Below, one piece after another: positions 1-64,000 of a stretch of 64,000 bases of DNA. The stretch is from contig OX597817.1 of assembly GCA_951406725.2 (NCBI GenBank), positions 102,300,001 to 102,364,000 of the forward strand. Reading direction: 5' to 3'. The notes beneath the pieces are model-generated. The model did no database searches and was not told the origin of the DNA. It was given only the letters and a program-made list of their open reading frames with translations. Positions within the stretch are counted from its first letter, which is position 1. Every line of letters begins with the position of its first letter. Origin of the DNA: Octopus vulgaris. Its lineage: Eukaryota. Both the position numbers and the translations under genes were made by a program.

Positions 1-399
1 CTTTCAATTATTGAGTTCCTATTTTGTAGCCCCATTTTGCAAACAACACTTATAAACTACACTACAGCAACAGATGTTAACTAGATATGTAACCAAATTA
101 TAGAAGATAAATCGTCGTATGGCTAAGTTATAGCACTATATGATTTTCATCTTTCTTTCAAGAAATGCGGTAAATACCCCCATTCACTTTAATTTATCTA
201 ACAGAGTAGCATAATTATTTTCTTCGTAACTATTCTGTCGTTTCGGTTTCGGATTCGATCATATATTAAAGTAAGCGACTCGGGTTGATCTTAGCCTTGT
301 GTCGACCCGAGTCACTTTATGAGAAAGGCTTTATGAGAGAAATTTAGTAGAGGAAAGCTGTGTGAAAGTCCGTTGGAGGAAAGTTCTTGTTCTTTGAAT

Positions 400-1340
400 A
401 GTAAACTTAATGCATCACCCGGTTTAACACCACAACTGTCTGTCTTTCGGATAACTTTAGTGAAGTTCTTTCTGTTGCAAGGATTTGGGACGGGTCTGCT
501 GTCTAAGTATAACTTCCATGCAGCAGTCTAAAAATATCACAGGCAGTGTCTTTCTTTTTCTAATTATCATTAAAAACAGAAGTACTCATGTTGTTTAAAT
601 CGATTGTAACCTTTCATAACATTTGTAACATTGTGTTAAAGTTAGAAATCATTATTGTTTTCTTTTTGTTGATGACATTGTAGATATCTTAACTGAACTC
701 GATTCGAAACAACAAGGTCGGTCGGACGTTAATCAGCTTTTTAAGAGTTCTTAAGATAGTGATAACATCTCATTTAAGTAACTTCACATATGCCGTAATG
801 ACAGGCACAAGTGTATGACAAATAAATTGAGTGATGTAGTGATCAAGTTTCAAGATCTTATTATCAAGATACTAGTTTGCAAGTATCCATAGAGCATATG
901 TAGATGTAGTTATGTTATTTTGACAGTCGTTGTTAATTGTAATGCATCACTTGGTCACAGTTATTCAGCTGCTATAATACGTTTGTATACAAAGTTCTAT
1001 CCAATTAAAAATTCCCAGTTTAAAATGTTTGTTATACGTAATGTGTAGGTAACTTACTCTGGAAGGGGAAGAGGATGTTATTATCATGGTGATGACAGCT
1101 TCTCCAGAAAAATGTTTGAAAGTCTTATCAAGTTACTGCGGCTGCACTTAACTATATTGGTACCATCGTTGTTCTTTGATGTCTTTTTGTCAATGCTTTT
1201 CTTTCATTGGTATACATAATCAATAATCTCTCTACAGTCATTTTACAATTTATTTCCAAAATGCTAAATCTGTTCTTTTGGCAGTGTGTATTTTAGAGAA
1301 AACACTACATTGAATACTCTGTATATCTTATTCACTGTTT
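400..1340 (-). pseudogene. Highly decayed gypsy/Ty3-type LTR retrotransposon pol fragment (RNase H region)
   Basis: Manual minus-strand translation near 900-990 gives TNVL*QLNNCDQVMHYN*QRLSK*HNYI, resembling the gypsy RNase H motif GAVLxQ...VIAYASRxLSKxExNY; neighbouring segments resemble xDH and KKxINADALSR; many stops. Confidence 0.45.
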
Positions 1341-1373
1341 CTTCTTTTTACATAGCATCTCGACATTTTACCC

Positions 1374-1606
1374 TAATAACAATAATAATAACAACAACAA
1401 CAACAACAACATCATCAAGAAGAAGAAGAAGAAGAAGAAGAAGAAGAAGAAGAAGGAGGAGGAGGAGGAGAAGAAGAAGAAGAAGAAGAAGAAGAAGAAG
1501 AAGAAGAAGAAGAAGAAGAAGAAGAAGAAGAAGAAGAAGAAGAAGAAGAAGAAGAAGAAGAAGAAGAAGAAGAAGAAGAAGAAGAAGAAGAAGAAGAAGA
1601 AGAAGA
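1374..1606. repeat. Compound trinucleotide microsatellite (AAT/AAC)n-(AGA)n-(GGA)n-(AGA)n
   Basis: Direct inspection; source of the poly-R/L/F/S ORFs. Confidence 0.97.
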
Positions 1607-1880
1607 GGACTGCGACACATTTGATGAAACAATAGATCATCTAGTCTCGGGATGTCCTGTGCTGACATCAAACGAATACAAAAATCGCCACGATAGGATA
1701 GGACAATATTCATATTGGAAAATAGACAAATACTTCAAAATCAGCACTCTTGCTTACTGGTATGAACATCATCCTGAGCCAGTCGTTCAAGATAAAAATG
1801 TCACTGTCCTCTGAGATTTTTCAGTCAACACTGACAGAACGACCCAGGCAACTCGACCAGACATAATTATTAAAGACAGG
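1607..1880 (+). mobile_element. R4/Dong-like RLE LINE, 5'-truncated, part 1 (zinc knuckle to PD motif)
   Basis: Translates ETIDHLVSGCPVLTSNEYKNRHDRIGQYIHWKI...WYEHHPEPV...DRTTQATRPDIIIKDR: end of CCHC knuckle, RHD and PD motifs of a restriction-like endonuclease. Confidence 0.85.
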
Positions 1881-2802
1881 TGTCTTGCAAACAACTTGCA
1901 CATGCAAGCGCTACCAGTTAAAAGCTCCGTATACCGGAAGCTAGCAAGTGTACGGGGTCATCAGGAGAGAATGCGCGCCGTTTCGGGGCCTACCTCTCGA
2001 CGGCATCAATGCGCACCGGCCCCCCTCACTGATATGAGGCCCCGCTTGCTAGATCAGCTGGTTATGAAGAACTCAATATACTTCTAGCCATCGCTCATCG
2101 TCTCTTTTTAACCAAATCCAGTGGCTAGCCTTCTCCACTGTAGATTGGATATCAGTCATGGTGGTATTGACTTCACGATGAGTTAGGCCTAGCGATAACA
2201 ACAGTCGTCTCACGCTGTGTCCAACAAACCCTCTACATCCGACTTCGATAGGAAAATGTTCCGCTTTTCAGCCTGCGTCTTCACATTCCTCGAGGAGGTT
2301 TTCATAACGGTTAAATTCTCGAGCCCATGCGGCGTCCGTATTATCATCATGAGGAACCGTTAGCTCGACTATATTTACAACTTTCTTTCTTTCACACCAC
2401 ATCAAAATATCTGGTTTTTTCGTAACTGGGATGGGAAAGAAAACCTGGCACCCAGGTAAATCTGCAGTTACCTCCCAATAGCCGTTCCACTTTTCATTTT
2501 TCTCAGGAAGTTTCTTGATCTTCTTCTTAAAACGGATCCGCTGACCTGGTCGCACGAAGGTAATGAAATCTCTTGATGGTACTTTCAACGGTTTTTCCTC
2601 AGTGTGGTTGAGATGAATTTGGTTCTTTATAGCATTGAAGATAACCTTAAGGACCAAGTTGTGCCTCCATGTATACCTGTTCAATGCTAATGAACAGTTG
2701 GAAAGAATATGTTTTAGTGTACCGACATTTCCACATTTGCAGATGTCATTCTCTAAGACGTTCCATCTTACTAGATTCTTAGGTGATGGCAAAACATTAT
2801 AA
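1881..2802 (-). mobile_element. HERO-like RLE LINE 3' fragment inserted into the R4/Dong copy
   Basis: ORF 2268-2792: CKCGNVGTLKHILSNC, RYTWRHNLVL, KKPDILMW, VELTVP; continues past a stop as FPIEVGCRGF...VEKASHWIWLKR, followed by a 3' UTR. Confidence 0.85.
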
Positions 2803-2841
2803 GACGTGAGAATAGGGTGGAATCGCTGTGTTGTTTCGGAA

Positions 2842-3261
2842 CTTTAAGACTAATAGATGTAAGTGTTCCTACTGATAAAAGTATATCTGTAAAGGAATTT
2901 GATAAGTTAAGTAAATATAAGGACCTGGAAATCGAAATACAAAAGATGTGGGATCTTAAAACAAGAACTGTTCCTGTTATTGTAGGTGCCCTAGGTATGA
3001 TAAAAAAAGGATTTCAGAAACATCTAGATAAGATCCCTGGAGAACCATGTCTCAGAGAAATCTAAAAGATTGTACAGACAGGTACTGCCCACATCCTTAG
3101 AAAAGCAATATCCATTTAAATGTCTGTGTATTACATGAAGATATTTCGCTACTACTCCTCCCCAACCTTCAGTTATACTGTAACATCTCTTATCCTTCAA
3201 ACGCCCCAGGACGCTGGGCGTGTCTCGGCAGGTGACTATAACAAACATGCAGATTAAAGAT

Positions 3262-3262
<1 letters not shown>
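2842..3262 (+). mobile_element. R4/Dong-like RLE LINE part 2 (C-terminus and 3' UTR)
   Basis: LIDVSVPTDKSISVKEFDKLSKYKDLEIEIQKMWDLKTRTVPVIVGALG...KIVQTGTAHILRK; picks up where part 1 stops. Confidence 0.85.
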
Positions 3263-3359
<97 letters not shown>

Positions 3360-3360
3360 A

Positions 3361-3419
<59 letters not shown>

Positions 3420-3440
3420 ATGATGATGATGATGATGATG
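3263..3440. repeat. (AGT)n/(AGC)n/(GAT)n microsatellite
   Basis: Direct inspection. Confidence 0.97.
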
Positions 3441-5300
3441 AAATGTGATGTGTTGGAGGTTCCTAGCACGCTACTACTACTAAAAGATTCAAAAAGGAAA
3501 ATTGAGTTGGAGATTCTGATGCAGCTGAAACCTGAGACACTGGACAGGATTCTCGTGCTAATAGAGGATCCAGGAGGAAAATTGCACATTGTAGACGGGT
3601 GTAGAATCTAGATGCCACAATTGTGGCAACACTGGTCATCTTAAGGCCGTCTTTCCCAACAACAAGAGACAGAGATAACTGAAAGAACACTGCCAACCCC
3701 ACAGCGTCAACAACGCCAAAAATAGCAACAATTACAACGTCAAAATAACACCCAAATTAGCGTGCAACATCAGTAACAACAACTGAAAGAATGGAAGCTC
3801 CTACAACAACAACAGCAACAGTAGAAGCAACAACAGAGTACCGCTCTTAAAGTCTGCCACATCACTGACAACAGCGACGATAACAGTAACAGAATACCTC
3901 AACATTCAAAACGCTCATCTGCACAAACGATTCGAACACCATCTTCAACACGAACTACGGAAAAATAAATCATCCACTACACAATCATAGATACAATCAA
4001 CAAAAATTAATGAATTACGGACATCAGCATACAAGCATTGAACACAATAACTTCATCACACCAACAAATAACGTACTTTCACACACCAGCAATTCTTAAA
4101 ATCTACAAATGAAGCAACAAACTAAAATAAAATATTCAAATAGAATGGAGGATTTGCGAGGGATCATAAACAAAATGATTTACACAAATTTACTGACAGA
4201 ACTAACCGGAAGAACCTTTCATAGGGGTAAGTGATTAATCTTTGACTCAAACTGGCCTTACTTAGAATAGATAGCCTGAATGAATCTGGTTTGGGGTCAA
4301 CTTGAAAGCAAGACCACCTGACCAGATATAAATATGGTGACTATTGGCAAGACCATGATTTCTAAGGCGCATGCCTTCACATCCGTATTCGACAGATGCG
4401 AGTTGTACGTATCTCCAAGTAAACTAATATCGACGTGAGAATAGGGTGGAATCGCTGTGTTGTTTCGGAAAAGTTTGTAACTCTCGTGAACCCAGAAGCT
4501 AAGTCGGTGGTGCTGAAGGTGACCAGCAGTCAAGTTACACCTTCAGATTAGTAGCTGTCTATACCCGACATAAGTGGGACCGCCAGATTTCTTTAGGCGT
4601 GTAGATTCTTTCTTGTGAATGTCCCACCTTTTAGTGTTAATGGGAGATTGCAAGGGTGTCTTGGATGCACCATCTGACTATTTTGGGTTAACTGATACGA
4701 AAAGAGGTGCAAAAGCCTTTAAAATATTCACAGACATTTCCACTTGTCTGACAGTTACCAACATTTTTCGAATGTGCTAATGTGGACATGACCATACAGC
4801 ATCGGATCCTCCAGATAGTATCTAGAGTATTCTGTAGGCCAATGGATAAGGATAACATAGGTTGTCCAAAATTTAGAATCATTGGATGTAAAGACGACAA
4901 ATCGTGATCTGTATGTATGGTCGACCTTCATTTGTAGGGATCTAGTTCCTAAAAACTGAATGCATTTTTCCCGATGCGCAAAGCTCAAGAATGTAAGGGT
5001 ACTCGTCAGCAACAAATGATTTGCCATGAAAATAACAATTAGAACGGAGTCAACATAAGGGACTAACGAAAGAAAGAAAACTAATTTAGAAGGAGGTCTA
5101 GTTGTTTAGCGGGGTACAAAAGCATTGTGACCAACCTACTTGAGGCGCGACTGATCCACTCCGACCATTTCTTCAACGCAAAGCACAAGCCCCTTTGACA
5201 GAGCTAAAATGCGTGCTTTAAAATACGAAGGAACGAAAACCATTCAATGAGTCCAAGTGAAAGAGGTACAACGTGGCAGCAAAGCTACAATTCAGTCTTT
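3441..5300 (+). mobile_element. Old Tx1/L1-like LINE remnant (ORF1 zinc knuckle and APE endonuclease)
   Basis: CHNCGNTGHLKA knuckle at ~3613-3650; APE-like motifs GGIAVLFRKSL (~4444), RLVAVY, LVLMGDxKGVLD (~4630); many stops and frameshifts. Confidence 0.7.
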
Positions 5301-7186
5301 GCCGGGCGGAACAACTGCGATAGTGGAATTAATGAATGGTCGCAACAACAATTGCAGCAACGAATTCAAAAGTACAGAAGCAAAACTGCGAAGGACCAGA
5401 CGCGTCAGCCTCACGGACAACTAAATACTCATCTAATGAGTGAGCCCTGCTCCTCCAGACACGCACACAACTGAACGTATCAAGCTATGAACCAATGAAT
5501 TTAGTATATTATAGTTTACAGTGTAATAATTATTTCATTCATCTCTGGGGTGAATGGATTGATATAAACTGTAGAACAACTAGGAGACACCTAGTTAGGT
5601 GCTTTGTATTCCTATGTTCAAATAACGTCAGTGCACCTTTCCTGCTTTAATTAGGATATTATAAGTGATAATTTTCAATCGATTAGATTTATAAATTTCT
5701 ACCTGCAAAATTAGTTTTGAGCGTAAGAGATAAATATAAGAATTCGTTCTATCTTTTTTTTTAAAAAAAAAAAGCTTAGGTGGGAATTTGGACTTCAAAT
5801 TTGTCATCAAAAATTGAGCCAACTCGACTAACAATCTCAGCGTACCGTATAGTGATGATATACCTGGAGAGACGACTGACATGCATGCTTACAGCTGCAC
5901 ACACGCAAATACCAACACATGGTGTAGTGGTGGACGTTGAAAGTCTCTGCGAAATAAATGCAAGCAGTAATGCTTGGTATTGCTGCTATTCAACACCAAT
6001 ATAATACGAAAGGTGACTGGAATTCGGAAAGACTCAATTACAGGATATTTCTCATTCAGGTATTAAAGAAAGAAATAGAAAAAAAACGGCAGCAGCAAGA
6101 CGAACAAGCAACGATATGATTATAATGGCCAGACATTGATGCATAATGAACAGTCTAGTGAAAAAAAAAAATGAATAAAAACAAAAATACCGATATTAAA
6201 GCATTCTTCAAATAACTGACCTTGACCTTAACAGCAAGTCTTTCATTGAGAAAGGTCAATTGTCAAATCTAACGAAGATGAATCGAAATGTCTTTCATTC
6301 TATTGCGTATTCCTTTCTATCCACCATTTTCCTTTGGTGAGGTCGTCGCTTGCGTGTGGGTAGGTAATAACAGTTAGCACCACTGCTGGAATGTTGTGGT
6401 CTTTGTGAGAGGGGAGAGAGATGTAACAGAAAATGTGTGTCTGTGAGTGTGCTGTTTATTTTCTCCCTGTTTGCTGGATGAGTGTTTGTAGATAAGAGGT
6501 ATGTTTAGTTGTGGTTACTATGTGGATGGGTAAATGAGAGAATGTATGCTCTTTAGCTTGAGGGAGCTTTTTTTAAAATGCTTGTGCCTGTATATATGTA
6601 AGTACGCTGTATGGGAATACAAATGAAACTGAGAGAAAATGTGCTATTTGTGCAGGTTTCTGTGCATGTATTAGTTTGAATGTATATGCTCATAAGTAGT
6701 GGACTGAATGAAATAGCTATGTATGTGTGTGTTTCTCGACATTTCTGACTGCGTATGTGTACGGGTGAATATGCTTGTATGAGTAAGCATGCGTAAACAT
6801 GTTTGTTGTTGGATGATTCAAAACTATGTGTATATGAGCATGTACATTTTTCTAGCTTTTGAAATATGCAGTCCTTGTCAATCGGTGCATTTGTTTGAAT
6901 TTGCGTGTCAAATAGAAGAAATGACATTGCTTCAATGCAAGCATTGTTATGGCTGAATTTGTTGCTGCAGTCGTAATAGCTGGGTAATTCCAGCCAGCCC
7001 TACTTGAAAAAAAAAATCAAAAAAAGAAAAAAAAAGTACGAGACGGTGGTACGTGATCGAGTGGTAAACAGTCCCCTATAAATCCGGGTATAAGAGGGAT
7101 CAAACTGGTTGAGACCAGTATAGCAGTCGTGAACGCTACATATTTGCCGTGGATCTTTGCTATGGTTGCGGTTTAAAGTTACCAGG

Positions 7187-7392
7187 TTGTTATTCGCTAG
7201 CCTTGATCCAGCAGACCTACGAACAAAAAGATCTCGCTGTGATCATACCCACTTTTCTTTATTCAAACAGTATGCCTTGAATCATATTCACAGACCCCTT
7301 CCTTTTCAAATGTCGATAGTGTGGTAATTGCAGGTAATTTGGCTGACGTCTTTAGAAGACTGAACGATCGCGAAGAGCCTTCTTCCGTTGTT
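7187..7392 (+). mobile_element. Ancient dispersed repeat, family D (SINE/LINE-tail-like)
   Basis: Similar to copies at ~9157-9360, 22070-22210, 33960-34180, 36410-36560, 54677-54860, 56180-56390, 58620-58830 (shared cores gatcgagcagacctatg and gatttggctgctatttctagca); origin unresolved. Confidence 0.5.
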
Positions 7393-7761
7393 CATAAAGC
7401 TAGCAAAATTTGAAACCAAAATTTTACGTTTGGTCTCTTTCGCTTATGTCCACTCATTTGTAGAGTAGGCTTGAACACAATATTATATCTGTTCTCGCCT
7501 AGAAATGTAAATTTTTCATTATGTATATGAAATGACTACTTTAGTGCAGTAGATTTGGAGAAAATGCAGAAGTCGAGACTAAATATCCAGTAGTATTTAG
7601 ATTTGGCCCTTTACATATTAGTTCCGATCTCACCAGACTTGATTTTGCTGCTGTTTATCGTTGTGTAATACTAGATTCTATTCTATTGCTCGATCTGCAA
7701 AAAGTATCAGCTAATTCATTCAATAGTGTTGAGTGAGTAATAATAATGATTTTTATTTTCA

Positions 7762-7968
7762 TTCTAAATTTGGCGCAAGGCCGATAATTTTGAGGGGAGA
7801 AGTCGATTACATGGACCCCAGTGCTCAACTGGTACTTATTTTATCGACCCCGATGGGATGAAAGGCAAAGTTCACTTCAGAGGAATTTTGAACTCAGAGC
7901 ATAAAAAGCCGGAACAAATGCTGCTAAACATTTTGTCTGACGCGATAATGATTCTGCCAGCTTGTCAC
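7762..7968 (-). mobile_element. tRNA-derived SINE family A
   Basis: Reverse complement of head ...agctggcagaatc...gagttcaaa and core ctttgcctttcatcc...ggggtcgataaaataagtaccag, shared with >10 copies in the window. Confidence 0.85.
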
Positions 7969-8597
7969 TTTTGTTGAGGTAGGTAATAATACAAATATTG
8001 GTGTAGTTACAACAGCAGTTGTTTGTATATACAAAAAGGTGGGTTGTTTATGTCTTAAGTGTCTTTATCATAAGTTTAATGGACAACGACTGACCTGGGG
8101 GCTCAGCAACAACAACACAGTACCTCTCAATACTGATTTCGTATTTAAGCTTGAATTCACAGATCTGTAGAAGAGGGAAGTGTAAAAGGGGTGATATTCG
8201 TATCTTTTTCAAGGGATTTGCAGGTGCAAGTGAATGAGTATTTAGTGAAAGACTTGATGCCCTGAAAAACGTTATGCCTCATCTCGCTCCTGGCGTCCGC
8301 TCTCTCAGTCATTACAATGCATATCGATTTCTTATATTAAGAAAGCGAATATCAGTTTGTAAAGAAGGAGTGTAGATGATTGATTAAACACAGGCATTTT
8401 TAAATGGTACTAATTTCATGATGTTGAGTGTGGAAGACAAAGTCGACTCTAAAAGATCTTAAATCCACTTTACATTCAGCTAAATTGTTTAGCTAAAGTC
8501 AAACCCTTATCCTTACATCTTCATTAAACACTGCAAAGTTAGTAGAACTGCATGATTATTGCTTTTGGAGGCATTTTCAGTGTCACTTTAGATCAGT

Positions 8598-8886
8598 GAA
8601 GGCACGTGGCTTAATGGTTAGGGTATTCGGTTCCCGATCGTAAAGTCGTGCGTTTGATTCCTAGCGGCACATTGTATCCTTGATCAAGACACTTTATTTC
8701 GCATTTTTCTAGTCCACTCAGCTGGTAAAAATATGTAGTACCTGTATTTCAAAGGGCCAGCCTTGTCCCATTCTGTGTCAGGCTGAATCTCACTGAGGAC
8801 TACGTTAAGGGTGAGCGTCAATTTCAGGCTGTTCCGTTGATCGGATCAATTGGAACATTTGTCGTCGCAACCGACGAAGTGCTAGT
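8598..8886 (+). mobile_element. tRNA-derived SINE family B with 11-bp TSD
   Basis: A-box tggcttaatgg, degenerate B-box gtttgattcc; flanked by TTTAGATCAGT (8587-8597 and 8887-8897); body shared with 29024-29411. Confidence 0.85.
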
Positions 8887-9506
8887 TTTAGATCAGTCAA
8901 TTCCAATTCTCAGTTGATTAAAGCATTCCCAATTTATCCAACTTGTATCGGCACCAGGTGGCAGCTGCTCACTAGCCGTCTCTTCCATTGTTATTGGTGC
9001 AGTAGTATGTTCTTACTTCTTACAAAATCCTTCTTACTCCACTTGTAGTATCAGCCTCAATGGGAGTCACGCAATTAAGGGAGCTTTTCCTTGACTTCAG
9101 ATGACTTTAAACTGATATTTTTTTTAATATTAAATGTCATCGTCGTGATCCTTCTTGTTGTTTAACTCTAGATCATCTATCATAGAGCGAACCTGCTCTC
9201 AGATGTACACCAGCTTTGACTATTTCATCTTTTATCCTGACAGTGTCTGATACCATATTATGCAATGTATTCATTAAAAAAAATGAAAGCTATGATTCTA
9301 AAAAAGATTTGACTGCTATTGAATGCGGATTGACTACCCAGTTAAGGGTATGTTTGTTAGGATGCCACTCTATTTGTTACCACTGATGCACCTTCGTGTG
9401 GTGGTGATTTCTGACGGTTTGCAGGGTTGTCAGAAATGGACGTGATGAACCAAAGGAATGAAATCGGGTGTAAACCATCACCACCTTACTTCATCAGAGT
9501 AACAAT

Positions 9507-10067
9507 GTCGGCGGAATCCTGGTTCAAGTATTCCATATAAACCCTCATAACTTTTTTATGTTTTGGAATTTTCGGAAAAGTTTTGTAAATTTGTGTTCTA
9601 CACAAGAGAATTCATACGATTATGTAAATACAAAAAAATAATAATTTTTTTCTGACCCTTACTTCCCACCCATAAATCCTAAAAGTTCTACCCATTTTCG
9701 ATTTTTTAAAAAAATTAGAGTTTAAAATACTGACAGTCCGAAGTTTTTGTTTAAATCCCAGCAATGGACCATCCATGGGTGCATTATCATGCCATTAAAT
9801 GTATTTACGGGGAGAAAAAATATTGTAAAACACCAATACATGTCAGAGTGACAAAGTAACGAGGAAGATAGGTGGTCGTGAGATGTGCTAAAAATAATAG
9901 CTAAATCACCCTTAAATCACCACACAAATTTTTCTTTCTATAATTTTTGCATAATCGTATGAATTCCCGTGTGTAAAACACAAATTCACAAAAAAATTCT
10001 GAAAATTCCAAAAAATAAAAAAGTTATGACACATGATATGGGGTGCTTTAACCAGAATCCCGTCACA
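9507..10067. mobile_element. MITE with ~120-bp imperfect terminal inverted repeats
   Basis: cataacttttttat..ttttggaattttc...gaattcatacgattatg (9546-9625) is mirrored by cataatcgtatgaattc...gaaaattccaaaaaataaaaaagttatga (9950-10029). Confidence 0.75.
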
Positions 10068-11120
10068 ATGCCATACTTCGAACTATCACTATCTCATTAA
10101 CTATCTCAATACAGTATTTTGCTAACTACTCCAACAACATGCAAATTATCCAATATTGTACCGCTAACTACCCCTCCCCACAAGTTGTATTACTACATAT
10201 CCTAGCATCATACTACAAACTTACCCAGTGCCATACTGTTATCTGCACAAATACAAAACTACTTCCTCCAATTCCTTTACTACTAACTACACCAATATTA
10301 TACAACTAACCAAATATCATACTACTAACCACCTGAACACCATATAACTAAGAATCCGAAGGCATACTAAATATACCAGTACTACTAACTACCCCAATAC
10401 AAAGCTATTACGACATCATATTACTAACTACCCAAATACCATAGTGTTAAAATGCTCCACGCTATGCCACTAGCTACACTGATACTGTACTACTAGCATC
10501 AAATACCATTCTTCTAAAACTACCTCAGCACCTGTACATAACCAACTCTTTAATACCACAATGATTATCGAATACTAACGCGGCGAGCTGGCAGAATTAT
10601 TAGTACACCGGGCAAAATGCTTAGTAGCATTTCGTCCGTTTATACGTTCTGAGTTCAAATTCCTTCGAGATCACCTTTTTTTTTGTTTTCTTTCGGGATC
10701 GATGAAATAAACGCCAGCTGAGTACTAGAGTCGACGTAATCAACTGAACTACACCCCACCCGAAATTGCTGACCTCGTGCTAAAATTTGAAATCAATAAT
10801 TATCCAATACCATACTACTAACTGCGGAACATCTGTGCTACTAACTACCACAATATTGCATTACCAATTACCTCAATACTGTACCACTAACAATGCCAAA
10901 TTCATACAACAAACTATATCAATACCTGTGCCACTACTGACTCCAAGATTGTACTAATAACATACTAATTCTTTACTCCTAACTGTCACGCCACAAGGCT
11001 ATGCCACTAACTTCTCCAATATTACTCCAATGTTGTACTACTAACCATACCAAATCTGTATTAGTAACAACACCATTGTCATGAGCAATAACCATGATAA
11101 CAACCAGTTCTAGTAACACC
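10068..11120. repeat. Degenerate ~25-bp minisatellite (approx. CAATACCATACTACTAACTACC), interrupted by a SINE
   Basis: Recurrent tactactaactac / caataccat units. Confidence 0.65.
10582..10793 (+). mobile_element. SINE family A
   Basis: ggcgagctggcagaattattag...gagttcaaattcc; family core and tail. Confidence 0.85.
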
Positions 11121-12204
11121 GTCATCAGAGCACCAAGACTACCATCAGGAACGACAAGAACAGAATCAGCAAAAGTTAGCTCTTTTTAATGCTCTTCAAT
11201 GGTATCACCAAATCTATTGCATTTCACAAATGCAACCATAGATTCTATGTCTGCCACCATTATACACCTTCTCATCCTTCCCACACCTAAACTTGGAGAA
11301 AGAGAAAATATAGAAATCGATAATGAATAGTATCTAGTTTTTAAAAAATGACCAATAACAGAAACAATACTAAGAGTAGTAAAAACATTAATAACATCAA
11401 CATTATTGTTAAAACATAACTGCTTGCTAGTAGCTGGATTCAAGCCAGAGAATGTAGCTAGCAAGCGATGACAAATAACCAATTACCATGTATGAAAATT
11501 CGTCTGGTAACTAAGAGGGAAGTTGGAATGCCAGTTGTACTAAAAGGTCATTTGTACCTAGTAAACGCAAAGACCAGTTCAAAGGTCAGAAGGAGGGAAC
11601 AGGGTACGCTTAATTTCTGTGAGTGGTTTGGCTTGGCTAGTTATGTTAAATATTTGTTCCAACTTCCTTTTGCTGTTATGGTTATCTCTGTTTAGCGTCG
11701 AACACACACATTTGATCTTTCTATTTTATTTATCTCGTATCTCACTTGCTTCTGCCTCTCCTGTAATTCTGTTAATTGTTTTTGCTCCTCTGTTTAATTG
11801 TGTCCTTGTTAATGTAGTTTGAAAGATAGTAAAATTAGTGGTATGAAAAATATTGGCAGTTAATGAAGTTCTAATGTAGTAGTTTCACAGGCAAATCGGA
11901 TACAAGACATCTTATTTAACCAGTGCTTTAAGAGACGTTAGTTGATGAATGAGATACGTGACAGAAAAAACAACAATATTTATCAATATTCAGAAGGAAT
12001 CCAGCTTCATCGTGGTGGAGCAAAAGTAACTCAATTTATTTGACAATAGAAGCGTGAAAAAGAAAGCATATTCAGAAATTTGTTCTTCCTGGTTCTTGTT
12101 CTATTCATGTTAATAAAACATTCATGTTTTATTAGATTAGCAACAAAAGAGTATACCTTGTTAATGACTGTCTGTAATTAAAAGAAAGAGAAATTAAATT
12201 ATTT

Positions 12205-12375
12205 TGAATCGCTGGAGTGCTGGAGAAAAATGCTACACAACGAGCTCAAACTCTGCAGGGGACAACTTTTATCTTTTGCGGTCGATAAAATAAAGTACGA
12301 GTTAAGTATATGAGTCGATATAATAGACTATTTTCTCTCCTCAAAATTTCAGGCCTTGTGCCTATACTAGAAAGT
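12205..12375 (+). mobile_element. Degenerate SINE family A
   Basis: gtcgataaaataaagtacgag...aaaatttcaggccttgtgcctatactagaaag. Confidence 0.65.
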
Positions 12376-12530
12376 CATTCCTAGTTCTAGAGCAGCTGAT
12401 GTCGGAATCAACAGAACGATAGACAAATACCATATTTCTTTATATAGTTTTATGTTCTGAGTAAAAAAAATATGTGCCATATTTGGCTTTGATCTTTCTA
12501 GGGGTCATGAAATAAGGAGAAGTAAATAAC

Positions 12531-12794
12531 TGTCAGGACCCACTACTTTGGAACAACATCTTTATAACAGTCTCGTAGTACGCACTACAGCTCAAGATAG
12601 AAGTCACCAAATTATATAACACGAAATGTGATGAGGTAGATCCGAAGTGTGACTATTTCTAGTTTGAAACTATCGTATCGATTGCTATAAACCTGTAATT
12701 AAACTCTCTTTGTTTTGGTCAACCTCTCGATCCATCTCTCTTTCAGTTTTACTTTCTATGTCTCTTTATCTATCATTCACATACACATCCTACA
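12531..12794 (+). mobile_element. Possible solo LTR
   Basis: Begins TGTCAGGA, ends TCCTACA, internal TATATAA and AATTAAA; no clear TSD. Confidence 0.3.
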
Positions 12795-13210
12795 GAACAG
12801 TTGTGAGAAGCGATAACGAAGGAGAAATTATTGTAATATAAACGCCTACGTTAGATTTTCTTGCGTGTAAGTTGAAGATGAGATCTACTCAAAAGTATAG
12901 TACAGTGTGACAAGTCTACACATTTTGTGCAAACTTGTACTTCCCTTCTTCATCGTCCAAGTGAATTGGATTTGACATTAACGATAAAGGAGTTGGCTAA
13001 GTCTAGGATAAAAGCTATAAGATAAATCTAAATGTTGTACCGGATCTCCTTGTTTACACACTAATAATAATTTGCTAAAATAAGAAAAAGTATCAACTGA
13101 ATGCTATTTTTGGCTTTTGGGATTTTATTCGGAGCAAACTAGTTTGAAGCATTGGACTTTAACCGCATTTCATAATATTCATTAAAAATACAAATACAAT
13201 CACGTTTGCT

Positions 13211-13322
<112 letters not shown>

Positions 13323-13952
13323 GATACATTATCAACTTGGTGGTGTACGAAGTGTTTTCGCGCGATTAGATATATAAAATAAAAACAGGGGACGTAGCTG
13401 GTGAAAATGAAAGGAGATTAGAATTTTGCATGAGAGAGAAAGGGATATGGCAAAAAAGAGGTGCATGTACAGAAACTAGCGTCGGGTAAGCGGTAGTTGA
13501 CTTTTATTTTTTAAACAGTACGTAGCCATAAAGAATGAGATGAAGCACAGACCCCCAATATGTAATTGATATTATGCTATCGAACCCAAAAATAAAGTCC
13601 ATCAAGGCAAAAGTTGAATTTAGATTCAGGAAGATATAACTAAACACCACAAGACATTTAATCCGGTGCTCTACTAATTCTGCCCAGTCGAATAATCTCA
13701 AATTTTTTTCTAGGAAAGAGCAGAGTGATGGAAGCGTATAAAGGAAAGCTGTAAAATTTTTTGAAATGGGTCGCCTTGCTTGCGAAAGCTTAAAAGAGCG
13801 CTGGCTTCGGTGGAGCTATCATCAGAATCTCAACGAAAATATAAAGTGTTGGAAGTGTGTAACGTGTGGCCGTGTACACATTTCTAAGGCTGGATTTGTC
13901 AATACTCAAAAGTCCCATGAAAGATCAGCAGGTTATGTATAGTGATTAACTG

Positions 13953-14179
13953 CGAGCTGGCAGATTCGTTAGCACGCCGGGCGAAATGCTTAGCAGCATT
14001 TCGTCTGCCGCTACGTTCTGAGTTCAAATTCCGCCGAGGTCGACTTTGCCTTTCATCCTTTCGGGGTCGATTAAATAAGTACCAGTTACGCGCTGGGGTC
14101 GATATAATCGACTTAATCCGTTTGTCTATCCTTGTTTGTCCTCTCTGTGTTGAGCCCCTCGTGGGTAGTAAAGAAATAG
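13953..14179 (+). mobile_element. SINE family A inserted in the left arm of the PLE foldback
   Basis: Near-consensus copy; splits atgtatagtgattaactg|ctattaatattg, whose mirror image is contiguous in the right arm. Confidence 0.92.
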
Positions 14180-14447
14180 CTATTAATATTGTTTAAAAAA
14201 AACGTTATAGGATATAACGTCAGAGGTAGCCTATAGAAAGAGGAGAGATAAAGTAAAGAAAAACTAAATAAATGAGAATTATATGACTATATGTATATTA
14301 AATAAAACCTTATAGACTAGGGAAAATGTATATCTAGTGAATGTGAAAAATAAAAATAAAATTTATGTTTAAATTAATTTTTTTCCCTCTAGAAATATTA
14401 ATAACAAGGTTATTGTATATGAAATCAATTCCAACAGCATTAAGTTT

Positions 14448-14837
14448 ATGTCAAGTAACTCTAAAATTAAAAATTCTATATACCAGTGTAAAATTACTAC
14501 TCATAATCAAGTATATTTTTATATGGGAAGCACGTCTTCACAGTTATCTAGAAGAATTTCTAATCATTACTCGACATTTAGGGATAGGAATAACGGTAAC
14601 AGTACAAGGCTTAGTAAATTAATTTGGGATCTAAAAGACCACAATAAACAGTTTAATTTAGATTGGTTGATTCTCTCAATCTCGACACCTTATGACAAAG
14701 GCAAGGAATTCTGTCTTCTCTGTAATTCTGAACAATTTTTCATTCTTTTTTCTAAAAATCTGTTTGTAAACACGGTTATAGAGCGTGCATACCGATGTAA
14801 ACATTGGCAAAAACACACCTTTAGTTCATATAAGTGA
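14448..14837 (+). CDS. PLE-type GIY-YIG endonuclease domain (uninterrupted frame, no RT)
   Basis: NSIYQCKIT...FYMGST, RRISNHYSTF, TRLSKLIWDLK, CLLCNSE, FVNTVIE, YRCKH: GIY/YIG-like strands plus R, E, N at expected positions; expression not shown. Confidence 0.75.
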   Translation: MSSNSKIKNSIYQCKITTHNQVYFYMGSTSSQLSRRISNHYSTFRDRNNGNSTRLSKLIWDLKDHNKQFNLDWLILSISTPYDKGKEFCLLCNSEQFFILFSKNLFVNTVIERAYRCKHWQKHTFSSYK

Positions 14838-15120
14838 TCTCTATCATTATATATAATTTAAACATTAATTTTCTTTTTATATTTCACATTCACTAAATAT
14901 ATATTTCCCTAGTCTATAAGGCTTTATTTAATATACATATAGTCATATACTTCTCATTTATTTAGTTTTTTCTTCACTTTATCTCTGCTCTTTCTATAGG
15001 CTACCTCTGACGTTATATCCGATAACATTTTTTTGAAACAATATTAATAGTGTTCAGTTAATCACTATACATATCCATCATTTTCTATTAAAATGTCTTA
15101 TTGACGAGTTTCATTTCTTC

Positions 15121-15210
15121 ACTTCCCTGAAGAGAAGATTACATTGTTTTACACCATTTTATTTCCTTTGGAATAATATCAGTGATATCTTCGAAACATA
15201 TGTCGGAAGT
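15121..15210 (+). ncRNA. Type-I hammerhead ribozyme (HHR-1)
   Basis: ACTTCC-CTGAAGA-GAAGAT(long loop)ATCTTC-GAAA-CATATG-TC-GGAAGT: stem I 6 bp, canonical CUGANGA/GAAA core, GUC triplet (cleavage after 15204), palindromic stem III ACATATGT. Confidence 0.85.
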
Positions 15211-15404
15211 AAGAGAATTTGAATTACACCTGCGATAAACTCCATTTATTTATTTATATATTATACAAAAAATTTCTCGTAAACCCGAAGTTTCTACCTT
15301 TAAAAACGAGTTACAACCTTTTTACTTCTATGACTTTTTCCTACCCTGGTAACTATGTATCTATTTTTTCCGTGTTAATTGTTAACAAGGGCAAAATACA
15401 CACA

Positions 15405-15471
<67 letters not shown>

Positions 15472-15571
15472 GTGTGTATTTTCCCCTTGTTATATATTGG
15501 ATCGTCCGCAATCATAAATTCGAAGAAAGAAGTATACTCTAAGTTACAGAGCAGTATATATTAAAGTTTAG

Positions 15572-15873
15572 TGGAGGCGCGCGGCCTAGTGATTAGAGCA
15601 GCGGACTCGCGGTCGAGAGATCGCGGGTTCGAATCTCAGATCGGGCGATATGTGTATTTATGAGCGAAACACCTAAGCTCCACGCGGCTCCGGCAGAAGG
15701 AAAAGTGCGAATTTCTGCTGACTCCTTCGCCACAACTTTCTCTCATCCTTTCCTCCTGCATCTTGCAGCTCATCTGCCACAGACCGGCGTCCCGTCCAGG
15801 TGGAGAACCTATACGCCAAGGAAACCGGAAAACCGGCCCTGTGAGCCAGGTGTAACTCGAGAAGGAACAAACA
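15572..15873 (+). mobile_element. tRNA-derived SINE (distinct body) with ~9-bp TSD
   Basis: Head ggcgcgcggcctagtgattagagc...gggttcgaatctc; TAAAGTT(T)AG on both sides. Confidence 0.85.
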
Positions 15874-15898
15874 TAAAGTTAGATCAGGTCAGTTTATA

Positions 15899-15957
15899 GG
15901 ATTACCTTAAGTTTCACATCCATAAAGGGCTTAGTTTTATGACGTATCATCAGATCC
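15899..15957 (-). ncRNA. Type-I hammerhead ribozyme (HHR-2)
   Basis: Minus strand GGAT-CTGATGA-T-ACGTCATAAA(actaagccc)TTTATGGATGT-GAAA-CTTAAG-GTA-ATCC; canonical core, GUA triplet, ~140 nt downstream of the PLE stop codon. Confidence 0.8.
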
Positions 15958-17325
15958 CCAAACCTGTTGACTAAAGGCCTCTCTAGCGAGTAACCTCTCC
16001 AGAATATGGAGGGGGAAAGGACCCCACTACTCAATGTCATCAAAGGCTATCGAACGCTGATGTCAACAAAGAGGATTGTCTAACCTTGGCTATCAATCGT
16101 CGGTGACCCTGTTATCTCGTAGGTTCCAATAGGCTAGCAAGAATTTCCTGAAATGTAAGCACGGTCCGAAGACCTCCGTTCTGGAGTTCATGATGTTTCT
16201 TGGGTCGAGGAAGTCCTTTAGGATTCTCGTCCGTTCCACTATGCATAATGGTCCCGTTAATGTAGGGGCCTGGATTTTCTAGGATTCTCCATGATATTGT
16301 GTATGGAATCCCGTCGTAAATCAGCTACCATACATGGCTGGCTAATGACGTGACGAATCTACTTTCCGGTATCCTGAAGGAGGGTCTGTGATTGGAAAGG
16401 CGTTGTTTAAACGAGTTCCCGGAACAGCTGATGTATCTCCGTGGTTGGGTGTTGATGTTGGTGTGTTGTCTGTTGGTGTTGACGTCGCTGCCACCGTTGT
16501 TGCTGGAACTGGCGTTGTTGGTGCTGACGTTGTTGGTGTTGGAATCATTGGAGGTGGCGATGGTGTTGGTGCCACCACTGCCAGTGACGGTAAAGGTACA
16601 GTTATTGTTATCAAAGACATCGCCATTGATGGAGACGCTGTCGTTGCTGTTGTAGATGTCATTGGCAGTGTCTCTGCTGCTATTTCCGTTAGGGATACTG
16701 CCATTGCTGTTATCGGTGGCGAAGATGCTGTTGGTTCTGTTCGCGTTTCTGCTGCTGCTACTATTGTTACTGACATCCCTGCTACTATGTCCGCCGTTAG
16801 GGGAGCTACTGATGTTGCTGCTGCTGCTAAGGTCGGCCAGTACCTCGGCTTCATAGACGACTCCCTTGGTTTCGCAGTGGCTCCTCGCTGAGTATCTGTT
16901 GCGGTCCCTGTATAAACATCCTGCTCCACTCGTGGACTAGGGGTGCTAACTAGAATGCCCTTAATATTAGGGGCACAGCTAAAAGAGACCCAAAGGTTGT
17001 GTCTGTTGAAAATGCGCCTGTATCTATGTGAACTAATGAAATGTTTATCTATTAACTTCAGGAATATCCTACCTACAGACGTTTTTACGTTAAGAGAGGC
17101 GGGGATGCAAACTAAATGATATTTCTGTGGCACTTCCTTCTACGGATGTTGGGGCCCGGCATGTAGGAGATGCGGTCCCTAAATCCGCTTGCAGTTAAGG
17201 CCTCGTTATAGTAAGGGGCTGCTGCATCAAAAATCTCTTGGCTGGAGGAAAGGCTGTGTTGATGTACGTCAGCCTCTCATTTGGCTTGCAGTAGGGATTA
17301 ACGTGACGTCCGCCATTGTTGATAC

Positions 17326-18180
<855 letters not shown>

Positions 18181-18195
18181 CACACACACACACAC

Positions 18196-18294
<99 letters not shown>

Positions 18295-18392
18295 CGGGGT
18301 AAACACATAAATGTGAAACGAGGTGGAAAAAAGAGTACTCAAATACCAGAGGTAGGGTAATATGCTTTATTTAAAAGCAGTAGAAATTTGAC

Positions 18393-18439
18393 AAAAGCTG
18401 TTACTCGGAGTTTCACGTTCCCGTTCGTCAGACAGTTTT
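18393..18439 (-). ncRNA. Type-I hammerhead ribozyme (HHR-4a, left arm)
   Basis: Minus strand AAAA-CTGT-CTGACGA-ACG(GGAA)CGT-GAAA-CTCCGAG-TA-ACAG-CTTTT; canonical core, GNRA-capped stem II, GUA triplet. Confidence 0.85.
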
Positions 18440-18881
18440 GTTAAAATAGAACCGGGATGACAATTCTATCACGACTAGTATAAATGATACACCTTTAAAA
18501 ATGGATTTGTTTGATTGGTCCTTTCAAATAACGGTCATATGCGAGCGATAAACAAAACAAATAAATGAGTTCAAAATAAAATTATAAAAATCGAGAAAAA
18601 ACCTTAAATAAAAGATTTATATTTTCTACATGTATTAATTGTATTAATAGAATTATATTTTCTTCATAATTAATGACAATATGTATTTCAATCAAATCTT
18701 CGATTTAAGGTTTTTCCTCGATTTTTGTAATTTTATATTGAACTCATTTATTTGTTTTGTTTATTTTTGTTTATCGCTCGCATATGACCGTTATTTAAAG
18801 GACCAATCAAACAAATCCATTTTTAAAGGTGTGTCGCTTATGCTAGTCTTGATCGAATTGTCATCTCGGTTCTATTTTAAC

Positions 18882-18928
18882 AAAAGTGTCCAACGAACGG
18901 GAACGTGAAACTCCGAGTAACAGCTTTT
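18882..18928 (+). ncRNA. Hammerhead motif with mutated core (HHR-4b, right arm)
   Basis: AAAAGTGT-CCAACGA-ACG(GGAA)CGT-GAAA-CTCCGAG-TA-ACAGCTTTT; G5 lost, probably inactive. Confidence 0.7.
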
Positions 18929-19123
18929 GTCAAATTTCTATTGCTTTTAAATAAAGCATATTACTCTACCTCTGGTATTTGAGTACTCTTTTTTCCACAT
19001 CGTTTCACATTTATGTGTTTACCCCGGTACATATATATATATATATATATATATACATACATATATATACATATATATACACAGACATGCAGGAAGTAAA
19101 TAGACACCTTTAATTTTCAAAAT

Positions 19124-19169
<46 letters not shown>

Positions 19170-20224
19170 TATGTATGTATATGTATATATATGCACTCAG
19201 TTCATTAGATTGCAACAATTCTTTACTAAATACTTAGTGACAATCCTCTCAAAATTGAAACACGCAATAACAAGACCACACTGTTTGCCTACGAACTACG
19301 AATGTTGGCACAAGGCCTAAAAAGAACATGACCGGAGAAGGAAGAAAAAGAAAGAAAATATGAGAGAAAGGAGAGAAAGAGAAAGAAGAAATAAGCTGAA
19401 TGTAACACGCCCCTCCTCAGTATTTGTTTATATAGCTTCAGCTAGATCAACTGACCTCTGGTCACTCCGTGCAGATACAAGTCAAAACAAAGAAATAAAA
19501 GTATTCGTACAGAGTCTAACAGTGATGTGTTTTTTGTTTTTGTCTTTGTTATTTTTTCACCGTAGAAAACAAAAATTAAAATTAAAAACAAAATAAAATA
19601 AAAGTGGGGAAAGGAAGAGACGAAGGTAGAGAGTAGAAAGTAAATACGAAAGAATGGGTAAGAAAGGAAATGAGAAAAGGAGGAAAAAAGATATGAAAGA
19701 AAGAAGGTATGTAGTAAACGAAAGATAAATCTGAAAATGTACTAGAAAAATATATAGAATACGGTAAGCATTGTTCCCATTCGACAAAGGCTAGTCTTTC
19801 ATTCATCTGTTGTTTCTAAACTGCGAGCCATCCCCTGACGTTCTCTCATTCTGTTTCCTCTCTCCCTCTCGACCCTCTCGTTCTCTTTCTCTCTCCTTCC
19901 TCCTCCCTCTCTCTATCTCCACCTTCTTTTTCCCTCGTTCACCCTCTTCCACACTTTCGATTTCCTCTCTTTTTCTTTTCTTGGTATGTGTGGGTGAGTT
20001 AGGTGTGTTACGCGGATACAGTATACTGTATACACACTATAAAAGACTAGATTTGTGCTTGCTTTTTTCGATTTAGTTCGTTGCACGAAGATTTTAGATA
20101 TACGCACGCATAAATAAGTACGCGCGCGCGTACGTGTATGCATGCATGTCTGTCTGTCTGTATGTATGTATGTATGGTGTGTTTGTGTATGTGTGTGTGT
20201 GTCTCTGTGTGTGAAGATAAATAT

Positions 20225-20410
20225 TTCTGTTTCAGGCACTAGGCCAGAAATTTTGAGGAGAGGAACATAGTTGATTGGCACCTATTTTATCGACCGCGGT
20301 GAGGTGAACGGCAAATTAATCTTGGTGGGAGTTGAACTCAGAAAGTAAAGAACGAGCAGAAATACTGCAAGGCATTTGCTTCAACGTTCTGGCAATTTTG
20401 CCGGCTCGCG
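20225..20410 (-). mobile_element. SINE family A (degenerate)
   Basis: ggcactaggccagaaatttt...ttttatcgacc...ttgaactcagaa...tgccggctcgc. Confidence 0.75.
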
Positions 20411-21169
20411 GATATTTTTTGAGCAAAATATAGCGGAGGGTCCAATAAATGTGAAAATAATTCTATATAACTGAAAAGACTTTAAAAATATAAATATTGG
20501 CTTTACGTATTAAAGTACATTCATAGATATACACATACATTCATACATACACATATATATTCATATATTTACCTTCAGACGGGAAATGGTGTTTCTAACA
20601 TGCAAAGTTAAAAAAAAGAATCTTGTAATGAGATGGTGAAAATGATCCCTGTATTACAGGGAGATAGGATGAGAGAATGAGAGAGAGAGAGAGAGTGAAG
20701 GAGAGAAAAGGGGAGAGAAGAAGAGAGAGTGAAGAGAAAGTTTAACGTCTAATGGTCAGTTATTGTCATGTAGATGTAGTAACTGCTTAGCGATACACCA
20801 CATGTTAAAGCAGGCAGGATGTTAATGTCACTTGGTCACTGTTGTGTGGTGTTTGATGCAGATCTATACATATGATGAGTCTACTGGGTCACTGAATTGC
20901 ATACGACGGCCCGGTTTAGTATGAAATATAAATATTATTGGAATTAATGGGGATCAGTTGGTAGAAATACACCAGGGTGCATATCTTCTATATCAGTATG
21001 AAATATCTACCTTTCTATTAGTGGATACAGTAAGCTGTTGGATTATATACTATCTTTCATGGAGAAAGAGTTGGCAGTTGTGAGCTCCGGGTAACTAAAG
21101 TAGGGTACTATGGAGAATATTTCATTTGATGTTAGGTAAGGCTACTGTGGTCTCAAAGTTTCTAGATGA

Positions 21170-21520
21170 AGCGGGACAAAAGGGTGGAGTTTTCCCAATT
21201 AGATAAAAGAAAGGTAATCTGGTATAATGTTCTGTTTAGCCTAGATGTTTCTACCAATATAGCCACGAACTTCCTGCCCTTAGGAAACATTTACCTAGAA
21301 TGCATAGATACCATAAACTTTTCAATTCTCATAATATTAAGGTCAGCTAGCCGTGTTTAGATAACATTGCTTTTATTATCGTATGCTATAATACACACGA
21401 ACATGCATCCACAGACTCCAGTCTACACTCCCACCTACAACTGTCGAAATCCTACCAACTGTCCCCTGGAAGATTCCTGCTACTCAAAAGCCATGGTTTT
21501 ACACCACCGGATGGTGCTAC
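21170..21520 (+). pseudogene. Penelope-like element fragment (linker and start of GIY-YIG)
   Basis: RKVIWYNVLFSLDVSTNIATNFL..KHLPRMHRYHKLFNSHNIKVS..CLDNI...YNCRNPTNCPLEDSCYSKAMV (frameshifted), same motif series as 16970-17130. Confidence 0.8.
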
Positions 21521-21591
21521 AAAATACTATAGTGTTTCAGTGAGTGCGAGAATTCCTTAGAAATAAACAGCAATGTGATTACGAACAACAA

Positions 21592-21633
<42 letters not shown>

Positions 21634-22374
21634 GCCAACAAACGACTCAGAGGAGTGATACTCACAGCATATGCATTCCTTCAGATGTGGGAACAAGATA
21701 AGGTTATTAGGCAATTGATTACAATGGAGATGAGATAGAAATGAAAAAAATATGTAGTTCAGTCTTATTGGCTGGAATGGAGAAAGACTGGGAAAGGATG
21801 TGTGATTATGAGTAGTGGCTGGGGCGAAACAGAAAAAAAAGAAAGGCCTACTTACAATGATACTAAATAAAGTATATAAGTCTTTCGATAAGAATAAAAG
21901 AGTTGTCAATATGAAGAAAATAAAACAAGGCGCAAAAACGAACATTTTTGTAATCATATACGTATGTAGTACATTGTGAGTCTCATTGTAACATATTGGT
22001 ATTACGTTCATAACTTTGCATTACCTTCTAAGTATTATATAATGTAGCAAAGGAATTTGATAGAAACCCCATCTTCTCAAGCTAGTTATATCATTGAAAC
22101 AACAAGGGAAACTGCATGTGGTTGCTTCATCAAACCTATCTCGATCCATAGCCGATCGTCTTTTAAAGAAACTGATACATTAGATAATACACTATGCATG
22201 ATCATAGCTTGAATATGTTTGATAGCTTAGAAATAAACAGCAATGTGATTACGAGCAACAACAACATCATCATTAATGGCAATCCTCCTCCTCCTCTTCA
22301 TCATCATCATCATCATCATCATCAACAACGACAACAACAACTCTTACATAACGTATAAAACATATGTAGAGCCT

Positions 22375-22555
22375 TAGACAAAATTTTCTGTAGCATTTAG
22401 TTGTAGCCTTTTACGTTCTGAGTTCACGCACTACTAAAGTTGACTAAATATGTCATCCTTTCGAGGCAGTCAAGAAAATTCCGGTCAAGTATTGGGGTCA
22501 TTTTATTAGACTGCACCTAAGTCCCAAATTCATGGCTTTGTAACAATGTTAGAAA
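22375..22555 (+). mobile_element. SINE family A (degenerate)
   Basis: ttacgttctgagttcac...tcatcctttcgagg...tattggggtca. Confidence 0.6.
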
Positions 22556-23179
22556 TAAATTCTCTTCTAATGGAATTCTCGCACTCACTGAAACACTCAT
22601 TTAAACAATTGAAAGAATAAAGTCATAGAAAAATGAAGCGTGTCTTAACCTCTATACGAAGATATAATACAGGAATCTGAGTCAACATGGTAAATTTAGA
22701 TACGAGACGAACTACAATGACAACAACATTGTATGCTCTACTGTTTCTTACAGCGATGTTGTGATAAATGCACTGAATAGATTGCATTTCAAAGTAAAAT
22801 CTTATTTTTACCTTGTTCATTCAGCTTATTATACATGAGAAGAATTTCTTTTGAAATGTATTTAAAAACTGACTTAGTATTTTCTCTCGTATCATGGAAT
22901 GCTTTTCAAATTGGAGTATATTCTCACCCATACGTCAGTCAAGAAACAAAGGGTGTTTGAGAGTGGGAGAACTCTTCCTTCCGTCTGTCTGTCTGTCTGT
23001 CTGACCCACCCGTCTCTTTCTCTTGTTTCATTGCCATACGTATGCATGCAATTAGATGTCTGTGCAGTGAAGTTTAGATTCTTAGTGCTGTGTGTTCTAT
23101 TATAGCAATAATGGGCTCGAATCTGAAAAGCATTCAAAGATATAGGGAAATGAATACCTCTCCGATACTCCCAACTACA

Positions 23180-23385
23180 GGCCTGTCACCCTTGCATGCA
23201 ATATATCAAAAGTGATGAAGTATGTTTTTCGAGCAACCCGGTCTACCAGAGATCTGTTTTCCATGTCAGTAGTTTGCCGCTCTTGAAAGCTTCGAAGAAG
23301 GCAAAGTAGGTGCGAGGACGTCCAGTAAATATTGCTCGTTTATTGGGTTCCACTTTTCTGTAAAACTATTTTATCACAGCATTTA
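23180..23385 (-). pseudogene. Possible decayed mariner transposase N-terminus
   Basis: NAVIK*F, FKSGK and SGRP-like segments across frames. Confidence 0.35.
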
Positions 23386-24536
23386 CAGCAGATCACTAAC
23401 TCTCTAATCAACTCTGTATTATCAACTCTGCTATGTATCGTGACCCACTAATATTTTCCAACTCGTCCTTATACAAACCATCTCCTCTTGGTCATTTCCA
23501 TTCACATATACTCTTCTGCACGTTACATAACTCTCCGATTACTTTTCCTTTATAAGCGTCAACCACACAAAATATGCATACCTTATGCTAAACATCCATC
23601 CCTTTCATGACCTGAGGCATTGAAAAATTCTCCAATGGGGGTAGACCCTTTCCAGTACCATTCAGCACCACATATACGCAATGATTATACCTATCGAGAA
23701 AATGTTTCTAATGTTTCTATAAGGCTATATTGTTTTTACTCTTAAAAACTCGCTACGAAAACCTTCCCACACGCATTATAGAAAATGGCCATCTCATTGA
23801 CGAACAAACCACCAATCTCTAACACATTACAGCTATTAACACTGATGTATTGTATTCTCTTACTACCTCTTCTACTGCTACTAATTTGTTTTACTTTTCT
23901 GAAGTAGCAATCTGTGTACTACTAGAAGCACATACTTTTACTGCTACCGTTATTGTTTCTTTGTCTCATACCAAACCACTTCACCAAACTTTGTTTTCTA
24001 GATTGGTCTCCCTGTCTACATTTTTCCTACATGCGAAATTTACATAAACAGAGTAAATTAAAGCGAAGAAGCATTAAGATATAAATATTTTAATAGCATA
24101 AGACGCTATAATAATATCACAGCTTGGTAAAATGTAATCTAAATTTCATGATAACAGATGCAATAAAACAAACTATTTTGGCAAATATGTTGAGAAACAA
24201 ACTCGAGCACACTTTTAAGCATGCATATAAATGATAGACGTTGACACTCTGCCCAGTGGATATCCTACAAACTAACAATTGCTCGTTGCCAGATATTCTC
24301 AAGTATTGCCTCTCTGGGTGACTGCACTAGAACAAACGCATTTGTGTTTTTTATTTTCAGATTTTTCGCATTAAGATCTGTTGGAGTGATCGTCAGCTGA
24401 GTAAATTTTCCTTTTAAATCATCAGTGTCTCTCTTTCTCCTCCTTCCTCTCCCTTTTCCCTCTGACTCACTCTCCCTTCTTTCTCTCTCACATACACAAA
24501 CACACACATATTTGTATATGTATGTATATATGTACT

Positions 24537-24540
24537 AATG

Positions 24541-24610
<70 letters not shown>

Positions 24611-24616
24611 AATGCA

Positions 24617-24668
<52 letters not shown>
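24537..24668. repeat. (TA)n-(TG)n-(TA)n microsatellite
   Basis: Direct inspection. Confidence 0.95.
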
Positions 24669-24672
<4 letters not shown>

Positions 24673-25065
24673 TAATCCAAACAAGAAAACACAGAAAAAA
24701 AGAGAAAAAAAAGAGAAAAAAGGGGAAAAAACACAGCAACGCAGGACGTGGAACAATTAAAGTATTATTGACGCTCAGGAAAGAAGGGAAGGAGGGTTTA
24801 ATGTTTCGAGCGGAGCTCTTCGTCGGAAACAAGGAGAAGGAAAGATCCCAAGGAGGGAAGACAGAGGAGAAAATATTTGAGCTGGTGGTGCTCAAGAGAT
24901 CACATGTCGAAAGAACAGAAGTTGAAGGTAGTCGAAACAAGGTTTTATAAGGCAAGAGAGTTCCAAAAAGGAATGCGTGTGTATATTTATACACAAATAT
25001 AAGAGAGAATCCACTATGTGGACGCTCTTGCGCTAAAAATAGATCCGCAATGGTCTCAAACACCA
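24669..25065 (-). mobile_element. PLE-terminal-repeat-like element ending at (TA)n, copy 2
   Basis: Same terminus (agttaatccaaacaagaaaac) and body as 17977-18180; the far boundary is uncertain. Confidence 0.65.
24796..24830 (-). ncRNA. Hammerhead-like motif with CCGACGA core (HHR-3b, decayed)
   Basis: Minus strand GTTT-CCGACGA-A-GAGC(TCC)GCTC-GAAAC-ATT-AAAC. Confidence 0.55.
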
Positions 25066-25169
25066 AGAATTGTTCTCAAAAAAAATTAGCACAACTATGA
25101 ACGTAAGCGAGCAGGACAAATGTAGATTTACCCTAGACAATTGTTTCACTGTTAATAGATTATGCAATT

Positions 25170-25462
25170 TGAGATACTACAACCAAGATCTCGTCCCTTC
25201 CGACTATCATATCTTTGGACCACTCAAAGATGATTTACGAGGTCGTCGATTTCCTATAGATGAAAGTGTGAAGATAACAGTGCATAAATGGTTGCACGAC
25301 CAACCGAAAACCTTCTTTTTGGAGAGAATACGCAAGCTTGTGGACCGCTAGACCAAGTGCATTGAAAAGGAAAGAGACTGTATAGAAACATGACGTACTT
25401 GTTTATCCCTGCTTTTGTGTAAATACATTGAAGTGCGTATGATTTTTTTACTCTCCCTCGTA
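25170..25462 (+). mobile_element. mariner transposon 3' end with TIR
   Basis: YNQDLVPSDYHIFGPLKDDLRGRRF...RIRKLVDR*TKCIE (YSPDLAPSD motif); ends ...ctctccctcg-TA. Confidence 0.9.
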
Positions 25463-25867
25463 TGTGTGTGTGTGTGTGAGTGTGTGTATGTATGTATGCA
25501 TGTATGTATGTATTTATGTATGTATGTATGTATGTATGTATGTATGTATGTATGTATGTATGTACGTATGTATACATGTATTATGCATAGAACTTTAAAA
25601 TGCGACTCTTAGTTTTCAAACAACAGCAGAAATGAAATAGCAGGTCTTATATACGAAATAAATAAGCAAAGTTTTAAATTTATCTTTCTATTTCATTGTA
25701 TTAATTTCTCTTGATTGTTTACATTGACTTGTAATTCTCTCTTGCGTCGTCGAAACCGTTGTAAATCCGGATAACAAAGCTGATGAGAGATATTTCCGAT
25801 TTTGTTAAACTTTTCGGTAATTATTATCGGTAATTATTTCACTGCCGCACATAAACAAACACGCGCG

Positions 25868-25952
<85 letters not shown>

Positions 25953-26681
25953 ACACACACACACACGCACGCACGTACGCGCGCACACACGCACACACAT
26001 CCATTCATTCCATACATACATACATACATACATACATATACAGATATACAAATATATACGTAATCTACACGTACGTGAATTACGCAAAAGATCTCAGCAT
26101 ATTTTACATCCATTAAGCTGCCAAATGAGATTCGGGGTGTGAATGAGATTTTGAGTTTGGAGACGCGCGGTTTATACCTCCCGCGCGAATAAATTGATCT
26201 TACGAGACAACTTAAAGAATCAGTGAGTTTACCACCCCAGAGACTGAGGAACCCTTTAGGATTTGTTTGTTTGTCTTTTCTCTGTGCATGCATGTATGTA
26301 TTTATTTATGTATGGTGAGAGATACGTTGATGATTACTGTTCTTTAGTATCTGCTAGACAGATCGTATAAGTTGTAAAGTATAAAATGTACGACTGAAAG
26401 CATGAAAAAGGGGGAAAAGAAAAAGAAATATGGTGAAAAATAACCCCAAAAGGTAGAAGTGGTGGGTGTGTGAGTTGTTGTTGCGGTGGTGGTGGTGGTG
26501 GAGAACATTCTAGAAATTTTGTTTTAGCTTCAATATTCAAAACAGATGATATAGCACACATGTTTCTGATAAACCTCTCCAGAACTTCTTATAATAACAA
26601 ATTATATAGCAAAATAAGTTTTCGGTAAAGACCTCTTATAGTGGTTATTATTATTATTAGAAAGGATTATTATTGTTGTTG

Positions 26682-26795
<114 letters not shown>

Positions 26796-28389
26796 TTGCT
26801 TCTTTCACCATCACCATCAAATTATAATTTTTATTATTGTTGTTATTGTTTATTTATACATCTTTCAATTTGCCTTTTTTTCTTGCTTTGTAAACTAGTT
26901 GCGTGAATATAGTTAAAAGAGAAAGAACGGGAGGGGGAGAGAAATAAAGAAAACAACCGAATCATTTCTAACCTCATAGAAATAGTTTACTTTTCTGTTA
27001 TTTAGTTTCTCTCATCTTTCTCTTCATTCCAAAAACGTTTCTTCAACACCGTTTAGCTCGGGGAGAGATTTTTCTTCAATGAACAAGTTAAGTTCGTTTT
27101 TTAAGCGTGGGAACAGTGTGCAACATGATAACCCTGTTCTTGTTGTTATTACTATTGTTGCTGTTGTTGTTTTGCCGTCGTCATCCCCTGTGCTTTTGCT
27201 TTTCTCCTGTTCCTCCTGAAGTGGTATTTTCTGCAGTTGTTATCGGATGTTTACCATAAACATTGCAGTGAATGGAAGCTCTCCTGAATGTCAATATGTA
27301 TTTGTCTGGATTTTATAAAATATATTTACTTATTTAGTTAAGTTTCGAAACATAAGCCGCTTCAGGTGAATGACACTGATAATGTTGATTATCTGGAAAA
27401 GCTGAGATATCTACAGAAAATATTAGGGTAACTGAAAGTAGATGACATCAGTGAAACCAAGGATGATAAATCACTGAATTCCATTTCTTAGTGTTTGGCA
27501 GCAAGTTTTGTGCTTTGTTTAATGATTGCAGTACAGGTGGAAACAATATTATTTCGCACAAGTGAGAGCGATCTGTTTGGTACTCGGAGAACAGCATCAA
27601 CGTTCTAGGTGCAGTGCTGAATTTAGACATAATCTACAGATTAGGGGCTCACAATCAACAAGAGCCTCAAATAATCAGAACGCATTTACGTTTTCAATAT
27701 TTGTGAAACCTGGCATAATTTTTTTATCAGGGGACCGACAAAGTCTAAAGCCAAGACTGCCTAGGTGAAAATGTTTTTGTCATTGTATTGTTGTTTAGCT
27801 TTGTTTGAACAGAACTATGATCAATCGCATTCCTGCCATTGTCTTTAAAGAAAAAACGTTGGGCAGTATGGTGCTGAGTTTCCTGCACATATGAAAAACT
27901 GAGATCGTCATGGCTAGAATGCTTCTCATCATAGGTTTGCTTGATCAAGACTGACCTCGTATTAAATGGGAACAGCAACAACATCATGATAATAATTGTA
28001 TATAATGTAGGCACAATGTTAGCAATTTTGAAGGGAGAAGGTTCGTGTATGCTATGGTTCGGCTACACAGAGCACAAACTTGCAAATTGAGCGATCAAGC
28101 TCAATATGCTATACAGACTGGGAACTGAACGCATCGCTTCCGACGTGCCAAGTATACTGAGTGGGCTAGAAGACTAATGAAGAGGGAATTGACGGGAAAG
28201 ATCATCAACAACTGGAAATGTCTATGAAATTAGAATCGATAATGTTTAGTAAGGAAATACTGATTGAGAAATCTAAAATTGAGAGTAGAGTAGAGCTTTG
28301 ACAGATATAAAGAACTAGCAGCTTGAGTGGCGTAGGTAGCACTTTGTATGTTGTGACAAAGGCATCAGTTACCGCAGGAATAATTGTCA

Positions 28390-28895
28390 TCTCAGTCATT
28401 CATAATCTTTTCATCTCTCTTGCTAGATTCTGTTGTTTCTCTATTTTTTCAGTTGCTTTGGTATCCGCTATCATATTGCAAAGTCTATGATCTCGCGTTG
28501 TTTCTTTTGTCCCCAATAATAATAATATCTGATCATTTTGCTGCAACAATATGGTCAAGTTTATGAGGCAGTCTCATAAAATTCACAATTCCTATTCTCT
28601 ATTACAGCTTTTGGTTGTGTTCATACCATTTTCTGCTACTTTGAACCCACACACTCGGCTTTCATCTCAATGCTCTTTTTCACTGGCACAGTCATAACTA
28701 CGATTATGCTCTTTCCGTGCAAGCTTACTGCAATCACTCAAGAGGTGGTTATGCTTTCGTCTCCTTTCCTAAAGATTCAGTATTTGCTTTCTGTCTAAGT
28801 TTTATCGATCTTTGTCTTTATTAAATTCGTCCTAATAGCATGTTTCTGTGTGGCTATAATTAGCGATTCGGTTTCACGTTTGATAATATAGTCTC
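28390..28895 (-). pseudogene. Decayed R4/Dong-like LINE fragment (zinc knuckle/RLE)
   Basis: IKRETESLIIATQKHAIRTNLIKTKIDKT..SK, then NHLLSDCSKLARKEHNR and KWYEH-like segments. Confidence 0.75.
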
Positions 28896-29023
28896 GGATT
28901 CCCTGAGTATTGGAAAAAAACAGGGCAGTCACGGTTTTAATAGTTTGAACACGGTTAGCAGAGAGCTAAGCAACAACATGCACAACGCTTTATTACTACC
29001 ATTAAAGCATCATGTCACATTTC

Positions 29024-29411
29024 TATTACTACGGCATTCCATCGGTTACGACGACGAGCGTTCCAGTTGATCAAATCAACGGAACAGCCTACTCGTGAAA
29101 TTAACGTGAAAGTGGCTGAGCACTCCACAGACACGTATATCTTTAACGTTGTTCTCGGGAAGATTCAGCGTGACACAGAATGTGACAAGGCTGGCCCTTT
29201 GAAATACAGGTACAACAGAAACAGGAAGAAATATTGAGAGAAAGTTGTGGTGAAAGAATACAGCAGGGTTCACCACCACCTCCTGCCGGAGCCTCGTGGA
29301 ACTTTAAGTGTTTTTGCTCAATAAACACTCACAACGCCCGGTCTGGGAATCGAACACGCGATCCTATGACCGCGAGTCTGCTGCCCTAACCACCGGGCCA
29401 TTACGTCTCCA
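29024..29411 (-). mobile_element. SINE family B
   Basis: Minus-strand tRNA head tggcccggtggttagggcagc...gttcgattccc; TCACATTTC on both flanks. Confidence 0.88.
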
Positions 29412-29504
29412 TCACATTTCAATGCACTTATAAAATACACAGAACCTCCACCACCGCCACTGCCACCTCCACGCGTGTCATGTATCCTAGTCAATATTGT
29501 GGCT

Positions 29505-29655
29505 CTGTCGTTCTGAGTTCAAATTCCGCCGAAGTCGACTTTGCCTTTCGTCCTTTTGGGGTCGATAAATTAAGTACCAGTTGCGTATTGGGGTCGATTT
29601 AATCGACTGGCCCTCTCTCCAAAAATTTCGGGCCTTGTGCCTAGAGTAGAAAAGA
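29505..29655 (+). mobile_element. SINE family A, 5'-truncated
   Basis: gttctgagttcaaattccgccgaagtcgactttgccttt...ggccttgtgcctagagtagaaaag. Confidence 0.88.
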
Positions 29656-29829
29656 ATTATTATGTCACCAACATTGTTATCGTTGTACATCAAATGTGAG
29701 AGGGCATCAACGTACAGAATATCCTTACCAGGAACATCCTTAATGATGAAGCCGTATTGCGAAAGAATCAAACACCACCTGGTTATTTTTGTGAAGCATG
29801 TCGAGAAACATCTAAATCCTTCATAAACA

Positions 29830-29985
29830 GACATAGGAGTGGCTCTGTGATAAGTAGCTTGCTTACGAACCACATGGTTCCGGGTTCAGTCCCACTGCGT
29901 GGCACCTTGGGCAAGTGTCTTCTACTCGGGCCGACCAAAGCCTTGTGAATAGATTTGGTAGACGGAAACTGAAAGAAGCCTGTCA
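29830..29985 (+). mobile_element. SINE family C, 5' half
   Basis: gtggctctgtgataag...ccgggttcagtcccactgcg...gggccgaccaaagccttg; homologous to 32177-32315. Confidence 0.85.
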
Positions 29986-29999
29986 TCCAAACATATATA

Positions 30000-31417
30000 C
30001 TAGCATTATGACCCAATATCTTGATATCGCTAGTGATAACAATACTCAAAATATATAACAGACTGGAATTGTTGGTCCGTCTCTTGCAATTTCGATCAAT
30101 TGTATCTTGTCCTCCCTCTTGTATAGAAGTGTGGCTACAATCTAGCCTACCTTCTGGGGGAACATTTTAAATTTTTATCCGGGACGTCCTACGTCCCAGA
30201 TATAAAGGTAAAAATAAGATATTTCCACTTTGCAAGGTTCGAGTCGAGTACTCCCTTGCACGCTCCGTTGACTCGAACCTTGCTTCTATTCTGGTTAGAT
30301 ATCTTTCATAGTCGCACCAAGACACTTTTCGATGGTGCTTTCCTCCAGGTGTTCAAATCTTTTTTTTTCTCTACATTTTATACTTTATAGACAATAGTCT
30401 TTTCTTTTCTTTAATTTTTTATTTCGTTTGATGGTGTTAGCCTAGATTCACCGTCTTTGTCGGTGATCATTCCGAAATAGGTTTGTATTTCTTCCATTTT
30501 AATTTTAATGAGTTCGCGCCCGCTGACGGCTGCAGCGAAATTCATTTTTAACAAAAATGCTTCCGTATAAACGGTGAAAATATTGTCAATTTCTCCAAAC
30601 AGGGACACAATTCAATTTTTAAACAATAATCAAAGCTCCTTCTCCCAAAGGGGAAGGGTTACGGTTTACAATTATTTAACAAATGCCGCACAAGAACGTT
30701 TCCCTTACGAGGAACCAACAAACGTGATAACAATAGTTAAACAGTAATAATAATAACAACAAACCTTACGGTGAATCAAAAAGCAGTACGCAGTTGAAGC
30801 TATAGTCCTTTATGTATAAGAAATAAACCAACAGCAGTACTCAGTAGAAGCGGCTGTTCGAAAAACAGACATTACATACAGCCAAACTTCATATAGATAC
30901 TTAATCCTAGCTAATTAGCAGATAATCTAATGTAAAAGCCATGGTTAAGGGTATGTGCACAGCTCCATCTGAACTATTCTATTTCTGCACATTTTATTTT
31001 TAATTTATTCCCATTCATGTAAAACCACTTATTCAAGTCATTGATGCAATTAATACCAACTGCTATTTTTACTTTTAATTGTTATGTTACGATTTAATTA
31101 TTATATTATACTTTAGTTTGATTTTAATTATTACTTACTACATATAATTCAATTGTTATTATCATCTCTAATTTTTATTGTTAAAGTGAAAGTATCTGAC
31201 ATAAAATAGAGAAATGTTTTTGTTTCACTTTTAACACGTAATACTGAAATAGTGGAGAAGATATGATATTGCTGTGGGCTCGCCCTAGGCAAAAAGTTAA
31301 AAATTTTGCCGATGCCACTCCCAGGACCCTAAGTAAGGCATGTGTAAAATTTGAATGAAATTGGTTGTGTAGTTCTCAAGTTTTAGGGAAACACAGAGAC
31401 AGACACACATTCTCAGT

Positions 31418-31425
<8 letters not shown>
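30000..31425 (-). mobile_element. Probable non-autonomous Helitron inserted in the internal microsatellite of SINE C
   Basis: Minus-strand 3' end CTAG|T with nearby atatc/gatat hairpin; the other end agacagacacaca..ctca.tt(ata)n resembles the Helitron at 63311-63705. Confidence 0.6.
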
Positions 31426-31468
<43 letters not shown>

Positions 31469-31483
31469 GTGTGTGTGCATATG

Positions 31484-31536
<53 letters not shown>

Positions 31537-31541
<5 letters not shown>

Positions 31542-31740
31542 TTGTGTTTGTACCCCCAACATCGCTTGACAACCGATGCTGGTGTGTTTACGTCCCAGTT
31601 ACTTAGCGGTTCGACAAAGAGACCGACAGAATATGTACTAGGCTTACAAAGAATAAGTCCTGGGGTCGATTTGCTCGACTAAAGGAGGTGTTCCAGCATG
31701 GCCACAGTCAAATGACTGAAACAAGTAAAAGAGTAAAAGT
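31537..31740 (+). mobile_element. SINE family C, 3' half
   Basis: ttgacaaccgatgctggtgtg...agcggttcg...gcatggccacagtcaaatgactgaaacaagtaaaag; homologous to 32460-32620. Confidence 0.85.
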
Positions 31741-32176
31741 TTTCAAACGCTGGGGACCAGTTTCTAAACAAAATTGCTTTCCTGAAAGAAAATTTCGCAG
31801 CCTACCTACACACCATACTACAATATAGGCCTATCTCTCTCTATGTTCAACCAATTTCGTAGAGACTGAGCAAAGTGTGACATATGAAAGCTACTAGGAG
31901 TCCTTCTTGACATGACATCCTAGCCACTGCAATTTCTGATGCATCCACAGTGAAAGTGTTCATTTTCTCCATTGAATATAGCTACAAAACCGGGGCTACG
32001 GAAAGATGAGCGACGAGTGTTTTAAGTACCTTTTGTTGCATTTGAACTATCGACGGCTATTGGATGTTAGACACCGCTGGTAAAATTGTTGTAGATTTTG
32101 AACAATGCAAACCCGCTGGCTAGATAGACACACACACACAAACATACACACACACACAAACATACACACACACAGA

Positions 32177-32620
<444 letters not shown>

Positions 32621-32676
32621 AAATACATATAATACATATATATATATATATATATATGCACACATACATACATACA

Positions 32677-32709
<33 letters not shown>

Positions 32710-34306
32710 GCACGCACACACAGATATTTGTGTGAGTTAGCATGTACGTATGTATATCCACTAAGTCCTACATTTGCTGTGAATGAAATTGTATACCAAT
32801 CATTGATTCCTTGAATGTAAATGAAGTGATCTGGCTTCAAATGGAATTCGAAACCGAGTCAGAGGCGTTGCTCACTGAGAGCTTACATCTACAGTGTTAT
32901 CGCTGTTAAGTTTGTTACGATGATATAATGTTTATTTAGTTTCTCCGTATTTGTCTGATTCTGTTACACTTTCCTCCTCTCCCGTCTCTCACTATATTTT
33001 CTTCCACCCCTAAGTTGCATTCATTGTTTTCTTTTATAAGTTTTATTTATTTGTTTATTATCTTGTTTCTCTATTTTCTATATATGTTTATTTAGTTAGT
33101 TATTTACACAATTTGTCTCATCTCTCTTTCTCGCCTTTGTATTTCGTCAAAGTTTATATGTCTTTTTTATTTATTTATTGATTTATTTCAACATAGTATA
33201 TAATTCAAACTGCCGTAGCTTGCTTGAAAAGTTAGACGGCGGCAAACAATATAGCGACCTGATCCCCTTCAAACAGTTTGTCTAACCACAGCTGACAGGT
33301 GTTCAAACCAAATGCTTTCACCTAACACCTGCCTATCGCCTTCAACCTGATAACTTGAGCAGACTACCTTCACGGCTCTTAACAGCAATGATAACAACAA
33401 CTCCGGGCTATTACCACTATTTCACCTCCTCCCCCACCATTACACACACACACGCAAACTAATGTCGCTGTCGTCGCTGCTGTGAACACAACAGCAACAA
33501 CTACAACGACGATGACGTTGATGACAATAATAACAAAAACAAGGACAACAAAAATTCATAATAGCATTAGCAGCTCTAACAAACAAAACTTCGACTGCAG
33601 AAGCAATAACAGCAACAAAACTAGCAATGGTTACAGTGGTAATAGCAGTAGCAGCAGCAGCGACAACAACGATTCATCCATCGATCGGGACTTATTTTAC
33701 AGTTGTGTGGCAATGTCTCCTACCAACACGCTGTGCCAGATGGAAGAACCCAGTTCTTATCAAAGGAACAAATCATAGAATTTCAATGAACATATTGAGA
33801 CATAAAGACAGCATGGACCACACCCATCACTCCACCTTATGTTGATACCACACCCATAACTATATTCTACGTTGAGATCACACCCATCGCTATACTACAG
33901 GGTTACATTATAAGAAATGTTTGAATAGAGTATACTATAGAAACAATTGTCTGTGGGAATTTTCTACAAGGTCGCCCGACATGCTTATAATTACAACCAG
34001 TTTCCCTCAAATCATATCCTATTGTGTTAAGCAGAAAGAACACATTGAATAATATAGTATTTAGGCAGTGTTCCAACATGGCCTCGGTAAGAAAGGAAAG
34101 ACAGAAAAAACGTAACGATCACTGCAGGAATGTATTTTATGTTAGGGCTGCTCAATCAGCGTTGAAGTAACGTGATTTAATGAATGAGCCTCATAGCGAT
34201 CACTTGATTTGTTAAAAATCAGCGGACCCAAGCTACTTCAAATTTTACTGAAGACTACTTGGACATGTGAGAGGTGCATATATAATACCCCAGACTATTA
34301 CGTTTA

Positions 34307-34440
34307 GATGATGATGATGATGATGGTGGTGATTATGATTATGATGATGACGACGACGACGACGACGACGATGATGATGATGATGATGATGAGGAGGAGG
34401 AGGAGGAGGAGGAGGAGGAGGAGGAGGAGGATAACAACAA
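34307..34440. repeat. Compound (GAT)/(GAC)/(GAG)n microsatellite
   Basis: Direct inspection. Confidence 0.92.
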
Positions 34441-36085
34441 TAACTATTTCTCGTCCGTACATGTACTAAAATTCATCAAGCTCATATACAATTACTGAAA
34501 TTTGAAGATGATCTGGATCGGCAAAATTGAATAAGGTAACGACAAAAGATGAGGTACTTTAACAAGGAAAGGAAATATTTAACTCTTGTAACAAAATCTT
34601 TCTCTGAAAGGCCTTTCTTTTGAGATCTTTGTTCGAAACATTTTAAAATAGTACTCCACTTACGGGTACATTATTATAGCTAATTTGTAAAAGATTTTAC
34701 CACATCAATTTAACGCAGTTAGTTCTCAAACTTCAAAGTACCTGCAAGCATTAGAAGAATTGCTTCTATTCCTCAGTGTGATTGAATTTGACTAAACCAA
34801 AGTAACATCAACAACAACGCATCACCATTATATTATAGCCAACAACTCGTTCCCAGTTTCTCATAATAACGTGTGTAGTGAGAAACGGCTGGATGAAGTC
34901 TGAAAACTACAGCAATACAAATCCTTCATACAGGTTTAAATACTTACAGTGGAAAATTCATTACACTACAGCTGATGGTAGAATCATAATACAGATTCTT
35001 CATAAAATAACTACAACATTTGAAACCTAAAATAAAGGAAAAGCAAAATGAGTCATACAGAATTGTTTTTGTTAAAAAAACAGACAATATGTAAAATTAA
35101 TATTTCTCAACAAATTGATCTCCATTCTCAAATCAATACATACAGAGTGAATCAACTATCCTTTTAGCATTAATATAAACAGGTTAACAACCGATGTCTG
35201 TTGGGTTGTTTTATATACGTCTCGTAGCCTCGTCTCTGTCCCTCTTTCAGATTTCCCACCTCCTCAGTACAACTTTCATTTGGTTGACTGTTACGGTTAA
35301 GGGATTCAGGTTAGATGGACTACTATCCTTCTATTCATACTACAAATCACTCAGACTATCCGAGTGGCCCAGATAATAATATTACTCTTATAATGTGTCA
35401 TTTTCAAGGCAACGAATACGCTCTCATTATTTGATGACATTTTTCTAAAATATATAAAACAATATTCATGACAGAAAAGCAGAAACAGTATTAAATATAT
35501 ATAAATAAAATTGTGTTTGTGTGGTGCGTACATGCGCGCGCACGTGCGTGTGTGTGAAGGAAAGAGAGAGGTAAGGCTGAAATTACTTTCTGATATAATT
35601 CTGATTCTTGTGAATAGCAATGACGATCCCGCAACTGATTTTTGATGCTTGAAATATGGGATTGTATTGGTGAGTGTATTTAAACTCTATGATTGATTAG
35701 TCTTTCATTGGCGTCTTGCGCTGAACTGAATAAAAAGTCTCCAGAGGACGAAGTGATAAGCATTGCAGCAGCAGTAACAGCAACAACAATAACAACCACA
35801 AAAGCATAGGAATTTAGCAAGATCAGAAGATGACTAAACCAAGAAAACAAATAATCGTTGTCGACAGTACAGTTACCCTCACTACTACCAAACATTCAAC
35901 TACTATTAACATCACTACTACAGCTATCATCATTACCAACATGATCACAAAAGTAGCGCTACTTTCATTAATACTCCTATCACTTTATAATGTTCACATT
36001 TATTATGGCCATCGTCAAACATAAATGCCACCAACTCACCGCGCCCTAGTTTCTCCTATATGAGGAAACGTGGAAGCCTCTATGC

Positions 36086-36394
36086 CAGTGATTCTCAACT
36101 GGGGTCCGTATGACCCCTGAAGGTCCATATAAGACGTTGGGGGATCCACGCAAGCAAAATAGAAAATTTGGTTCCCAGTATTATTCTGAGGGTCCATAAA
36201 ATGATTTTACTGGGTTTCTTTCTTAAACGATTTACATAGTTCGACCTACAGAAGTGAATGTGTGATAAACAAAATGGGAATTTTCAAAGAAACATCAGTA
36301 AAACTAGATTTTAAATGCCAAATGGCTATGGGGATCCACCAGAATAAAATATATATCAAAAGGATCCACAGGTAAAAAATGTTGAGAAACACTG
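36086..36394. mobile_element. hAT (Charlie-like) MITE with 8-bp TSD
   Basis: TIRs CAGTGATTCTCAAC / GTTGAGAAACACTG; TSD CTCTATGC / CTCTATAC. Confidence 0.9.
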
Positions 36395-37264
36395 CTCTAT
36401 ACGATTAGATACAGCAGCAAAGTTACTCTCATTCCATACTCTACCGTCTTTAGAAAGGAAGGACACGTTAGTTAAATGCAGTACCAGATATGCAATGCCT
36501 GGGGAAAAGAGAGGAATGGTTAACCATGGTTTGGATACTTGTTTTTCATTACAGATCTAGTCTCTCAATAAGCACCGATATGAAGGTCAGACAACAGCAA
36601 CAACATAAGCAGCGGTAGAAGCAGCAGCAGCACCACCACCACCACCATCACCACCACCATCACCACCACCATCACCACCACCATCACCACCAACAACAAT
36701 AACAACAATAGCAACAACAAAACGATAATAATCACTTCGTACAAGACCGCTACTATTAGAGCAGCGGCCACAAGTACCATCATCAGTCACACCAACAAGA
36801 ATATCTCATGTGTCATCATAAAGATCAGTGACGTTAATGAAATCATCTGCAACAACACGAAGAAAAAAACGAGCTACACTAGCAAAGAGTTGCAGCAACT
36901 GGAACAGGGAAACAGTAGCAGCAACAACAATAAAGAAGACAACTATGCAACTATAAGGAAGTCTATGTTAATTTCAAGAAACATTTTTTTCCATTTATCA
37001 AAAGGAAATACATTAACTGCTCCACCCTTCCGATCAAATCTAGACCTTTTTATTGTCCAAAGATACTACGCGAATTGATACTTACAAATACACACACATA
37101 TAAAAGTGATTGAATGACACATACAAGCACACACACTTACACTTACACACGCACACACATACACACACAAATCATTGATGGTAACATACATGCGTCCATT
37201 TTAAATGAGAACAAAAGAATAGATCGTTGTGATTATATAGCTGAATTAATTTACATACGCACAC

Positions 37265-37328
<64 letters not shown>

Positions 37329-37683
37329 GCACACACTCAAACATATATATGCACGTTCGCATACACAAACGTACACAAATGAATGCACACACACAAATAC
37401 ACACATATTATCACACGTACGCACACACACTCACATACTCACACACACTCACAGATACGCATAATCTGTATTTATAAGCGTCTACGTTTGTTGTCATATT
37501 ACAAGAAATCTCAAATTTCAAAGTGAGATCCAAATGCAACCCAGTATCATGCACGAAGTAAAAATTCCGTTTCGAGGTTGTCTAAGATTAAAAAGGTGGC
37601 AGTTTGTCATATCAAACTCTATTTTGTCCTTTCCCTTTTAACCCCATTCTCTCTCTATGTATGTGTGTGTGTGTGTATTCATA

Positions 37684-37717
<34 letters not shown>

Positions 37718-37723
37718 CATACA

Positions 37724-37754
<31 letters not shown>

Positions 37755-39372
37755 GTTACAATGGCACCTGTAGCAAAACACGTGTCACTAAAAATTATTA
37801 CAGCCGAATAAATAAATTTGGACGTCAGAACTCTTTGCATTCCATAAAACAGTGGCCCACAATGTGTTTGTAGTGTCAGTACTCATACCAGCATTAGGGT
37901 TGCTTGATTGGACGCTTGGTGAGATCCGAGCCATTGACGTGAAAACCCGACTAATACTAACAAGCACACGTTATTTCCATATAAACAAAGACGTAGGCCG
38001 CCTCTACCTAGAACGAAAACAAGGCGGCAGAGGTTTAACATCGATCCAAAATGCTTTTCATTGTCATATCATATCCCTTCGACAGCATCTTTTAACCACT
38101 AAGTGTCGAAGTGCCTACATCCCTTGACCAAGTTTGCATATATGAGGCTGATAACATCATAAGACTTGGAAGGCAGCTCCTTGAGCAACACTCCTTGTCT
38201 GATAAACATAAATACATGCTCAAAGAAGTCGAAAGGCTCTACCGCAACGTATCATCAAATGAAAGGATGCGCATATAAGAGCAGAAGGCTATGAAAGGAT
38301 GAGCATATAAGAGTAGAAGACTCTGCATTAGTAGAAAGCTCCGAGATGATAGTAACATTGATCATCAAAGCAGTCTATCATGGACCAATAGCCGGATTAC
38401 TACCTCCCACTTTGAAGTGGACCAGGAACAGGAAAAAATCAACCAAATACCTAATGCACAAAAGAGATAGAGATGCGGGAAAAGCAGTAAAATGTGACAA
38501 CCAACGCAGACTTTGTGGAGTTAACACCGAAGATATCGGCCACGTCATAAGCAGTTGTCCGAAAATGTAATCACAGTATTATCTACCGATGAGATATGAT
38601 GTTGTAGCTTGGACACGCTATAATGAAATCCATCGGAAGGATAACTCCAAGGACAAAGAAATAAGAACCCACAGTATGGCAGAAGCCATAGGCACTCATA
38701 ATAAAAGGAAGTACTGGTGGAATGTCCTAGTGAAGACCTCAATAAAATGTAAGTACAACAGACCTGGTATAATGATATGGGACAGAGAAGAGAAACTGTA
38801 CAATTGTGGAAATTATCTGCCCAGTGGATGTTAACATGAAACTGAAGATTAGTGAAAAAGAGAATACCTACGCTGAACTATTGAGGAATCTGCAGTCACC
38901 CTATCCAGATTCCAAGTTCAGGTTTATACCTGTAATTATTGGGGCCCTGGGATATGTAACACTGCCAAAATACCAATCTTGAGAAATTAGGCTTCTCAAA
39001 ACCAGAAAGGAGAAAGCTAATTCGAAGACTACAGATCCAATCCATCACTGGAACTGTAAAAATCTGTAAAACTTTCCAGAAGTTTATCATTTAAATATAT
39101 ATGAGCATGTCTAAATACGCAACTATATGCATGAGAATACATACATAAAACAAAACAAAATTTGCATGAATACATACATACATACATATATACATACATA
39201 CATACATACATACATACATACATACATACATACATACATACATACATACATACATACATACAAAATTACCCTGTTGTTGATATTGAAATTTCAATGAAGG
39301 AGCCTTGGATCTAGGTTAGAAACCGGTTCTTTCTCTACTGGCAAGAAATCTTGAAATAAAACTGAATAATGA
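37755..39372 (+). mobile_element. R4/Dong-related RLE LINE, 5'-truncated, in (TACA)n
   Basis: IRAIDVKTRLIL...RLYLERKQGGRGL; RLCGVNTEDIGHVISSCPKM; MRYDVVA; NRPGIMIWD; FIPVIIGALG; TVKICKTF; (TACA)n at the 5' flank and in the 3' UTR, short acatacatac at the 3' end. Confidence 0.88.
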
Positions 39373-40164
39373 CATACATACGCACTAATCATTATTAGGC
39401 TTGTTCTGAGGTGTGATATGTTCGTTATGTGACGTCGATCGAGAAGCAAAGTTTCTTGTTGTCCGCGTTCGTTGTATTATTTGAATATCCTTTTGATATT
39501 AGTTATTTGCTGTAATATTATTTTGTAATTATTAGTTATCATAGTTTTATCCTTACGAGGCGGAAAAGTTGTCAACAAACACCTTGTAAGGGTAATATTA
39601 CCAATTATTTCTGCTGTTTTAACGGCAAAGCTGCATTCGAAAAAATATCTCCTTCTTGTTTGTATTGTACAATACACATTCGACACTTCTAATAAAAACA
39701 AATGTTTGTTTATATATACATACGTGGTTGTTACGTTTCAATAAGTTATCTATTTAGCGTCTAAAATCGGCGGATGAGTTGTCAGCAGGCAGTTTAGCTT
39801 ATTACAGATTGTTTACTCTTCTGTTGCTTTTGTAGTAATAAGGTGGTGGATTCCTGGGCAGCGTTTATACTTTTATCTCGGTGGATACCGCTGGATTCGA
39901 TGGTACTGCCCAGGTGTCGAAACCATAGTGATATACATTTTGGCGGCTGATGACGGGAATGCACATGTTATGCTCGATTGTAAATTTTTTATATCTTAGT
40001 CTTGTTATTCTAGGTTATCCTTCATTCTTGTAAAGTGGAAAGTGTTTGTGAATTCATAGTTTGTGGGGATCGCTTACTTTGGTATTGTTTGGTTTTCTTT
40101 ATAGGTAACCTAATTAGGCTTGGGCTAGGCTTAGATATTGGTGTCTAGTTTTGAGAGACTCTGT

Positions 40165-40205
<41 letters not shown>

Positions 40206-40520
40206 GCATACCATTGTACCTACATACATATGCGTGTGTGTGTGTTTAGACTCTAAGAACTTTCCCTCTCTTCTCTCTCGATTGCTAAAGCTACACGCGC
40301 TTTATCAAGAAATGTTAAGAAAACACATTTCATGAATTTCTTCCACGCTGTAATTATATTTCGTCTATGAAAAATATTTCACTTCACAAAACGTGTAATC
40401 CATAAAGTGTTTCATTAATATATCTTAGGTAATAGTGCTATACATGATTACTATTGACTAGAAATTTTAAGAACTTCGTAATAAGTAAGCAACAAAAATT
40501 AAAAATAAACAAATAGATAA

Positions 40521-40545
40521 ATAATAATAATAATAATAATAATAA

Positions 40546-40618
<73 letters not shown>

Positions 40619-40648
40619 GGTGGTGGTGGTGGTGGTGGTGGTGGTGAG

Positions 40649-40706
<58 letters not shown>

Positions 40707-40730
40707 ATAATAATAATAATAATAATAATA
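40521..40730. repeat. Nested (AAT)(AGT)(GGT)(AGT)(AAT) microsatellite
   Basis: Direct inspection. Confidence 0.95.
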
Positions 40731-41340
40731 TGCCCTGATGCAGTACCAGGCACTGGCTCTCATGGTTTCTGATCTTAACTGATTGGAAGTGTTATCATGT
40801 ACGTGTTTTTTCTTGGGTCGATAAATTAAGTACCAGTTACGCATTGGGGTCGATGTAATCGACTTAATACCTATGTCTGTCCTTGTTTGTCCCCTCTGTG
40901 TTTAGCCCCTTGTGGGTAATAAAGAAATAGGTATAAAAGATGGCCTAGTCGAGCATGTCTTTTGGTGGCTGACGATATGTGCATCTCTGATCACGAACAG
41001 AAGTAGTGGGGGAGCATCATAGCCATGTGTTGAGAGGAATTATTTGGGATTTCGATAATTCAACTCAGGAAATATGGGTGTTTCGTTCAACATCTTTAAA
41101 CAAACCTTATTCAGGGACCTTTTGAGCAGGCTGGGCTACTCAAGCCGAAGAAAATTCTAACTGGGTTCCACCTCCAAGGTTATGTGCTGTTTATCTTGAT
41201 ATGAAATCACTATGTCGCATACATATAGATGTGATGCATATGCCTGGGGTACTCTTATCAGACGAGTTGTTTGATAGGTATATTGGGCTTTATATATTTT
41301 ACCCCAGTGTCACTTTGATGGCAATCACTTCTCTCTCACT
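40731..41340 (+). mobile_element. ~555-bp (AAT)n-associated non-coding element, copy 1 (with SINE insertion and deletion)
   Basis: tgccctgatgcagtaccaggc...tctctctcact(aat)n; SINE A 3' half at ~40815-40933. Confidence 0.85.
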
Positions 41341-41370
41341 TAATAATAATAATAATAATAAAAATAATAA

Positions 41371-41488
<118 letters not shown>

Positions 41489-41506
41489 CAGGGCAATAAT
41501 AATAAT

Positions 41507-42062
41507 TGCCCTGATGCAGTACCAGGCAGTGGCTCTCATGGCTTCTGATCTTAACTGACTGGAAGTGCTATGATTGTACATTGTTTTGTCTTGGTATAAA
41601 AGATGGGCTACAGAAAATATTCTGCTCAATACCACAGATTTGTTTGTCAGTGTTTAGCCTTAACCAGTTGACCTTGTCCCTTAGTGGCTGACGATATGTG
41701 CATCTCTGATCACGAGCAGAAGTAGTGGGGGAGCATCATAGCCATGTGCTGAGAGGGATTCTTTGGGGTTTGAATAATTCACCTCTAGGAACATGGGTGT
41801 TTCGTTCAACATCCTTAAACAACCCTTATTCAGGCACCTTTTGAGCGGGATGGGTTACTCGACCAGAAGAAAATTCTAACTGGGCCCCACCTGCAAGGTC
41901 ATGCGCTGTTTATCTTGATATGAGATCACCATGTCGCGCACATATGGTTGCGATGCATGTGCCTGGTGTACTCTTATCAGACGGGTAGTCATGATAGGTA
42001 TACTGGGCTTCGTATATTTTATCCCAGTGTGACTTTGATGGCATGCACTACTCTCTCATTCG
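41507..42062 (+). mobile_element. ~555-bp (AAT)n-associated non-coding element, copy 2
   Basis: Full-length; closely similar to copy 3. Confidence 0.9.
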
Positions 42063-42082
42063 GTAATAATAATAATAATAAC

Positions 42083-42139
<57 letters not shown>

Positions 42140-42345
42140 CCTTTCTGTTATAGGCACAAAGGTTGAAATTTTGTGGGAGGGGAATAGAAGATTATATCGA
42201 CTCCAGTAATCTGCTTATTTTATGGACCCTGAAGGATGTAAAGCAAAGTAGACTTAGGTGGAATTTTAACTAAGAACGTAAAGACAGTCGAAATGCTGCG
42301 AAGAATTTTGCCCGGTGTGCTAACAATTCTGCCTGCTCGCCGCCT
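42140..42345 (-). mobile_element. SINE family A
   Basis: ggcacaaagg...cccggtgtgctaacaattctgcctgctcgccgcc. Confidence 0.8.
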
Positions 42346-42443
<98 letters not shown>

Positions 42444-42472
42444 AATAATGACAACAACAACAACAACAACAA

Positions 42473-42557
<85 letters not shown>

Positions 42558-42558
<1 letters not shown>

Positions 42559-43112
42559 GCCCTGATGTAGTACCAGACAGTGGCTCTCATGGCTTCTGAT
42601 CTTAACTGATTGGAAGTGTTATCATGTACATTGTTTTGTCTTAGTATAAAAGATGGGCTACAGCAAATATTCTGCTCAATACCACAAATTTGCTTGTCAG
42701 TTGTTTGACCGTAACCAGTTGAGCATGTCCCTTAGTGGCTGACGATATGTGCATCTCTGATCACGAGCAGAAGTAGTGGGGGAGCATCATAGCCATGTGC
42801 TGAGAGGGATTCTTTGGGGCTTGAATAATTCACCTCTGGAAACATGGGTGGTTCTTTCAACATCCTTAAACAACCCTTATTCAGGCACCTTTTGAGCGGG
42901 ATGGGCTACTCAACCTGAAGAAAATTCTAACTGGGCCCCACCTGCAAGGTCATGCGCTGTTTATCTTGATATGAGATCACCATGTCGCGCACATATGGTT
43001 GTGATGCATGTGCCTGGTGTACCCTTATCAGACGGGTAGTCATGATGGGTATATTGGGCTTCGTATATTTTACCCCAGTGTCACTTTGATGGCATGAACT
43101 GCTCTCTCACTC
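42558..43112 (+). mobile_element. ~555-bp (AAT)n-associated non-coding element, copy 3
   Basis: Same termini, followed by (AAT)n. Confidence 0.9.
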
Positions 43113-43513
43113 AATAATAATAATAATAATAATGAGGGAATAAATAAATACATCTGTGAATTCTATACAGTCATTTGTCTTATTTCAAATTCAAACATCT
43201 AATCCCGCCAAATACTATGAACACTCCCTTTTATTAACTATCTGTGTATATATAATTAAATATGAACACATACATACATACATACATACATACATACATA
43301 CATACATACAATATATACATACATGGCTCTGAAGAATATAAGTTTTGGCTGCTGGTTCTTCCCTATATTTTATGTTGATGAATTGATTGATTGATAAGAT
43401 TAAACCAATACGCCCCTTAATACATATCTCAAACAGCTATGTACTTATCATAAATAAATAAATGTATACAGCCCATTATTTCTATCTTTCTTATTATGCA
43501 TGTATGTGAAGTC

Positions 43514-43710
43514 GGCGAGCTGGCAGAAACGTTAGCACGCCGGGCTAAATGCTTAGCAGTATTTCGTCTGCCGCTAAGTTGTGAGTTCAAATTCCACCGA
43601 GGTCGACTTTGTCTTTCATCTTTTCGGGGTCGATTAAATAAGTACCAGTTACGCACTGGGGTCGAATCATGTGGTTGGGAAGCAAGCTTCTTTCCACACA
43701 GTCACACCTG
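43514..43710 (+). mobile_element. SINE family A joined to an inverted SINE C head
   Basis: A copy 43514-43665, then catgtggttgggaagcaagcttctttccacacag, the reverse complement of the family C head. Confidence 0.8.
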
Positions 43711-44079
43711 TTAATTTTTTTAAAAAGTAAATTAAACGCATTTCAAATATAATAAAATCAATAGTCCAATTCATGAACAATTCATCTTATTTCAAAGAAT
43801 GTATTTTCACAGCTGAAAGGCTTACAAATAAATATCTGTATAACCACTCTGGCGACCTACATCCGCTACTTCAGAGCTGATAGTATACCTTATGACACTT
43901 CCTGGTCAATCATTAATACTAAAATATCGTATCTGCGAAGCCGACTAGCATGCAATCTATGCTACCGAAAAGTCTGCGTTCATCTTCAGCATTCGGTTGT
44001 CCTTCCACTTCCTCTATAAGGCATATTTATTGAACATCAGTATTGCATAAGATGCATTATTATATCAACAAGCAAGACG

Positions 44080-44290
44080 ACGAGCTGGCAGAATCGTTAT
44101 CACGCAGAGCGAAATGCTTAGTGGTATTTCGTCTGCCACTACAGTATGAGTTCAAATTCCGCTCAGATCGACTTTACCTTTCATCCTTTCGAGATCGATG
44201 AAATAAGTACCAGTTATGCACTGGAGTCGATGTAATCGACTAGCCTCCTTCCATCAAAATTTTCAAGGCCTTTTGCCTAGAGTAGAAATA
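44080..44290 (+). mobile_element. SINE family A
   Basis: cgagctggcagaatcg...gagttcaaattcc...ggccttttgcctagagtagaaa. Confidence 0.88.
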
Positions 44291-44792
44291 ATTATTATAT
44301 CAACTAGTCAGCACCATCCGAAACAGCTGTAACGATATGAACTGATTACTGCAAGCAAATTTTACGCAACTCTCCATGTAAATATATTACTTTCACTTGT
44401 TATCGGTTGCCTATTTTTCGAAGCAAGTACAGAAGAGACGCAAATTCGCGAAGCATTCCATATTTTTACGCTGATCTGACTTCTCTTTACCTCAATTAAA
44501 ATAATTATGTGTGTGGGTGTGCGCACACGGATATGTGTGTTATGCATATATGGTGTGTGTAAGTGTATGCTATAAGAGATAGTGTATATGTGCGTGTTAA
44601 TGAGAGAAAGAGAGAGAGAGAGAGAGAGAGACAGTGATTAAAGAAACAGTAGAAGAAAGTAAAATAGTCTTACGTAACAAATTGACAACATTTCTCTATG
44701 TTATTCTACATCTCTACTTCATCACACTTCATTACATCTTTCAGACTCTCTGCATCGCCTTTCTTAGCGCTTCACAGGAGGTCATGGACACG

Positions 44793-44842
<50 letters not shown>

Positions 44843-44986
44843 TGCATGACTCATTACAACTGGATCTCCCGACAAAATTTGGTAAAAAAAAAATGGGAGA
44901 ATTGCCGACGTTTGTAGATATAAATGTACACATGTTCCGCTAGTAATGTGTGTTTGTGTGTGTGTGTGTGTGTGTATGTGTGTGTG

Positions 44987-45026
<40 letters not shown>

Positions 45027-45439
45027 TATGTGTGTGTGTGTGTGTGTGTGTGAGTGTGAGTATGTAAGTGTGTGTGTATCTGAGCACGAGTGTATGTATG
45101 AGCATGCGTGTGTGTGTGTTTGTGTGTGTATGTTTGCGTGGTCTGGTGTTATTGGAACTCAGCGGGAGAGGATATAACATTTGGTATCTATTCCCGGTAA
45201 CAAGCGCTGAGATTACGGCAACATCGAAAAGTTAACTATTTTATTATAACTAAATTCGATAACAGCACTTTGCAATGGAAAAGTTGGGTGTATGTCTGTT
45301 TATCTATATTTTTTATCATCCTTTGTCTTTGCTACTTTTGAAGTCGAAATTCTGACTTTGATAATCAGTTACACTATATAATCTTCTACATCTTGGAACC
45401 TGGCTACCGTTAACAATTATTTGACGCAGTTGCCGTTAC

Positions 45440-45989
45440 GCCTGTGCTAATGACTGTACTACCGCTCTTCCGATCGTATCCGCACAACAACAAAATACCT
45501 TCCCCACCCTTTCACCAACCATCCTGCCACATTACTCCAGCACACCATCCTACAACATTTCAATCTTCTAACCAGATCTCACCACTTTCCACATCCTCCT
45601 CAGCACCTGCATACCTTGTTACTCAACTGCAATCTGAGTGAACCTCTAGTCCTTCATTCATACCTTGCTAACCACGAGTCTTTATCCGCTCCCGCTTCTG
45701 CGGCAAATATTTATTCCTTTGTGTAAAAAAAACAACAACACCCTATACTAACGTTCCTAATTCACCAATTGTGTTACCTGCCCCTACAATATCATTATCT
45801 ATCGTATAAAATTGTCGGCACTGCAGCCTGATTTACAATGGGGAAACTTGTCGATGATCGGCTTAGAGAATATTTGTTGGATGTCTGGTGCAACATCACT
45901 ATAACACTCAAGCCTGTATCTTGTCACTTCAGTTTTCCAGGTCACATCTATCAGAATCTTACCGTTTGCAGTAGCATACAGAACCACTG

Positions 45990-46069
<80 letters not shown>

Positions 46070-46150
46070 CCGCATCATGAATAACAATTAATTTTCCAGT
46101 GAAACACAGCTCACCCAGCTGGAATTAATAATCGAATTGCTTTCCTCTAA
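45440..46150 (+). pseudogene. Decayed Penelope-like GIY-YIG of a third type, split by (CT)n
   Basis: VTCPYNIIIYRI / CRHCSLIYNGETCR / DRLREYLLDV / KPVSCHFSFPGH / HE*QLIFQ*NTAHPAGIN across frameshifts. Confidence 0.75.
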
Positions 46151-46477
46151 AAACATTTCTCCCCATTTACTAACCCCATACATCAATAAACGACCTAACG
46201 TACTCATCACATCCCAGTTTCACACACATACATGAATGCTGCACTACTCATCCACTACAGAATTTCATTACAGACACACTGCTCATCAACAACACTTTCT
46301 ATTATACACATTATTACGTACTATTCATACCACCCACATAGTAACATACTAAATTCACATCTATTCTCCAAATGCACACGCTTTCACACATGTTCACACA
46401 TACTTCCATACACACACAAACATACATAACATGCACATTTCCATATATTATCCCATGCTTATTTCGCTTAACACCCC

Positions 46478-46597
<120 letters not shown>

Positions 46598-47124
46598 CTT
46601 TTTATTTTGGCTGAAAACCACAGATCTTCACATTTCCGCTCTACCCAGTTCCGTTTTGCCATTTATCTTCTTGCTTTACTCAAATCAAGATCGTTTTTTT
46701 TTCTTTATACACTTAATATTCTTTTCCTTTTTCTCTTTTTCCTCTTTACTATGCTTGACGATTGACCATTGTTCAATTCTCTTCTAGCCCTTTCTTCAAA
46801 ACGTGATTATATTAACTTTATACTCTTGTTCGTCGTCCTTTCTTTATCTTTATTTGTTCTTTGATTTTTTTGTCTGCCTTATAGTTTTTCTCGTAATGCA
46901 TTAAAGGTATTTTTAAACATATAAACAAACAGTGGTCCTTTGAATTTCTTTACAATATGTATATATATGTACTTTATCTCTTTTTGTACAATATATATCT
47001 ATATATATATAGATAGATATAGATATGTATGTATGCATGTATGTATGTATACATTATGTATGTATGTATGTATGTATGTATGTATGTATGTATGTATGTA
47101 TGTTCACTTTCTCTTTTTAATTTA

Positions 47125-49985
47125 GAGTAAATTTTGACCTGCCACCTATTTGACAGTAAGGTTATGAAGAAAAATATCTTGATTTAACTGTCATCCTTTA
47201 AATCTTAAGGTCTTGCAGATTTTTATAGTCACAGTTATCGTGATAGTTTGTAGCGCAAGAATTGAGGATTTGCATTCTTTCCCCAAAATTCCAAGTTCAG
47301 CCATATATTTCCCCAGACAGGTTGGTATGTATCCTGTTGCCCGAATAATAGTGTGTGTGAAACTGAAAGTGTATCTTGTGCACTGGATTTGTAAATTCCT
47401 TAACAATGGTCCGTAGATGTCCTACTTCTCTTGTATTAGGCCGTCAAGTATGAAATTTGTAGTTAGGTATGTGGTAAACAGCTGTCCATTTTGCGCCATT
47501 ATTATATTTTGACAATCTGTATTTTTTGTCAGAAAGCTGACTCATCTACTTCTTTATTCTTACTCATTTTGCGCTTTATAAAGTATTTATAAATCGTTTT
47601 TTGCTATTTTTATTTAGAGATGGATAAATCGGAAATTTGTACAGTTTTGAAACATGAATTCTTTCTTGGAAATACAGCATCACAGACAACTCGGAATATT
47701 AATTGAGTATTTAATTTTAATGCTATTACAAAACAGACAGTATCAAATTGGTTTGCAAAATTTCGATCTGGTAACTTTGACCTCACAAACGAGCAACGCG
47801 GTCGACCAGAAACAAAAATGGATAATGACGAACTGAAAGCCACCGTCGAGTCAGATCCATCTCAAAGTGTCCGTGAATTATCCTTGTTGTTTGGTGTTAG
47901 TAAGCAAACAGTATTGACTCACCTAGTTCAAATCGTTAAAGTGAAAAAGTTGGATAAGTAGGTTCTAAATCAGAAACAGTAAATTTTGGAAGCCTGCATT
48001 ATGCTACTTGTCTCGTCACAGAATGTATAATCGAATTGTAACATGTGATGAGAAATGGATCCTATACAACAACAGTAAACGTTCAGCACTATGATTGGAC
48101 AAAGACGAGCCACCAAAACACAGTCTAAAAAGCAAAATTCATCAAAAGAAGCTGATGGTGTGTGTTTGGTGGTCTGGTGCAGGTGTGATCCATTATGATT
48201 TCCTTAAACCTGGCTCATCAATTACGGCCAAAGTATACTGCAGCCAACTGGACCAAATGATGCAGAAACTTACAAAAAAAGCCCAGCCTAGATTAGTCAA
48301 CAGATCGACTCCTATTTTATTGCAAGACAACGGCAGACCAGATATCGCAAAAATGACATTGGCGAGCCTACAGGAGTTGGAGTAGGAAGTTCTCTATCAT
48401 CCCCCATACCCAGATGGCACCTGATTTCCACAACGGAACATACCTTTTCTTTGTGGTCCCAAACAATATCTGGTCGGTTGTGTTTTAACTTAGTGGTTGT
48501 TTAAATTTTTGAGTTCTACCAATATTCTTTTGACCCATCGGTCATAATATAGTTAACTTTGCAAGTATTTTCTGTTTTGTTATCCTGATCCAGACTGTTC
48601 TGACCACCGCATCATGTCTCATGAAAAGATAATATCTTGAAGACATTATCTTGCAGTTTGCAAATAATCTGGTTGAACGTCTTATGTGTTGGTCTTGCAC
48701 AGCCTACATTTGTTGTCTGTCAACATTTTCTACTTTTTATGCTATAGGTACTTAATGGGGATCTCTTGTTCAGGGATTGTATGAATGTAGCCTTATAAAT
48801 GGGATGACAGAACTTGTTGGTATTCCATGTCAAGCTTTTGACAGATACTATCTTCTCAGAGAATTGGTTCATTATTTTCTTCTGTTGTTCTGATAAATCG
48901 ATTTTATCAATGCTCCTTGGGGAAAGATCTGTATCAGTTATTATTTCATACCTCTCCTCAAGTTCATTAGCTATCCTAAGTATGTTGTTGGTTTCATGGT
49001 CACAAACTTGGACAAAATAGTTTCTGATCTCTTTCCTCTGCTGCAGATGTTTCAGTGTCACACTATGTCCTTCGTATGACAGCAATAAAAATTTGAGAGC
49101 ACGGCCACCTTCATTGTAAAGCCTTGATAATCCACTTATAATCTCCATTGATGTTGAAGTTTCCTGTAACACTGAGCAGTTGCGAGTTTGAACATCTTTC
49201 TCAATGAGTTTTTGCAGTGACCAGTTCAGAAAGCCAAACGTAGGCGTGAGGACAAGCACTGCAAAAGTGTTGTGGACAATATGTTTGTTGTAAGCTAAGA
49301 GTTCCAATGACCATGTTCTCTTTGCTCTCCTGGGGTATTAATTTCTGTCCTCTCATTCATGGGTCCATCATATCTGACATTCTCATCCTGTCCGAGTTAC
49401 CTATAATTGTCACCTGGCTAGCTGCAGAGGTTATATTGTCAAACCGTCCAATTTTAGGCTTTCAGAGAAGGTCACGACTTTCCCATATCTTATTGTCAAA
49501 AATGCATATTTAGACTCACCAAATTTCATCCCAATGTCTGTAGAAAATTGGGTTATAAGATCCATCTGTTTTTATGTGTTTGATATTCGGCCCATAGAGT
49601 TTCAAGTCGTTAACAAAGAAAAGATGGGAGATACTTCTGGATCCATTTCTTTTGTCACTATATCTTATGATCAGAGATGAAAGCATATTTAATAAGAGGA
49701 CAAAGAGTAACACCGACAGGCTATCGCTCTGAAAGATATCTTTCTGGTAGTGAATGTTATCCGACTCAATTTGCTCCTTATCAATCCTAAAGAGCAGAGT
49801 GATGTATCAAGTTTTGGTCAGGCGTTCAATAGCACTCACTAGTGGTTGTGGAACTAGGGCTAACTGTAATGCCTTGATAATCCACTTATATGATATACTA
49901 TCGAAAGCCTTCTAGTAGGTCAGCCACACTACGGTTAAATTCCTGCAATTTTTTTTCTTTTATCTTGGACAATATTGTTAATTAG
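47125..49985 (-). mobile_element. R4/Dong-related RLE LINE in (TACA)n, interrupted by a mariner
   Basis: YxKAFDSISYKWIIKAL, IFQSDSLSVLLF, ISHLFFVNDLKLY, HNTFAVLVLTPTFG, LSRLYNEGGRAL, TVTIKICKT; related to 37755-39372; (TATG)n on both flanks. Confidence 0.85.
47436..48410 (+). mobile_element. mariner transposon (5' TIR plus disrupted transposase)
   Basis: TA-TTAGG start; MDKSEI...WFAKFRSGNFDL...RGRP; RIVTCDEKWILYNN; KKLMVCVWW; LLQDNGRP; VLYHPPY; 3' end missing. Confidence 0.92.
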
Positions 49986-50593
49986 TAGCTGTATGTATGT
50001 ATGTATGTATGTATGTATGTATGTATGTATGTATGTATGTATGTATGTATGTATGTATGTATGTATGTATGTATGTATGTATGTGTGTGTGTGTGTGCGT
50101 GCGTGCGCGTGTGCGTGCGTCTGTGTATTCATAAACATTTGAAATTTTCTTATTGAAGTCTGAAAATCATTATTAGTTTTAAATATATCTCTGTAATCGC
50201 CATTTCATCGCATGAACCTCGGTCATCAAAGATATTTATAACAATTTCGCTACTATTAGTCATGTTCAGAACTAACTCACTTACGTTACCAATGCTCTCC
50301 AAGAAAGCGTCATATATGGTATAAACTTATATGTATTTCGTCCGTAACTCCCCAAAACCATTGACATACATGGATCACACTTTTGCACATGCACACACAA
50401 ATAAGGTGAGTGGTTAGGCATCATTAAAGTCATGAGGTTTGTATAGTGTACCTTGGGTGATTCAGCTTGGAGCGGATACTTTGTTCTCTAAGTTACACTC
50501 GCACTAAGAGTTGAACTCAGCAGCACACTCACCAATTCACCACTCATTGTTTTTATAGCAGTCACCACCACGCGGTACATATTTTCATCTAGA

Positions 50594-50762
50594 TCAGTGT
50601 TTATCAACCCTTTCTTACCTATGGAACCCCTGTGATTTCCATTTTACTCGGGTGGATCTTCCTACTCCTTCGATGTTTAAAAAATACCGTTATGATTTTA
50701 TAATTAAGTATTAGGAATTGTATTAAAAAATATCTAAATATTTGGTGTATTGTAGAAGTATA
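50594..50762. mobile_element. hAT-like MITE fragment
   Basis: tctagat|CAGTGTTTATCAACC; body similar to 58843-59064. Confidence 0.6.
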
Positions 50763-50769
50763 AGTCAAA

Positions 50770-51190
50770 ACCGTTAGCACGCCGGACAAAAGGCTTAGCG
50801 ACGTTTCATGTCTTTACTTTCTGAGTTCAAATTTCACAGAAGTCGACTTTGCCTTTCTTTCTTTCGGGGTCGATAAAATAAGTGCTAGCTGAGCCTGGGG
50901 TTGATATAATCGACTAACCCACCCCAACAAAAATTGCTGTCTTTGTGCTAGAATTTGAAATCTCTATATATTTTAACTAAGGCAGCGAGTTGGCAGAATC
51001 ATTAGCATGCCAGATAAAACGCTTAGCAGAATTTCGTCTGTCGTTACCTTCTGAATTCAAATTCCGCTGAAGTCGACTTTGCCTTTCATTCTTTCTAGAA
51101 CGATAAAATTGGTACCAGCACTGGAGTTGATGTAATCGACTAGCATCCACTCACAAAATTTCAGGCCTTGTGCCTATAATAGATAGGAAC
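50770..51190 (+). mobile_element. Two tandem SINE family A copies (50770-50962, 50981-51190)
   Basis: Two successive heads and cores. Confidence 0.88.
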
Positions 51191-51195
51191 GTATC

Positions 51196-51409
51196 CTTTT
51201 CTACTCTAGGCACAAGGCCCGAAATTTGGGAGGAGGGGGCCAGTCGATTACAGCGACCCCAGTACGCAACTGGTACTTAATTTATGGACTCCAAAAGACT
51301 GAAAGACCAAGTCGACCTCGGCGGAATTTGAACTCAGAACGTAAAGTCAGCCGAAATACCGCTAAGCAATTTGCCTGTCGTGCTAACGTTTCTGCCAGCT
51401 CGCTGCCTT
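51196..51409 (-). mobile_element. SINE family A, tail-to-tail with the preceding copy
   Basis: ctaggcacaaggcccgaaattt...ttctgccagctcgctgcc. Confidence 0.9.
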
Positions 51410-51454
51410 TAGAAAGGAATATATCACTTAGCTGTCTGATGTCATTGAGCTCAC

Positions 51455-51519
<65 letters not shown>

Positions 51520-51524
<5 letters not shown>

Positions 51525-54500
51525 CTGTATTCACCATAAGGTTGAGAAAAAGAGGGGGACAAAACAAACGTTGGGGTCAGGGTATCGAATGAGACGAAAC
51601 GTTAAACAAACAAACAGTTAAACAAACAGTTAAAATATATACAATTAAATGAGAATGAGTGAATAACAAAAAATGAAGCGGAGGACGCGGTTGACCCCAT
51701 AAACCACATACTCACACTGAAGACTTCGCTTTCTCCTTTTTTACTTTCTCGATTAAACAGGTTCTTTCACTCGCAACATACTTGCTATATACTTCCATCT
51801 TTTACGAAACACACTTTGCGACAGGCATTTCTTCTCCAGCCTTATTTTCCGTTTCATGGGGAAAACGAAGAAGTCGATTAGCTCGAGACTGGAGATAAAC
51901 ATGCCTGTTGCAATTCCTTTCACTCTCGCCTTTCATACTACTTCTTTCGCCATAGCAACTACCGAGAGAAAACAGGCTCGCTCCTCCCTATTCAGGGAGG
52001 TCGGCAGAACTATCTTAATTACAGATTCGCTCGACAGTTGTACTCTTCTCGAATGCGACAGCAGGTGTTTGACATAAGCCCAGAGTTCAGTCACCTTGGG
52101 GTATTGCACAATCGCGTGCAGGACAGTTTCACTGTCCCCCTCACATCTTGCACAAACCGGCGAAGATGCACACCCATGTCTAAAGAGCTAATCTCGAACC
52201 GGTAAAGCTCCTCTGTAACATTGCCAGGCCAGGGACTTTTGGTAATTATCCATAGGCCCCGGACCGAATGTCCTTTGGAACAGGCTGGCCAGTTGATTTT
52301 CGTCGAAGCCCAGGTTTTCTCCCAGGACGTCGTCACACTTAAACTCTACTAACCCTCTATAGAAGAACGAGGTAGTACCCCCGCCACCGGCTTTGCCCGA
52401 CTGGGAGAGAAGCACGAGTGCCTGATGGCACTCTACATGCCACATGCCCAACCTCGGTCTACACTTGATCCATGGGTTCAGTTTGGTAAACGATGTGAAC
52501 TGTGGAAATAACAGCTTGACGAACGAAGACCACACCTGCTCACCGTCCAGGTAAAGCCAGAGGTGCCTAAGCCTGAGTGCATGTCTGCGCATTTTTAGCC
52601 ACGGTATCCCTAACCCACCCTTCAGCGGCTTTTGGCAGCAAATAGAGCGCCTTACAAGAGGTCTGCTGCTCCTCCACAAAAAGCGAAAGAGCATGCGTTC
52701 CAGCTTGTTCAACAACGAATCGGGGCAAGGCACGACGGTCAGGCAGTAAGTGATTACAGAGGCGATAAACACCGCTGCAACCTCCGCCCTCCCTTTCAAG
52801 GACAGCTTCCGCTCAGACCAGGTCTGAGTTAGGAGAGCCACCTCGCTCCAATTCTTCTCTATCTGGAGATCTGGACCTAATCAGATTCCAAGCATTTTCA
52901 CCGGCCCTTCCGTCCAACGTCCTACGACGCTGTCGGAAGACATCGATTTGCCCCTCCAGGTGCCGAGTTGCAAGCCGACCGATTTATCCCGGTTGACTTT
53001 CGCTCCTGCCACCGCTTCGTAGTCCCTTAAGGCCTCACCCACCTACTGTAGGTGCTCGACTTGGGATACGATGACGGTGATGTCGTCCGCATACGCCGAA
53101 GCTGACTTTCCGCACCCTAGATCTTGCGGAGTGCCCCTCATAGTTTCCAACCTCCTCAGCAACGGCTCGAGGGCCAAAACGTAGAGAAGCGGGGAGAGAG
53201 GACACTCTTGATGTACCGAACGTTCAATGCGGAACGGCTCCGAAAAGAAACCATTCACCCGAACTACCGATTCGATGTTGCTGTATAAAGCGTTGATCCA
53301 TCCGCTGAAGGTCGGGCCGAAGCCAACCACCGTGAGGACCGCCGCCAGATACTGATGGCCCACCCTATCGAACGCTTTCGATTGGTCCAAGTGGACCATA
53401 GCCCCATCCTTGCCAGGAATCCTATTTACCCTTTCTAAGGCATAGCGTAGAAAGTGGAGATTGTCGTGGATGGTCCTTCCAGGGATGGCGCAAGTTTGCG
53501 CCTCGCCAACAAGTTCACCCACGATCCGCGCCAACCTTTTTGCTAAGACCTTGGCCAAAATCTTCAACTCTGCGTTAAGCAGAGTGATGGGCCGAAAATT
53601 ATCAATTAAATCCCCCTTGTTTGGGTCCTTTCTTAACAGCGCTACCACCCCTCGGCTCACAGACTTAGGAATTCTCCAGTTCTGCTGCCAGTTGGTGTAC
53701 ACGCATGCAAGTCTGGCATGCTACTATAGAGTTCGTAAGGCAGACCATCGAGTCCCGGCGATTTGTCCCCGCCGCAGTCTGCCAACACATCCTCGATTTC
53801 TTTGGCTGTGATCGGCGCCTCACAAGATTCCGCGTCCGGCCTCGATAGACGTGGCGAACCGGCTAGGAAGTCTGCGAGCTTCTCCCCGCGTTCCAGTCCG
53901 CCGCTCCTCCCGAATAGCTGGGCGAAATGATCGTGAAACACCTTGCACATCTCCTCGGGTTCGTTTACTAATCGACCCTTTGGGCCCGTCAAAGTTCGAA
54001 TGGCTGAGTTGTTGCCACGCTGGCCCTGTACCACCCGGGCCCATCCGACTGCGTTGATCCCTTCCTGGCTCATTGCACGGATCTTAGCCCTGACAATGCA
54101 CCCTTCATGTTTAGCTTTGAGATGTTGGTCGAGTGCCAACCTCGCCGCTAACACTTTCGATGTACTGCCTGACCTCATTGCCTCATCTATTGCCTTAACT
54201 ATTTCCTTTTCTACTTTGTTTCTAGCACTAGCTAATTCTTTGCTAAACCTAATTGACTCAAATTTGATGGCTCTTTTCAGTGCGTACCACCATTTGTTGT
54301 TGATAATGGATCCGGTTAACACCCTCATTACTAATTGTTTAATCCGATTCCTGTAGGCTTCACAGTCCAATAGTAACTTGTTTAGCTTCCAGTAACCGGT
54401 ACCTCGTCTACACATGCTATCTATGTCGAGCGTACAGGTCACTAATTTGTGATCGCTGTAGCTGACGATATGGTGTTGTGGACGGCTAAGTATTTTCTTA

Positions 54501-54615
54501 TCTTTCCTTCTAGTTCTGATTCTATCTATGTAAGATCTGGACGACCCGTCGTTTCTTGCCCAGGTCCACGCTGGAGTGTCTGGGTGGTCCAGTCTGAATC
54601 GATCTGCCAACTCGA

Positions 54616-54617
<2 letters not shown>
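51520..54617 (-). mobile_element. Tx1-clade (L1 group) LINE ORF2, 5'-truncated, inserted in (TC)n
   Basis: APE end (WTW..SRSYIDRI..YSDHK..GYWKLN), RT (KSPGLDG, FRPITLLN, LDQSKAFDRV, QECPLSPLLY, AYADD), GGLGIP and C-terminal Cys/His region; several frameshifts; (GA)n on both flanks. Confidence 0.95.
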
Positions 54618-54678
<61 letters not shown>

Positions 54679-55031
54679 CGACGTGATCGTTCGTTCTACA
54701 AGGAATAGCAGCCAAATTGCTTTCAAATCCTGACCTACTTCTCTTTAAACTGGAAGGAGCACATTGGAATATATGGTCCTAGATACAAATTGGTCACAGC
54801 TAGATCGCCTTTGATTAATGGTCTCTTTGATCATACCCGACTGGAGGCAAAACAGTAGCACTAACTCAATGTCACAAAAACATTTTATTTAGAAATAGTG
54901 GAATGATTAACTAAATCACATCGTTTCGTAGAATAAGACAGAAACTATACAGAAGCCCGTGGCTTTGAGTTTGCATTTAATTCAAAAGGCGAACCTATTG
55001 CGCTGATTCTGACTGATTAACGTTAAAGTTA

Positions 55032-55091
<60 letters not shown>

Positions 55092-55195
55092 GTTTAGTTG
55101 AAGTTTAGTTGAAGATGGTGAAAAAGAAAATAGATGTGAAGGGCGAAAGAAGGGTGGTATGAGTAAAGGAAGCGTACGAGAAGACAAATAGTAAG

Positions 55196-55231
<36 letters not shown>

Positions 55232-55493
55232 ATTTGTGTGCGTTGTATTTGTGTGTGTGGAAGGATGGAGAATATACGAAAGAAAAAAGACAATATAGTG
55301 TATCGGCACAAAATCTCATTCACACACATCCAGCCAAGTAGATACTCCAGTTAATCAAACAACTGGGACATCGTTGAAATCGACGTAAGATCTATTTCCA
55401 TTTCTTTTTTTTTCTTTCGTTTTACTTCGTAGCATGAAAATGTATGATAGGCGTGTATGTATTGGAGAAGGTATCAACGAGAAGTGAGGGGGT

Positions 55494-56233
55494 GGGGGAC
55501 AAACAAATCTCCAGAACATCTGGTCTGTAATGAAATCAAGCAGTGACGGATGTTGTAATGGAGAGTACTAGCTTGTTTAGCCCCAGGTCACTCCTGATCG
55601 AGCAGGCTTATAGTCAATGCCATAAGATACAGAATACCTGTATCTTATGTTTTTGCATTCAGAATTCAAAAATAATGTGTCAAATTATCAGTACTAAGTT
55701 CACATATTCCATTCACCTTCATAATGCCAAGAAACTGTATAAACATCGCAGACAACTTTTGCTTTGTATGAAAAATATATAAAATATTAAGTCAATTGAA
55801 AAATATCTATAATAAAATTCTAATTGATAAATAAAAATTTTTATTAAAACAAAACACGCGGGGTGGAACACAACACAATATGCGGTGGTCATGGTAACAA
55901 GCTGTTAATGCCTCGCTGTCTGTTGATTGGCTAAAATTACCCAAATTTCCCAACTTTGATTCCATATGACATCAGATTCTTTAATTTACGATATAAAGTA
56001 ATTGGTTGATCGTAATCAAAATTCAGAGTTGCATCGATACGCCAAAATTGAAAGCAATCTGAGCAAAATTAAAGGGGGCTCATTTTGCAAATGAAAAGTG
56101 AAGGGGGACAAACAAATCTCCAGAACATCTGGTCTGTAATGAAATCAAGCAGTGACGGATGTTGTAATGGAGAGTACTTGATCGTTTAACCCCGGGTCAA
56201 TCCTGATCGAGCAGGCTTATAGTCAATGCCATA
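55494..56233. repeat. ~130-bp direct repeat (55494-55623 / 56103-56233) enclosing a transposon fragment
   Basis: gggggacaaacaaatctccagaacatc...gtcaatgccata occurs twice. Confidence 0.9.
55630..56098 (-). mobile_element. Inverted fragment of the 59337-60520 DNA transposon family
   Basis: Reverse complement of ~59346-59855 with scattered mismatches and a ~40-bp deletion. Confidence 0.88.
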
Positions 56234-56517
56234 TTGCAGCCGCGACTATCCTGTCATTTTCGTTTTTGTATAATCAATGCTTACAAGATCCAATTTATCT
56301 TTATTTCCCTTTTTCCGACGGTATGATTTGACAGAGAATTAACTCCTATTTCTAGCAGATCGAGCAAATATGTCGGGAGCTCCCTTGTTGAAGGGATTAG
56401 TAGTAGTGATAGTAATGGTGGTTGAACTTATTAGTGGTGTTTGTGTCGTTATTGGTGGTGGTGGTGATAGTTGGTGTAGCAATGGTGTTGTCGGTGGTAG
56501 TTGTGGTAGTGATGTTG

Positions 56518-56565
<48 letters not shown>

Positions 56566-56829
56566 ATTGTTGAGGCTGGTAGTGGTGGTAGTGTTGGTAG
56601 TTGTAGAGGTGGTAGTGGTAGTACTGGTAATAATAAGTGAAGGGATGATGGTGGTAGAGGTGATAGTCGTCGTCGTCGTCGTCGTCATCGTGATGGTGAT
56701 TATCAGGATGGTGAAGTTGTAGAGTTGTGTTGCAGCACAGTCATATAACCTTTCCCAGTCTCTCCCTTTCCATCTCCTCTCCCCTCCCCATATCTTTCGG
56801 TCCGTCTTTCACTCCCCACCTCTCTGTCT

Positions 56830-56923
<94 letters not shown>

Positions 56924-57277
56924 ACATTCCACTAGTGTTTACACAGATGCCGAACATGTAAAGTTATCGCTGTGTTTGGGAGGAAAGGCTGAAAGTTACG
57001 GTTTCATTCAACACACGTGCACAGTTCTCACTTTCACCAATAACACCACAAAGGTAATCAAAACAGATAGACAATCGTAAAGTGAGTTGGAGCGGCACGA
57101 ACGGAGGAGCAGCAAAGGGGGGGAAGGAGGAGAAGGATTTTATGAGTGGGTGGTAGTGGTGGTGGTGGTAGCGTTTGAAGAGAAGCAAAAGAGAGAAAAC
57201 GAGTGTGCGTGAGTGTCCGTGTTGAAAAGAGAAAAAGAGAATTTGTGCGTGCGTATGTTTGAACAGGAGGAAAGAAA

Positions 57278-57334
<57 letters not shown>

Positions 57335-57894
57335 TGTGTGTGTGTGAGTGTGTTTGTTGTGTATATATGTGTGTGAGTGTGTTTGTTGTGTATATATGTG
57401 TGTGTGTGTGTTTGTATGTATGTGTGTGTGTGTGTGAGCGAATGTGTGTGTTTGTGTGTATGTGTGTGTGTATGTATGTGTGAGTGAGTGGAAAGGCAGA
57501 AAGAAATTATGCGAAAGATAAAAATGAAATGTGGGGAAAATAAAGAAAATGTAATGAAAAACAGGGGAAAGAAGTAGCGGATAAAAAGGAGAGCAAAGGA
57601 ATGAGAGAGAACGATTGGAAGAAAAACGCGGAGAGAGGAGAGGTGAAAGGATAAGAAGAGAAAAAAAGGTGAGAGTTTATAAGAAAAGTAGTGTGTATGG
57701 GGTGGGGAGGGTACGAGAGTGAGGGAAAGAGACAGTGAGGGATTATCTTGAACAACATGAAAACAATCTTCATGGGAAATGTTCTTTTCATCTTATTTTG
57801 TTAACTGAGTAGATGTGGTCATATATTGTAGTGGTTATATCATAGTGATTTTGATATCGTAGTATTATATCTGAAGCAACTAAGCAAACCTAAC

Positions 57895-58225
57895 CAATGC
57901 TTCATAACTTTTGGGTATTCTTTATAGGTCCATATGACCCCTGGAGATCCATGAAGCAGAATAGTAAATTGGGGATTCACAGTAGCATTTAAAGGAGCAA
58001 TTTTTTTTTCTTTTGAATTAGATGTATCTGTTGCAAGAAACAGCTTACCTTGTCTAACATTTCACATAGTTCAACCAACACAAGTTAATCTTTGAAAAAC
58101 AAAATGAGTATTTTGAAGGAAGTATCTATAAAACTAGTGAATAAACATCCAATGTTTATGTAAGTCCACCAGAATAAAATAGGAATCGAAGGGGTTCACC
58201 GATAAAAAATGGTTGAGAAACATTG
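57895..58225. mobile_element. hAT-like MITE, same family as 36086-36394
   Basis: ggtccatatgacccctg...ccaccagaataaaat...GTTGAGAAACATTG. Confidence 0.8.
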
Positions 58226-58842
58226 CTATCGACCATTGAGGTCGTGGTTATATATCTCCTGTTTCTACGGTGTGAAGCTATTGAGAAACAAATATCTACC
58301 TCGATACAAAGTCAGTTTAGTACGCTTTTTTTTTTATGTGATAAATTGACATCAGCACTAAAAGTCGTTGCTTCCCCTTTTGCATGAACAAATCATTTTC
58401 ATAAGTTTATCCTTTGAAAGTCCATGCTTGTTTACAGAATTTTAGTTAGCTGTTGTTTCATAAATACATTCGTATGTTATATAAAGCTTTCCCTTCATAA
58501 GTCCCAAGTTAGTCTAGTGGTTGGTAAAAAAATGGCAATGTGTAATATATATGATGGATGGACACCAGGGATGTGATATATCACGTCCCGATGGTATCTA
58601 GTTAGACACAAGCTAACGAGGGAGCTTCAACCCGATCAGTCGCTCTGCTAAAAATAGCAGTTAAGTTCTCTAAAATTCTATTCTATCGTCTTTAAAAAGA
58701 GACATTTGTTATTTCAGTTCTATGTACACTTCAATTGAAAACAAAAAAAAAAACAAAAACATTGAATAGAAACAGAAGAAAGCTTTTGACCACAGGTTTC
58801 CTGGATTAAGGGCTAAAAAACAGCATCACAGACTAGTTAGAT

Positions 58843-59064
58843 TAGTGATTCTCAAGCATTTTTTTTCTTAAGGAATCCTTTAATACTTGTTTCACTCGGA
58901 TGGACTTCCATAATCATTTGATGTTTAAAAAGTTTCTATTATGTGCTTATAATTAAATATTAGGAATTGTATAAAAAGTTAAGAATATTTAGCGTTTCGT
59001 AAAGCAATTTATTGCAGACAAATTTTAACGACCAAATCTTATATGGCCCTAGTTGAGAACCACT
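58843..59064. mobile_element. hAT-like MITE
   Basis: TAGTGATTCTCAAG...GTTGAGAACCACTG. Confidence 0.75.
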
Positions 59065-59336
59065 GCATTTGAGTATGATTGAAAGCCGTGTGTCTTGGGT
59101 CATGAATAACACAAAAGTAGTAGAAAGAAACAAACTGTTAATATCATACTTGCAGTCGAGTAACCTACTCTTTGGTGCACTCCAAACAGTTGGGAAGAAA
59201 GAAAACACAAGAGTATATTATACTGGTCACACACACACACACACACACACATACATATATATGTGTGTATACACACACACACACACATACATATATATGT
59301 GTGTATACACACACACACACACATATATATATATAT

Positions 59337-60651
<1,315 letters not shown>

Positions 60652-61483
60652 ACGTCACTAAAGTGACCAAGGACACTAATCAGCACCAACATTGCTACAA
60701 ATAAGAGTCAAAGCAACTCAATAGTTACGGATAGCACTGTCTTAATGACTGACAAGGGAGTCTCGGACATAGCCAGATCATCGATGATTTCGCATTTTAA
60801 TGCTCATCAGTGGCTCTCCCCGCACCTAGGGTTAAACTCAGCTCGCTTGTCAATTCATAAGATTTCTGTTCAACGGAAATCAACGTATGTGTATGTATAC
60901 ACACACACACACACACACACACAAATATATATTGTTAATAGAATATTAGTGGCAATTCATAGCGTGAACCGTGCAGGCAAGTTTTTTAAAAAAGATGATG
61001 GTACTGGAAAAGTACCAGCTTTGCTAGAGACAGGAGCCAAATGAACTCCAAACCTACAGAAAGTCCACTTAAAAATAAGCATGATGGAATCGGGCGGTAA
61101 ATAAAAATTAAAGCTCTTACCTTTGCGAAGGCCGCAAAGCAAATGGCAGGTAACTTAATACCGGTTTCGGGCTTTGTATTAAACAATACTTCCCTCTTCA
61201 GTTAAGTTTACTGCGAAAACAGCTAAATTTAAAGATATTCACCTCACCAACCTTGTGTGTTCGTGTGAAGGTCCAAGGCGCATACAGAGACGAACTAAGT
61301 GAATAGTTCATAAATATACAAATATTAATAGATAATAACGTTAGTGGCAAGTTTAAAAGCAACTGATGGTACTCGTGATGCGAGTATCTTTGCTTTTTTC
61401 GCGGTAGAATTATGTATTAATAATATATTTGTATATATATTATTAATACTAATATTAATATTTAATATTATTAATATTAATAT

Positions 61484-62228
61484 TTGTGGTGACAGCTATC
61501 CATCTTTACTTAGTCCAAGACACGCGCCCTACCCGTCGCACCTAACTTAGCAGCTGTTGCAACCAACTCCCGCTAGCTCGGTAACGGCTGAAGCCGAAAA
61601 AGGACAGCCTTGGTCAATGCTTTCCACACTTCCTGTTGAATGAAGTGTGGGAATAGTTGAATGAGTGGTCAGCAGTTTAGTGAGTGAGCAAATTAATCAG
61701 AAGGCATATATAACAGAAGACTGAGTCGTAGTAATTTCAACAATTCTTAACATTTCATTACCAATGTGCTCAAAGCAGCAGATTGAATTGACTTTTAAAA
61801 CAGTGAAACGAAATGGAGTTTTCGAGTGTCCATTCGTGATGTGTATGCGTGCACGAATTATTCATGACTTCGAAGGTACAAAGGAAAGTGCCTGTAAAAA
61901 TACATGTAAAGACTTACTGACATTTTTATGGTTCTTCCATAAAAAGGTTATCTGGCTAATTGCACGATGTTATACATTATGGCTGTATTTAAGTGGAGTT
62001 GCCATGTTAATGATTGAATTTTGGAGAGATGTGTGTACCGTCACACATTGGTTGAGAAACCAACACCGACGGTACAGCGAGGACTTGTGAACAGATCAAA
62101 CTCTAAGAGCTAACTAATCAAAGCTAAGTTTTTGACGCCAAGCAGCGGACAATCGAAAACGAGGTGTTAACCCGTATTACTGCGTATACAGTGTTCGACA
62201 ACGCCAAAGGGGAAATAATCCCATCATA
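61484..62228 (+). mobile_element. Possible solo LTR
   Basis: Higher-complexity block starting TGTGGTG and ending CATCATA, internal TATATAA; no TSD seen. Confidence 0.25.
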
Positions 62229-63310
62229 TGTCATGTGACTACAGAGGTATTACTGGCCATTATACTCAATGAACATTTAGATAAAATCCCGTTGTAGTAA
62301 TGTTTTATTTGAATAATTTTTTTCAAATTATTCTGGATATCTATAGCATTTTGTCAATCCCATTATGAAAATCTCATCAAGGGAATTAAGGCATACGTGA
62401 CGCTTAAACGTGTTCATTTTTTTCGCTGGCCTTTCGTAACTTGTCTTTCCACACCCTTTTCTCAAGTTTTACTCCATTACCTCCACCTCCTGGCCATCAT
62501 TCAGCCATCCACCGTCCACCTAACACCCTGCTAACATTTCAGCGCCACCAAGGGGCGGTGCTGCCCACTTTGGGAACCAGTGATTTAATCGAGCAGGCCT
62601 TCCTCTAAAGTATATATTTTTATGTCGATGTTAAAAACAATTGTTTTTATTATTGTACAGGAAATCGTGTCATGTGAATAAAAAATAAAAACCATCTTGG
62701 TAATAAAGATTATCTATCGTCTTAACTAATACATTTGGCATTTAACATCACGGTCCATTCAATTCGGCTAAAATTACACTCTACTGTTCCGTTACGGTAT
62801 AGGTTTGCTAGCTATATTTCGTTACATCGGGTGTGGTGCCTGTAGCATGCAATTTCTATATCTAAACCACTTTTATTGTTCTACGACTTAGATTTCATCT
62901 TGTGAAAAGTTTAATACGGCAAACCTGCTGTTTGATGCTCAGATAAATAAAAAAAAAAAAAGATTAAAAAACAGACAAACAAATAAAAATCCTACTGTAT
63001 ACAAATAGAAAACCTACCGTGTCTTCTTCAATAAGTGTAAAACTATACATACAGCACATGATTACATACATACGTACATACATACGCACATACGTATGCA
63101 CATACGACATACATACGTACATACATACGCACATATGACATCTGAATGTGTATGTATATATGTATGAACATACATACACATATTTACATATTTGTATGTT
63201 ATGCATTTGAGTGTATACATAGACACACACACCCATATATATATGTACGTATGTGTGCTGTGTGTATGCGTATGCCTGTATGTATTTATGTATGAATATA
63301 TATATATATA

Positions 63311-63705
63311 CTAGCAGTATCGCCCGGCGTTGCTCGGGTTTGTAAGGGAAATAATTATATAAGCATTTTTAGAGATGTAAAGTATAATAGCCATCTCAAT
63401 ATGGCTAACCACAAAGGGGGAGGGGTGTTACTGTAGCTTTTTACGTTCTGAGATTTAATAATAAATTTTAGAGAGTTACTTCCCTTATATATGTCAAAAA
63501 TGGATTAAAAATGGGAAAAATTGATGGTAAATTTTTTTTTAAATCGTAGACTCATCGTAGACGCGCGCTAATACCCAGACGGTCTCGATATGAATCACGA
63601 CTATAAGATACCCGGTTTTGGTTAAACTGCACCGCAAAATGTGGGAGTAGTTAGGAATCTAAATCGTAGGAGACAGACACACAACCTCACTTTTATATAT
63701 AAAGA
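63311..63705 (-). mobile_element. Non-autonomous Helitron
   Basis: Minus strand A|TCTTTATATATAAAAG...CCCGAGCAACGCCGGG hairpin...CTAG|T; inserted between A and T, no TSD. Confidence 0.88.
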
Positions 63706-63807
63706 TTTCCTCTATTTACATAATATTGAGGTCTCTTTCTTTCTTTTGTTATCTTACTGTTTTTACCAATATACATATATATATATATATATATAAATAT
63801 ATATATA

Positions 63808-64000
63808 GTTACAGAGATGTACTTGCATAGCAAGTGACTTGATCTGAGATCGTGTGCTGGAACGAAAACAGTTGCAGCGTTGAAGGTGTTTATAAGCCAT
63901 TTAAGAAACACACAAAAACCGTTAGATTCACTTCAACATTTAAATTTAATTTGTCAAAATATTTTCGTCGCTTTGAGACCGCGACCTGTTAGCACGATAT
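63808..64000 (-). mobile_element. (TA)n-adjacent repeat end with the 3' half of a hammerhead-like fold
   Basis: Minus strand GTCGC(ggtctcaaa)GCGAC-GAAA-ATAT-TT-TGACAAA; no CUGANGA visible; runs to the window edge. Confidence 0.35.

Follow-up and report, generated by a model that had tools for sequence, protein, structure and literature searches.

A 740-bp palindrome with hammerhead motifs as the probable remains of a Hydra-clade Penelope-like insertion in a (TA)n tract

What kind of element leaves a 740-bp palindrome that carries hammerhead motifs but no gene within a tract of (TA)n? The question arose from an original prediction for the 64,000-nt stretch of DNA analyzed here (the window), in which arms of ~330 bp around an AT-rich spacer of ~75 bp were described and interpreted as a symmetric, ribozyme-bearing retroelement built from the terminal repeats of Penelope-like elements (PLEs). 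The dimensions and the (TA)n surroundings were borne out. The inverted repeat was found to span 18291 to 19030 (740 bp), with arms of 328 bp (18291 to 18618) and 338 bp (18693 to 19030), a middle piece of 74 bp (18619 to 18692) with 15% G+C, and (TA)n flanking both ends. Alignment of the arms gave 18 mismatches in 327 columns (94.5% identity), plus one 1-bp and one 10-bp indel, and both arms terminated at the identical base. As proposed, no credible open frame was present: in either arm, each of the three outward frames contained stops. The outward order of hammerhead, AATAAA, element end, and (AT)n was likewise present; the AATAAA motif exists, but it had been placed at 18951 to 18956, one base off from its position at 18950 to 18955 (mirror, 18366 to 18371). 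Neither arm carried a 30- to 40-bp tail, which is optional in PLEs. A target-site duplication was unreadable against the (TA)n flanks, a short palindrome at the junction was also absent, and no further copy of the element was found elsewhere within the 64-kb window. The possibility that the spacer is self-complementary or derived from an arm was rejected, the best local scores in this AT-rich sequence being only 18 to 30. The features of the locus, as interpreted below, are as follows.

18199 to 18290, unstranded: (TA)n left flank, the likely target microsatellite; loose contig ends before 18292 were (TA)n-rich in four of four runs.
18291 to 18618, minus strand: probable shorter, inverted, 5'-truncated copy of the element 3' end, 328 bp long and pointing left, away from the center, from the arm alignment and the low junction depth.
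18366 to 18371, minus strand: AATAAA in the outward reading, a candidate signal, from the sequence.
18391 to 18441, minus strand: type I minimal hammerhead with the canonical core CUGACGA (core, 18431 to 18425), by the strict descriptor.
18619 to 18692, plus strand: the "spacer," likely a 5' extension of 74 bp in the longer copy; multi-copy, with depth continuous into the right arm.
18693 to 19030, plus strand: remainder of the probable longer 5'-truncated copy (412 bp including the spacer), reading outward to the right, from alignment and depth.
18880 to 18930, plus strand: decayed hammerhead, core CCAACGA (G5A; 18890 to 18896), with a helix I pair broken at 18886; it fails the strict descriptor.
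18950 to 18955, plus strand: AATAAA in the outward reading, a candidate signal, from the sequence.
19031 to 19080, unstranded: (TA)n/(CATA) right flank, from the sequence.

The prediction of a hammerhead in each arm stood for the left arm only. The strict type I descriptor gave five matches in the window, compared with 0 in 100 shuffles of the window and 0 in 2,000 shuffles of the element. The left arm passed it and carries the conserved core (C3 U4 G5 A6 N7 G8 A9, G12 A13 A14, and NUH). Its helix I was formed by CUGU/ACAG with six additional pairs beyond a bulge, its helix II by 3 bp with a GGAA loop, followed by GAAA, and its helix III was palindromic with a single loop base (18407); the predicted cut fell between 18402 and 18401, 111 nt from the element end. 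The right arm departs from this core by G5A, a substitution that serves as an inactivating control (PMC4027429), and also had the broken helix I pair. The phrase "a hammerhead in each arm" would therefore hold for the ancestry of the palindrome rather than for its present sequence. Rfam reported no hammerhead at 18291 to 19030, either at the gathering score or among 45 matches up to an E value of 10, and low-complexity, miRNA-like matches were dismissed as (TA)n noise. The minimum-energy fold of each single arm was not the hammerhead fold (z scores of 0.17 and −0.01), as expected, since minimal hammerheads are thought to need a partner. Minimal PLE hammerheads have been reported not to cleave as monomers and to cleave weakly as dimers (PMC4209133). 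The locus is predicted not to self-cleave, because the palindromic helix III would need a second sense copy and each strand holds at most one good copy, beside its own antisense. A plus-strand transcript would contain only the broken hammerhead.

The proposal that the arms are PLE terminal repeats rather than those of a plain MITE was upheld by the hammerhead type, the (TA)n target, the depth gradient, and the variable strand switches, the last two of which are described below. The hallmarks of the Hydra clade seen at the locus were a sense type I hammerhead ~100 nt from the 3' end, insertion in (TA)n, and an inverted 5'-truncated copy. The 3' half of the left-arm hammerhead included 22 nt that were identical, by eye, to a stretch close to the 3' end of Hydra-2_Ajap, a PLE consensus that includes an ORF (PMC8557442); since these positions are partly fixed by ribozyme chemistry, the match would indicate type, not descent. 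Among the Hydra-clade families tabulated in that source, helix III takes the form ACTC-N-GAGT in 5 of 25 and starts with ACT and ends with AGT in 16 of 25, and (TA)n is the insertion target of nearly all Hydra families. In the same source, Penelope-13_HM has at its 5' end an inverted copy that is itself 5' truncated, and its two strands carry one hammerhead each (positions 2944 and 102); inverted 5'-truncated copies are described there as common in PLEs, with their mechanism named as an open question (PMC8557442). Hydra-clade PLEs are characterized by a single ORF that joins an RT to a C-terminal GIY-YIG domain without CCHH, whereas the palindrome holds no ORF. The longer copy at our locus extends only 271 nt upstream of its core, and it may therefore stop just short of an ORF. 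Exact-pattern scans found no relatives in viral contigs, metagenome contigs, or prokaryote genomes. The family was not found in the literature searched, a scope outside which subscription journals, Repbase, and Dfam lay, and the short arm motifs appeared in the main text of no paper.

A search of sequencing runs listed 24, of which 20 contained part of the stretch and none contained half of the element's words; the runs therefore represent relatives and not the window's own individual. Contigs from four of them (X1, X3, X5, and X13, the last guessed to be an RNA run), drawn from three studies with three organism labels, were aligned to 18291 to 18735 (8,280, 4,282, 4,227, and 203 contigs, respectively). 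The interval comprises the left arm and the spacer plus 43 right-arm bases, right-arm variants being visible via the mirror only. Summed contig depth is not copy number, and the filters drop records; the contrasts were large and consistent between runs. A very abundant family lies behind the palindrome. Relative to the spacer, depth over the outer 150 bp was higher by factors of 125 (X1), 263 (X3), and 219 (X5), and, to an order of magnitude, it was 10,000 times that of single-locus contigs, a figure that expresses summed depth and not copies. Depth dropped steeply near 18440 to 18455, and loose contig ends at the element tip were (TA)n. A depth peak at the ends would arise equally from MITE subfamilies with shared tips, and with the long terminal inverted repeats, the lack of an ORF, and the TA flanks, it is compatible with a MITE or fold-back DNA transposon, mobilized by a TA-targeting transposase, whose inverted repeats derive from, or simply look like, the end of a PLE with a hammerhead.

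The two sides of the spacer differed sharply in depth. The spacer itself was multi-copy (summed depth of 4,300 to 13,800 in X1), and where it runs into the right arm, at 18689 to 18692, depth was 5,818, 624, and 2,546 in X1, X3, and X5, compared with only 178, 29, and 22 at the left junction (18610). The spacer/right-arm junction was thus 33, 22, and 118 times deeper, or, in single-locus equivalents, ~70 to 140 versus ~1 to 4. Because the spacer was multi-copy and continuous into the right arm while the left junction was near single-locus depth, it likely forms the 5' portion of the longer copy. This asymmetry does not support the original proposal, in which a symmetric element would be mobile as a whole and keep its spacer; the head-to-head layout, moreover, is already published. 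A whole 740-bp palindrome transcribed and reinserted as one nonautonomous PLE derivative, with a hairpin hiding its ribozyme, would explain why the arms share their end base, and the computed fold of the whole stretch is indeed a hairpin of around −500 kcal/mol (−507 or −490 kcal/mol, depending on the strand). It could also draw on the left junction itself, where X3 and X5 had depth too and where up to three X1 contigs were present. One of these, of 229 nt, bridged the same junction with 8 differences in 161 positions (5%); it may be allelic, orthologous, or a further copy, and it counts against the reading adopted here. Opposed to unit mobility are the unequal junction depths, the many other turning points in the family, the 5.5% divergence of the arms, and the broken right hammerhead, as well as a depth of zero over 18621 to 18695 in the run guessed to be RNA, although a hole proves nothing. 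We regard it as very unlikely.

The turning points were located from joints in the contigs. Among the 15 joints listed, of 18 in total, were eight strand switches. No two of them shared the same pair of positions within the arm, all had the depth of a single locus, and three occurred in two runs. The longer side ended at 18428 to 18447 in seven of the eight, which is the 5' edge of the hammerhead and not the cut site. We read these joints as head-to-head junctions of unequal arms; the joint table states no geometry, and the orientation is our interpretation. Four joints to 18726 to 18733 were attributed to mirror mapping near the 10-bp indel and discounted, that at 18618/18663 was interpreted as a linear copy with a deletion, and two "skip" joints were left out of use. 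The depth asymmetry of the junctions and the eight differing strand-switch places together argue that the spacer likely belongs to the longer copy and that a mirror arm likely forms anew at each insertion.

A junction near single-locus depth would be expected as well if a single 412-bp PLE end had inserted first and had later undergone an inverted duplication by DNA repair or replication fold-back, with no role for retrotransposition, and nothing at one locus dates the arms apart. Against that sequence of events stand the strand switches at eight other family loci and the way in which both arms stop on (TA)n exactly where the 3' end of the family lies, and the layout is reported as usual for PLEs; we consider it highly improbable. 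The locus is probably a single insertion, now decayed, of a Hydra-clade PLE family in (TA)n, composed of a 412-bp 5'-truncated 3' end and a 328-bp inverted copy that likely stems from the same integration.

The contigs also revealed the usual core of the family. At 18430, an A>G change accounted for 97%, 93%, 93%, and 79% of the depth in X1, X3, X5, and X13, respectively, so that the usual family core is CCGACGA (U4C). In vitro, U4C brings a considerable drop in activity, yet it is sufficient for a viroid (PMC3088659). We infer that loss of the CpG on one or the other strand of CCGACGA yielded exactly the left (CUGACGA) and right (CCAACGA) cores. Of the 68 variable rows, 40 were listed, and those that fell inside the ribozyme concerned the bulge of helix I (18397), the single loop base of helix III (18407), and core position 4; variation on the loop and the bulge is as expected if the RNA fold was kept. 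Of the 18 sites at which the arms differ, 6 had a listed family majority equal to the right arm, 4 were mixed, and 8 had no listed row. Divergence between the arms was uneven, with 3 mismatches in the outer 138 columns (18291 to 18428) and 15 in the inner 189 (18429 to 18618), P being 0.027 in a single post hoc test; gene conversion or two templates could be the source. For the MITE or fold-back transposon introduced above, the apparent keeping of the RNA fold and the Hydra-type hammerhead are unfavorable, as are turning points that vary by locus, unequal arms, and a spacer continuous with one arm only; uniform full-length copies with a shared interior were not encountered. We give that origin a very low probability.

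A mechanism can be outlined for the insertion of a PLE 3' end with its inverted copy. An autonomous Hydra-type RT/GIY-YIG protein would nick the (TA)n tract and reverse-transcribe the family RNA from its 3' end. Judging by the pattern in the contigs, synthesis would usually halt early, mostly near the 5' edge of the hammerhead and rarely as far as here. A second, shorter copy would be added in opposite orientation at the 5' end, either because both nicked strands are primed or by fold-back, and the turning point would therefore differ between loci. The arms would then decay separately, as is partly shown, with CpG loss in CCGACGA likely accounting for both the canonical-looking CUGACGA in the left arm and the G5A core in the right. 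With AT-rich DNA as substrate, purified Poseidon protein nicks both strands and extends them, with no need for hammerhead cleavage (PMC11167929), and two outward-facing copies could arise by this route. Arkhipova et al. favor self-priming for inverted copies (PMC3846280). The contig data do not separate both-strand priming from self-priming.

Masking of the ribozyme in the hairpin, or formation of double-stranded RNA (dsRNA), as originally suggested, is physically plausible on the computed folding energies. In other animals, heavy editing of palindromic repeats is documented (PMC5625713), so that dsRNA, if formed, would be nothing special to ribozymes. A>G and T>C changes numbered 5 and 8 in the run guessed to be RNA and 2 to 3 and 6 in the DNA runs and were not clearly commoner in the former; contigs cannot show editing. 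A bolder reading would posit a noncoding Hydra-type family of ~10,000 copies with a fixed, weakened U4C core, templates starting at the 5' edge of the ribozyme and not at the cut site, insertions that are hairpins and form a major source of host dsRNA, and a few palindromes, this one included, that were remobilized whole. Taken together, this is speculative and rather unlikely.

Several other elements were observed in the window. A PLE 3' fragment of another family with the same layout lies at 14180 to 15420 and has no real similarity to the palindrome. It comprises the end of a GIY-YIG-like ORF (14373 to 14837) with the CxxC..E..N..CxH pattern described for Hydra, for which atlas look-alikes were found at 0.93 to 0.96 and no Pfam match; a plus-strand hammerhead at 15127, whose helix II is long and which lies 290 nt past the stop of that ORF, then a microsatellite terminus; and, on the 5' side, a partial copy in inverted orientation (14180 to 14376 versus 14854 to 15050, 93%). 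A frameshifted PLE-like fragment on the minus strand (16325 to 17139), Hydra-clade-like by eye, has an in-frame Asn/Ser-rich insert of ~100 residues in the endonuclease region; Asn-rich inserts occur in Adineta Penelope elements at other positions (PMC3846280). Two minus-strand copies of an unrelated short family (17977 to 18170 and 24616 to 24872, 82% alike) carry a hammerhead with a CCGACGA core ~130 nt away from an end that abuts (TA)n, which makes two U4C families in the window. Two more type I hammerheads with palindromic helix III were found on the same strand at 60810 and 61201 (minus), 391 bp apart. Adjoining the palindrome is a (TA)n-interrupted Tc1-like transposase remnant (17550 to 17870, minus; PF01498, E value of 2.7e-05, under the curated cutoff), and broken non-LTR reverse transcriptase and endonuclease frames, L1/Tx1-like by eye, occupy 52188 to 54778 (minus). 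Pfam gave no match for three of the four neighboring ORFs.

As a single locus, the palindrome matters little, being likely a dead insertion that is prone to mislabeling as a MITE by repeat annotators. Its architecture is already known; what is new, in a small way, is the U4C core together with 5' ends lying close to the upstream edge of the hammerhead. A U4C core escapes CUGANGA descriptors, and such families would therefore be undercounted; the position of the 5' ends agrees with the dispensability of hammerhead cleavage for insertion in vitro (PMC11167929). The family is of more use than the locus: with thousands of short copies whose turning points vary, it would allow the formation of inverted PLE ends to be mapped.

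Among known systems, the Hydra-clade PLEs Hydra-2_Ajap, Hydra-2_Amil, and Penelope-13_HM are like the palindrome in having a type I hammerhead near the 3' end, helix III of the form ACTC-N-GAGT, and (TA)n. They differ in that the palindrome lacks an ORF and its family core is CCGACGA, whereas all 25 tabulated Hydra families have CUGA, which the descriptor used for that table demands. Hydra-1_Obim, with a different hammerhead row, is not the same family (PMC8557442). Non-LTR retrozymes are likewise noncoding, hammerhead-bearing derivatives of PLEs, but their units are arranged head to tail in tandem, while the palindrome is head to head (Li et al. 2026, 10.64898/2026.07.22.740005). That identity was rejected, as it requires tandem hammerhead units and the window holds only the inverted pair and no further copy. 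The minimal hammerheads of metazoan PLEs share the short helix I, the palindromic helix III, and a presumed dependence on dimers, whereas helix II of the palindrome has only 3 bp and its family carries U4C. The "dual min-HHRs" of Schistosoma lie on opposite strands 100 to 700 bp apart, and the two cores of the palindrome are ~460 bp apart (PMC4209133). The inverted pLTR structures of Adineta vaga Penelope elements differ from the palindrome, which has no readable target-site duplication, tail, or short junction palindrome, but in them head-to-head inverted terminal copies are the commonest arrangement (PMC3846280).
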